This document shows, one piece after another, positions 1 through 64,000 of a stretch of DNA of 64,000 nt (the first letter of the stretch is position 1; each line of letters opens with the position of its first letter). The stretch comes from Octopus sinensis (lineage: Eukaryota): assembly GCF_006345805.1 (NCBI RefSeq), contig NC_043004.1:80538001-80602000 (forward strand), read 5' to 3'. The position numbers were made by a program, and so were the translations under genes. Below the pieces are notes generated by a model. The model saw only the letters and a program-made list of their open reading frames with translations. It was not told where the DNA came from and searched no databases.

Positions 1-228
1 TGTAAAAGGATTTGAGCGAGGTCGTTGCCAGTGCTGCCTGACAGGCCCTCATTTCGGTGTCACGTAAAAGCACCCACTACACTCTCAGAATGGTTGGCGC
101 TAGGAAGGGCATCTAGCTGTAGAAACTGCCAGATCAAGATTGAAGCCTGGTGCAGCCATCTGGTTCGCCAGCCCTCAGTCAAATCGTCCAACACATGGAA
201 AGCGGATGTTAAAAGATGATGACGATGA
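1..228 (+). mobile_element. 3' UTR/tail fragment of the RTE-clade LINE family
   Basis: cacgtaaaagcacccactac...ggaagggcatc...ggaaagcggatgttaaaagatgatga matches the 3' end of the RTE copy at 9091-10070. Confidence 0.75.
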
Positions 229-334
229 TAATCTCTGTTGAAATACAGTCTCGTTATTGCAATTAATTTTGAAACTAATGAAGAATTTGGTGAAATATCT
301 TTGTCGTTATTAAACTGGTGTTTAGAACATAAAT

Positions 335-722
335 TTGGCTGTGTGGTAAGTAGCTTGCTAACCAACCACATGGTTGCGGGTTCAGTCCCACTGCGTGGCA
401 TCTTGGGCAAGTGTCTTCTGCTATAGCCCCGGGCCGACCAATGCCTTGTGAGTGGATTTGGTAGAGGGAAACTGAAAGAAGCCTGTCGTATATATGTATA
501 TATATATATGTGTGTGTGTTTGTGTGTCTGTGTTTGTTCCCCCTAGCATTGCTTGACAACCAATGCTGGTGTGTTTACGTCCCCGTCACTTAGCGGTTTG
601 GCAAAAGAGACCGATAGAATAAGTACTGGGCTTACAAAGAATAAGTCCCGGGGTCGATTTGCTCGACTAAAGGCGGTGCTCCAGCATGGCCGCAGTCAAA
701 TGACTGAAACAAGTAAAAGAGT
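335..722 (+). mobile_element. tRNA-derived CORE-type SINE (family A), near full length
   Basis: Head ggctgtgtggtaag...gggttcagtccc (A/B-box-like), CORE-like ttgggcaagtgtctt, internal (TA)/(TG) run, tail actgaaacaagtaaaaga. Many copies in the window. It interrupts another repeat (about 231-334 and 725-760; second copy about 761-960). Confidence 0.8.
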
Positions 723-1097
723 ATCAAATTTTGATTGAAGGTTTTTAATTTAGATCACGTTAATCCCTTTGTTTCCATATTTCTGTTAAGACACTCTGCC
801 GTTTTGCAATTAATTTTTGAAATAACGAAGAATTTAGTAAAATAATTTTGTCATGATTAATTACGCTGGTGTTTAGAAACTAAATAAACTTGAAAATTTT
901 GATGGAAGGTTTTAATTTAAGATTACTTTAAAACAGGAAGTTTGTATCGTGGAAACATACAGAATGGTTGGCACTAATGAGGCTGGCACATAACTTTCAA
1001 GATAAAAAAAAAAGTCGCCTCAGCTGAATGGAGAGCAGGGGGTAGAGAAAGAGAGAGAGGGAGAAATGGCTTTTTGCCAAGTGTTGTGAGGTTAAAA

Positions 1098-1496
1098 TCT
1101 CTCTATATATATATATAAAGCTAAAGTTGTCTGTGTATGGTAGGTGTGGTAGCCTTCATCTAACACTATCCCCTCCGAGACCCTGCAGTGTAAGTTGACC
1201 AAAATTGAGAGTATGATAGAAGAAGGCTTGCTCTTCATTCTGTAGAAGAAAGAACTTCAAATCGGACCATGTTAACACAAAAAATTATTTACATCAAAAA
1301 GGTGCTTTTTTTTTTTTCTATGAAAATCCCTATTTTTTAGGATTTTTTGACTGCTGTGTTACCATTTTTTGGTGTATTTCAACCAGAAAAATGTTCACTT
1401 AAAGGGAAAGCTACATAATGCAAAATTTTTACTTTTCAAAGATTCCAATTCTAAAGGGTCGAAACAAACCTGAGCAACGCCGGGCGATACTGATAG
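1098..1496 (+). mobile_element. Non-autonomous Helitron-like element
   Basis: Starts A|TC-tctctatatatataaag. Ends with a GC-rich subterminal hairpin (cctgagcaacgccggg) and ATAG|T, one mismatch from CTAG|T. No TSD. Confidence 0.6.
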
Positions 1497-2549
1497 TTTA
1501 TGATAGAGGGGCGGACACAGGTGTCTTCTTGTAGAGAAGATACATGGCTACTTTGCATTATATATGACGAGGCGACTGCAAGCGAAAAAAAACCAGCAAC
1601 AAAGTAATATAGAGAGATTAAATGTCCACAGCATAATCTCATGTGCAATGCGACATGTCATGTGCTGTTCTAGAGAAGAGAGAGGTGGTGGGGTGCCGTG
1701 TGTGTGTGTGTGTGTGTATGTATTTCGGACTCATTTCCTCAAGTACAAACGCTTCACGGTCATATCACTTCGCACCAAAATAACTTCAAGAGGAAAAAAA
1801 AAAAACTTCTTGGATTATATAGCTGCTTCCTTATCTTGCTTACATTTTTACCATTTCTTGTTATCAAGGTTGGTGCTAGTTGTTTTTTGCGATGAAGTTG
1901 TCAAAACAGTTTCTGATCGGTTTTAAGATTTCCTGCCCTCTCGTATTACAAATGATGGAGACTAAGCTTTGGGCAGCAGATTCAAAAACCGAAACAAAAT
2001 TTGGTGGCGGGGCGGGGGGTGGGGTTATTCTTCCAGTTTTTTTTTTTTTTTTTTTTATTCCTACCATAAGCTTTTTGATTTATAGATTTCAAATTTTTCT
2101 CTTTTTTCCCAAAAAATATATTTATTTACATAGTTGTACTGAACTAACTGATATTGGGTGTATAAGTATATAGCTTACTGTAATTACAGTCGTAATTTAA
2201 ATGCCTTAACTATGATGCCTGTAACCAATCCTCTATCTTGCTTATATATGTATATATATATATATATATCTGTGTGTGTGTGTATGCATATGTATGTAGT
2301 ATATATGTAATGTATAATATATATATATGTGTGTGTATATGTAATTTGCGTGGGTGTGTATATATATATATATATATATACATATCATCGTCCGCCTTCC
2401 ATGCTGGCATGATGTAATATATATATGTGTATGTGTGTGTATATACTTGTGTATGTATGCACATGTAATATATACATGTAGGATATATATATATATCATC
2501 ATCATCATCATCATCATCGTTTAGCGTCCGTTTTCCATGCTAGCATGGG

Positions 2550-2582
<33 letters not shown>

Positions 2583-2605
2583 GTGTGTGTGTGTGTGTGT
2601 GTGTA

Positions 2606-4877
2606 ATGTGAGTATTCATTTACTTTAAACGTTCCTTGGTAGACTCTCTTCCAGTAATCTGGTACCCATAATTTACCATTTCTCCTCTTCAGTCTGGTGC
2701 TGAAGAGGAGCTGTGCTCCTATCTTGTTACTTTAATTAACCAATGTTCAGTTATACTTGCAATTAGTTTAACAGATTCTAAGTAATTAGTTCCATTTTAA
2801 TTATTCTCAACTACATCTAACTATTAATCTAGTTTACCACTGAGATTGACTTCCTGTTTGTGAAACTCTAAATAGTCCAGCCATAACCACCACCACTGCT
2901 AAGATATTTGTATTTATTTTAAGTTCTTTTTCACTATAATTTCTCTTATTCAGATTTGAAATTTCTTTTACATTACACTAAAGTAACAAAACTTAAATAT
3001 ATGCTGTAGGGTTGTGTAATATATGCAAAGGAATAATGGGCCATGAAATATAAGCCACAGAGATAGTAGGCTGTGAAATATATGCCACTGAGATATTGGG
3101 TTGTGAAATATATGCCCTTGGGATAGTGTGCTGTGAAATATAAGCCACAGAGATATTGGGGCTGTGAAATATATGCTTCAGGGATATTGGGCTGTGAAAT
3201 ATATGCTTCAGGGATATTGGGCTGTGAAATATATGCTTCAGGGATATTGGGCTGTGAAATATATGCTTCAGGGATATTGGGCTGTGAAATATATGCCACA
3301 GGGATAGTGGGCCATAAAGTATATGTCATTTGGATAGTAGTGGACTGTGGAATATATGCCATGGGGATAGTGGGCTGTGAAATATATGCAGCAAGGACAA
3401 TGGGCTGTGAAGTAAGTATGGCAAGGTAAGTGGACTGACTGTGAGATATATGTAGCAGAGAAAAATGTGCCATGAAATATATGCACAAAGGACAATAGGC
3501 TGTGGAATATGTGCATCAAAGACAATGAAATGTGACATATGTGCAAAGAGATAATGGGCTTTGAAATATGCCGGAAGAACAGAGGGCTGTGAAATACATG
3601 CAAAAGAGACAATAGATTGTGAATGAAATATATGCAGTAGGTACGTTGAGGAAATCTTATATTCACACATGGACGTATGCACAATACACACACATGTATA
3701 AAGGTGCTTAAAATTCTAGTTTCTGATGTTGAACAGAAATAGACTGACGTGTCAATAATGTATGAGTACATGTGTGTGTGTGTGTGTGTATGTGAGTATT
3801 CATTTACTTTAAACGTTCCTTGGTAGACTCTCTTCCAGTAATCTGGTACCCATAATTTACCATTTCTCCTCTTCAGTCTGGTGCTGAAGAGGAGCTGTGC
3901 TCCTATCTTGTTACTTTAATTAACCAATGTTCAGTTATACTTGCAATTAGTTTAACAGATTCTAAGTAATTAGTTTCCATTTTAATTATTCTCAACTACA
4001 TCTAACTATTAATCTAGTTTACCACTGAGATTGACTTCCTGTTTGTGAAACTCTAAATAGTCCAGCCATAACCACCACCACTGCTAAGATATTTGTATTT
4101 ATTTTAAGTTCTTTTTCACTATAATTTCTCTTATTCAGATTTGAAATTTCTTTTACATTACACTAAAGTAACAAAACTTAAATATATGCTGTAGGGTTGT
4201 GTAATATATGCCAAAGGAATAATGGGCCATGAAATATAAGCCACAGAGATAGTAGGCTGTGAAATATATGCCACTGAGATATTGGGTTGTGAAATATATG
4301 CCCTTGGGATTGAGTGCTGTGAAATATAAGCCACAGGGATATTGGGGCTGTGAAAGGGATATTGGGCTGTGAAATATATGCTTCAGGGATATTGGGCTGT
4401 GAAATATATGCCACAGGGATAGTGGGCCATAAAGTATATGTCATTTGGATAGTAGTGGACTGTGGAATATATGCCATGGGGATAGTGGGCTGTGAAATAT
4501 ATGCAGCAAGGACAATGGGCTGTGAAGTAAGTATGGCAAGGTAAATGGACTGACTGTGAGATATATGTAGCAGAGAAAAATGTGCCATGAAATATATGCA
4601 CAAAGGACAATAGGCTGTGGAATATGTGCATCAAAGACAATGAAATGTGACATATGTGCAAAGAGATAATGGGCTTTGAAATATGCCGGAAGAACAGAGG
4701 GCTGTGAAATACATGCAAAAGAGACAATAGATTGTGAAATATATGCAGTAGGTACGTTGAGGAAATCTTATATTCACACATGGACGTATGCACAATACAC
4801 ACACATGTATAAAGGTGCTTAAAATTCTAGTTTCTGATGTTGAACAGAAATAGACTGACGTGTCAATAATGTATGAG

Positions 4878-4907
<30 letters not shown>
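2606..4907. repeat. Tandem duplication of a ~1.15-kb unit (2606-3789, 3790-~4907)
   Basis: Both units start atgtgagtattcatttactttaaacg and end gtcaataatgtatgagtaca(tg)n. They are near-identical except for minisatellite copy number and a few SNPs/indels. Confidence 0.92.
3000..3640. repeat. 30-bp minisatellite (gggatattgggctgtgaaatatatgcttca), second array about 4180-4750
   Basis: Near-perfect units 3151-3300, diverging outward. Explains the ISQPNIPEAY pseudo-ORFs. Confidence 0.9.
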
Positions 4908-4908
<1 letters not shown>

Positions 4909-4949
4909 ACATATATGTAGATGTATGGATGTAGGTGCATGTCTGTGGA

Positions 4950-4989
<40 letters not shown>

Positions 4990-4990
<1 letters not shown>

Positions 4991-5245
4991 GCATGGCTGT
5001 GTGGTAAGAAGCCTGCTTCCCAACCACATGGTTCTGGGTTCAGTCCCACTGTATGGTACCTTTGGCAAGTGTCTTCTACCATAGCCCCGGGCTAACCAAA
5101 GCCTTGTAAGTAGATTTGGTAGACGGAAACTGAAAGAAGCCTGTCGTGTGTATAAGGTCCTAGGCTTACAAAGAAGTCCTGAGGTCGAATTGTTCGGCTA
5201 AAGGTGGTGCACCAGCATGACCACAGTCACATGACTGAAACAAAT
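4990..5245 (+). mobile_element. SINE family A copy with internal deletion
   Basis: ggcatggctgtgtggtaagaag...ggttcagtccc...ttggcaagtgtctt...gactgaaac. Confidence 0.75.
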
Positions 5246-5691
5246 TAACGAATAAATGAATATGTGTGTATAGTCTAATTCCTGTAATAAATCTTCGCAT
5301 ACAGAACGCTCTTTGTTTGCGGTAGCAGTATCCATAACATCCTGATTACTTTTCCACACACACACACACACATGCAGGTGCTCTAGTGATAACAAATGAG
5401 AGAAAATGTACACAGCGCCTGAGTATAAATGATTCTGTCAGCTGAAGTCATTTGGCTGAAGCTCTAATTTTCCATGTGCAAACACCTCTCTTCTGTCAGT
5501 TACTGTGGGATTGCAAAACATTCACATCTAACAGAAAGTCTTTTATTTATTGTCAGTGTTTTCCATTCCATCATACATGACTGAAGAAACCTGTTGTCAT
5601 TACCAGTGGAAACTTAATGTTTGGGCCTAATGGCTTCGGCTGACTATTAAATGATTACATGTATGTAAATATATATGTGTGTATGTGTATA

Positions 5692-5742
<51 letters not shown>

Positions 5743-6671
5743 GTGTGTGTTTATAAATACGCTATCAATTTATGTTTGTTATTTCATGCTGCTGTGCGCT
5801 GGACATATCTTGTATATTTGAGCGTATCTTCATTTGCTGTAGTCTTTTGTCACCTGATACAATCTTTGTTCCTGTGAATTATTGGATGGTGTGTGTGTGT
5901 GTGTGTGTGTGTGTGTCTGCATGTATCATTGCCATTGTAGTTTTAATGTTCAATCTCTCATGCTTGCATGGCTCAGGTGGAGTAGTTTGTTAAAACAAAC
6001 TTCCAACAGCTGGATGCTTTTACTGTCATTAAACCTCACTAGTTTCCGTCATCCTCGGTTAACGCCTGTTTCCCATGCTGGCATGGGTTGTTAAATGGTT
6101 TGACAGGAGCTTGTAAACCAGAAAGTTTTATCAGGTTCCAATTGTCTGTTTTGGCATGGTTTCTTTCTAACACCAACAACTGGTGCTTTATACATGGAAC
6201 CAGCATTGGTACCATCCTATACAGGTGGTACCAGCATGGTTGCTTTTATGTGGCATCCTGCAGGTGCTTTTCATGTCACACAAGCAATCAGAGTAATATT
6301 TCCTCATGTTCTGATCTTTCCAGGTCTTCATTCAACATCCCTACTCCTTTGCTGAAATGGGTTCGACGATTTGTCAGAATCCAACCGGATCCAAAGACAG
6401 CATTCTGCTGCAATGTCTGTTGTGGATCGGTTTCTGTGGCTGGATGTTCTTCCTGACATCAACCACTTTGCAGCATGTACCGGATCCCTTTCTCATGGTA
6501 CCAACACTAGGGCGGTCATCAAGTAACTTATAAGACTGGAATCTCTATGACCAAGTGGGGGCTACAATAGGAAGGGAATGGTATGGCGGGAGAGGTTAAA
6601 GAGCGAAGATCAGCAATTGGACACTTATTTACAACTTCATGATATCAAGACAAGGATTCACACAATATATA

Positions 6672-7220
6672 CGAGGGTGAGTCAAAAAGTAATGCCATTT
6701 TGTTTAGGACAGGTATAATTACCAACACAGGAACATGTATCATACATCAAAATGAAGCTGGTCCTCCGTGGATCACACCCCTACTTCACAACATAGTCAC
6801 CGTTTCTCTCAATAGCAACGTTCCACCTTCGAATGAGAGCATGTAACCTTGCCCTGTAAAATTCTGTTGACTGTCCTTTGAGCCACTTCTTCACTATAAA
6901 GTCAAAGAGACAACACCTTCTTTCGAAGGCTCGTAACAGGTGATGAAACATGGGTTCATCATTATGAACTGGAATCAAAGAAGCAGTCTATGGAATGGCG
7001 CCACTCTACATCACCACAACCGAAAAAGGTCAAGACGCAAAAGTCAGCAGGAAAAATCATGGCAACTGTCTTTTGGGATGCTCAAGGTGTCATTTTGGTC
7101 AATTTCTTGCCAAAAGGAATAAACTCATAATAAGCTTCATTTTGATGCATGATTCATGTTCCTGTCTTGGTAATTATACCTGTCCTAAACAAAATGGCAT
7201 TAGTTTTTGACTCACCCTCG
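6672..7220. mobile_element. Rearranged non-autonomous mariner element
   Basis: TA on both sides; ~88-bp inverted repeats (6672-6759 / 7133-7220). Plus strand 6903-7130 gives LVTGDETWVHHY...SAGKIMATVFWD; minus strand 6781-6900 gives the C-terminus ...RRWNVAIERNGDYVVK*. Confidence 0.92.
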
Positions 7221-7803
7221 TATATATGCTTTAAAGTTTGGCAAAAGAGACCAATAGAATAAGTACTAGGTTTAAAAAGAATAAGTAAGTCCTGGGGTGG
7301 TTTTGTTGTTGTGCGTGTGTTTGTGTGTGCAATATTTCCTGCTGTTACCCATGGTGGTAAAAGTACCCTTCCGGAGTACCCTTCCGAAGTTACCCATCAT
7401 TTGACAAGTAACACGCAAGCTACTGTAAGAAAGAGAAAATCTGATTGCTTGGACTGGGGGCCCTTTTAAGTATATGAAGTAGGCTGCTGCACACATGAGA
7501 GCCTCACTCATAGAAAGTAATTAAGTCACTCTTGACCTTTGTATACAATACCACTTGACCTCCATGTATTGCATACTATTTAAAAATATAAAGAAAGATC
7601 ATAAACCTCTTGGAGTTAGAAGAGGAACTGTTAAATTCCTTCCTGCTTTCCTCGTTTGTTGTAAAAGTTATGCCCAAAACACTTCAAATTGATTTTCGTT
7701 ATCCGTAACACCTCTTTCCTCTTAATTGTTGCTATCATTTTACTTGGTCGTTTTAAAACGTTTTTAGAAACTGAACATTAATTATTACTAATTATCATCA
7801 TCT

Positions 7804-8640
7804 GTGGCAGCAAGCTAGCAGAATTGTGAACATGCTGGGTGAAATGCTTAGCGGTATTTTGTCTGTCTTCATGTTCTGAGTTCAAATTCTGCCAAAGTCA
7901 ACTTTGCTTTTCACATTTTCAGGGTTGATAAATTGAGTACCAGTTGTGTACTGGGGTTGATCTAAATGACTGGCCCAATCTCCCAAAATTTCGGGCCTTG
8001 TGCTTAGTGTAGAAAAGAATATTTTTTTTTCCTAAGGCGGTGCGCTGGCAGAACTGTTAGCACGCCGGGCGAAATGCTTAGCAGTATTTTGTCTGCCACT
8101 ACAGTCTGAGTTCAAATTCCGCCGAGGTCGACTTTGCCTTTCATCCTTTCGGGGTTGATTAAATAAGTACCAGTTACACACTGGGGTCGATATAATCGAC
8201 TTAATCCGTTTGTCTGTCCTTGTGTGTCCTCTCTGTGTTTAGCCCCTTGTGGGTAGTAAAGAAATAGGTATTTTGTATGCTGCTACGTTCTGAATTCAAA
8301 TTCCGCCGAGGTCAACTTTGCCTTTTATCCTTTTGGGGTCAATAAATTAAGTACTAGTTGTGTACTGGGGTCGATCTAATCGACTGGCCCTCTTCTCAAA
8401 AATTTTGGGCCTAGAAACGAATAAACAGACATGTATAAGGTGGCTGGCTGGCAGAACTGTTAACACACTGAGTGACATGCTTAGCGGTATTTACATTATG
8501 AGTTCAAATTCTGCCAAGATTAACTTTACCTTCCATCCATTCAGGGTTGATAAAATAATTACCAGTTATGCAGTGGGGTCCATGTAATTGACTATTTCGT
8601 TTCCCCACAAAATTGCTGGCCTGTGCTAAAATTTGAAATC
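7804..8640 (+). mobile_element. Cluster of tRNA-derived SINE family B copies
   Basis: Repeated gagctggcagaa..gttagc...gagttcaaattccgccgaggtcgactttgcctttcatcctttcggggtcgataaa..aagtaccag, at about 7804, 8035, 8267 and 8440. Confidence 0.8.
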
Positions 8641-9090
8641 AATATATTGGCACCATACATCATCATCATCATCGTCACCATCGTTTAATGTCTGCTTTCC
8701 ATGCTGGCATGGGTTGGATGGCTTGAGTGCAGACTGGCAAGCTAGGAGGTGGCACCAGGCTCCAATCTGATCTGGCAAGGCTTCAACAGCTGGATGCTCT
8801 TCCTAATGCTAGGGAGATTTTCTTCTTCATCATCATCGCTTAACGTCTGCTTTCCATGCTAGCATGGGTTGGATGATTTTGACTGGGGGCTGGCGAACCA
8901 AGTGGCTGCACCAGGCTCCAATCTTGATTTGGCAGAGTTTCTACAGCTGGATGCCCTTCCTAACGCCAACCACTCCGAGAAATAGCTAGTTTTTTTTGGC
9001 TGCTATTTCTAAATTTCAGTATGTGGTGAAGCAAATTTTTTTGCTGAACCCTAATTATAATTATGCTCATAATTATAAAATTATATATCC

Positions 9091-10070
9091 GTGACTGCTG
9101 AGGATATGCGTAAGCTCGCTAGAAATGAAGCCAGTATGCTCCGATGGATGTGTAATGCCGGTACTCACACTCGGCAGAGTGTAAGTACCTTGAGAGAAAA
9201 GCTGGACCTAAGACGCATCAGTTGTGGTGTGCAAGAGAGACGTTTGCGCTGGTATGGTCATGTGGCGAGAATGGATGAAGATAGTTTTGTGTGAAAAAGT
9301 GCCACACCCTAGCGGTTGAGGGAACCTGTGGAAGAGGCAGACCCAGGAAAACCTGGGACGAGGTGGTGAAGCACGACCTTCGAACTTTAGGTCTCACTGA
9401 GGAAATGACTAGAGACCGAGACCTCTGGAAGTGTGCTGTGCGCGAGAAGACCCGGCAGGACAAGTGAGTCCACAACCCGTGGCCTTCTACATGGGATGGA
9501 GCCAGCCTACGTATGCATACATTCCCTTCTTGGGACACAAAACTCTACTTGTGAAGACGTGTTGAGGCAAGTGAGGATCAGAATCGAAATCGATCAATGG
9601 AAATTGCGGATGTGCTACCAGTGCCGGTGGCATGTCGAAACTCTGCTTGGGAAGACCCATTGAGGCAAGTGAGGATCAGAATCGAAATCGATCAATGGAA
9701 ATTGCAGATGTGTTACCAGTGCCGGTGGCATGTAAGAGAACTTTCCGTTTCGCGACCGTTGCCAGCACCGCCCCGTTTCGTGTCCGTTGCCAGCCTCGCC
9801 TGGCCCTTGTGCCGGTGGCACATAAAAAGCACCATCTGTTCGTGGCCGTTTGCCAGCTCTGTCTGGCACCAGTGCGGGTGGCACGTAAAAAGCACCCACT
9901 ACACTCACGGAGTGGTTGGCGTTAGGAAGGGCATCCAGCCGTAGAAACACTGCCAGATTTGACTGGGCCTGATGAAGCATTCTGGCTTCACAGACCCCAG
10001 TAGAACCGTCCAACCCATGCTAGCATGGAAAACGGACGCTAAATGATGATGATGATGATGATGATGATGA
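9091..10070 (+). mobile_element. 5'-truncated RTE-clade LINE: ORF2 C-terminus, 3' UTR and (GAT)n tail
   Basis: MLRWMC...RRLRWYGHVARM, a frameshift near 9286, then KKCHTLAVEGTCGRGRPRKTWDEVVKHDL...DRDLWK, the typical RTE C-terminus. The UTR has a ~98-bp internal duplication (9541-9733) and ends cgctaaa(tga)n. Confidence 0.9.
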
Positions 10071-12183
10071 TATATATATAGAGACAGACAGATAGCTAGA
10101 TACATACATACATATATACAGACAGATGTAGATAAATACACTTTTGCAATGATAAAAAGCAGTCTTTGAAACACATATACAAAACAAAAGTCCATAGTTG
10201 TGACATATGTTTTGTAACGTTCACACTTGCTTAACTGCGCTGCCATTTCTGAAAGCTGGTTCGGTGTGAAATTAGCTTTGGTAGCGCTAAAAAAAGCCTG
10301 AAATTCTGTGACCTGTTGCGTTTGGCAATCTCTCACTGTTTGTGGGGAGACAGCAATGAGGTAGGTGATAACAGTGGAGTTTATAAACGTTTATAAAAGT
10401 GTCCTGGTATCTCTCTTTCTGAAATATAATCCTGGTGCAGGTTAGTAACTGTTGCGAGACATTGTCGTCATCATCGTTGCATCCATTGGACCGGTTCGGG
10501 AATATTTTCGTTAATTCTGAAATGTGTTAGCTGTGACAGAATCTTGGTTTCATTTGGTTTGTTTGTGGATGGTGGTGGTGGTGTTTATTTTGGAAGAGCG
10601 GAGGAGCGAGGGTGGTGAGTTCAAGTGAGAGGAGAAAGCTACAATGAGAGGGTGAGAGAGGGAGAGAGAGAGAGAGAGGGAAGATCTATGTAGAGAGGAA
10701 GGAGAGAGATAGGTCAGGTGGGGGTATGCTGAGAAAATACCGAAGTCTGATGAAAGAGAGGAAAGAAAGAAAATCATATGAAAGAATAAAAGAGGAGGGG
10801 GAGGTCAGGAAAAGGGAGAGAGAGATAGAGATAGAGTGAGGGGGGTTACTGAGAAAATAGTCTGGAGAGGGAGGAGAGGGAGACAGTGAGAGAGGGGGAA
10901 GGAAAAAACAAAGGGAGAGAGAGAGACAGTGAGAAGGAGAGAGAAATACTAAGAAAATACCTAAGTCTCCAGTAAGAAATTGTATTGGTTTCAAATTTCT
11001 GTACAAAGCCAGCAATTTTAGAGGAGGGGTCTATGTCTGTTACATCAACCCCCAGTACACAGCTGGTACTTTTTTATTGACCCTCCAAAAAGATGAAAGG
11101 CGGGATTTGAACTCAAACGATTCTTCCAGCCCACAGCGTGACACATGATATTGGGGATTACTTGAATTGCGAGCATTCAGTGGAGTATTACAAATAGCTT
11201 ATAGAAATGGCAAGTCAACCATGAAAGAGAGATAGTAGAGGCAATGAGGAAATGTTACATTGTCCCATCAAGCCAAACAAAATCGTGGTTGTGGCAGATA
11301 TTGGTGTCACACAAATTGGCACATAAGACCTGTTGAGGCAAGTGAAATCAAAATCAATTCCATGACTGGCATCTGTGCTAGCGGGATGCAAAGAGCACCA
11401 TACGAGTGTGATCGTTGACAGAACTGCTATTCGAGTATGAGCGTTACCAGCGTTGCCTTACTGGCACTTATGCCGGTGCTAGTAGGGTGCCAAGAGCACC
11501 ATCCAAGCGTGATCATTGCCAGAGCAGCCAACTGGCTTCCATACCTGTGGCATGTACAAGGGCACCATTCGAGCGTAATCATTACCAACGTCGCTTCACT
11601 GCACGTGTAAAAAGATTCAAGCATTAGGAAGGGCATCCAGCCATAAAAAAAAAACCCATACCAAATCATACTGGAGTCTGGTGCAGGCCTCCAGCGTACC
11701 AGCCCAGTCAAGCTGTCCAACCCATGGACAACAGACATTAAATGATAATGATAGAATCAGAAAAATGGATGGAGAGGGAACAAGGGATTCGTTCCCACTT
11801 CTCTGTTATGAAGCACATGCATTTACCTACACATGTACACACATGACAGAAGCTTTAGTCTACCAAATTCAATTACGGGACTTTGGTCAGCCGAAGGTGT
11901 CACACAAAGAGACTGAAACCACAGCCATGTGTCTGGGAAGCAAGCTTCCTGACCACACAGCCAATGAAATATAGGGGACGTGAAATAAGAATTTTTAGGG
12001 TGTTGTATAGTTGGATGCCACACCCAACCCACCTGTTGTCAAAGGATTAAGTCATTTCTAATGACATGTAGTAACATTCTGTTATGTCTAGTTTCATGTT
12101 GGAATATGTCTCACACTCTTATTTAATACCATTTTCTTCACAAACTCTTGCCACAGAGAGCACCAACTGCATATACAGATATG

Positions 12184-12217
<34 letters not shown>

Positions 12218-13009
12218 GGCATTTATGCACTTGTCCCTGTTTAGGAATTGGTTTGAAAATCCAGAAACATTTGAAGAAATGAAATTAATTCAGTTTAAGA
12301 AAATGGTAAATCATCATCATCATCATCATCATTTAGCATCTATTTTCCATGCCGACATCAGTTGGATGGTTTGAGAGGAGCTGGCAAACCAAAGAACTGC
12401 ACCAGACTCCAATTGTCAGTTTTGGCATGGTTTCTTCCGCTAGATTCCTTCCCTGACGCCAACCACTTTACAGAGTGCTCCACTGGGTGCTTTTTTTTTA
12501 CGTGGCATCAACGCCAGTGTTTTATACTTAATGCCAGCACAGGTGCTTCCTATGTGACACCAGCTCAATAGTTTTTCGTGTGGCACCAACATGGGAGCTT
12601 TTTATGTGGGACTAGCTTGGGGTGCCTTTTACGTAGTGCCAGCAAAACATTAAAAGGATTATCATCCAGGAACATTAATAAACACATCTTGAAACACCAA
12701 TTAAAACATACATGAACTAGTACACTGCATCTTGGGAAGGCAGGATATATATATGCTTGGGAGTATACAAGTGCATGTGTGTGTGTGTATACATACATAC
12801 TTATATACATGTATGATGTGTGTATAAGTGAAATAGCATGTTTGTTGTCTTTTGAAGCATATAAAAATGGTTTAGATCTTTGTAGGTTAAAAACACATCC
12901 CTCTCTTTCTGTCTCATTCATTTTCTCTCTCTCTCTCTCTCTAATATACATACATATCATCATCATCATCGTTTAACATCCGCCTTCCATGCTAACAGAT
13001 ATATATATG

Positions 13010-13107
13010 TAGTATGTATGTATGTATGTATATATGTATGTATGTATGTATATATGTATGTATGTATATATGTATGTATGTATATAGTATGTATGTATAT
13101 ATGTATG

Positions 13108-13206
<99 letters not shown>

Positions 13207-13304
13207 CTATGTATATATATATATATATTTATATATGAGAAAGGGGTGGTAAGAAGGAGCTATGTATGTAATCATATGTAGATGTGTGTGTTTGTGTGTG
13301 TATA

Positions 13305-13398
<94 letters not shown>

Positions 13399-13500
13399 CA
13401 CACATATATATATATATATGTATATATATACATACACACACATATATATATATATATATGTATATATACACACACACACATATATATACTTATGTGTGTA
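13010..13500. repeat. Compound (TATG)n/(TA)n/(CA)n microsatellite
   Basis: Directly visible; one of dozens of such tracts in the window. Confidence 0.95.
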
Positions 13501-14655
13501 AAATAAGTGGAGAATCACTGTAGAATGGTAGTTAGAATTTTTGTTCATTTATACATTTATTATTTTTTTTCATTTAGTTTCCATTCTCATTCTCCTGTTC
13601 TAGAGAGGAAGTGCTCATTGACGAGGAGCAGTAGCTTTATCTTCTTCCTTTCCTGTACACCCTGCCCTACATGCAACCCACCCTTTCACTCTCTCTCTTG
13701 CTTTCTCTCTTGCCCTGCCCCCTTGCTTCCAGTTCCGCAAATGGACGACTATATCTAAGCTATCATCTTTCATAAAGAAATTATTTCCATATGCTTATCA
13801 TTTTTACTGGGCTTTTGAAAAAAAAAAAAAAAAAAAAAAGAAGTCAAGTGAATGTAATTCCATGCAGAGTCTTTTAGCTGTTGTCATGACAACAATAGAA
13901 AAAAAAATGGTCCCAATAGTAATAATAATAATAATAATAATAACAATAATAATGATGATGATGATAGTAAATAGAAGAACCAAACAGGAAAGAGAAAAGA
14001 ACAGCGAAAACATTCGGATCATTCTTTTATGGTCATTTGAAGTCCCCCTCTCCTCCTTCTCCTCCTCCTCCTCCTCTATCTTTCATTTTGACTATTATTA
14101 TTATTATTATTATTATTATTGTTGTTGTTGTTGTTGTCGTTATTTGCACTTCATCGTTCATCATAAGTGTTTTTTTTAATTCGTTGTTATCATCTTCATA
14201 AGTCATCCTTTATCGCTGAATATATAACGATGATAATTAGGGTAATAATAGAATTTGACATTAACTACAACAACAACAACAACAACAACAGCAGCAGTGT
14301 AGTAGTAGGGGTGGTGGTTGTAGTGGTATCTGTTGCTCTTGTTGTGCAGCAGGCGTAGAAATACAAGAAAAACCATAATAATAATAATAATATTCTTTTC
14401 TACTGAAGGCGCAAGGCCTGAAATTTTTGTGGAGGGGACCAGTTGATTACATCGAGCCCATTGTTTCACTGGCATTTAATTTATCAACCCCGAAAGGATG
14501 AAAGGCAAAGTTGGCCTTGGTGAAATTTGGACTCAGAACGTAAAGGCGGACAAAATTTCAGTAAGCGTCTTGTCCAGTGTGCTAGTAATTCGGCCAGCTC
14601 ATCACCTTAGATGATGATGATGATGATGACAATAATAATGATAATGATAATAATC

Positions 14656-14693
<38 letters not shown>

Positions 14694-14779
14694 CATAGTA
14701 ATAATAAAGGGAATAATAATAATAATAATAATAATAACGGGAATAATAATAATAATAGTAATAATGATAATAATTAACA

Positions 14780-15545
14780 ATGAAGATTGCCACAATTGGT
14801 CTCAACACTTGCCTGTAAAACTCTGAGGACTGGATGTTAAAACTTGTCTCAAAACATGAAAACAAGAAAGCATCATACTCAGTAACAAAACAGGCAAAGG
14901 AATATCTAAGTGAATTCTAAATACAACAAATTCCAGAATTAGACGTACTAGAAACAAGCACAGAAAAAGCTAAGTGTATGAAAATCTGCTGTCTTAGATA
15001 TTCTTACTGATAAATGGCAAGAAAAGCCTCTCAGTGGCAAATACCCAAAGAGAGCGAATAATGCCAATGTTGACAATGTTGATATTCTGCTCAATACCAT
15101 AGATTTGCTTGTCAGTTGTTTGATCTTAACCAGTTGAGCATGTCCCTTAGTGGCTGACGATATGTGCATCTCTGCGAACAGAAGTGGTAGGGGAACATCA
15201 TAGCCATGTGTTGAGAGGGATTCTTTGGGGTTTGGATAATTCACCTCTGGAAACATGGGTGGTTCATTCAACATCCTTAAACAACCCTTATTCAGGGACC
15301 TTTTGAGTGGGATGGGTTACTCAACCAGAAGAAAATTCTACCTGGGCCCCACCTGCAAGGTCATGTGCTGTTTATCTTCATATGAGATCACCATATCGCA
15401 CACATATGGTTGTGATGCATGTGCCTAGTGTACCCTTATCAGACGGGTAGTCGTGATAGGTATACTGGGCTTCGTATATTTTACCCCAGTGTCACTTTGA
15501 TGGCATGCACTGCTCTCTCACTCAATGATAATAATAATAATAATA
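14780..15545 (+). mobile_element. R4/Dong-like (restriction-endonuclease LINE) fragment between (TAA)n tracts
   Basis: Decayed ORF IATIGLNT...EDWMLKLVSKHENKKASYSVTKQAKEY...KWQEKPLSGKYPKR resembles the R4-clade W..KPLHG.Y region. A probable UTR follows and ends in (TAA)n. Confidence 0.6.
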
Positions 15546-16259
15546 ATAGTAACAATAATGATAATGGTTTTTAGCATTTAGTATGTGGTCAAATGTTTAT
15601 GGTGAGGGATGGAGTCATATTTAAATGTCCAAGTATATAGTTGGTATTTTGTCGAAACCAAGTCGTATGGAAAGACAGCTGTCAACTTCAGCTCAATTAT
15701 AAATAAAGAGGTAAAATTATATATCACAAGATACTTAAATTTGATGCTCAACCGACTCTAATAATGGTTTTGCTGTAAATTCTTGCTTTAAGGCATTTAA
15801 GTTTGATTTCCTACCAATTCTAATAACAGGTTCTCTACAACTTCATTTTGGTTAAATGCATTACCAGTAGCTTCATCGTTGGAATATCTTTGCCATTATT
15901 AAGCTAATGGCAACGTATTTATTCTGTGAATAAATTCTTTAAATAATGTTTAGCAATGGAATTATTCTGTAGAAGGAAAAGTATGGCATTGCATTTACCA
16001 ACTTTGTATAGATTCTTGATGTAAATTACCTTTCAATGAAATCACCAGGCGATATATTTTTCCATGATATAATTGGCTGCAATGATGTTAGCAGATACCC
16101 TAAAAATGATTTATTTTTCCACAAGGGCAGTAGATGTGGTGACATTACATGGAGGTTACCTAAAACAGTAGGGAGTTTTATAATGAGTAGTAAGTAAAAA
16201 AACAAGACAAACAATAAAAAACATACAATGAGCTTGTCACAATAATAAAAACTGACATT

Positions 16260-16562
16260 CCATCGGTTACGACGACAAGAGTTCCAGTTGATCCGATTGG
16301 TGGAAAAGCCTGCTCGTGAAATTAATTTACAAGTGGCTGAGTCATCCATAGACACACATACCCTTAACATAGCTCTTTGGAGGATACAACATGAGAAACC
16401 AAATGTGACAAGGCTGGCCCTTTGAAATACAGGTACAACCCCTTTTTGCTAGGTGAATAGACTAGAACAACAAAAAGTAAAGTGTCTAGTGCACCACTGG
16501 GAATAGAACTCACACATTAGGATTGTAAGCTGACAACCCTAACCATTAAGCCAAGACCTTCA
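16260..16562 (-). mobile_element. tRNA/CORE-type SINE family C (other pieces about 19697-19822 -, 50540-50645 -, 53055-53270 +)
   Basis: Minus-strand head ggcttaatggttagggt...gagttctattcccag. Related copies show tgttcttgagcaaaacacttcatt. Confidence 0.6.
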
Positions 16563-17502
16563 CTAATAATGGTACAGGCGAGCTGGCAGAATTGTTAGCG
16601 TACCGGACGAAATGCTTGGCGGTATTTCATATGCTGTTAAGTTCTGAGTTCAAATTTAGCCGCGGTCGACTTTGCCTTTCATCCTTTCAGGGTTAATTAA
16701 ACAAGTACCAGTTACACACTGGGGTCAATATAATAGACTGTCCTTGTTTGTTCCTTCTGTGTTTAGCCCCATCCAGTCAATAAAGAAATAATTTGTCTTG
16801 CAAGTTACTTGGTGACTTCACAAGTGCTGGTGCCACATAAAAAAGCACCCAGTACACTGTATTAGGAAGCGCATCCTGCTATAGAAACCACACCCAAACT
16901 GGCAGGCAGTGTGTGTGGGTGGGCTTGGTGCTGTCCTCTGGCTTTCCACCACCTATCAGACTGTTCACCCCCGTTCCAGCACGGAAAATGAGCACTAAAT
17001 GAATGTGATGATGATGCTAGGGTGTGATTGAAAGGGAATTTGACTGCTATTTCTAGCAGGTTGACTAGATGTCTACAGCTCCCACCTTCCTTCGTTTGTT
17101 CGCCTCCACTTGTGACTTTTGGTTGTTTCCTTCTTGCTAAGAATTGGAAAGTATTAGACATGCCTCTCTCACCCTCTCTCTCTCTCTCTTTCGTCCCTCC
17201 TCCTCTCTCTTTCACCTCTCACTCTTCCCCTCTGTTTTCCCTCCCTCTCTTTTCATGTTTTTCTTTCTCCCTCTCTATTTTCCCCACCTCTTACCCTCTT
17301 TCCCTCACTCTCTCACCGTTCTCTGTCCTCCATTTCCTCTTTCTCTCTTCTCTCCTTCCTCTCTCTCCTCTCTTCCCCCTTTCCTCTCTCTTCTCCTCTA
17401 TGTTTTTCTTTCTCCTCTATTTTCCCCTCTCTTACTCTCTTTCCCCCTCTCTCTCTCTCTCTCTCACCATTTTCTGTCGTCCCTTTCCTCTCTCTCTCTC
17501 TC

Positions 17503-17548
<46 letters not shown>

Positions 17549-17710
17549 GTCATCTCCCTTTGATATTTATTAACGGATGATACTGGGCCAGATAGAGATG
17601 CGTATGAAAGACAAACAGACATGCACACGTACGCACTGTGTTTTTGTGCGAATTTTATCTGCTGAATCCTATCTGATTTCCTTCAAGCTAACTTTTTTTA
17701 TTATTTCTAC

Positions 17711-17744
<34 letters not shown>

Positions 17745-18299
17745 TTGGCACAGTTGCCAAAAGGAAAGCCAAAAGCATGAATTCTTGAAAGTAGAATAAT
17801 TCATAATTTTGTTTTTTATTATTTTTTTTTTTAATACTGCAGCTAACTGAAACTTTATGAAAAAAAAAAGCATAACAGCAACAACAACAACAACAACGAT
17901 AATAACAAAAACAACAATAATAATAATAATAATAATAATAATCACTCAAAAAAATTTGAGCTTTTCTTTGCTGAGTATGCATTTTAAAACTTAGATCTGT
18001 CAGTGCAGGTTTTTCTTGTTTTTTTTTTTTTACCAAACATCTAATTTTATACTCAGCAGATAAAAAGACTTTTAAGTTGTTTATTTATTTATTTATTTTA
18101 CATCTTTTTTAAGTTTTTAGGCTTTAGAATTTATTTTACGTGCCAGAATCTACAAATGATAATAATAATAATAATAATAGTAATAATAATAACTTTTGGT
18201 GGAGAAGAACTAATATTAAAAAAAAATAATTCATGTCTGAAGATTGCTGCAACTTGCCAATATTGGTGACGATAGTTGCCAATATTAATGCAGGACTTG

Positions 18300-19445
18300 A
18301 TGTTGCGAAATGGCAGAATCGTTACTATGCGGGGAAAAATGCTTAGCAACGTTTCATCCATATTTACATTCTCAGTTCAGGCGCTGCTGTTGGATTGTTG
18401 AAATAGGTACCATTTGTGCACTGGGGTTGATACAATTGACTCGGTCCCTTCCCTGGATTCGCTGGCCATGTTCCAGACTTTGGGTTGATCAAATATGAAA
18501 TAAGTACTGCTTCAGCACTGAGGTTGATGTAATCAACTCGGGCCCTCCTCCAGACTTGCTGTCCTTGTGCCAAAATTTTTAACCAGTATTAATGTAGGAC
18601 TGAAGACAGCAAGCTGGGAGAATCATTACTGCACTGGCAAAAATGCTTCACAGCATTTCATTCATCTTTATGTTCAGAGTTCAAATTCCACCGAGATCGA
18701 CTTTACCTTTCGTCCTTTTTGGACCAAGGAAATAGGCACTTGGTCAAGCATTCGGGTCAATGTAATCAACTTGGCCCCCTCCCCCAAACTTTCTGGTCTT
18801 GTGCTAAATTCTGAAACCATAATCGTTATTATTATTATTATTCAACGAGCTAACAGAATCGTTAGCATGCTGGGTGAAATGCTTAATGGTATTTCATCTG
18901 TTGCTATGTTCTGAGTTCAAATTCCACCAAGGTCAACTTTACCTTTCATCCTCTCGGGGGTCGGTTAACTAAGTACCAGTTATTCGCTGGGGTCAATGTA
19001 ATCAACTTACCCCCTCGTCCTAAATTTAAGGCCTTGTGCCTATAGTAGAAAGGATTCTTACAGTTATTAAGGTGTGAAGCTGGCAGAATCGTTAAGCATT
19101 CTGCCAAGGTCGACTTTGCCTTTCATACTTTTAGGGTCGATAAATCAAGTACCAGTTATGCACTGTGGTCAGTGTAATCAATTTAATCCCTTTGTCTGTC
19201 TTTGTTTATCCCCTCTATGTTTAGCCCCTTGTGGGTAATAAAGAAATAAGAATCGTTAAGCTTGCTGGGTGAAATGCTTAGCTGTATTTCATCTGTCATG
19301 TTCAGAGTTCAAATCCTGCTGAGGTCAACTTTGCCTTTCATCTTTTTGGGCTCAATAAAATAAGTACCAGTGAAAGACTGGGGTCAATGTAATCGACTAG
19401 TCCCCTCTGCACAAATTTCAGGCCTTGTGCCTTTAGTAGAAAGGA
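18300..19445 (+). mobile_element. Cluster of about 5 SINE family B copies followed by a long (TTA)n
   Basis: Repeated gagttcaaattcc...ttcatcctt...aagtaccag...ctggggtcaatgtaatc cores. Confidence 0.8.
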
Positions 19446-19492
19446 TTATTATTATTATTATTATTATTATATTATTATATTATTATTATTAC

Positions 19493-19540
<48 letters not shown>

Positions 19541-19644
19541 TAATATTATTATTATTATTATTGTGGATGTTACTGTAGCTTGTAGCCCTAGGAGAACATC
19601 TTCTCCAGCTGGCTATTGACACACTTTCTGTGTCCTATCGGTAC

Positions 19645-19675
<31 letters not shown>

Positions 19676-19902
19676 TAATGTGGTGAGCTGGCAAAAATGG
19701 ACTGGACTAACGTGAAATGAAGTGTTTTGCTCAAGAACACAATGCATCACCCAGTCCAGGAATCGAAACCACAATCTTATGATCATGAGTGCAACACCGT
19801 AACAACTAAGCCACGCACCTCCTCCACTTTATTTCAACCACTCCATGAGTTTAGTGGGTGCTTGAATGGTGCCTTTTACATGCCATGGGTACTAAAACTC
19901 CT

Positions 19903-20680
19903 TCATCATCATCATCATCATTTAGCGTCCGTTTTCCATGCTAGCATGGGTTGGACGGTTCTACTGGGGTCTGTGAAGCCAGAAGGCTTCATCAGGCCCA
20001 CATCATCATCATCATCATCATTTAGCGTCTGCTTTCTAGCCTGGGTTGGACGGTTCAACTGGGGTTTGGGAAGCCAGAAGGCTGCACCAAGCCCAGTCTG
20101 ATCTGGCAATGTCTCTACGGCTGCATGCCCTTCCTAACACCAACCACTCCGTGAGTGTAGTGGGTGCTTTTTACGTGCCACCGGTACAGATGCCAGACGG
20201 GACTGGCAAACGGCCATGGACGGATGGTGCTTTTTATGTGCCACCGGCACGGGGGCCAGGCGTGGCTGTCAACGGCCACGATCGGATGGTGCTTTTTACA
20301 TGCCACCGGCACGGAGGTCAGTTGGGGCGGCGCTATCGTAGCTGTGGCCAGTGCCCTCTGACTGGCTCCTGTTCTGGTGGCACGTAAAGTGCCAAACGTG
20401 TCTGATGCCAGTGCTCCCTGACTGCCTCTCTTGCTGGTGGCACGTAAAAAGCACTATCCGAACGTGATTGACGCCAGGGTTGCCTGACTGCCTCCCATGC
20501 TGTTGGCACGTAAAAACCACCCACTGCACTATCTAAGTGGTTGGCATTAGGAAGGGCATCCAGCCGTAGAAACCTTGCCACATCGGATTGGAGCCTGATG
20601 CAGCCTCCTGGCTTGCCAGTCCTCTGTTAAGCTGTCCAACCCATGCCAGCATGGAAAATGTACGTTAAATGATGATGGTG
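19903..20680. mobile_element. Oppositely oriented RTE 3' UTR copies (minus 19903-20330, plus about 20370-20680)
   Basis: (CAT)n-tttagcgtccg on the left, cgttaaatgatgatg on the right. Both carry gtggcacgtaaaaagcac units. Confidence 0.8.
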
Positions 20681-21669
20681 GTGGTGGTGGTGGTGGTGAC
20701 ATACACACACATACATACATACTAGCATCTGTACATACATATATACACCTCCCTTCACACATACACTCAAATATAGGACTACATACATTCATGCACATAC
20801 ATCCCTACATATACGCACACATGCGAAAATGTGCATGTACATGTATACATAAATGCAGACTAACGTACATACATGCATGCATGCATTTGTATATACATAC
20901 TCATGCATACATGCGCGCATGCATTCATAACACCGCACACGCATATGTACACACGCATATGTACACACACACCGTTCTGCAGATATTGATTTCTCTCAGG
21001 TATGTATAACTGATTGCTACACACAGCAACTGTGTGTATACATTTTTTTATACTCAACAACTACAACTTTAACCATCAAAGAGCTAATCTCAAACAATAA
21101 ACTTTGAAAATCAATTTATCATCATCATCATCATCATCATCATCATTATTATTATCATTATTATTATTATCATCATTATATTATTATTATTATTATCATT
21201 ATTATTATTTTCGTTGTTGTTATTGTTGTCACTATTATTGTTTTGAACATAATTTTTCTTCATGAGACTCTGATGATAAATATGGTGGTGATGTTGGTGG
21301 TGGTTGTGATTGTGGGAGGGAGGGATTTATGGTCAAAAGCAGCGATATTGAAGATGATGATGATGATGATGACGAAGATGATGATGATCATCATCGTCGT
21401 CGTCATCATGATACTGACTGACATGATGTTAATGGTGGTTGCAGCTGGTATATTGGTGACTGTGGCGATGATGAAGATGGTGGTGATGGTGATGGTGATG
21501 ATGACGTTACAGCTGCTAATAGATGAATGTGATGCTGGTGATGATGATGATGATGCTGGCAAAAAACAAGAAAAAGGAAACAACAACAACAGCTTAACGA
21601 TTTTACTTTCAGTTTTCAGCTTAGTACAGATTACAAGATTATTGCAAAGAAAAGGAGGAAACCATTTCG

Positions 21670-21858
21670 ATGATAATAATAATAATAATAATAATAACAA
21701 TAATAATGATGATAATAATAACAATAATAATGATGATAATAATAATAATAATGATGATGATAATAATAATAATAATAATAATAATGATGATAATAATAAC
21801 AATAATAATGATGATGATAATATTAATAATAATAATGATGATGATGATGATGATAATT
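21670..21858. repeat. (TAA)n/(TGA)n trinucleotide tract
   Basis: Directly visible. Confidence 0.95.
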
Positions 21859-22829
21859 AATATAGTTTTAAAAAATAGTCTGGAAGTGATTACCTCATTA
21901 AAACTGTGAAATATTAGAGAGTGATAGAGAGAGAATAAGGGTGGCAAAGTATGATGGGGTGGGGAGAGTGTGCTTCAGAAAATGTTGGAAAAATGAGGAA
22001 TATTCTTGAACTAATAAATAAATGCTTTATAAAATGCAAAAACAAAATAAGAAACCCAAAATCAAAGCTAAAAAAAATGCTTACATGCAGATGCACGTGT
22101 ATGTGCACATATACTCCTGCGTGCACATACACACTCTTACTCTCACACATGCATTAACATGCATGTGTGCTCTCTCACACATGCACAGTCACGATATGCA
22201 TTTGCATGCATATGTACTCTCACATATACACACTTACATGCACACACACATGCTCACATGCATATACATACTCACATACATGCTCGCATTCGCATGCATA
22301 CATACTCTCTCACACAAGCACACATATACACTCTCACACATGCATGCATACATACTCTCTCACACAAGCACACATATACACTCTCACACATGCATGCATA
22401 CATGTGCATACACACATGCTTATACATGTACATACTCACATGCGTACACAAACTCACACACACACACAGATGACTACAGTAATATCAAAAAAGACGATGG
22501 AACCTAAAATTCAACTCTAAATTAATCTTCCTAATCTGTATTAACCGAATTATGTGGTGGGGGTGGGGGTGAGGAGTGGGAGGAGGTGATTAAACACTTG
22601 ATTTTTCTTTCTCCACCTCGTTACCGAAAGCTTAACATTTGGAGGATCCACTTAATGTATTAATGCTACTAACTCATCTTAATTATTTGTTAATGATAAA
22701 GAAAGAGGTTGGACGATATGTTGCTAACAATATTGCTACCACCACCACTACTACTACTATTAATAGTAGTAGTAATAATAATAGTAATAATAATATTAAT
22801 AATAACAATAATAATAATAATAATAATTC

Positions 22830-23870
22830 ATTCTTTTATTGGCCACCAGGGCTCGCATAAAATTACATTAAAAGACATGCAACAACATAAACGTCAACAA
22901 GGGGATGATACAATGGGTTTTACAACGTGTTAACAATATAAATAATCAAAATTAAACAATTTACAGCTCCTAATAGGAGAGGTGCATTAAGGACCTTGTG
23001 GAAAAACCCACAAAAGCCACGGGTGCTGAACAACAGGGCAAGAGACCTTCTCCTTTTGTTTACAGGTGCATGCTCAGAATTGGTTCTTTCACACTGGCCA
23101 TTCTTCCGGCATTCACCCACCTTTCAACAAACTTGCTACAAAGCAACACTTCCCTCTCCACCCTCAATTTCCTTTTCGAGTGAAACTTGGAAAAGTTGAT
23201 GTGGGCTTGGCCAAAGAGGAAAGTGTCTGTCTTTAGCCCTTTCAATCAGGTCCACCATGCTACCTGTTTTGCTACAGCCACAAGACAAATAAAAATTGCC
23301 TGCCCCTCCTGGCCAAAAGAGAGTGGCAGAGCAATCTTCACAAAGGATTCAACTGATAGCTGGATCCATTCCACATGCAACAGCAGGTGTTTGGCATAAA
23401 CCCAAAGGTCAGCAATACTCGGGCATTGGACTAGGGCATGCAGAACTGTTTCCCCAAGAACGTCGTTGCACTTTCCTTCCACTAGCTCTATATAGAATGC
23501 TAGAGTAGAACTACCACCGACCGCATTGCCCACCTGGTGGAGGGATGTGAGCGCTTGACAACACTCGAGGTGCCAAGTGCCCCCCTTCGGTCTACACCTA
23601 ATCCAGGATTGCAGCTTAGTTGACACAACCAGCTGCCCTGAGTACAGCTGCCAAGTATTGATGGTCAACCCTATCAAAAGCTTGATTGCTCTAAATTGAT
23701 GAGAGCCTCACCCATGCCAGCTTCATTACCCATGCTCTCTATGATGTAGCACATAAGATGGAGGTTATCATGAATACTCTTGGTTGGGATGGCGAAAGTT
23801 TGTGCCGCACCAACCGTTTGTCCATGATAAGCGCCAACCTCTTGGCTAACACCTTGGCCAAAATCTTCAA
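22830..23870 (-). mobile_element. Decayed 3' part of a Tx1/L1-clade LINE
   Basis: Minus-strand ETVLHALVQCPSIADLW (zinc-knuckle ET..H...C motif) and AVAKQVAWW...KRKLRVEREVL. It ends ggtggccaataaaagaa + (TTA)n. The same 3' end occurs at about 32580 and 56350 (+). Confidence 0.7.
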
Positions 23871-24004
23871 CTCTGCATTGAATAATAATAACCCTTTCTA
23901 ATATTGACACAAGGCCTGAAATTTGGTGGGAAGGGGATGCTAACGATATTGCCAGCTTGCTGTCTTAATGATAATGATGACGATGATAATAATAATGATA
24001 ATAA

Positions 24005-24830
24005 CCCAGTGGGAGGGTTCTTGGCATCTAAGGCTGTTTGTTGTAGCCAAATGTTTGGATGCTTTTCTTTACCAACAGTGTAATCTGTTGAGTGTATATT
24101 AATAATAATAATAATAATAATGATGATGTTATTAGGGACAGCTAAAATACTTAGGAGGGTTCTTGGCATCTAAGGTTACTTGCTGTCCCCCAGTAGGAGG
24201 GTTCTTGGCATCTATGGCTACTTGTTGTTCCCTGATGTTGGGATTCTATTCTTTTCCAAAAGTCTTATCTGTTAAGTATACATAAATAATAATAATAATA
24301 ATATTAATAATAATAGTCAATCGATCAATGAGAGATATAGAAAGTGGTGATAAAATGTCTCCCAGTGGTTATAGGTGCATTGGCAACTATCCCTAAAAAT
24401 TTGAACAGATGGAGGAAATAGACATAAAACCCAGTTTAGTACAGCTGCAGAAAACAGTGTTATTAAGGGCAGCTAGGATACTTAGGAGGGTTCTTGGCAT
24501 CTAAGTTTACTGGTTGTAGCCTGATGGTAGGAATTTTTTCTTTTCCAACAGTATAATCTGTTGTGTGAATAATAATAATGATGATGATGATGGTGATGAT
24601 GATGATGTGCCAATTATTGTTGGGTCTTTGGGAACAGTATCAGAAGGCATCAAGTTGAAATGTTACAAAAGTTTTGCTTCCTTGGCACCGCCAGAATAAT
24701 CAGGAAAGTATTAGATAACTGAAAAGTGTGGATAGTAGGGTACCGTAGGCTGCAGGTAGTAAGCCGGTTATGCATGCAAGACTCCAGGATCTCCAACAAA
24801 ACATGTGACAAAGAGAAAATAATAATGGTG
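24005..24830 (+). mobile_element. Cluster of R4/Dong-like LINE 3' ends in (TAA)n/(TGA)n
   Basis: PVVIGALATIPKNL...LQKTVLL.AARILRRVLGI* (about 24360-24504) and VPIIVGSLGTVS...LQKFCFLGTARIIRKVLDN* (about 24607-24722). Repeated ggagggttcttggcatcta stubs at about 24012, 24154, 24196 and 24485. Confidence 0.75.
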
Positions 24831-24923
24831 ATAATGGTTTTTCAAATTTTGCCACAGAGCTGGTAATATTTGAGAAAAACGGGCTTACTCAATTACATGA
24901 ACCCCAGTATTTGTCTGGTGCTT

Positions 24924-24956
<33 letters not shown>

Positions 24957-24959
<3 letters not shown>

Positions 24960-25277
24960 ATATAATTCGAGACAAAACCACTATTTTAAAACCAAACAAG
25001 GAAAGACTTAATCAATACATAAAATTTTAATATAAATTAAATAAACCGCCACTACAAATGTTTCATGTCTGCTACCGACAATCTTCAGGTGGATTTTCGA
25101 TCTTCTAATCAGTATCAAATTTTGATTAGAAGATCGAAAATCCACCTGAAGATTGTCGGTAGCAGACATGAAACATTTGTAGTGGCGGTTTATTTAATTT
25201 ATATTAAAATTTTATGTATTGATTAAGTCTTTCCTTGTTTGGTTTTAAAATAGTGGTTTTGTCTCGAATTATATTAT
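24957..25277. repeat. Perfect palindrome, 155-bp arms, 11-nt loop; probable inverted Penelope-like terminal repeat
   Basis: 24957-25111 is the reverse complement of 25123-25277. It sits in a TA-rich context with (TA)n runs nearby. Confidence 0.93.
25142..25185 (+). ncRNA. Minimal type-I hammerhead-ribozyme-like motif (mirror copy 25049-25092, minus)
   Basis: CCAC-CTGAAGA-T-TGTC(ggtagca)GACA-T-GAAAC(attt)GTA-GTGG. Core CUGANGA/GAAA, stems I-III and a GUA site are present; there is a U-U mismatch at the base of stem II. Confidence 0.65.
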
Positions 25278-25480
25278 ATAATATTTTACTATAAAATTGG
25301 ATTTAACCCTAAATCTGATTTTTCCCTGTAATTTTGGATTCATTCCCTAATATTTATTATTATATATATACATATATATATATATAAGAGCTAATGGTGT
25401 CATTGAGACCCGAAGATGTCAGGTATTACTGAATAAGTGCTATAGACAGACCATAGTTAAGTTTCTATGTCAGCATGTTT

Positions 25481-25746
25481 ATATATATGAATTTTTGGCG
25501 TAATGAAATAAAAAACCAAGGCTGTATAGATATTAGAGCATTTATAGATAGAAGGTCTTACAGCTGTTTCTAGAATATTAATTAATAATAATATCCCTTC
25601 ATCGGAGACGGTGTGAGAGGAAAAATAGGATATTATTATTAATTGATATCCTAAAAACAGTTGTAAGACCTTCTATCTATAAATGCTCTAATATCTATAC
25701 AGCTTTGGTTTTTTTTATCTCATTATGTAAAAAATTCATATATATA
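25481..25746. repeat. Imperfect inverted repeat (~117-bp arms) with a decayed hammerhead-like motif on the minus strand
   Basis: Arms about 25481-25597 and 25628-25746. Minus strand GTCT-CCGATGA-...-GAAAC(agct)GTA-AGAC at about 25555-25609. Confidence 0.75.
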
Positions 25747-28055
25747 CACGTTCATCATTGGATGACTTGTACCTCTGATACAAAGGGTACCCCTGATACA
25801 AAGGTGCCTCTGATACAAAGGCCTTACTTTGTTACACACACACACAGTCTGATGGAAAAGCTCAGGTGTGGCTGTGTGGTAAGTAGTTTGCTTTCCAAAC
25901 ACATGGTTTGGGGTTCAACCCCACTGTATGGCACCTTGGGCAAGTGTCTTCTACTATAGCTTTGAGCCAACCAAAGCCTTGTTAGTGGATTTAGTAGATG
26001 GAAACTGCAAGAAGCCCATTTTGTATATATTTATGTGTGTATGTGTAAGTCTTGTCAGTGGATTTGGTAAATGGAAACTGAAAGAAGCCCATTGTGTATA
26101 TATGTATGTGTCTCTCTCTATGGTTGTCTCAGCATCGTATGATTGTCCTAAATGGCCATTTGTCGTTATCATCATCTCTCGTACACTTTTGCGATGCATT
26201 GATGCCACTACTACAAAATGCTTCCGGATAAAGTTATAGCATTACTTCATCCTGATGTTCTCAAAGTGTTTTCTTGGCAGAGATATTGCAGTGGTTTGCC
26301 ATTGCTGTTCCCAGCTGGTCAGTTGTTTACCAGCAGGCAGCCCAGACCCCCTCCTCCCAAGAATATTAAGCTACTCAAATGGTGGGAACCGGTTCGGTTG
26401 CCTACCGCTCGATCATGGAACAGGTTGTACTGGTTTACATGGTACCAGAAGCAGGCTGCACCAGCCTATGGGGAGATCCCTGCCCTGACATCTGGCCCTG
26501 GGGAAATATTACTTTACTGCTGGTAGGGAAGTATTACCTTCCTTAGCTTGAAAACAAGCAAAGGTTGGTGACAGGAAGGGTATCCAACTAGAAAAATTTT
26601 CTATCAATAAACTCAGATCCATACAAGCAAGGAAAACTGGACATAAAACAAAAGTGAAATGTATATATATGCATCTGTGGTGTACTCAGCCACTTATATA
26701 TTCAGGCATTCATTAAATTATATTATATCACCAAAATTGAAGAACCAATATTCAATTTTATGGGGTGCCACATAGTTTCTGTTCTACGTTAGTATACACG
26801 ACACCGACCATGCTGTGATTGACTGATGGGTGAGGTTTCATAATAAACGGCACTAGGGAAATCAGTTTACCAATTTACAAGTACTATTATGGAATATTGG
26901 ATGAGGAAATAGTGATGGAGGGGTACCATTGTCCCGAGGCTGTTCTATTCTACATCGAGAAATATTGCAAACACATTCTCTAATAGATTGTAAGTGGATT
27001 TTATATTGAGGAATATGACATACAGCCTCTCTAACAGACACTTATGGTTTGCAGACAATATATGTATATATGTGTATGTATATATATATATATATATAAT
27101 ATATATATATATATACATACATACATACATACATACATACATACATACATCATACATCATACATACATACATACACACATATGCATAGTGCGTATGTATG
27201 TATGTATGTACATATATGCGTATTGTACGTCTGTATATATCTGTGCGTGTATATATATATATATATATATATATTTGAGAGTGTGTATGTTATATATAAT
27301 GTATATGTACTTGTACTTTACACATATATATACACACACATCGTTTATTACAGAATCTGTAATATCCCCTATATTTATAGAACACACACACAAACACACT
27401 GTGTAAGCTATATCTAGAAATATTATATACAAACTCCCTAATGGCTTGTTATAGATTATACACACACACACTCACACCTTACAATAAATGATTTCTCAAA
27501 CATTAATTCTTCTCCATTACTGATTTTCCTATACATTCCGCTTTCGTGTGAATCTTATTGAATTACACAGTTTACATATATACCAGCCAGTTCTCAGTGT
27601 GTTTGTACCTGCGTGCATCCATATATATTCATTTCCCCTTTACTTGCTTCAATCATTGGACTGCAGCCATTCCAGGAAACTGGCCTGAAGGGGTTTACGC
27701 AGTTGAATCAACCCCAGTACTTTTTTTTTAAGCTTGGTACTTATCCTGTTTGCCTCTTTTACCAAAACACTAAGCTATGGGGACATAAATATACCAACAC
27801 TGGTTGTCAAGCAGTGCTGGGGGACAAACACAGACACAAAGGCACATACACATAGCTATATATATATGTAGACATATGACAGGCTTCTTTCAGTTTCCGT
27901 AAGCAAGCCACTTACCACACAGCCACTCCTGCTATATGTTTTTACTTCTAGTTCTTTGTATGCGTGTGTGTATGTGCATGTGTATGCATGCATCTGTGTA
28001 TGTTTGTGCATTGCATTTAGAATATATCTCTGTGATTATGTGCTTTGTGTATATA

Positions 28056-28433
28056 CAGGGTGTTCAAAAAGTCTCTCCGCAGTATTTTACTGCAAAACAA
28101 ATATTTATAAGATGGTATAAGACTACAAAAGAAAAACTTTATAAGATGTGTTGAAAGTGTTGTCCTTCCTTTTCGGTACATAAGTTCATTCTTCTCCACA
28201 TGTTTTGAAATACATCTTGGAGAGTCTGGTGCGGTATGGACCGCGTGATGGTTATGATTGATTCTTTTAGCTCATTAATGGTTTTCGGGCAATTCTTGTA
28301 TACTGATCCTTTACTTGCTCCTCAGAAGAAAATGTCTGGAGGTGTTAAATCGGGTGATCTCGGTGGCCAAAGTCCCTTCAAAATAATCCGTTCACCAGAA
28401 AATTCACTGCGGAGGGACGTTTTGAACATCCTG
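28056..28433 (-). mobile_element. Internally deleted Tc1/mariner element
   Basis: 28-bp TIRs cagggtgttcaaaaagtctctccgcagt / actgcggagggacgttttgaacatcctg, with TA on the left. Minus strand gives LWPPRSPDLTPPDIFF*GASKGSVY...GQHFQHIL*, a transposase C-terminus. Confidence 0.88.
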
Positions 28434-29789
28434 TGTATGTGTGTGTGTGTATGAGTGGAATATAGTTTTTACTAAGTTAAAGTGGTAATGTGTAGAAACT
28501 TTAAATCTGCAGTTCCACAGTTTGTTGGAATTATTTATAATTCTTTATCACAAAAATCACAAGTTTTTGATTAAAATGGAGACAGGGAAAATGCATGGAA
28601 TTGGATAACTGTAATACAAGATAATCCAAATTCAAATAACATGTGACATGAATTGCAGGAAAAAAGGAGTGGAGACTGTATGCAAACAATGGGAACTTGA
28701 ATTTAGCTTAGATCTGTCTGTCTTTTACTGCTTTTTGTTTGGTCTATATTGAATGTTCCATGGTGTTATTGCCAAAATATCATATTTCTTTCTTGTGATT
28801 CCACTGGAAAAAATAAATAACAAAAAAAAAATATTTTAAAATGTCAAACTGACGCTAATGCAAGTGCTGTTGTCATGGTATCAGACAGAAGTTTGCTGCC
28901 ATACAAAAATAGGTCATTTATCGCAAACAAGATGGCAACCACCGTCTTTTTTTCTCTTTGTTTTTGGTATTTTTAATCATAAAATCAAAACTCCGATCCT
29001 TTAAACTTCACCTATATGACAGTGTAATATTTCCACTGAGATTATCTAGAATTATGTCTTAATCTGTTCAGTTTTATTCATAGGAAGAAGGTTTGATCTT
29101 GTTTAATACTGTTGACAACAAAACTCTCTTTGACTGTTTTTATTCTTTTTCGTCTTTTGGTGCCCTGATCTGAGATTGAACTTACAACTGTTATCTTCTT
29201 AGCTCTAATATAACCAAAAACAAAGGAGTGCATTTTAGGGTCTTACCCACATCATCATCATCATTGTTTAATATCTGTTTTCCATGCTAGATGTGTTGGA
29301 CAGTTCGACTGGGGTCTGGGAAACCAGGAGGCTGCACCAGGCTCCAATTTGATCTGGCAATCTTTCTACAGCTGGATGACCTTCCTAACGCCAACCGCTT
29401 CAAGAGTGTAGTGGGTGCTTTTTACGTGCCACCAGCACAGGGGCCAGAGGAGGCTGGCAATGGCCACAGTCTGTTGGTGCTTTTTACATGCCACCGGCAC
29501 AGAAGCCAGTCAAGGTGGCGCTGGCATCGGCCACATTCGGATGGTGCTTTTTATGAGCCACCGGCATGGGGATCACAACTACAATCTCCATTTGATTTCC
29601 ATTTTGATGTTCATGTACATGACTCAATAGATCTCTTCAAGCACAGCATGTCGCCCTACGATACTTTTCCAAAATTCTTGTACATACATGTACACCCCCA
29701 CCACCCCTACCACCACATGTTGCTATTCAAGCTATAATGGAAAGAATAAATGTAACCGATGTTGGTGTGTTTACATCCCTGTCACTTAA

Positions 29790-30009
29790 CCCTTTAGCAT
29801 TCAGATTAATCTGTCAAGTGTAAAGCCTATTTAATTACATTGTTTTAAATAAATTGCACAGTATCTTGTAACTCTGAGATTTTAATATTGTCCCTGTTTA
29901 TTTTAAGAATGACTTTGTAGGGTAGGTGTGAGAGGTCAGAGCTGGCTGGTTTGAGCATAAAGCAGGAAGACTATTTTGGCCTGATATAGCCGCTTTAAAC
30001 ACTAAAGGG
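29790..30009. mobile_element. TTAA-flanked piggyBac-type MITE nested in a SINE A tail
   Basis: TTAA-ccctttagcatt...acactaaaggg-TTAA. The flanks rejoin as gtgtttacatccctgtcactta...gttcagcaagagagaccgatag. Confidence 0.82.
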
Positions 30010-31654
30010 TTAAAGTTCAGCAAGAGAGACCGATAGAATAAGTACTTGGCTTACAAAGAATAAGTCCTGGGGTTGATCTGCTTGACTAAATAAAGGAGGT
30101 GCTCCAGCATGGCTGCAGGCAAATGAAAGCGAAACGAATAAAAGAATGATGATATCCCCATTTCTTATAGTCTGTTAGTACTTATTGTACTGTAGTATCA
30201 ATTTCTTAAAATCTGTGAATATTATCCTACCTGCTGTATTGCTCTTGTTACTACATACCAAACCTTTTATACAAGTCTGTTATCATTATCTGTTCCAGTA
30301 TACAATTCTAACCTTCATTCCATCGTATTATCTTCTAATTTCAAAAGCAAAGCTGTACTAGTAACTTTGGTAAAGCGGCATTGTTTTGCTCTAAGACAAA
30401 ACTACGGCATTCACTACATTCTCCTAATTTCTCTTCAGACTTTTGTTTTGTTTCATTTCCCCTACATCTTTTTTTTCCTTATTTGCTTTGTTTTTTTTTT
30501 GTTTGTTTTTTTTCGTTTCAAATAAATGCAAAAGATTTCTTGCAGGTGAACAGGCATCTCCCATTTCCTTACAGTATCAAGATCTATTACTAAAACATCA
30601 AATCACAAATTCTTCCCAAATTCAAGGCATTTGTCAATTATGGTGGAAATAATTCCGATGTATTTTAGCAAATATTTTAATGTTTAAGAGCAGCTATGAA
30701 GAGAAAAATGATGGGTGCTAGATTATTTTTTTAGATACTTTTATCTTTTTCGTTTTATTCTGTTGCAATTTACTTTTTTTTTTTTTGTGTGTTCTTTATT
30801 TCCGTTGCATTTTTTTCTTATTTTTCACGACGACGCTTCTATTTCAACTTTAAATCAACTATTTATTTACTCATCCTTGAAATTAATTCTACTTTACGAG
30901 TACATCTTTGCCCCTTATTGTCAAGTGACTAACAAAATGTTTAGAAGAATTGTCCCCTTTTTTTTGAAAAACTTGGCATAGAATAAGGGAATTTCATTGC
31001 CAACCCCAGCTCCTCACCTTCTAAATTGCCCTCTCTTTGTCTCTAAACAAAATCATGGTTCTGTCATGTGATCTAAATTAGAGTTTAATGATATTTTAGT
31101 CATTCCAAATTATTCTCCCTTTTGTTCTGTTTACCATTATTAGAATTAAGCAGATTGCAATTTGTTGCACTTTTCATTATTTCTTCTTCTTCTAACATTT
31201 TTCATTGTTGTTATTGTTTTTGCTCATGTTTTTGGTGTTGTTCTTGTCATGTTGTTGGAGATATGTGCTTGGAATCATTAGTGTTGTTGTTGTTGTTATT
31301 CTTCACTCCAAATCAACCCTGATCATGAAAACCCATGATCATACATGTTCCAGTTATGGCCATCCCAACTTTAATATCTACATTAACTAAGGCAACAAGT
31401 TGGCAGAACACATTCTGAGTTCAAGTTTCACCAAGCTTCACTTCGCCTTTCACCCCTTTCAGGGTTGATAGAATAAATACCAGCTGAGCCCTGGGTCAGT
31501 GTAATCAATTTACCTTGTCCCCTTAAGTTTCTGGCCTTGAGCCAAAATTTGGACCCAATATCTACATTGTCTAACCAATGCATCCCTTCTTCACCATAAT
31601 CCAAGTTTGTTGGAAATTGGGACTCAAACTTCTCCGGCCCTCAATTCTATTATT

Positions 31655-32055
31655 CTTTTACTTGTTTCAGTCATTTGTCTGTGGCCATGCTGGAGCACTG
31701 TCTGTAGTGGAACAAATCTACCCTAGGACTTATACTTTGCAAGCCTAGTACTTATTCTATTGGTCTCTCTTGCCGAACCGCTAATTGACGGACATAAACA
31801 CACCAACATTGGTCGCTAAGCGATGTTGGGGGGACAAACAAGACACACAAACATATACACATATACACATATACATACATATATATATATATATATATAC
31901 ATACACACATATGCAACAAGCTTCTTTCAGTTTCCGTCTACCAAATCCACTCATAAAGCTTTGGTCAACCCAAGGCTATAGTAGAAGGCACTTGCCCAAG
32001 GCTCCACACAGTGGGACTGAACTCGGAACCATGTGGTTGAGAAGCAAGCATACTT
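31655..32055 (-). mobile_element. SINE family A copy
   Basis: Reverse complement of the 335-722 element. Confidence 0.8.
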
Positions 32056-34354
32056 AGTGGTATTTTGTCTGTTTTTATGTTTTGAGTTCAAATTCCACCG
32101 AAGTCAACTTTGCCTTTCATCATTTCAGGGTCGATAAATTGAGTACCAGTTGCATACTGGGGTTGATGTAATTGACTAACCTCTTCCCACCCAAATTTCA
32201 GGTCTTGTGCCTTTTGTAGAGGGGATTATTTTTATTGTTATTGTTATTATTATTATTATTATTATTATTAAAAGGTATTAGTTGACAGAGATATGTAGCC
32301 TCAGGTAAATTTGCTGAAAGGTGGGTGAATGTGGCAACTACAGGCCTGAGTGATTGGGGTCTGTAGGCTGAGGATTACAGTGGAGGTAGGAGCACCTGTG
32401 GCTCTACTCCTGATGAGTAGTAAGTATGGCATGAAATCAGTGGGGCTCCTTAGTCACCCCTGTGTGGGGTTTGACCCCTGCTGGGGAATTTATCAGAAGC
32501 ATGTAAACAGTAACAATATGTCAAAAACTTCGGTTATTTTCCACTGTCTTTTGATTTTCTATTGTTGTCAGTATTTATACTGCCCTTGTGGCCAATAAAG
32601 AATTATTATTATTATTATTATCATCATTATTATTATCATTATTATTATTATTATTACTGTTATTATTATCATTATTATTATTATTATTATTATTATGAAT
32701 GTGTAAGTGTGCTGGGGTTGACAGCTGTCAACTTTTGTCTTCTAACCCTTTAGGAGTGGTGGTCATAAAAGACAGGCAAATCAAATTCTGAATCAATTTA
32801 ATTGACTGCAATCTTATGTAATTTCTTTAGAAATCAATAATAATAATAATGATAATAATAATAATAATAGAAGCAGTAATAGTAATAAGAGAAATAGTAA
32901 CAATAATAGTTGTTAATTTTGTTGTTATTATCATCATCATCATTATTTTTAGCCACAATAACAGAGATTTCTGGAAGTGAAGTGAGAAATAAGATTGTCT
33001 GACATTTATGCTTTTCACAAAAATATTAAATACATTTTTGTGGAACTTGGCTTCAATTGAAAATCAAGGATGGTTGGCTGTCTGGCTGTCTGTCTGTTTG
33101 TCTGGCTGGTTGGCAGCTTGTACTTTTGCTGTGTTAGAAGGCTTTTTTCTCTACTACAATATTCGTATTCTTTTTTTATTATTTAAAAACTAGTGTTACT
33201 CATCATAGGGCAGATGATATCGAGTGTATACTTATACCATTGTAGGTAATATCTGCTAATGTTACATAATTACAATAATTATACTCGTTCTTCCATGCAA
33301 ATTTTGTGCTGCTTCATACAGAATAATAAAGGGAATGTTAATTTTTAAAAAAAATAAAATTAAAATATTTATTACATTGAAATAACATTAAATAAAACAA
33401 ATTTCTCATTTGTACGTCTGCAATAAATATGTATGTTATCAATAACATTATTACTGTTTAACTATCAATGAATTACAAATATAACATTGCCAGTCATTGC
33501 TACCTATAGCAAAAGCAGGTTCTCAGCCTCTGAGTTGAACAGAATTCATAGGGCAAGATTTTCTACAGCCAGATATCTGTCCTGTCACCTATCTCATTTG
33601 TTTCCAATCAAGACTATATGTTCTTGTGAATGGACATTTTTCTTTTTTTTTTTGTCTGCAAGGGATTGAAAAAGAATTTCACTGTTTGTATGATAGTAAC
33701 ACTCACAATTACCACTTGATGTCAAGACATGGAAGCGCACACAAACACACACACGATAGGCATTTTCAGCTTCCATCTACCAAATGCACTCACGAGGATT
33801 TGGTTGGCCCAGGGCTATAGTAGAAGACACTCAAGGTACCATGCAGTGGAACTGAACCCGGAACAATGCCAGTGGAGCATAAAAAGAACATAGCACACTC
33901 TGTAGTTGGAATTCAGAAGAGCATCAAGCCATAGAAACCATGCCACAACAGACAGTTGGAATCTGTACACTTCCCTGCTGTCAAATTATGTCAAACCATC
34001 CAACTCATGCCAGCACAGAGAGCGGACGTTAAACGATGATGATGATGATGATGGTGGTGATGATGATATATGTATAGTTTTTTTGAAAATGAAAGTTTCT
34101 CTTTGTAACTTGAGTTTCGGGCCAGAGTGATCTTCAGGTGAAGCTAAATATTTTGCTTGAACATTACTTGAGACTTGATTTGTGAGTCAAACTTTCAGTT
34201 TCAATTAAAAAAAACCAAAACCATACCCCCTACAACATATTGAGCACTCCTCTTATTCATTCAACTTAATTGAAGTGGTGAGTGTGTGCACATATATATC
34301 TGTATACATATATATATATGTATATACACACGTGTCTGTATATATGTAGACGTG

Positions 34355-34394
<40 letters not shown>

Positions 34395-35820
34395 CAATCT
34401 CTAAATCTCTTTAATGGTACTAAACATTGAAGATCTGTCTTAGATATCTTTTGATACACACATATCAAACACAAAAATGCGATATCTGTTTATCACCCGG
34501 GCCACCTAGTTTTGTTTATGCGCTCACAAAATAAACCTTATCTTTACCGCAACCCTGTCTAACATTACAATTAGCAAATGTCTTATGTTATATTTAGCCA
34601 TTTCTCCCCAGTTGCTTTGTATAGTGGTTCGTTTTCTTCGTCTAACATTGCGTTTAGTTTCTGTCTAACTCTGTCGATATTTGCAGAATTTATTTAATAA
34701 CGATTGCTATCGTACCTGGTTGGGTCTAATTTTGTATCAGATGAATACGATTCACTCTTTGTTTTTTTTTCTTGTTTGTTTGTTTGTTTCTCATGCAGCA
34801 TATTTCTAAGTCTGTATGTAGCCTGTTCTATCACCATCTAATACTATGTTGTTACCCTTATTATTATTATTATTATTATTATTATTTCTTGTTATACTTT
34901 TGTTTTCTTTGCTGGTGTTGTTTTTCTAGTTGGTGTTATTATTACTATTATTACTACTACTTCTATTATTATTATTATTATTATTATTATTGTTATTATT
35001 ATTATCATTTCTTGTTATACTGTTGTTTTCTTTGCTGGTGTTGTTTTTCTAGTTGTTACTACTACTATACTACTACTACTACTACTACTACTATTTTTAT
35101 TAAATTCTACTGAAGTCAACTTTACCTTTCAGCCTTTTGGCGGGGTCAGTAAAAAGCTCCCGGCCAAGCACTGGAATCAGTGTAACCAACACATATGCCC
35201 TCTCTTGAAATTACTGGCTTTGTGCCAAAATGTGAAACCAATATTATTATTATTATTGTTGTTGTTAAAAAGGCAGCTGGCAGAATCATTCTTGCATTGA
35301 ATAAAATGCTGAGCACCATTTCGTCCATCTTCATGTCCTGAGTTCAGATTCTGCCTTGGTCAACTTCGCATTTTTGTCCTTTCGTGGAATGATCACTTAC
35401 ACGTGATTGGTCTATAAATCAGCCAATCATCATGAGGCTGTGGTGGGATTTGGTTTTCTCAAGTATTTATTCTTGTGTCCTATAAAAAAAAAATCATCTT
35501 TGCTGTTCAATTACTCACAGAGTGTCAAAGGTGGTTGGCTAACAAACATGACCGTTCTCTTGCCAAGTAGACAATTCCGGACATTTGTGCAGACAATTGC
35601 TGGTTCTCAGACAGACCCATTCTGAACATTCACAGTTTCATAAGTAATTTCCTTTGGATGTGGCACTGTTCTTCGCTCTCTTTCTTTCCCCAACCCCTGC
35701 CATCAATTCTTTATGTCGTTCATTGTAAAAAAGCCAATATCAATTATTTTTTATTTCCAGCAATTAATACCAAAGTTAAATGTTTGTGAGTTTGCTTCAA
35801 TTATTACTTATGCAAGTGAC

Positions 35821-36430
35821 CCCTAATAGTGGGGGGAACCTTGTGAAAGAGGTAGACCCAGGAAGACATAGGATGAGGTGATGAATCATGATCTTTGGAT
35901 GTTGGGTTGCATGGACAGGCAATGTGAAATGATTAAGACCTTTGGCAGTTTGCTGTGCTTAACAAGACACATCAAGCCAAGTGAAATCATAGTCTTAGTG
36001 GTAGTAGTAGTGGTGGTGGTGGTAGTAGTAGTAGTAGTAAAAGCAGCAGCTGTAGTGGTAGTGGAGAGAGGATCTGGAGGGAAATAAGATGATTTGGTAA
36101 ATGTAGGAAGGTGTATAATGATAGTGTTGTTGTTGTTGGTGGTGGCGGTTGTGGCACATAAAAGGTACCTGTGACAGTGACTCATAAAACAACACCCGTG
36201 ACAGTGATAGTGTCACACAAAAGACAACTGTTATGGCAGTGCGTAAAAGTCACCCACGTTGGTGACATTTAAAAGGCACCCAGTACACTCTGTGGAGTGG
36301 TTGACATTAAAAAAGGACATCCAGGTGCAGGAGCTAATCTGAAATCAGACTGGAGCCTGGTACAACTCTCTGGCTTACCAGTTCCAGCCGAGCCGTCTAA
36401 CCCATACTAGCATGGAAAACGATGATGATT
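35821..36430 (+). mobile_element. Old decayed RTE 3' fragment
   Basis: gaggtagacccaggaagaca.gggatgaggtg (GRPRKTW-like), then UTR motifs and a gatgatgat tail. Confidence 0.65.
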
Positions 36431-37095
36431 GCGCAGCTTCAACAGAAGCAGCCACAAGCATCCGACCACAATGGTGACACTCATTGTTAATCCTCACCAG
36501 ATGACAAAGGCATCACCAGTTTTAGCCAATGCTCGCTCCTTCTGTCAGCTTTCACCTTGTTAGCAGAAGGTTGGCTGCATTAGAAAAGGTTTTTTTCGGG
36601 AACTTGTTAGTACGTTGTTGTTGGGATTATTTTGTGTGTTTTTTTAACTTTTTGTTTGTTTATTTGTGTCATTTATTTATTTATTTATTTTCTTGGCTGG
36701 TTGTCAATTCAAACAAACTCGAAACAAATTCCAGAGAGAGAGCAAAAGACAGCACCATGTCCTAATATGTGTGCAAAGCCAAATTGGTGTTTGGGTACAA
36801 TGCATGTTATACTTGAGGATTCTGAGGGGGGAGGAGATATCTGAAGACATTTATCGTAACCTTCAAGTGTCTGATTTCAAAGACTAGGGAATGTGATAGC
36901 ATATTGTGAGTGTGTCTGTCTGTTTGTCTCTCGCTCAACCCACCCTCTCTCTCTCTTTCTGTACTTGTGTGTGTGTATGCATGTATATATATATATATGA
37001 GAGGATGACAGTTCTTATGTGTTCCTGTTGTGTTTGTCGATATGTACATATATTATCATCATCATCATCCTTTAACGTCCGTTTTCCATGGTGGC

Positions 37096-37144
<49 letters not shown>

Positions 37145-40100
37145 AATTTGTGGTTTGGGCTTTAACTGCACTCTCTAGCATGTAAGGTGTCATGTTAAAG
37201 GTCACCTCTTTTGTGTATAAATACATACACTATTTTATGTATGTGTATATATATATATAGAGAGAGAGATAGATATATATACAGGGGGAGAATTCACAAA
37301 AATAAAACAAAATGACGAAGGCAGGTGGTGTAGACAACAAACAGATGTATTAGTATAACGCTAGGGAAGTGAAAAAGTCTTTAACGTTTTGAGCCCACGC
37401 TCTTCCACAGAAAGGAACAAAGAGAGAAAATATATAATGTGTAGTGGCTAGCGATCCATCAGGTCGAATATATATATGTGTGTGTTTGTGTGTGTGTATA
37501 TATATATATATATACACACACACATATACATGTACATATGTACATACATACAATTATAAGTGTACATAGATATATATATTACATATATACACATACACAT
37601 ATACATGATGAGTTCCTTTCAGCTTTTACCTACCAAATCTACTCACAAAACTGTTTACTCGTGCTTATAGTAGAAAACAATTGTACAAGATACTCTATGA
37701 TGAGATTGAACCTGATGTCACAGTTAGGGAAGCTAACTTTCTAACCATACACCTGCGCTTGTGCATGCACATATATACATGTATATATAACTGCACATGG
37801 ATTGTTGGCGATTTTACCTTATATTTCCTTCTTTCTCTTTGGACCTTTGTCTTTCCGACAAAGAGCTATGCTTGAAACGTTAGCAACTCTCTCCTTTCAC
37901 CAAGTGTCAAATTAATATATATCTTGTGCACATCTCCATGTCCATTTTATCTGGGTTTAAAAAAAAAATTTTTTTTGTTTATTTGAATTGACTATACATA
38001 CATACATACATATATATGTGCACACACACACTTATATATGCGTGTATTAGGAGCAATTGTGTTAGTATGCAACAACTACATACAGTTATATATTTACATT
38101 ACATACACTGTAAATATCAAACATATGTATAATGTGTGTGTGCATGCATATATATATATACACATATACTTATATATATATATGTACATACATAAATACA
38201 TGTGCACATACACACACAGTTGCATATACATATTACATGTGCATGCATTCATGCATAGTACTACACATGTAAATCATAATTTACATCTTGCAGAACCCAG
38301 CCTTACTTCATGTTTACCATTTTCAGTTTTACATTCTTCAAATCCCATGTGGAATAGTTTCAAGGATTTCTGTTCTTTGTTGTTGTTTTTTCATTTCCTA
38401 GCAGAGAAATGGTTTTTAATCTTCCAACTCTAAAGTTGGAACTATATTAACAGCACTGACCTTCAAAGGACGAATTGTGAAGTAGTGTAATAAGCTTCCT
38501 CTTCTTAGAAGAGGATTTTCCCTCATAAACAGCATCACCAAATCTCTGCTGTGTTCTTTAGATCTTCTGCGCCACAAAGTTAAACCTTGTTTTTCTTTAT
38601 TTAATTTTTGGGAAAATTGGGGTGGGAGTTCTTCGACATTATTATTTTCCATAGAGGAGGAACCTCTGGAGTGGAAGCCATGTAAGGATTGAAAAGAGGA
38701 AGCAAACAAATTGCTAAAATTAAGATGGGTTTAAGGATTTTCTTTCTATTAATTTATCCTTTTCCTTCTGCTTGTTTCAGTCATCAGACTGTGGCCATAC
38801 TGGGGCACTGCCTCAAAGAATTTTTTGTAAAACAAGGAGTCGACCCTAGTACTTATTTTTATATCAAGTCTGGAACTTATTCTGTCAGTCTTTTTTGCTG
38901 AACCACTAAGTGACATGGAGAAAAATACACCAACTTCAGTTGTGAAGCAGTGATGAGAGGCAAACACACTGATACACACACACACAAAGATATATGTATA
39001 CATATGACAGGCTTCTTTTAGTTTCCTTCTCTTAAATCGGAGCCTGGTGCAGCCTTCCAGCTTGCCAGCCCTGGTCAAACCCTCCAACCCATGCCAGCAT
39101 GGACAACAGATGTTAAATGATGATGATGAAATCCACTCTCAAGGCTTTGGTCAGCCTAGCTGAGATGTCTTGCTTTAGACAAGATACTTGGCTACTCTAC
39201 ATTTAATTAAGGGTGGGTAGAATGACCACTCTCATTCAGGAGCAGGTAATTCAGTGGGTCAAACAACTGAATCTTCATCACTGAACACTGTGTCTACTTT
39301 CTTAAGGGTACATGTCATTTTGACTGTCATAATTTAATGTCCATTTCAGATGTCAAATACCGTGTGTTGGACAGTTTGACGGGATCTAATGAACCCCAGG
39401 GCTACATCAAACCCCAAAGTCAGCTTTAGTATGACTTGTATGGCTTGATGCCCACCTGCCTAACACCAACCACTCTACTGAGTGTTTTGGGTGCTTTTCC
39501 TGTGGCACCAGCACTAGTGAGGTCACCATGCAACATAGAAGAACAAAAAAAGGGGGAAATTCCTCATGACTCAGTGTGGATGTGGGGGTAGCTGAGACAG
39601 TGGAAAAGTAATTTTTATGCCAAGAACTAGCTGAAGTGTATTGCTTTAACGAATATACATCGCTACCCTGCATTTATATATTGGTAATTTAATTGATTAA
39701 ACAACTGGATTTTCATCGCTGAACGACAGTGTGCCACAACCATTTCTTTCTTAACCATTTCTTTTTTCATATTTTATTTTATTCCTCTCAGACTCAGGGT
39801 GGAGGAGCAATATCTATAAAGTCAGAACTCTTCTTCCTTTATGGAAATTAATCTTCGTTATTGAAAGAAATCATCATGAAAGTTCTTTAACCTCAATCAT
39901 GGTTCTTTTCTGTCTTTTTTTTTTTTGGTAACATATTGGCACTCTTTGTTTATTTTTCTTTTATTTCTTGGTACTACTATATTGGCACAACCGACCAACA
40001 ATAAAAACTATTCACTTCTTTTATTCAATAAAGGTTCCATTGGACAAAACTTCATATTGGTTTTATTTCAGTTTCTTAGTTTATTTATTCTTTTTTTTTC

Positions 40101-41753
40101 GTTTCTCCTCACCCTCTCAGAGATAGATTGTGTATACATGGATATACATACCTCTGTGTGTGTGTGTGTATAAAGAGAGAGAAAGATGCACACACATATA
40201 TATGTATGTGTGTGTATGTGTGAATAAAAAGATAGATATACATAGATATTGATGTATGTATACAGATATATTTGTATGTATGGGTCTGTGTGCATATATA
40301 TGCATGTGTGTATATATATGTAAAGAGTGAGAAACATGCATATACACCTATATATACATACATACATACATATGTGTGTGTGTGTATATTCATATATATA
40401 TATGTGTGTGTGTGTGTATTCATATATATATATATATATGTATATTTATATATACATACATACACACACACATGCAGACACACACACACACACACACACA
40501 CACAGATATTTCATATTTCCAAAAGTCTTTTGCACCATTATTGAAAAGTCTGCAGGGTGTTAGTATTGATATAAGGACTGGAAAATGCTGTTGTACATTG
40601 ATTTTCGTTTCGGTCTTTACAGCATTACGCTGAATGCATTACTACAAAGAGGGTAGATATGATACAACATTGACATTAAATATTTTACACTAGTTAGTTG
40701 CCAACCTCTGCATGCCAAGTTCAAATCTTGCTGGAAGACCTGAAGACCTTTTTTTTTTTTTTATTTTGTGATTATACCAGGAAGTGCATTCAAGGGTTGT
40801 ACAACCTCAGTACTTTGTTACTTATTTGGGCCATTATGATGAAAGTTGAAGTAAAACCATTTTTTAAAGATTTTGTTTGTTTTTTTTAGAATATCGATTG
40901 GCATTAGGAAGGGCATCCTGTCATAGAAACCATGCCAAACCAGACTGGAACTTGGTGAAGCTCTCTGGCTTACCAGTTTCAGTCGACCTGTCCAACCCAT
41001 ACCAGCATGGGAAGCAGGTGCTAAAGAGTCGTAGTGGTGGTGGTGGTGGTGATGATGATGATCAGGGTAATGGTGATGGATGATGCTGTGCTGATGATGA
41101 TGATCAGGGTGATCTATAACATTCACCATATACCAATATGTAAAATATACTGTCGTTGTTGTCATCAGCATCATCATCATCATCATCAGTTAACATCTGT
41201 TTTCCATGCTGGCATGGGTTGGACGGTTTCACTGGTACTGGCAAGTCTGAAGACTCTGCTGCCTGCCTTGGCTTGGTTTTTACCGCTTGGTGCCCTTCCT
41301 AATGCCAACCACTTTACAGGGTGTACAAAAGGGGCCTTTTACATAGCATTGGCTTGTTAGTGAGGTCGCTAACAAGCAACTCACAGAACAAGACCCCTTA
41401 ACTGGAGTAGGGGTGGGGGATTAAAGAAATGAGGGAACAAAAAATGTGTCTTACATCACACCAGGTTAAGGGGACAATTGTGACCACTGACCATTGTTGT
41501 CCAGCATTCTTTGAAATTTCAAGGTCAATCTAAATAAACACCACAAGGTCTTTTAGGCTGCTCTGGAGAAATCCAGAGAAATCAGTAGTTGATATTCTCA
41601 GGTGAAATTAAGGCGATGAGCTAGAAGATTCTTAATGTGAATTTGTGTGTTGAAACAAATTTTGTTTATACCAGTGCATGTGTTAATTATATTGGGATAA
41701 TGACACAACAAAATTTTTATTATTCTAATTATTTTTTTTCTTTTCTTCAACAG

Positions 41754-42457
41754 ATGATGTTTTGGCCCTGATTAAAAATTCAGAAAAAAATACTATGGGT
41801 CACTTGAGCGAGATTTACCGAATCCCTTGGAGTGAGCACCACAAACCAGTGAACAAGCTTTTTGCAAGTTTGTTTGATTACGTGAAGCAGGGACAAGTTG
41901 AAATTCCCATCATTGTAAACGAATTCTTCGACCAGCTCTTGCCTCTTGTTTTCCGATATGCTGTCAATGATCCAACGGTGACCAACTACAAAGAATCACT
42001 CAACGATTGCCTCATCAAGTTGCGTCGTCATTTGCACCCACAACCGTTTGGTACCTTCTCTCGTAAAATGGCTCACGAGCTCTCCACAGTCCTCTGGGCT
42101 GCCAGATCCTACCTTCACGCTCTCTCTGTAGTTTCTGACACCATAAACGCAACAAACCACCTGGATACAGAAGAAACCTGCAAGAAAGGAATTACCCAGA
42201 TGTTGTTCTGTTCTCAATGCAAGGGCCATGTCGGTGTGAAACCTTGCAAGGATTTCTGCCAGGATGTCATGCACAGTTGCTTCAGCAAACAAATGGAAGT
42301 CAGCTATGAGTGGGATGAAATTGTTCGGTTGTTGCGCCAACTTACTCGCTACATGGTTGGACCAAGTGGTTTGGAATCTGTACTCAAAAATATCGACAGG
42401 GTTATTTCCGATGGCATTATGAATGCAATGGACAAAGCGCCGGAATTCACCCCAACG
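41754..42457 (+). CDS. GPC5: Internal coding exon (equivalent to vertebrate exon 3) of a glypican, GPC3/GPC5/Dally subfamily
   Basis: Polypyrimidine tract + CAG acceptor ending 41753 (phase 1) and GTAAGT donor at 42458 (phase 0). The translation has the glypican Cys signature CKKGITQMLFCSQCKGHVGVKPCKDFCQDVMHSC. FFDQLLPLVF and ISDGIMNAM resemble GPC5/Dally more than GPC4/6, and a single ~700-bp exon matches GPC3/5 structure. The symbol denotes the subfamily only. Confidence 0.93.
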
Positions 42458-42504
42458 GTAAGTTTCATAATGTTCCTATTTTTCCCATTCCATTCCTACT
42501 TCTT

Positions 42505-42900
42505 TGGGTCTCTGGTCCTCCCTGTCCTGATCTATAATTATGAGATTTGGACACTGTCCAGGGCCCTTAGGAGCCCCTTGTACTCCTTTGGTACAAGGAA
42601 GCTGTGCAGGATTATCATTTACCATTTACGCAGAAACTGGGAAGCATCCTATTACTTAGGTGATTCAGGAATGCCTGCTCAGAGTTCTTGGCCATGTTGC
42701 TCAGTTTTCCAAGTTAGAATCTGATTACCATTTTCTCTTCACTGAATATCTGGATGGGTTGATGGCTTGTTTTAGTCAACAATGTGCCACCTGTTCATGA
42801 CAGATGAAGGATAATCTCCATGAAGATGGAGACTGACTGGGACTCTGCTGGACAGGCCAACTGGGAGGTGTCGGGACATGCTTCATTGCATGTGTCATGC
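42505..42900 (+). mobile_element. Decayed RTE ORF2 fragment just downstream of the glypican donor
   Basis: SLVLPVLIYNYEIWTL...SFGTRKLCRII resembles the RTE motif V.PVLLYG.ETWTL...F....LRRI. The right boundary is uncertain. Confidence 0.6.
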
Positions 42901-43791
42901 ATCAATGCACTGCAAAAACATATGACCCCATCCCTGACCCCATCTCTTGACTCCATAAAAATGGTTGAACAAATAAGGTGCTGGGTGAACTACCTACTCA
43001 CAGATGGGAGGTTTCACATCCAATACTGGATATATTTTGCACCCCTTTTCTTCATATGTAACTCTCAGAAAAAATTGTGCATGCAACTAAAGTGTAGAAC
43101 TCTCTTTCAAATTTAAGCTTTTCTGTTTTTATTCTAAATATATTGATTCAGATTAATTAACCTGTAAAATGTAATTAACCTGTCAAATGTAATGTTTATT
43201 TATTTATTCATATTGTTTTAAGTTAATCATGCATTATCTCATAGCTTTGAGATTTCAATTATGTGATTGTTTATTTTTTAGAAAGACATTGTCAGGTAGG
43301 TGTGAGAGGCTAAACCTAGCTGGTTTGAACACAAAACGGGTAGAACATGTAGGCTGGATACAGCCTGTTTAAAAACTAAACGGTTATTTTAGCTGATCAT
43401 GTATATACACACGAGTCTCTCTCATCTGGATTCACTGCAATGTAATTATGTATTGGAGTTTAACGTCTTATTAATTGATTGCGTGATTACTATGGATTCA
43501 TTCTTTGATGCTTATGCACCTGTTCTCTTCACTAGTAAAAGTCAATATGTCAGGCTAATGACTCACTATTTTGTCATAGCACAGATGTAACCCTATGAGT
43601 TCTTGTGATTTCGTATTTCATCTCCAGGGCCAAAATTGGTTCCCCCATCCCTGACTTGAGTATTGCTTCTATAGTTCAACTCTCTGTAGTCTTGCAGTGT
43701 AATGGTGTGCAATTTTCTTTTGGGTATATTTACTTTTTACAGAGTGCAACAAAAAGTCCTCCTGGATTTAAAATTTCTGGTAAATGTTTAA

Positions 43792-44010
43792 CCCTTTAGC
43801 GTTCAGATTATTCAATCAAACATAATGCCTATTAATTCCCATTGATTTGAATTAATCATGCATTATCTCATATCTTCAAGATCTCAATGGTGTAATTACT
43901 TAACGTAGAATAACATTGTAGGGTAGGTGTGAGAGCCTGGATCTGATCAGTTTGAACATAAAACAGATTAACTATTTTGACTGGATATGGCCGGTTTAAA
44001 TACTAAAAGG
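43792..44010. mobile_element. TTAA MITE, same family as 29790-30009 (decayed third copy about 43140-43386)
   Basis: TTAA-ccctttagc...tactaaaagg-TTAA; shared internal gtagggtaggtgtgagag. Confidence 0.82.
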
Positions 44011-44731
44011 TTAAACAGTAAGCACACAAGTATGTCCCAGTTCCAGTCATGTTGGGAACTGAAAAAAATAAAAGAAATAAAATGGTGAAGCATGTGCTCT
44101 ATAAAGACATCTTTACTGCATATCTGACTTAACTAGCGCCACAACAATGGCTCTATACAATATGGGAAATTTTTCTGCCACACTTTATGTATGTTTATAC
44201 ACTTTTATAAGCTTAGCTTGTTGGGTTCGGCATTTATCAGTTTTTGAATAACTTTAGCAGTAGTCACCCTGGTACTAAAAGCTGTCTAGAAACTTTGGGT
44301 TTCATGAAACCAAAACGTTTTTTGGTTATGCTTAAATCATCTGTATTTGGCCCCTTGGGGTAGTAAAGAAATAGGTACACGTGTCTATGGAGTACTCAGC
44401 CACTTGCACATCAATCTCATGGACAGGCTGTTCCATTGATTGGATCAACTGGAATCACATGCCGCAACTGAGAGATTTTCAGTTTAACAATATTCCCATT
44501 AATTACAGGTCTCACCACTCATCGCTATAGATCTTGATTAATGCCTAATTAATTTACTAGTTCCATCTTCGTTATACTCTCGGCCAATTGCTTATCAAGC
44601 CAATTTCTCAACCACTATGACTTGGAAGCTTCTCCATGGCTATCTTTTATAAAGTTTCTGTTAAACAAGATTCTGCTTTAACAAGCATGTCTTTCATACG
44701 CATGTACATGTGTGCACACGTGCACGCGTCC

Positions 44732-44762
<31 letters not shown>

Positions 44763-44779
44763 AAGTACAGTTTACACTG

Positions 44780-45175
44780 AAAGGTAGTGAGCTGGCAGAA
44801 ACGTTAGCAGACCGGGCAAAATGTTTAAGCGGTATTTTGTTCTGAGTTCAAATTCCGCTGAGGTCGAATTCACTTTTCATCCTTTCGGGGTCGATAAATT
44901 AAGTACCAGTTACGCACTGAGGTCGATGTAATCGACTTAATTCATTTGTCTGTCCTTGTTTGTCCCTTGTGGGTAGTAAAGAAATAGGTATTTTGTCTGC
45001 CGTGACGTTCTGAGTTCAAATTCCGCCCAGGTCGACTTCGCCTTTCATCCTTTCGGGGTCGATAAATTAAGTACCAGTTACACACTGGGGTCGATGTAAT
45101 CGACTTAATCCCTTTGTCTGTCCTTGTTTGTCCCCTCTGTGTTTAGCCCCTTGTGGGTAGTAAAGAAATAGGTAC
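44780..45175 (+). mobile_element. SINE family B tandem dimer
   Basis: Head, body and tail, then a restart at ggtattttgtctgccg. Low divergence between the two bodies. Confidence 0.82.
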
Positions 45176-45546
45176 ATTTTACACTACATGCATATGTGAC
45201 AGAGAGAGAGAGAGAGAGAGAGAGAAAGAAAACAGTAGAGAGAGTTGTCAAGTTAGTTTTTAATTAGGTTTACACTTTAAAGCCAAGTTATTCAATATAC
45301 ACTTATTGTTTTTAAAAACACTAATTAAAAGTATTAATTAAAAGTATTGCTTAAAAGCATTATATCTGGCACATTACATAAACAGCAATGCAATTTCATA
45401 ATTTCGATTGTATGGAGTTTATGGCACTTAGGATAATATTATTGTTAGAACCAGAAATGAAGTCAAAGATGTGAGGCTGAAGCAGCCATTTTCACATGGG
45501 TCGTTCACAATGGTTTCTCAACAAAAGAACATAATGATAAGCATTC

Positions 45547-45767
45547 TCTTTTACTTGTTTCAGTCCTTTGACTGTGGCCATGCTGGAGCACCACCTTTAG
45601 TTGAGCAAACCGACCCCAGGACTTATTCTTTGTAAGCCTAGTACTCATTCTATTGGTCTCTTTTGCCGAACTGTTAAGTTACGGGGACGTAAACACACCA
45701 CCATCGGTTGTCAAGCGATGTTGGGGAGACAAACACAGACACACAAATATATACACATACACATGCA

Positions 45768-45827
<60 letters not shown>

Positions 45828-46005
45828 ATATATATAATATATATATATACATACATATGGGCTTCTTTCAGTCCGTCTGCCAAAACCACTCACAAGGCTT
45901 TGGTCGACCTGAGACTATAGTAGAAGACACTTCCCCAAGGTGTCACACAGTGGGACTGAACCCAGAACCATGTGGTTGGTAAGCAAGCTACTTACCACAC
46001 AGCCG
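45547..46005 (-). mobile_element. SINE family A, full length
   Basis: tcttttacttgtttcagtc ... cttaccacacagcc. Confidence 0.82.
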
Positions 46006-46531
46006 CTCTTCGTCCTTTCATTTCATATTTCAAATAAATATTCAGACTGAATTTTCAAACATAACCGGGCTCATGTTACCACCTGATGATCAGAAAGGAG
46101 TAACTCTGAGTACTGTGAATCGGAGCACCTTGCTAACAATTCTGCCATTTTGCTGCATTCATAACCATCATCATCATCATCATCATCATCGCCATTGTCT
46201 TTGGCGTTTAACGTCCGCTTTCCATGCTGGCATGGGTTGGATGGTTTGGCTGGGGACTGCTGAGCCAGAAGGCTGCACCAGGCTCCAATCTTGATCTAGC
46301 AATGCTTCTACAGCTGGATGCCTTTCCTAATGCCAACCACTCCAAGAGTGTAGTGAGTGTTTTTAAGTGCCACCGGCACGAGGACCTGTCAGGCACTACT
46401 GGCAACAACCATGCTCAAAAGGTGGTTTTTATGTGCCACCTGCATGGGTGCCAGTCCGGTGGCACTGGCAACGACCACACTCAAATGTTGTTTTCCATGT
46501 CCCAGCGGCACATGTTCCAGCAAGGTGAAAT

Positions 46532-46564
<33 letters not shown>

Positions 46565-47860
46565 GTTTCAAATTTTGGCACAAGGCCAGTACTTCAGGGG
46601 TGGAGGGTAGGTCGATCACATTGACCCCAGTATGCAACTGGTATTTACTTTATCAGTCTTGAAATGATGAAAGGCAAATTCAGTGATAATGGTGATATAG
46701 AATGAGTGAAATAATACAAAACACAACAAAACAAAAAAAAATTGTTTTAAATAAAATGAAAAAACAAAAAAAGGTAAATAAAGCTTTTCACCATTCCAGC
46801 AGACTTTTCTGTAAGAGTCTTAACTGATTTCTTGCTTTTGTATCAAAGCTTTTAACAAACTGGGAAGCCAGATTGTATGTTGCAAGGAAAATAAAAATAA
46901 AAATAAAAATAAAAGGAATAAATTTACACAACTAGAAAAGAAAAAAAGAAGGCTGTAAAAAAAATTATAGAAATTAAACAAAATCCTTACCCACTCCTCC
47001 CCCGGCCCACCCCCTGTCCTTCCTGTTAACTTCATAACCACTAAACACCTCTCTCTCTCTCTGTCTTTCTCTTTTTTGCTCTCTCACCTCTCATTTTCTC
47101 TCTCTCTCTTTGCTCTTTCTCTCTCTGTCTCTCTCTCTCTCTCTCTGCCTCTCCCTTTTTCCTTTGTCTTCCTTCATCTTTTGCTCTTTCTTGCCCTCTC
47201 TTTCTCCTCTCTTCCACTCTTTTCTCACCATCTCTCCCACTTCTCCCTTCTCTCTCTTTCTTTGCTCTGCTCTCTCTCTCCCTCTCTTTTGCCCTCTGTC
47301 TCTCTGTCTCACTCTCTCTTTTCTGCCTTTCTCTCACACTTACTCTCTCTTTATCTCCTCTCGTTACTCTCTCCTTTCCTCTCTCCTTCTTCCTCCCTTA
47401 CTGTCTCTCTCCCCATCACTCTCTCACTTCCCCTCTCTCTCTCCCCTTCTTTGTCCCTTATTGTCTCTCTTTCCCATCACTCTCTCCCTCTCATCTTCCT
47501 CTCTTACTATCTCTGTCTTCCTCTCTCTTCCTCTCACCACTACTCAATAGCTAACAGTTACTTCTCAACAACACCTACCTATTAACAAGGTTCTTAGTAT
47601 TTCTACGCTTGTGTGTGTGTGTGTGTGTGTGTGTCTCTGTGTGTGTGTGTGAGTGTGTGTTATCTATACAGATATCTCTGCGTGCATGCATACATGCTTG
47701 TGTGCGTGTGTTTATATATCTGCATATATATATATATGTTCTTGTGTGTGTATGGTTATGTGTAACCACACTGGTATCAGGTTTATGTTTAAATGTATAT
47801 ACAAATGCTTTTTTCCCCATCTTTTTTACCTATTTGTGCCCGTGTGTGTGTGTGTGTGTG

Positions 47861-47937
<77 letters not shown>

Positions 47938-49278
47938 ATATATATGTGTGTATGTGTATATATATGTGTGTGTATGTGTATAACCTACAATTTTTAGAAG
48001 TATATATTATATATTGAGAATGTATTATTTGTATAGGTCTTATATTTATATAACAGTCTATTCCTGTTAGAATTCACTATATGTGTGTGTGTGTGTGTGT
48101 ATGTATGTGTGTGTGTGCACACACATTTGTAAGAGAGAAACTGAGGAATATATATACCAATGTGTTTATATATGAGGGAATATTGTATTTGTTTGTGTGG
48201 GTATATTTATAAGCCTACACAAATGCATCTATGCATACATGCATATCTATACATATATGTGTGTGTTTGTATATATATATATATACACACACATACACAC
48301 ATGCATGCGTACAAGAAACCAGAGGTGTGTGTATGTATATGTGTATATATGTGTATATTATATATAATATATGTATGTGTATATATATATATGTGTGTGT
48401 ATCATCATCATCATCATCATGTGTGTGTGTATATATATATATATATGTGTGTGTATATATATATATATATATGTCTGTATATATATATGTATATATATAT
48501 ATATATGTTTGTGTGTGTGTGTATGTGTATATATGTGTGTGTGTGTATGTGTATATATGTGCGTACAGGCACACACAAAGTGGTGAGAACAAGACTTTCA
48601 TTCGAAACACCTTCATATTGTCGTCTTCCTTTCTCATTACCGCTGTTTCCCCTCCAGTTCTTCATCCTCTCTTTCCCTTTTCTCACCCTAATACTAGCAC
48701 ACACACACACTCTCCCTCCCCCCCTTCTCTCTCTCTCTCTCTACAGATCTGTTTAAAAGCAAGCAGCAGCTTTGCCAGTCAGTTCCTTATAAGTTAGAAT
48801 TCCATACCACTGCTAGAGTGGAGATGTACACAGATGCTGCTGTTACTGACGACGATGATGGTGGTGATGGTGATGATGATGATGGCAGTGGTGGAGAGAG
48901 TTGTGATGGTGGTGGTGGTGGTGGTGGTGGTTAGAGCAGTAGAGGTGTGAGTAGTGTTTCCAATGATGGTGGTACTTGTGGTGGTGGTGGTAGTTCTGAT
49001 TATGGTTGATGATGACAATGGTAGTTGTGGTGATGGTGGCTTCGGAAGTGCTGAGCAATGATGGTAACCAAAATGATGATGATGATAGCGCTGGTGGTGG
49101 TGGTGATGGTGGCAGCAGTGGGGATGGTGGTGAGGGTGATGATGATGATGACGACGATAGGTATAAATAACTTCCCTGTGACCAAATCCTCACCGCACTC
49201 ACTGTTTATAAATAAATAAATCCCTTTCTCTCTTGTGATTAACTTATACGCATGTTTGTATGTGTTCATGTGTGTGTA

Positions 49279-49319
<41 letters not shown>

Positions 49320-49394
49320 GTGTGTGTGTGTATGTATATATATATGTGTGTGTGTGTTTGTATATGTATGTATATATATATATATGCACTTGTG

Positions 49395-49451
<57 letters not shown>

Positions 49452-49655
49452 CATATACACATATAAACACACATGTATACACACACACACATATATATAT
49501 ATACACTCATGGAGTGGTTGGCGTTAGGAAGGGCATCCAGCCGTAGAAACATTGCCTGATCATTGCCTGGTGCAGCCTTCTGGCTTTCCAGACCCCAGTT
49601 GAACCGTCCAACCCATGCTAGCATGGAAAGCGGACACTAAACGATGATGATGATG

Positions 49656-49692
<37 letters not shown>

Positions 49693-50955
49693 AATATATA
49701 TATACACACACACACACACATACATGCATAAATGCACCCATTTTACTTTTGTTAACCATCTATAATCTGAACAATTACTGGAAAGAGTGGGGAGGGTGAT
49801 GAGAGATGCAAAACCCAATCTATGTCTGCATCCCCCCTCCCATCTACCCACTGATTATCTGCTCTAATCCAATACTACAAGTGTATATGAAATCTAATTT
49901 TGTGCTTAGATTTTTAGAACATTTCCGCCACCAAGGAACCACGAGTCTCTAGGTGGTTGTGGGAATCTGTTAAAAATAACAGCTAAGACTTTTTTTAACT
50001 CCACTCCACTACCATCTTAGAAAATAACATGTGGCGTGATTGCTTCATGCGGTACTGGGTTTTCGGTATATAAGAATAAACAAACAAGGTGGTCGTGGTT
50101 AGAAGGTCTGTGATCAGTGGTGCTCTGTTAGATTGCAATGGTAGTGACTGACCTAGTGTTAAACAAAAGCCACTAGTTAAACATCTTTCATGTTTTTTTT
50201 TCAATTCCTGCTTTGTTATATCAAAACAACAAACATCCTGGAAATGTTTACACAGTAGACTGACAACAACCGTCACCGTTTAGTTCAAATTGTCTACAGA
50301 GATTGTATACCATTGCTTACAAAGATTTTGCAACATGTTATGAAGCATGGACATGCTTTCACAGAAGACAGCAAACAAATGACACCACTCACTCATTGTA
50401 AACGATGGCTTTGGTAACAAACACATCTGTGTACAGAGTTCAACTGGACCCCACACAGGCCCTAACTACTTACATATATAAAAAGATCAAAGGTCATTCC
50501 CACACCATAGGCTCATGAGGCTGGTTTCTTGGATTCTGTGGAGTGAAGTGTTTTGCTCAAGACCACAATGTATCACTCGGTCCAGGAATTGAAACCACAA
50601 TCTTATAATCATGAGAGCAACACTTTAACAACTACGCCATGTGCCTATATATATGCATATATGTGTGTGTATATGTATGTATATATATTTATATATGTAT
50701 ATAGAAAATACAAAAATGGGACAAGAACGCAAAACATTCAAACAGGCGATACAAAAAAATACAAGGACGGGTCATTCGGAGTTTTCTATCCTTAGTTGAG
50801 TTTCAGATTATCTTTGAAATTTCGGCTGGTTATACTGGAGATTGCTCCAATCTGGCCAGCCCCAATGAAAAACTAAGCTAAGAGCATTAGATTCCTTGGA
50901 AGAAAGTGGTCTGCGAAAACAGAAATAGTATACAAATACTAATGCAATTAACAGG

Positions 50956-50991
<36 letters not shown>

Positions 50992-51126
50992 GTATGTATG
51001 TATGTATGTATGTATATATGTATATATAGACAATAAGAAAATGGAGGAAAAATAACAATAAGAAGTGTGTCCTTAAACAACTCTAACTAAGGCCTATCTA
51101 TGTATATATGTGTATATATATTTATA

Positions 51127-51157
<31 letters not shown>

Positions 51158-51172
51158 GTGTGTGTGTATATA

Positions 51173-51204
<32 letters not shown>

Positions 51205-51249
51205 TGTGTGTGTGTATATATATATATATGTACACACACACAGGTGCAG

Positions 51250-51570
51250 GTGTAGTTGTGTGGTAAGTAGCTTGTTTCCCAACCACATGGTTCCGGGTTC
51301 AGTCCCACTGCGTGGCACCTTGGGCAAGTGCCTTCTATAACCTCAAGTCGACTAAAGCCTTGTGAGTGGATTTGGTAGCCAGAAACTGAGAGAAGCTCAT
51401 CCTATATATATTTATAGGTCTGTGTCTTTGTGTCTCTGTTTGTTCCCTCAGCATTGCTTGACAACTGATCTTGGTGTGTTTACGCGCATCCGTAAACTAG
51501 CGGCTTAGCAAAAGAGACTGATAGAATAAGTGATAGGCCTACAAAGAATAAATCCTCGGGTCAATTTGAT
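51250..51570 (+). mobile_element. SINE family A copy
   Basis: tgtgtggtaagtagcttg...gggttcagtcccactgcgtggcaccttgggcaagtg. Confidence 0.8.
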
Positions 51571-51688
51571 ATGGAAAGCGGACGTTAAACGATGATGATG
51601 ATGATATATATATTCCACTTCTTTATTTGTGTCAGTCATTTGACTGTGGCCATGCTGTAACAATGTCTTAAAGAGTTTTAATCAAATT

Positions 51689-51765
<77 letters not shown>

Positions 51766-54700
51766 TCATACACAAGCATGCATGTACACTCCTGCATCTA
51801 TATCCATATACACACGATGTTACAGCCACATACCATGTCCAAAACACACACACACACACACACACACAAGCGATGGTTGAATTCAAAGAACCCCCAGAAT
51901 CTGTCTGGGGGCACCATTTCTTATCCCACTGTTCCCTTTTTTTTTCTCATTCCCTCCCCCCTCATCCCCCAACCCACATGACTGTAAAAATAAAAGAAAT
52001 AGGAACGCTGATATAATATTAATAGTGAGTGGAGAAAAGAAACAGGAGAGGTGGGGGGTGGGGGCGACGAAAACGAGTTGGGGTGAGTGGGTGGTTGGGT
52101 GGGTGGCGGAAATGGTAAGCAGAATTCCAAACACTGTTATTCTCTCTCTCTCTCTCCTCTGCCTTATTCCCACCCTGAACACCATGTCTCGCTCCCCCTG
52201 CCCCTTCCTCCTTCGCCCCCCACCTCCAAAGTATTCTTTGACTGTCAAGTGATGTCATGAATGTGATCCCCCTTCGACTGTCTTCTATGTCATACTTCAA
52301 ATAGAAAGCATATGGTTCCTTCTTGAAAGAATGTGGCAACTTTGGTTAAGTTGGAATCCATTGAAACACTACTTCTTAGTCTGTTCCTTCTTCTACGATT
52401 CTTTTGTCTGCTTTCTTCCTCTTTCTTCCTTGCAACAGCCCAGAAGTATGTTCTCAGACTGTCTCACACAATCACTCACTCACACACAATCACAATCACA
52501 CACACCACACAATCACACACACACACACACACAATCACAATCACACACACACAATCACAATCACACACACACACACAATCACACTCACACAATCACTCAC
52601 ACATACACACACACACTTTTTCTTCCTTTCTTTCATTGTTTCTTCCCTTCCTCCCTTTCTTCCTTCCTTCCTTTCTTCCTTCCTTCTTGGCTCTCAGAAA
52701 TCATAGACATTCATAAGCATCCTTTCCCCAACACTTCTGCTGAAAATGAAAATAAACAGCATCGCTTACATGACAATGATGTTCATTTACAACCGTTGTA
52801 AGTCTGTCAGGACCAGGGCATACACACACCCTCATCATCATCAATCTTTTACATCCGTTTTTCCATGCTGGCATGGGTTGGATGGCTTGAAAGAAACTGG
52901 TAAGGCCAGAGGTCACACCAGGTTCCATAGTCTATTTTTGGCTTGGTTTCTACTGCTAAACACCCCGCCTAATGTCAACCACTTTGGAGAATGTATTATG
53001 GGTTTTTTCATGGCACCAGCACAGGGGCTTTAGACATGGCACCATTACCAATATGGCACATTGTATTCTTGAGCAAAACACTTCATTCCACTTTGCCCCA
53101 GTCCACTCAGCTGCGAATGTGTTACCTATGATGGGAATAGGCTTCCAATCAGGGGGAATGTTGGCCTGCTCACCTTGCCAGCAAGGTGACATCATTCAAA
53201 AGCTAAATTGATGTAAAGCGCAGGGTGACCAATGATGTATAACCACCTTCAATGGTCTAGTCAATACCATGATACATATGTTTATATATAGACACACGCA
53301 CATACGTATTTATGGGTCCAACTGAACCCAACTGTTACCCTAAGCATCAGACCCTGTAATGGTTAGCCCTCAACATTATATTTTCTTTACTCAAGGGGAT
53401 GAGGTGCCAGAATCGTTAGCATGCCGGGCAAAATGCTCAGCAGTAGGTATTTCATCTGTCTTTACATTCTGATTTCAAATTCCGCCCGGGTCGACTTTTC
53501 CTTTCATCCTTTTGGGGGTCGATAAATTAAGTACAAATCAAGTGTTGCGGGGTTGGTGTGATCATGTAGCCCCCTCACAACAAATTCCAGGCCTTGTGTC
53601 TATAATAGAAAGGGTTATGTTTTCCTTACTCGTGATGTAAGACATTAAGATATGACATCATACATACGTGGTAGTGCTGACTTTGAAAGAACAGAATTTT
53701 TTTGGGTTTTTTTTTTTTTTACAAAAAGAAATAAAAATTAGTTTTCTTCTAGGCTAGACACTACAATTTTATTAAATACAAGCTGTTTATTTTTAATTTT
53801 ATCTATTGAGCAAATTACATTTACTTCGAAGTAGAATAACAAGAAACGACAAAAAGAATTTTAACGCTGTTTCTTTTTATTCTTTGAACAAAAAAAAAAA
53901 AAAATTACATAATAGAAAGATGTTATACAAATAGAACGAACAAAACAGAAATTTTTGGAAACTATTCTTTTTACAGGAATCTTGTTCTTGGCATTCAACT
54001 TTTGAGAAAAAGAAAAATATTTTAATGAAGAAATATCGTTATTTATACGAAACAAAGTCTCTTTTATTGCTCTGATTTGTTTTTTGTTTTGTTTTGTTTT
54101 GTTTTATTTTTTTGTTTAGTTTTAGTCTTGAAGATATCTCAAGATGTTAATTGTGTTTGTTATTATTCAATCAATGTCTCTTATACTCGACTCATTTTGG
54201 TAAGGATTGGGGTGAACATAAACAATGGTTGCTTCGACCTTGATCACATGTTTGATTAAAGATTAAAGATGTAATCATACCTTTGATTAAAATATATAAT
54301 CGTACCTTTGATTAAAGATATAATCTTACCTTTGATTAAAGATGTTCCAATTATGACCACCCCATCTGTTTTTAGGTGTATGTGCATCCACATTATACAG
54401 GGTAGGGGCTAAGTTTGGCTGATATTGGCGCAATCCTCAGAGTCAGACAAAAAGCATTTCAGTATTAAATATGTATACATACATCGCCATCATCATTTAG
54501 CAATTTTTCTATGCTTGCATGGGTCAGACAATTTATCGAGATAGATTTTCTATGGTTGGATGCCTTTCCTGTTGCCAACCCCTTGCCTATTTCCAAGCAC
54601 GATAATATTTCCTATGGTTAAGATGGCAAGCTAGCAGAATTGGTAGCATATCAAGCTAAATGCTCACTAGTATTTCATCTGTTTTTATGTTCTGAGTTCA

Positions 54701-56473
54701 GATTTCATTGGGGTTAACTTTGCCTCTCATCTTTTTAAGGTCAATAAAATAGGTACCAGTTGAGTACTGGGGTCAACGTAAACAATTTTCACCATCCTCG
54801 AAATTGCTGGCCTTGTGACAAAAATTTGAAATCAATATTCCCTATGGTTGGACATTTTTATTGCAATGCAGGAAACAAACAACCTCGCTTGTATCACAAT
54901 GATGCTCATTTACAACCATTATGTTGACGCCTAGATAAGGATACACTCTAACACACACATGCACACACACCGATATATAGTTATAAAATGAGCTTCTTTC
55001 AGTTTCCTTCTACAAACTCCACTTACAAGGCTTTGATTGGCCCAAGGCTATAGTAGAAAATACTTGTCCAAGGTGTTGCACTGTGGGACTGAACCCAGGA
55101 CCACATGTTTGCGAAACATGCTTTTTAACCACACAGTCACATCTGCTCTTATTGCTAAGCTACACGATAAAAACATAAACAAAAATCTAGGCTGCGGTTC
55201 CTTCCTTGGTTTGGGTTTAATGTCATTGGTCGGAACTGGAAGTGTTGGAACTGTATGAGTCACCAGCTGCAGAAAACGATACAAGAATGGCATCGGAAAA
55301 GAAGAGGGTAGAATCTAAATAAAGAAATTTAATAGCAGAATCCTTGAAATCAGTCTCTTAGTTCTTTCTCCAGTTTTACATTATAGAAACGAAAGTATCC
55401 ACCGATGTCTCTATGCCATTTACTGTCCCCAAACCAAAAACAAAAAGAAATGGAGAAGAAAGGAGAATGAAGAGACATCTTTTGCTGATAATGCGAGATT
55501 CTTTAGTTTGGTTTGAGGTTTAGGAATAAGTGACGGACTTTGTTAATGCATCATTCCTAAATTATATTAACAGCTTGTCACTCGTGTGTCATACATTATC
55601 ACACTGAACCAACAACGCTCCTTCTTTCTTCTTCTTCTTCTTCTTTTTCTTCTTCTCATTCTTCTTCTCATTCTTCTTCTTCTGCTGCTGCTGCATTTCT
55701 TTTTCTTCCTTTTTCCTCCTCTTGCTTCTCTTCCCCCTGCTTCTCCTCCATCTGCTTCTTCTTTTCTTCCTTCAACTCCTCCTCCCGCTTCTCCTTTCCC
55801 TCCTTCTCCTACTCTTACTACTCCTGCTTTTCCTCCTTTTCTGCCTTCTCCACCTCCTACTCCTGCTTCTCCTTTTCTTCATTCTCCTCCTCCTACTACT
55901 CTTACTACTCCTGCTTCTCTTCCACCTCCTCCTCCTCCTCCTCCTCTCATTGTCTTGATTCTTCATTATCTTCCTGGCCCATTTAGTCTTCTTGCTTCTT
56001 CTCTCCTTCACCCTTTCCTTCTTTTCCTTCGCCTTCTTCCTCTCTTTCTCATTTACTTTTTCTTCATCTTCTTGTTCTTCATCTTTTTTAATCACCTTCG
56101 CTTCCTCCTCTTCCTTTTCCTTGTAAATTGCATGCTAGAAGGACACATCCATGTAGCACCCTTGGCTTGATCCCCAATCATTAGGGTTCCTTGGTTGCCC
56201 CTAGCTAATACTCTCGTCCTAACAAGACAGTTTTGTTGTTATTTTTTTTCTCATTGATCATATTTGTTTTTCTTTTAATTGTTTATATATGGTTATATAA
56301 TAAATCCCTACAGCCCTTTGTCTTTGTAATGTCTTAAATATGTTTTTGGCCCTTGTGGCCAATAAAGTATTAATAATTTTGGAACTGGCTCTTGAAAGAG
56401 ATAAAGCTATAAATGATAACATGTAAATACTGCAGAGAAAATGTCAGTCTTATGATGTGAACAACATTATTAT

Positions 56474-56860
56474 AAGGCGGCAAGCTGGCAGAAACGTTAA
56501 GCACGCCGGGCAAAATGCTTAGAGGTATTTCATCTGTCTTTACGTTCTGAGTTCAAATTCTGCCAAGGTTGACTTTGCCTTTCATCCTTTCGGGGCTGAT
56601 AAATTGAGTACCAGCTGCGTACTGGGTTGATCTAATTGACTGGCCCCCACCACTAAAAATTTCGGGCTTTGTGCCCACAGTAAAGAATATTTTCTAGAAC
56701 TAAGGCAGTGAGCTGGCAGAAACGTTAGCACACCAGACAAAAGGCTTAGTGGTATTTCGTCTGTCTTTACATTCTGAGTTCAAATTCTGCTGAGGTCGGC
56801 TTTGCCTTTCATCCTTTCGGGGTTGATGAATTAAGTACCAGTTGCGTACTGGGGTCAATC
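56474..56860 (+). mobile_element. Two SINE family B copies followed by a ~220-bp (TTA)n
   Basis: aaggcggcaagctggcagaaacgtt... at 56474 and aaggcagtgagctggcagaaacg... at 56702. Confidence 0.82.
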
Positions 56861-56968
56861 TAATTATTATTATTATTGTCATTATTATTATTATTATTAT
56901 TGTTGTTGTTATTATTATTATTATTATTATTGTCATTATTATTATTGTTATTATTATTATTATTATTG

Positions 56969-57009
<41 letters not shown>

Positions 57010-57370
57010 GTCATTATTATTATTATTATTATTGTTATTATATTATTATTATTATTATTATTATTATTGTTATCATTATTATCTCTAAGTAACAATCAGT
57101 GGTGTTGGCTTTATAGAAAACAATAGTTTTTGTGTTGGATCACTTAACGTTCACAGCAGTAGAACATCAAAATTTTCCAAAACACACGCTGACATACACA
57201 CACACACACACAAACACATACACACACATGCACATACCAGGATTCTGCAAAGGTTTTTACTATTGTATTGCATTCAAAGCAAAAGATATAGATCAACGAG
57301 GTGTTTCTGTCTGTTTGTCCAGGTGTCTACCTCATTAGATGTGTGTGCACATGTGTGTGTGTGTGTGTGT

Positions 57371-57406
<36 letters not shown>

Positions 57407-58610
57407 TTGGAGAAAGACTGTAATATTTTCCATGAATAAAATAAAATGGTTTTCGTTTATCCTAAAAAAAAAACAAAATCGATAAAAAAAACATACATGG
57501 CCACAAGGAACTATCATCTTTCAAAAAATGTCACCAGCTGAGCAAAAGACATTGTTTGACAAGAGTCTGGCTCTTCGTAGACTTCCTGCAAGTTCCATCA
57601 GCTTCGACTTACCCGACCCTTCCCCGCCACTCTTATTTTGCTGCCAGTTACTGTCCATGCATATTTATCGTCTGACTAAACAGTTGATGAACGGGTTAGA
57701 GAATTGGTCAGACACCAATCATGAAATTTCATAATATATATCTAAACATATTGATTAGTTATAGGATTCGTTAGAATCCAGGCACGTCAGCATGTAGGAT
57801 GCCAGAAGTGGCTAGGTGCAATAACATAGGGTTTGTAGTGAAGATGTTATGTGTTGATAGGATATTCTAGATATGTAGATGTGTGTCAGTTCCAATTTAA
57901 ATGGAAGATCTGACACAAGGCTGGTTCTAGGTGCGACATAGGTACAAAATAGGAAATAAATGTGGTATAAAATAGAATGTAAATAAGGTTTTAAATTTAC
58001 AACAGCTGTTTCGGTAGAATTTTATTGGTATATTTCATAGATTACACCATGGCATATAATTCACTGTATGGTGGATTATCTGCTATGACGTAATCTGTGA
58101 ATACATCAATAACATTCTACCAAGACATCTGTCATAAAATATATCCAACCACACATACACATACACACACACACATATAATCATGTAACATCTGTCTTCC
58201 ATGCTGGCATGGGTTGGATGGCTTGACAGACTTCAATAAACCAGTGGATGGTGTTGAGGTCCGGTGCCACCTTTAGAAAGGTTTTTGTTGTTGGATGCCC
58301 ATCTAATGCCAACCATTTCACAGACAGTACTCTGCCTCCTTTTTCATGACACCTGCACTTGTGCAAAACAATGAGGCTCCCTCAACTGAGTGAGGTTGAA
58401 GTAGAGGGAAAAGTGACTTTACACTGGTTGTTGAGAGGTTAAAATATATGAGAGAGACTGGCACAGGTGTGTATCAGCGTGTGTGTGAAAATTCTCATAT
58501 CACAATAAATTGTTTTGTAACCTAAAAACATCTAAATATAATATAAATTGTTCACATGATTTTAAGTTACAAAACAATTTGTCGTATTATATATATATAT
58601 ATATATATAT

Positions 58611-58913
58611 ATTTTCATTTAGAGATAGTAGGCCCCTTCATCTCGCCATATAAAAAAGAATTTTTATTTTAAATACCTACTACTTTATAACTTGGCTACA
58701 CGTGTTTCATGAGGTACATTTCCTAGTTCCTAAACCACTCCGTGTTTTGCTGGAACCATTCTTAAAATATAACCGAACCATCAGGCCCCTATATCACTTT
58801 CTCATAGTTCAATACTATAAACTATATTTTAATTTTTTTAAACCCATAAGTATGTGTAAAATAGGTTCGCCGGACCCTACAGTACAAACCATAATTTAAT
58901 TCAAATGAATTTA

Positions 58914-58945
<32 letters not shown>

Positions 58946-59260
58946 TTCATTTAGAGATAGTAGGCCCCTTCATCTCGCCATATAAAAAGAATTTTTATTT
59001 TAAATACCTACTACTTTATAACTTGGCTACACGTGTTTCATGAGGTACATTTCCTAGTTCCTAAACCACTCCGTGTTTTGCTGGAACCATTCTTAAAATA
59101 TAACCGAACCATCAGGCCCCTATATCACTTTCTCATAGTTCAATACTATAAACTATATTTTAATTTTTTTAAACCCATAAGTATGTGTAAAATAGGTTCG
59201 CCGGACCCTACAGTACAAACCATAATTTAATTCAAATGAATTTATATTTATATATATATA
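58611..59260. repeat. Tandem dimer of a ~331-bp unit separated and flanked by (TA)n
   Basis: Units 58611-58942 and 58943-~59260 appear identical apart from one A indel. Confidence 0.93.
58694..58787 (-). ncRNA. Hammerhead-like motif with extended stem II (second copy 59025-59118)
   Basis: Minus strand GGC-CTGATGG-[~69-nt imperfect hairpin]-GAAAC(acgt)GTA-GCC. Stem III is palindromic; core A9 is G. Confidence 0.45.
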
Positions 59261-60527
59261 TTCTGTCAGTTTGCCATCTGCTGGAACTGAAGCTTCTTAA
59301 CCACACCGGTTTCATATATTCTAGCTCCTCATTTTCATCCAGTCTCTTAACTCCCTATTTTTTTGTTTATATATACACTCACTATTCTCACTCATCCTCT
59401 ACCTTTATTTTAGTTTTGACTTTTTGTTCTGATGAAGGACTAATGACCAAAACATTAAGACACCATCTTTTCCCATCTAAAGCATCTAGCTAACACCATA
59501 TTTGTCAACTTTGTTCTTACTGGGCTATTCTTTCTGATGTTTATTGCATTTACTACACACACACACACATGTACATAAACACACATTTGTATATCTAATT
59601 TTGTGTATATTTGTTAACTCTAGCTTGTTGTATATTCGTTAGTGTACTTTTACCGTGGCAATGTAGGGTTTTCTCTTTAACATTAATAAATATAATTAAT
59701 ATAATTATTCCTCTCATCTCCAATATAGCGCCAACTACTTTCAAAGCATTCCACTGTGATTTCGTTTAATCCATACCAATTATCTGACTTTTAGGGCAAA
59801 CCTACACACACACACACACAGGCATTGCAGATTCTGTAATTTCTACTGTAATTAACAATAGTTGCTGATCCTTTGAACAAGCAATCCATATCTCATTATT
59901 TCCACCAATCCAGTCATACCATCCACCTCTCACCAGCATTCCTTCTGTATCTCATCGCTAAGTTCCATTATCAAAGAATTTCTCAAACTCTTTATTCTAG
60001 AACTGTTTCTTTGTAAAAACTCTTCCATGACAATATTTTCCTTCAAGATTTGATTAGCATTCTCAACAGCTAGTTCAGTAAATAAATTAATGATGAGCTA
60101 ATTGTTTTTTTTAAGCAGCAAAATGAAGTATAAAATAAATCTATAGATTTCAGCCAACATTCTGTAAATTAAACTGAAATAAATGGACCAGGCTGGTTTC
60201 ACTCCTATTCAGTGATCTCATCAGCAACAGAGTATCCATCCATTACTATCCCCAAGAATACTTACACAAAAACGTGCATGTGTGTATGTGTGTATATATA
60301 TATATATATATATTCACACACACACACATGGTCAGTCGCCATGATAGATCATTAGCCACTACACACATTTTTCTCTCCTTGCTTTTTCTGTGTCTCTTTC
60401 TGTAGAAGAGCGTAGGCTCGAAATGTAAAAGACTTTTTCTCTTCCTGAGCATTATACTAATACATCTGTTTGTTTTGTACACCAACTGTCTTTGTCTTTT
60501 GTTTTTTTCGTAAACTCTCCCTATACA

Positions 60528-60563
<36 letters not shown>

Positions 60564-62394
60564 CACATATAGTCCATGATCAAGGGCTATAAATAGGCCA
60601 AACTGATTTGCATAAGTCATGCATTTTTGCAACTTGTTTGATTTATTATTTAAGCTTGCTTTTATAAATTAAACTGAATAAATACACACGCAGGACAGTT
60701 GTAAAATGAAGTTTTTCTGAGGGAGAGAGAGTGGACAGTGGTGAGGGTGAATCTCAGATGTAGCAGAATGCTTATCAGGAACTTTACTTTACTCTTGACC
60801 CTGCTTTTTATTTCTCTTTGTCTCATGTGTGCATGTCTGCTTCTGTGTGTGTCTCAGTTGATGTAACCTTTTTGCGATTGTTAAATCTTCAAATACACCC
60901 AATCTCTATGTCCCTCTCACACATACCCATTCCCTCTCCTTATCTCTCTCTCTCTCTCTCTCTCTCTTTCACATACTGTTTTCCTCTCTCTCTCTTTCTC
61001 ATCCTTTCACATAGTTTGTCATTCACTCTCACTCACATGCACACACACACACACACAGAGCTTCTCACACTCTCCTCTCTTTCTCTCACACATACAACCA
61101 CTTTCTTTCACACTGTCTCTCCCTCTCCTTCCCCCCTACACACATTTACCTACATTCCCTCTTCCTCTCACCACTACTCATGTCTCTATGCCCCACCCCA
61201 CCCTCTCCTACCACCTTTGACATTTCTCAATAAACCTAAGTTCCTACTTATTTATAGTTACCCCCCCTTTTTTTTTGGTGTTTTTTTCTTTCTTTACTTT
61301 TTACCTTACAGACTTTTTTTATTCTCTAAATTTTTTTTCTTGTTGTTGATCTGACAAACACTAGAATTAATTAAAACAAACTAACGACTTAAAAAGGACT
61401 GCAATAATAATAATAATTATTATTATTATCATTGTAATCAACGATGAATAAAAGTAATTTGAAGATGGCAGAGATATATTTCACTTTATTTGTTTTTATT
61501 TATTTCTGAATATTTTCTTTTTTTCCTTTTTGACAATATCTTGGCATTTCCAGTTTCAATTATCCAACTTAACAACAACAACAGCAACAATAATGATAAT
61601 GTTTTGGTAAATCTGAGAGTTTCTAGAGAAAATACTCTTGTCATCATTGACACAGCCTTTAACCTCTTACTACTATTATAACTGCTACTGCTGCTGCTAC
61701 TACTACTACTATTACTATTAATACTACTGCTGTTTATACTATTGCTACTACTACCACTACTATTGCTGGTACTACTAGTACTACTACAACTACTACTATT
61801 ATTGCTGGTACTACTACCACTAATACTACTACTACTACTACTACTGTTGCTACTGTTATTGTGACTACTACTACAAGCATCACCACTGGTGTTGGTAGTG
61901 TTGGCAGTGGTGATGATGATGATCATTGTGGTGGTGGTGGTGGTGGTGGCTTTTTGAGTTTTTTTTAATTTTTTTATTTTGTTCTTATATGTTATTAAAA
62001 CAATGGACTGGATGAAATAGACTCCCCAGTACACAACTGGTACCCTTTTAAGCCTCGCCAGAAAAGTATTGAAGTTAAAAATCTCCCTTCTCCAATAAAT
62101 ATTGACCATTACGGTTCGTGGTCTTAATCACAACTGACCAAAGCCTGACAGTGGTGGTGGTGGTGGTGGTGGTGGTGAAGACTGTTTTGGAAGCTCGTTT
62201 CCCATCCACATGGTTCTGAGTTCCAGTCCAACCCTGGCCTTGTGGGTGGATTTGATAGATGGAGACTGGAAGAAGCCCATCATCTGTTTGTGTGTTTGCA
62301 TTTACACCCCTGTAACTTAGTGGTTCAGCAAGAGAGACCAAGAGAATAAGTTGTAAACTTTAAAAAAATATATATCAATATATATATATGGTGA

Positions 62395-62700
62395 CAAAGA
62401 ACACCTGTTTGATTTGATGTTGTCATCCAGGGTGTTGGTCATTACTAGAAGGTCTTTGATCACATATCCAACCTAGGGCTAAACAACACATAGTAACAAA
62501 AAACACCTGTTTGAGTTGATGTCATCCAGGGTGTTGGTCATTACTGGAAGGTCTTTGATCACATATCCAACCAAGGGCTAAACAACACAGTAACAGAAAA
62601 CACCTGTTTGATTTAATGATGTCATTCAAGACGTTTGCTCATGGTAGGAACGTCTTTGGTCACAGGTCCGACCTAGGGTTGAACAGCAACACTAACAAAA
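62395..62700. repeat. Three diverged ~100-bp tandem units
   Basis: acacctgtttga...gtcatccagggtgttggtcatt...ggtctttgatcacatatccaacc recurs at about 62401, 62503 and 62600. Confidence 0.85.
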
Positions 62701-63564
62701 ACAAGTCTTGTTGAAACGAGTCAAAGGAAGTCTTGTGGTCACTTGCACTGTTAGAAATAGCAGTCAATTGCCCATCAAATTACTTATTTCTATCTTTAAA
62801 AAAAACAATAATAGGTAGGGCATGTTGGATAATATAGTGCCAGATGAACAAGATGGGATGGTCGTGGGTGGATTAGCTGTGATTAAAGGATAGGTCTGCT
62901 TTGTCAAGGGATTGATCAGGCTTGTAACTATAATGACCATTATCAAAAAATGATAATGATAGTGATAATAACGTTTGATCATAGTAATAATTTTAAGGGT
63001 GGTGGGCATGGTGGTAGTGGAAGGGGTGTGTGTGATGATGATTGACATTATGTGGGGGGAGATGAAGGTGGTGGTAGTAAAGCCATGGTAACTGACAGCA
63101 GTAATTGTGGTGGTGGTGGTGGTGGTGGTAGTGGAGATAATGATGGTGGTGGAGGAGGAGGAGGTGGTGGTTGCCATGAAGGAGATTGACATAGCTATAA
63201 TTGTGGTGGCAACAATGCTGCTGCTGCTGCTGCTGCTACTGGTAGCAGCAGCAATTGGTAATAATAGCAATTGTGATAGTTGAAGGTAATAATTGATTTA
63301 GTAGTAATTACAGTGAAGCAGTGGGTTGGCGGGCGGGGGGGGGGGCAGCTGTGAGATGAGGAGGTAATGAGCAGACAATGGGGAGGTGGTGGTGGCCATG
63401 TTCTTGTTAAAGGGCACCTGACTACTACTACTACAACTGGTGCTACTGCTACCACTACTACTACTACAGATGAAATATTAGTAATAATTGCAGTGTCATT
63501 AACTTGGTGTTCATTATTGCTAAATCAAAAATGGCAGAAGTATATATACATATACATATATAAG

Positions 63565-63603
<39 letters not shown>

Positions 63604-64000
63604 ATACACACACACACACATAATATATATATATATATATATATACAATTATATATATGTATACATATATACATGTACACATATAGCAATACACACCTAT
63701 ACATATACTTGCACACATATACACACATACATATATATACACATACATGCATACATACATACACATACATTCAACATACCTGTACACATACCTATACGTA
63801 CATATATACACACCATGCACACATATACACACACACACCGTCAAACAAAAACAATCATTCACTAAAATTTTTCCAACTTTTCTTTGTAAATTGATTGAAT
63901 TAGTGGTTTGTGATTAAAAACAGCAAATTTCTCCTTCCTAAAAAGGTTAAAAGTTCATTTCTTTTGTGAGATTCCTTATATTCCGATTTCAAAATTAATT

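What the first reader, a model, noticed from the sequence alone, without database searches (positions are those of the whole stretch)
24957..25277. Perfect 155-bp palindrome carrying back-to-back hammerhead motifs
Seen: mismatch-free arms with an 11-nt loop. Each arm holds CCAC-CUGAAGA-U-UGUC/GACA-U-GAAAC-AUUU-GUA-GUGG with an intact core, so a transcript from either strand carries one ribozyme-sense copy. Known: Penelope-like elements carry such minimal hammerheads and often leave inverted terminal repeats. Inference: a recent or homogenised insertion. In the glypican pre-mRNA the long hairpin would compete with ribozyme folding and would be a strong ADAR/Dicer substrate.
Basis: partly seen in the sequence, partly recalled or inferred. 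Interest (0 to 1): 0.72.

Follow-up and report, generated by a model that had tools for sequence, protein, structure and literature searches.

The report
Spliced Penelope leader, copied twice head-to-head
This mirror-image DNA in a glypican intron is one of many short dead-end insertions of a young Penelope-type jumping gene; both halves lack the element's intron, so they were likely copied from its spliced messenger RNA from two start sites, which would help explain why full-length Penelope elements keep their introns, while its ribozyme is untested and predicted to be weak.

Summary
The palindrome is real in the assembly (155-bp perfect arms, 11-nt spacer). It is one insertion of a young Hydra-clade Penelope-like element; the RT + GIY-YIG parent lies on contig C4.

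Both arms carry the parent's exon 1 joined to exon 2, with the ~1.3-kb GT-AG intron missing. Genome-wide: 281 spliced-junction matches against 72 intron-type. Of 39 exon-1 matches, all 23 intron-bearing ones run upstream of the likely start site; none of the 16 spliced ones does. Spliced copies often begin with an extra G. Of 76 spliced loci, 57 are head-to-head; 53 of these pair one tailed with one tail-less arm.

Best reading: two target-primed cDNAs from one capped, spliced sense RNA, joined at their 3' ends. Inverted repeats and tails are known; intron-less copies were not found in eight literature searches. This scan has noted the same reading on other DNA, including this genome.

The hammerhead is family cargo with a U·U mismatch at the base of stem II and would be buried in the hairpin. 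Cleavage, editing and a spanning read were not tested.

The parts
24946..24959 (+). Left copy of a candidate 14-bp target-site duplication in a (TA)n run; its last 3 nt overlap the element end
   Evidence: The same 14-mer lies at 25361-25374. Only the single C interrupting the TA run is diagnostic, so this is weak.
24957..25125 (-). Short (tail-less) arm: copy of the spliced leader from unit position 5 to the upstream end at about 176-180
   Evidence: BLAST of the L007 unit on L016
25049..25092 (-). Hammerhead motif in the left arm (mirror copy)
25101..25102 (-). Exon 1 / exon 2 splice junction in the left arm
   Evidence: Mirror of 25132/25133; parent donor and acceptor
25112..25122 (-). The 11-nt 'loop': exon-1 nucleotides 8-18 present in the left arm only; the arms meet at a 3-nt microhomology (TGA, 25123-25125)
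   Evidence: Sequence against parent exon 1
25123..25355 (+). Long (tailed) arm: unit positions 19-252
25132..25133 (+). Exon 1 / exon 2 splice junction in the right arm; the parent has a ~1.3-kb GT-AG intron here
   Evidence: Parent exon 1 ends GAAG|GTATGT and the intron ends TTTTAG|ATCG
25142..25185 (+). Type I minimal hammerhead motif: stem I CCAC/GUGG, core CUGAAGA and GAAA, stem II 4 bp plus U·U, near-palindromic stem III, predicted cut after 25181
   Evidence: activity untested
25281..25355 (+). One-sided tail (~72 nt) between the two likely RT start sites; holds a predicted 13-bp hairpin
25361..25374 (+). Right copy of the candidate target-site duplication
41754..42460 (+). Glypican exon downstream of the host intron (context, not part of the element)
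   Evidence: Pfam PF01153 E 6e-49; glypican-3 chain E 2e-27

Best explanation
The palindrome is a single, non-coding insertion of a young Hydra-clade Penelope-like element whose two arms are intron-less copies of the element's front end, likely made by its reverse transcriptase copying one capped, spliced sense RNA twice. Shown: both arms carry the exon 1/exon 2 junction; one arm ends at the downstream family end (with tail), the other ~72 nt upstream; both ends abut (TA)n. Inferred: the GIY-YIG endonuclease nicks both strands of a (TA)n run; each DNA end primes a cDNA, one at each of two internal RNA sites that lie in the 5' UTR upstream of the ORF; both cDNAs run toward the cap; their 3' ends anneal by a short microhomology (here TGA; most often the self-complementary TCAAA-N-TTTGA in exon 1) and are filled in. 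Because priming lies upstream of the ORF, promoter-started spliced RNA can only give 180-250-nt stubs. ORF-bearing copies would have to come from read-through RNA primed in the next tandem repeat, where the intron is apparently not removed. The hammerhead is carried along as part of the leader and is predicted to be buried in the hairpin.
For: Parent with RT and GIY-YIG beside the same leader. Spliced-junction 21-mer 281 matches, intron-acceptor 20-mer 72 matches, reversed controls 0. Exon-1 29-mer, 39 of 39 matches inspected: 23 followed by the GT intron, all with upstream element sequence; 16 followed by exon 2, none extending more than 6 nt upstream (Fisher p 3e-11; some are arms or duplicates of one insertion). 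Base before the start when not the genomic C: G in 20 of 25; in the 6 cases that I could not assign to the other arm or a hairpin it is G each time (my reading by eye), as expected from copying a cap. 76 loci (first 100 of the 281 matches, C1-C8): 57 head-to-head, 19 solo; 53 of 57 long+short, 0 long+long, 0 short+short, 4 not typable. In 14 of 53 the short arm reaches the 5' end while the long arm stops early (L169: the arms do not overlap), which one folded-back cDNA cannot give; 17 are the reverse, 22 symmetric. Centre base reads sense on the long arm in 9 and on the short arm in 6 of 15 readable centres. Arms of a locus differ by 0.8 substitutions against 4.0 between loci (27 loci). 131 of 133 typed 3' ends lie at (TA)4. 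A sister subfamily (2901 exact matches) shows the same two classes: 12 leader-type, 17 intron-type, 1 other of 30. In vitro, an Anolis element cuts and extends both strands, starts RT at two internal sites and is predicted to be a dimer (PMC11167929).
Against: No RNA data: the start site, cap and splicing are inferred from genomic copies only. One of the 76 spliced loci (L129) carries ~14 nt from about 20 nt upstream of the start site, so the partition is not absolute. Uneven arms could also arise by later deletion in an unstable palindrome, the centre base could flip by recombination between arms, and shared variants could come from gene conversion. Read-through RNA holds both splice sites, and why it would escape splicing is not shown. 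Pfam names neither domain of the parent directly, and every parent copy read has frame breaks. No spanning read for this locus.
Confidence: 0.7

Rival explanations
1. One cDNA from the spliced RNA folds back at its 3' end and copies itself; the endonuclease trims one end, and later deletions make the arms uneven.
For: Exon 1 holds a self-complementary 11-mer at which many centres lie; 22 of 53 pairs are symmetric; both arms share subfamily and rare variants. Endonuclease resolution is the published guess for the tail (PMC8557442).
Against: 14 of 53 loci, including this one, have the tail-less arm reaching further 5' than the tailed arm; L169 arms do not overlap; centre polarity is mixed (9:6); uneven loci often keep positions 1-4, beyond the hairpin centre.
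Confidence: 0.17
2. Self-priming on an antisense RNA template, as proposed for head-to-head Penelope junctions and intron retention (PMC3846280).
For: It is the published interpretation of head-to-head palindromes; it could still apply to intron-bearing copies.
Against: An antisense RNA would not lose a sense-strand GT-AG intron, yet both arms have the exact junction, stop at one 5' site and often carry an extra G. Intron-bearing inverted pairs use the same two ends (7 pairs: L032, L042, L061-L065).
Confidence: 0.03
3. The palindrome is a fold-back artefact of long-read assembly.
For: Perfect arms; no spanning contig among those listed for 4 runs.
Against: A read fold-back would mirror the flank too, but identity stops at the element end. 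The arms differ in length by the family tail, the flanks are different unique DNA, there is a candidate target duplication, and 57 other loci show the same rule with varied centres.
Confidence: 0.04
4. The insertion works as a regulatory element of glypican (ribozyme switch, editing or small-RNA substrate).
For: It lies in a predicted glypican intron and would form a 155-bp duplex, a plausible ADAR substrate by general knowledge.
Against: It is one of hundreds of near-identical young copies, ~17 kb from the nearest predicted exon, with no sign of conservation; the motif has a U·U at the base of stem II and a weak dimer stem (-2.9 against -6.4 kcal/mol in sister variants).
Confidence: 0.04
5. 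A non-autonomous retrozyme replicating through a ribozyme-cut circular RNA.
For: Short, non-coding, hammerhead-bearing and abundant; retrozymes are linked to pLTRs (10.64898/2026.07.22.740005).
Against: No tandem monomers among the 76 loci other than two local duplications of the whole insertion; copy ends lie ~50 nt upstream and ~95-170 nt downstream of the predicted cut, not at it; the sequence is simply the parent's spliced 5' UTR.
Confidence: 0.02

Closest known systems
Hydra clade of C-terminal-EN Penelope-like elements (Craig et al. 2021, PMC8557442; passages, section 11 and supplement passages read), e.g. Hydra-1_Obim
   Same: DKT motif, CxCX5C linker, C-terminal GIY-YIG with CxxC and CxH and without CCHH, (TA)n targeting, hammerhead in the repeat
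   Different: A different family: a 16-nt stem III motif and the SDKTRN peptide give 0 hits in the supplement. Asn-rich insert between thumb and linker, KWK for RWK, 5.4-6.2-kb tandem unit with a 1.3-kb intron; no spliced copies are described in the parts read.
Penelope of Drosophila virilis (PMC2377424, passages read)
   Same: Start site in the pLTR, short first exon, 5'-UTR intron ending just before the hammerhead, inverted terminal repeats, optional tail
   Different: Intron 75 bp there, ~1.3 kb here; tail 34 bp there, ~72 nt here; there genomic copies are described as intron-retaining, here intron-less junctions outnumber intron-type ones about 4:1.
Poseidon PAc of Anolis (PMC11167929, parts 1-2 of 4 read)
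   Same: Two internal RT start sites define the tail; AT-rich targets; both strands cut and extended; the hammerhead is not needed for insertion in vitro
   Different: PAc starts RT inside the ORF; here both ends lie upstream of the ATG (downstream end ~60 nt before it). The parts read do not treat head-to-head pairs or splicing.
Minimal type I hammerheads of metazoan PLEs (PMC4209133, parts 1-2 of 4 read)
   Same: Core CUGANGA/GAAA/UH, 4-bp stem I, palindromic stem III suited to dimers, opposite-strand pairs 100-700 bp apart noted there
   Different: No G10.1-C11.1 pair (U·U here; U-A or A-U in sister subfamilies); stem III has two central U·U mismatches in a dimer.
L1 twin priming (recalled, not read here)
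   Same: Second target strand primes internally, giving an inverted part joined by microhomology
   Different: In L1 the two parts barely overlap; here both usually cover the same 5' leader, and both start sites are fixed.

Membership tests
EN+ Penelope-like element | RT and GIY-YIG endonuclease in one reading unit linked to this repeat | tested here: met
   L066/L067: leader, then RT (YRDD) and GIY-YIG-type (VYIG) frames; 989 homologs, one with a Pfam GIY-YIG hit. Copies read have frame breaks; Pfam does not hit the parent itself.
EN+ Penelope-like element | pLTRs in tandem or inverted arrangement with a one-sided tail | tested here: met
   Tandem on C4; inverted pairs long+short in 53 of 57
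EN+ Penelope-like element | Intron retained in genomic copies | tested here: inconclusive
   Met for long copies (23 of 23 exon-1 matches with upstream sequence; every RT-bearing locus with the motif has the acceptor-type junction); not met for this copy and 281 junction matches
Hydra clade | DKT instead of DKG; CxCX5C linker; CxxC/CxH around E and N; no CCHH | tested here: met
   SDKT, CTCRDKSKC, CYLCSNE, KCRH against PMC8557442 section 11
Hydra clade | N-terminal RWK motif | tested here: inconclusive
   RIKWK in the parent and in L178; homologs have RMRWK
Hydra clade | (TA)n insertion | tested here: met
   131 of 133 ends
Hydra clade | Length generally under 3 kb | tested here: not met
   ORF region ~2.55 kb, but tandem unit 5.4-6.2 kb; the paper says 'generally', so this is not strict
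Hydra clade | Placement in the RT tree | not tested
   No reference proteins in usable form; compared by motif and by eye with the supplement alignment
Hammerhead ribozyme (minimal type I) | Conserved core letters and three stems | tested here: met
   Core and 10 of 11 pairs invariant in 8 variants; position 7 and loop II vary. Covariation is not above shuffles (248 of 500).
Hammerhead ribozyme (minimal type I) | Paired 10.1-11.1, usually G-C | tested here: not met
   U·U in this subfamily; paired in 5 of 8 aligned variants, none G-C
Hammerhead ribozyme (minimal type I) | Self-cleavage | not testable with these tools
   No assay; no RNA reads
Non-LTR retrozyme | Tandem monomers bounded by the cleavage site | tested here: not met
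   Copies end at the likely start site and at two downstream sites

The most novel reading that the evidence does not exclude
Penelope-type elements integrate by symmetric double priming: a dimeric RT-endonuclease copies one sense RNA from two fixed sites, one per cut DNA strand. Intron retention is then positional: capped, spliced mRNA is copied often but gives only short head-to-head stubs, while full-length progeny come only from read-through RNA in which the short first exon has no nearby cap and is not spliced. This genome's stubs are a fossil record of that split.
Probability: 0.55. Interest if true: 0.72.

Novelty: new variant of a known kind. Interest (0 to 1): 0.52.

Why it matters
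The copy itself is likely inert. The family bears on two open points: why Penelope-like elements keep introns ('significance unknown', PMC8557442; explained by selection in PMC2377424 or by an antisense template in PMC3846280) and how head-to-head repeats with a one-sided tail arise. The 23:0 split among mostly dead copies argues against selection as the sole cause, and the spliced junction argues against an antisense template for these stubs. Both points give sharp predictions for the existing in vitro system. Such insertions also seed perfect intronic duplex RNA across the genome, whose editing is untested.

Tried and rejected
Rfam: no hammerhead family hit; the miRNA-like hits below gathering score reflect the hairpin only. 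Pfam and PDB sequence searches did not name the parent RT. My first clade guess, Neptune or Nematis, was dropped after reading the Hydra definition. Sequencing runs: no RNA holder listed; contigs of 4 runs held many family fragments, but no listed piece spanned the locus, which is no evidence either way; RNA support for splicing was not obtained. A predicted extension of stem I by exon-1 bases in the spliced leader is not above shuffles (z -0.21). Hammerhead covariation is not significant. The variant tally counts overlapping loci more than once and was used for variant types only. No systematic target-duplication scan was completed beyond this locus. Lünse et al. 2017 and Pyatkov et al. 2004 were not held; Arkhipova 2003 and 2006 were not looked up. 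These could bear on stem II tolerance and on earlier mention of intron-less copies. Supplements of PMC4209133, PMC11167929 and PMC3846280 were not opened.

Full report
Observation. The arms 24957-25111 and 25123-25277 are perfect over 155 bp with an 11-nt spacer, and each holds one hammerhead-like motif. Nothing comparable occurs in the window except (TA)n runs. Rfam has no hammerhead match.

Family. The arm is a young repeat: 63 matches from 40 scored of 1277 candidates, nearly all 96-100% identical, and 171 exact copies of the 35-nt core. The unit has a fixed 5' end and two 3' ends about 72 nt apart, both abutting (TA)n (131 of 133 ends). In the window the right arm has the longer end, so the insertion spans about 24957-25360, with a candidate 14-bp target duplication whose only diagnostic base is one C.

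Parent. [quoted passage not shown] Homologs are ~700-aa proteins, one with a Pfam GIY-YIG hit; 139 RT matches were scored in the genome. The motifs fit the Hydra clade as defined in PMC8557442 section 11; no tree was built. The copies read carry frame breaks.

Splicing. In long copies the first 27 nt of the unit lie ~1.3 kb upstream of the rest, followed by a GT donor, and the rest is preceded by a pyrimidine-rich AG acceptor. Both window arms have these two pieces joined exactly (25132/25133 and its mirror). Exact counts are 281 for the junction and 72 for the acceptor form. All 39 matches of an exon-1 pattern were read: 23 go on into the intron and all have upstream element sequence; 16 are spliced and none goes more than 6 nt upstream. 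One locus outside this pattern, L129, is spliced yet carries ~14 nt from further upstream. Where the base before the start is not the genomic C it is G in 20 of 25; several of these can be explained by the other arm or are duplicates, but 6 clean cases are all G, as expected from copying a cap (inference). A sister subfamily with 2901 matches shows the same two classes and its own exon 1 with a GT donor.

Geometry. I examined the 76 loci behind the first 100 of the 281 junction matches. 57 are head-to-head and 19 solo. 53 of the 57 pair a tailed with a tail-less arm; none pairs like with like; 4 could not be typed. Of the 53, 22 are symmetric, 17 have the tailed arm more complete and 14 the tail-less arm more complete, this copy among them. 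One folded-back cDNA cannot give the last group without later deletion. The centre base points either way (9:6). The two arms share variants (0.8 substitutions within, 4.0 between loci; 27 loci), which fits one RNA copied twice but also conversion.

Mechanism. Inferred: nicks on both strands of a (TA)n run prime two cDNAs at two fixed sites in the 5' UTR of one capped, spliced RNA; they run to the cap and join by microhomology. This matches the in vitro behaviour of the Anolis element (both strands extended, two internal starts, predicted dimer; PMC11167929). It conflicts with antisense self-priming (PMC3846280) for these stubs. Since priming is upstream of the ORF, ORF-bearing copies need read-through RNA; these keep the intron, perhaps because the short exon is recognised only next to a cap (untested).

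Ribozyme. Core letters, stem I, four stem II pairs and the stem III base are invariant in 8 variants while position 7 and loop II vary, which fits a maintained fold but is not significant covariation. This subfamily has U·U where PMC4209133 reports a conserved G10.1-C11.1 pair, and a weak dimer stem. The motif's best predicted fold is not the hammerhead, and in a transcript through the locus it would be buried in a -252 kcal/mol hairpin. Copy ends do not lie at the cut site. Activity is untested.

Host. The insertion lies between homology-predicted glypican exons on the + strand, one ~35.4 kb upstream of the window (E 0.033 to the paralog exon, with the conserved cysteine pattern) and one at ~41754-42460. 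No transcript, editing or small-RNA data were obtained.

Novelty. Inverted pLTRs, one-sided tails, (TA)n targeting and hammerheads are published. Intron-less genomic copies and double priming of Penelope-like elements did not appear in the listings of eight searches or in the parts of seven papers read: PMC4209133 and PMC11167929 (parts 1-2 of 4), PMC3846280 (passages, Discussion), PMC8557442 (passages, section 11, supplement passages), PMC2377424, PMC6765202 and 10.64898/2026.07.22.740005 (passages). Several older papers were not available. I stated the spliced-leader reading before consulting earlier notes; notes of this scan on other DNA, in this genome and others, give the same reading and are not independent support. 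That the host is an octopus comes from those notes and my recall, not from a test here.

Verdict. A real but likely inert insertion of a known class, whose family gives clean, countable evidence on an open mechanism. Interest 0.52; new variant of a known kind.

Noticed in passing
window 25477-25749: A second, older head-to-head element right beside the finding: ~120-bp arms about 90% alike, from another high-copy family (2143 first-look candidates). On the minus strand near 25555-25610 it has a hammerhead-shaped motif with core CCGAUGA (C in place of the conserved U4), a long stem II and a palindromic stem III; 4 distinct relatives share CCGAUGA.
   Followed up: partly
L067 (G000:C4:78.08-78.09 Mb), upstream of both hammerhead copies: These tandem copies lack the family exon 1 and carry a different upstream block of about 1.5 kb or more that ends in a donor-like site, repeated at both junctions: possibly a captured host promoter or first exon carried within the element.
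   Followed up: no
L067 4000-4200 and sister copies L176-L178, L194: An Asn-rich (AAT)n-type insert of variable length between the RT thumb and the linker, like those described for Adineta Penelope elements.
   Followed up: no
window 25168-25182 (+): A four-codon upstream ORF (MKHL) starts inside the hammerhead and spans its predicted cut site; it lies ~250 nt before the element's main ATG.
   Followed up: no
L003 and L075 centres: Two head-to-head insertions hold ~140-175 nt of foreign sequence between the arms; in L003 part of it looks like a reversed tRNA-derived repeat (by eye), suggesting template switching to other RNA.
   Followed up: no
L174 2600-2890; L180; L068; L151: Local tandem repeats of the tail segment (three copies of unit 166-252) and whole-insertion duplications at 450-580-bp spacing.
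   Followed up: no
G000:C19:39.91-39.95 Mb: A second glypican gene in this genome (five exon matches).
   Followed up: partly

What the first reader, a model, noticed from the sequence alone, without database searches (positions are those of the whole stretch)
58611..59260. 331-bp tandem dimer with a hammerhead-like motif in each unit: candidate retrozyme / Penelope-type repeat
Seen: two almost identical units. On the minus strand each reads GGC-CTGATGG...CAT-GAAAC-ACGT-GTA-GCC (58694-58787, 59025-59118), with stem I GGC/GCC and a palindromic stem III ACACGTGT. Stem II is unusually long (ggt/acc, atatttt/ggaaatgt, ggttcc/ggaact, aaacac/gtggttt). Known: metazoan non-LTR retrozymes and Penelope-like terminal repeats are few-hundred-bp tandem units with minimal type-I hammerheads, and palindromic stem III supports dimeric cleavage and monomer/circRNA release. 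Inference: an octopus member with an atypical long stem II. Caveats: core position 9 is G rather than A, stem I is only 3 bp, and the dimer could be an assembly artefact.
Basis: partly seen in the sequence, partly recalled or inferred. Interest (0 to 1): 0.75.

Follow-up and report, generated by a model that had tools for sequence, protein, structure and literature searches.

The report
Long-armed hammerhead on Penelope retrotransposon end
The two 331-base copies are the clipped, mutated tail of a known kind of jumping gene (Hydra-clade Penelope-like element), likely doubled in place rather than spread as a retrozyme; intact relatives carry a predicted self-cutting RNA whose second arm is about three times longer than in published members of this clade.

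Summary
The dimer (58588-59261, period 331, one indel) and the hammerhead-like motif are real. Each unit is the last 299 bp of a dispersed retrotransposon. Longer copies extend at least 2.7 kb upstream into an RT + GIY-YIG ORF with Hydra-clade motifs, are 5'-truncated, often carry an inverted 5' copy, and end in (TA)n.

The family restores CUGAUGA (A9 in 49 of 53 copies). Its helix II insert is 69-70 nt, versus 12-26 nt in the published Hydra table. The same three-helix design, with compensatory changes, occurs in a sister family, and sister families also change the helix III palindrome coordinately.

The window copy is damaged: A9G plus a broken base of helix II. Both units share all 10 differences from the family majority and the same truncation point, so the doubling came after insertion (or is an assembly error; reads could not decide). 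Of 71 loci, 63 are single, 6 inverted pairs and 2 direct pairs, so this is not a retrozyme family. Cleavage is untested.

This scan noted long-stem-II Hydra hammerheads before on other genomes (unchecked AI notes). Verdict: new variant of a known kind; modest interest.

The parts
58588..58612 (.). (TA)n tract at the element's 3' end; insertion target
   Evidence: 62 of 64 family 3' ends examined run into TA-type sequence at one of two end points
58613..58911 (-). Unit 1: 5'-truncated 3' end (pLTR) of a Hydra-clade Penelope-like element, 299 bp
   Evidence: 706 first-look candidates in the genome, best other copy 97%; aligns at 83% to the 3' end of a 3-kb coding copy, L063
58694..58787 (-). Type I hammerhead, copy 1: helix I GGC/GCC (58787-85/58696-94), core CUGAUGG 58784-78 (A9G at 58778), GAAAC 58708-04, palindrome ACACGUGU, predicted cleavage between 58697 and 58696
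58709..58777 (-). Extended helix II insert (69 nt here, 70 in family): 13-bp basal helix, purine-rich internal loop, 6-bp middle helix, short apical helix. Base damaged here by a G deletion and G>C at 58776-58775
58912..58944 (.). Central (TA)n tract with the locus-specific 5' junction; duplication boundary
58945..59242 (-). Unit 2: identical copy apart from one base in an A run; same truncation point and same private changes
59025..59118 (-). Type I hammerhead, copy 2, same A9G (59109) and helix II damage; predicted cleavage between 59028 and 59027
59243..59261 (.). Short TA tract at the element's truncated 5' end, joining the right flank
   Evidence: one contig each in runs X1 and X3 runs from 59189 through this junction to 59583-59584

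Best explanation
Each unit is the 3'-terminal 299 bp of a Hydra-clade Penelope-like retrotransposon sitting in a (TA)n tract, with a hammerhead motif that is likely inactivated here and was likely doubled in place after insertion. Inferred history: the element's GIY-YIG endonuclease nicked (TA)n, and its RT primed on an AT-rich stretch at the RNA 3' end and stopped after about 300 nt. The copy then gathered point changes, and recombination or slippage between the two flanking TA tracts (or a mis-assembly) repeated it. In the intact parent, the hammerhead is predicted to cut after GUA, most likely as a dimer through the palindromic helix III of two head-to-tail pLTRs. That would release the element RNA from a read-through transcript roughly 210 nt ahead of the ORF (distance pieced together from separate copies). 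Its 70-nt helix II is a conserved structure whose role is not shown; most likely it is a tolerated, structure-selected extension that stabilises the core.
For: Shown: family copies extend upstream with falling coverage, at least 2.7 kb, into frames with RT motifs (DIDNYYAS, GAPxSA, YRDDL), CNCx5C and a YIG endonuclease. Sister-family ORFs of 748-859 aa carry RIKWK, DKT, CTCx5C, CxxC..E..N..CxH, the Hydra diagnostics listed in PMC8557442 section 11. The U-[stem]-U frame around helix II is seen in 14 of 26 Hydra rows of its File S2 and is UU in 40 of 52 family A and 19 of 21 family B copies. The 79 exact 20-mer hits fall in 71 loci: 63 single, 6 inverted pairs, 2 direct pairs. The 80-nt tail behind 31 of 64 3' ends is the sequence ahead of the ORF in L083 and L086, and in sister copies L088 and L090 the hammerhead sits directly upstream of the ORF. 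Helix II cells paired: 648/675, 285/306, 283/312 in family A; 246/263, 102/110, 105/110 in family B. On the joint alignment 94.8% of cells pair versus 35-44% for slid controls, with double-sided changes in helix I (GC/AU, 14 copies) and the middle helix (CG/UA, 6 copies); a further UA/CG change in 5 family A copies. The helix III palindrome reads ACGU, AAUU, GAUC or AGCU in related families. Window copy: pairing probability of the first 5 helix II pairs is 0-0.02 versus 0.81-1.0 in intact copies. Both units share all 10 differences from the family majority. Other near-identical direct repeats of such insertions have unrelated periods (507, 1069, 1318, 2153).
Against: No cleavage, RNA end or long read was seen. 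Pfam names no RT or GIY-YIG above cut-off (best GIY-YIG E 0.008), and the PDB sequence search found nothing. Clade assignment rests on motifs compared by eye with the paper, not on a tree with named Hydra proteins. No family A copy with hammerhead, tail and ORF in one piece was among the loci fetched. The double-sided changes are few events (2 of 18 pairs, not above the shuffle for that measure, 438/500), and registers differ by one base between families A and B in two helices. Default alifold recovered only part of the family A structure. Only 31 of 53 A copies and 12 of 22 B copies keep all 14 core bases.
Confidence: 0.85

Rival explanations
1. The doubling is an assembly artefact: the genome holds one truncated copy between TA tracts.
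For: The only difference between the units is a homopolymer indel, and all boundaries are TA tracts. In runs X1 and X3 a contig runs unbroken from the element into the right flank where a dimer would add a branch; this is weak, because contig building removes branches.
Against: Similar direct repeats elsewhere include one at 97.6% identity (L122), and partial tandems are a known PLE feature (PMC8557442 passage). A recent real duplication would look the same.
Confidence: 0.35
2. It is an active or nascent non-LTR retrozyme: the dimer is transcribed, self-cleaves through the palindrome, and releases a 331-nt circle copied by the PLE enzyme.
For: Size (331 bp), low GC and tandem form match animal retrozymes (about 300-bp monomers, dimers to multimers; PMC7229834 passages). 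Retrozymes are proposed to derive from PLE pLTRs (bioRxiv 10.64898/2026.07.22.740005). The palindrome self-pairs at -10.3 kcal/mol.
Against: A9G and loss of the basal helix II pairs in both units. None of the 28 other loci fetched with the unit has its junction or all its private changes. Only 2 of 71 loci are direct pairs, with different periods.
Confidence: 0.05
3. Both units were laid down in one insertion by reverse transcription round a circular or re-read template (PLE partial tandem).
For: PLEs form partial tandems, and a circular template was proposed for them (PMC4209133 discussion).
Against: The repeated unit includes the locus's own truncation junction and TA tract and all private changes. 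A partial tandem would normally join through the element's tail or 5' UTR and have different 5' ends.
Confidence: 0.1

Closest known systems
Hydra clade of C-terminal EN+ Penelope-like elements and their hammerheads (Craig et al. 2021, PMC8557442; includes Hydra-1_Obim)
   Same: RxxWK, DKT, CxCX5C, CxxC/CxH motifs, C-terminal GIY-YIG, (TA)n target, 5' truncation with inverted 5' copies, a hammerhead about 90-170 nt from the 3' end, and the frequent U..U frame at the base of helix II.
   Different: Spacer between CUGANGA and GAAA is 69-70 nt (44-100 nt in L093, L095, L098, L099) versus 12-26 nt in all 26 Hydra rows of File S2. The ORF has a long Asn-rich insert. The listed Hydra-1_Obim hammerhead has a different sequence. 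Two non-Hydra entries in the same table (PLE-X1 of Selaginella, marked deviating) have spacers near 50 nt, so long arms have some precedent.
Minimal PLE hammerheads (Cervera & de la Pena 2014, PMC4209133)
   Same: Type I, short helix I, palindromic helix III, mostly dispersed single motifs from truncated PLEs, opposite-strand pairs 100-700 bp apart, predicted dimeric and weak cleavage.
   Different: They have a 6-8 bp helix II and a conserved G10.1-C11.1 pair; here the base is U.U or U-A followed by U-A, and helix II has about 25 bp in three segments.
Animal non-LTR retrozymes (PMC7229834; bioRxiv 10.64898/2026.07.22.740005)
   Same: About 330-bp low-GC tandem unit with a type I hammerhead in each copy; axolotl HHR_Amex2 also has a U.U at the base of helix II.
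   Different: Not a self-standing non-coding family: the unit is the end of a coding element, the tandem is unique to this locus, the core is mutated, and no circular RNA is shown.

Membership tests
Hydra-clade PLE | Single ORF with RT and C-terminal GIY-YIG endonuclease upstream of the pLTR | tested here: met
   Broken frames in family A copies L061-L066; open 748-859 aa frames in sister copies; A-clade rows 56-69% identical to L088 over the projected columns. Pfam GIY-YIG only E 0.008.
Hydra-clade PLE | RWK and DKT motifs in the RT N-terminus | tested here: met
   RIKWK and DKT in L088-L090; the matching RxKWK codons are visible upstream in L083, L086, L087; criteria.
Hydra-clade PLE | CxCX5C linker; CxxC and CxH around the conserved E and N; no CCHH | tested here: met
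   CNCMDKNHC, CLLC..E..LLN..E..KCKH in L062; CLLC..KCKH in L065 and L061. Absence of CCHH judged by eye.
Hydra-clade PLE | Insertion into (TA)n | tested here: met
   62 of 64 family 3' ends examined; window flanks.
Hydra-clade PLE | 5' truncation, pLTR tail, inverted 5' copies | tested here: met
Hydra-clade PLE | Groups with named Hydra RTs in a phylogeny | not tested
   The tree holds only this genome's copies and six unnamed database proteins; published Hydra sequences were compared by eye only.
Type I hammerhead ribozyme | Core CUGANGA / GAAA / NUH | tested here: met
   Family: A9 in 49 of 53 and 21 of 22 copies; mean core conservation 0.96.
Type I hammerhead ribozyme | Intact core and helix II in the window copies themselves | tested here: not met
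   A9G, G deletion and G>C; basal pairs P<=0.02.
Type I hammerhead ribozyme | Helices I-III supported by compensatory change | tested here: met
   few independent events.
Type I hammerhead ribozyme | Self-cleavage after NUH | not testable with these tools
   Needs in vitro transcription or RNA end mapping.
Non-LTR retrozyme | At least two consecutive units each with a complete hammerhead | tested here: not met
   Two units, but both have G at position 9 and a broken helix II base; definition.
Non-LTR retrozyme | Non-coding unit that propagates as such (family of tandem units of fixed size) | tested here: not met
   63 single, 6 inverted, 2 direct pairs of 71 loci; the unit continues into a coding element.
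Non-LTR retrozyme | Monomeric linear and circular RNA | not testable with these tools
   Only contig-level runs were available.

The most novel reading that the evidence does not exclude
Several Hydra-clade families in this genome carry an active hammerhead whose helix II has grown into a selected 44-100 nt module. It would be left as the 3' hairpin of the upstream cleavage product and would act as a binding handle for the element's RT/EN protein or as a switch on cleavage. Such ribozymes are missed by Rfam, and TA-bounded doubling of these ends, as at this locus, would be the first step by which a retrozyme is born from a Penelope pLTR.
Probability: 0.25. Interest if true: 0.6.

Novelty: new variant of a known kind. 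Interest (0 to 1): 0.33.

Why it matters
The function of hammerheads in endonuclease-bearing PLEs is still unclear (PMC8557442 passage). A set of related families with the same core but helix II inserts from 16 to 100 nt, coordinated palindrome changes, and near-intact ORFs gives natural variants for testing dimeric cleavage and protein dependence. It also shows that hammerhead counts based on Rfam or short-stem descriptors can miss whole families. The window locus itself is a decayed copy and matters little.

Tried and rejected
Rfam at E<=10 over 56000-62000: no hammerhead, only repeat-driven miRNA matches. Pfam on 12 proteins and the PDB sequence search on 1: no RT or endonuclease family above cut-off. 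The homolog search gave 6 unnamed proteins at 33-44% identity with the same motifs, three carrying precomputed PF26215. My first guess of the Neptune clade was dropped after reading the Hydra diagnostics. Sequencing runs: no RNA holder listed. The unit1/unit2 junction could not be tested because the tool skips 58898-58956. X2 and X8 have no cover of most of the right flank, and X8 is only guessed to be RNA and also covers flank, so no expression claim is made. Default alifold on 53 family A rows gave a partial structure; pair counts used a structure I named from single-copy folds, which favours it over slid controls. Rows dropped: before, 3 of 56 family A rows (two duplicate genomic copies and window unit 2), also window unit 1 (52 left); one search used 34 of the 75 rows (20 A including the window, 14 B), picked by hand to span subfamilies. 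A long-insert candidate in L096 did not fold better than shuffles (z -0.35 and -0.02) and is not counted. Literature searches listed no paper describing a 70-nt helix II in octopus or Hydra-clade hammerheads; paywalled papers, Repbase/Dfam and bioRxiv supplements were not visible. Earlier-findings search by sequence: nothing.

Full report
Observation. The tandem is real in the assembly: 58588-59261, period 331, 2.0 copies, differing by one base in an A run. Each unit holds, on the minus strand, GGC-CUGAUGG-[69 nt]-GAAAC-ACGU-GUA-GCC. A hammerhead descriptor finds only these two sites in the window, against 0.017 per shuffle (60 shuffles). Rfam does not see it.

What the unit is. It is not a self-standing repeat. 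The own-genome search gave 706 first-look candidates; 40 were scored, yielding 45 matches, full-length ones at 87-97%. In other loci the homology continues upstream with steadily falling coverage, to at least 2.7 kb (L061/L063). That upstream DNA translates, in broken frames, to a reverse transcriptase and a C-terminal YIG endonuclease with a CNCx5C linker. Searching with the RT piece found related families with open frames up to 859 aa. These carry RIKWK, DKT, CxCX5C and CxxC..CxH, the features given for the Hydra clade of Penelope-like elements (PMC8557442, section 11 read; passages; supplement File S1/S2 and alignment excerpts). Pfam and the PDB sequence search name nothing, so the clade call rests on motifs.

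Insertion anatomy. The anatomy is also PLE-like. An exact 20-mer from the hammerhead has 79 hits at 71 loci: 63 single, 6 inverted pairs, 2 direct pairs (a lower bound on copies). Of 64 family 3' ends examined, 31 stop at an internal ATATAT, 31 run about 80 nt further and then enter TA, and 2 are other. That 80-nt tail is the sequence ahead of the ORF in L083 and L086, so the template RNA is inferred to be head-to-tail, with the hammerhead roughly 210 nt before the likely start codon. Sister copies L088 and L090 show the hammerhead directly before the ORF; L090 and L098 have one on each side.

The ribozyme. The family has A at position 9 in 49 of 53 copies. The 70-nt insert folds as a 13-bp basal helix, a 6-bp middle helix and a short apical helix. 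A sister family B (75% identical over 1.9 kb of coding region; 22 copies) has the same design in a partly different sequence. Paired cells are 91-96% per helix in both families. On a joint alignment of 34 rows, 94.8% of cells pair versus 35-44% for slid controls, with double-sided changes at 2 of 18 pairs; these are few events and not above the shuffle by pair count. Per-copy z of the insert has median -1.9 (A) and -3.2 (B). More distant families have inserts of 16-19 nt (L088-L090) or 44-100 nt (L093, L095, L098, L099; z -2.3 to -5.2), and the palindrome centre switches among ACGU, AAUU, GAUC and AGCU. That coordinated change is the best sign of selection for dimeric pairing. In a midpoint-rooted tree the short-arm group is nested among long-arm ones; this is a hint only. 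Published Hydra hammerheads have 12-26 nt spacers in all 26 rows, 14 of them with the same U..U frame; two non-Hydra PLE-X1 entries reach about 50 nt. Minimal PLE hammerheads were reported to cut weakly and only as dimers (PMC4209133, parts 1-2 of 4 read). 'Long helix II' in viral hammerheads means 6-8 bp (PMC13725137 passages). A recent octopus repeat annotation does not mention ribozymes or Hydra in its main text (PMC13282606 term search).

This locus. The window copy has 10 differences from the family majority, including A9G, a G deletion and G>C at the base of helix II. These drop the pairing probability of the first five pairs to 0.02 or less, versus 0.81-1.0 in intact copies. Both units share all of them and the same truncation junction, so doubling followed insertion and decay. 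Other near-identical direct repeats at such insertions have unrelated periods of 507, 1069, 1318 and 2153 bp, which argues against a fixed monomer. Contigs of runs X1 and X3 bridge the element's 5' end to the right flank (X3 or X1 may be the source sample). The junction between the units could not be tested, so an assembly artefact stays possible (about 0.35).

Comparison. It works like a PLE pLTR hammerhead. By motifs it is a member of the Hydra clade; a tree with named members was not run. It fails the retrozyme tests of complete hammerheads in consecutive units (bioRxiv 10.64898/2026.07.22.740005, part 1 of 5 read) and of propagation as a unit; circular RNA (PMC7229834 passages) was not testable. 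bioRxiv supplements, Repbase/Dfam and paywalled papers were not visible and may already list these families.

Verdict. Observation confirmed, interpretation partly supported. The locus is a decayed, doubled end of a known retrotransposon clade; the conserved 70-nt helix II is a new variant. Four earlier scan notes on other genomes reach a similar reading; they were consulted after my own reading was set and are not counted as evidence. Interest 0.33.

Noticed in passing
window 25088 (-) and 25146 (+): Back-to-back inverted pair of short-arm hammerheads of the L088/L089 type (CCAC-CUGAAGA-UUGUC..GACAU-GAAAC-AUUU-GUA-GUGG), another Hydra-type insertion with a 5' inversion.
   Followed up: partly
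window about 59429-59460 (+) and 60402-60430 (+): Two degenerate short hammerhead-like relics seen by eye (CUGAUGAAGG..CCAAAAC; CUGUAGAAGAGC..GCUCGAAAU); not picked up by the descriptor scan.
   Followed up: no
L083 363-443, L086 1777-1853, L087 about 2033-2080, upstream of the ORF in L088 and L090: A motif CCCTGT..GGA(A)T..ATTCCCT(A/T)A with a small hairpin is kept in the tail/5' UTR across families about 57-69% identical in protein, just before the second 3' end point; a candidate RT recognition signal.
   Followed up: partly
window 58622-58644 (-): Small hairpin GAGAU/AUCUC just before the element's 3' end, seen by eye.
   Followed up: no
L120, L121, L122, L067/L021: Other near-identical direct repeats at PLE insertions, some including inverted junctions (periods 1318, 2153, 1069, 507; 97.6-99.8%).
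   Followed up: partly
L088-L091, L096, L097: A sister Hydra family with open frames of 612-859 aa and a long Asn-rich insert between RT and endonuclease; 6,287 first-look candidates for the RT piece; invisible to Pfam.
   Followed up: partly
L085 (oriented 4649) and flanks of several loci: A different, common short hammerhead (CUGAAGA-AGGCUG..CAGCC-GAAACGU, 21-nt insert) next to another PLE-type coding fragment.
   Followed up: no
L096 (both strands): A GUGAAGA..119 nt..GAAACAGCUGUA motif present twice in inverted orientation; the insert does not fold as one hairpin.
   Followed up: partly
window 41729-42721 (+): A 331-aa open frame with non-repetitive composition, likely an exon of a host gene.
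   Followed up: no
window 4826-4181 and 3515-2976 (-): Two stretches about 1.1 kb apart translate to near-identical repetitive peptides, suggesting another local duplication.
   Followed up: no
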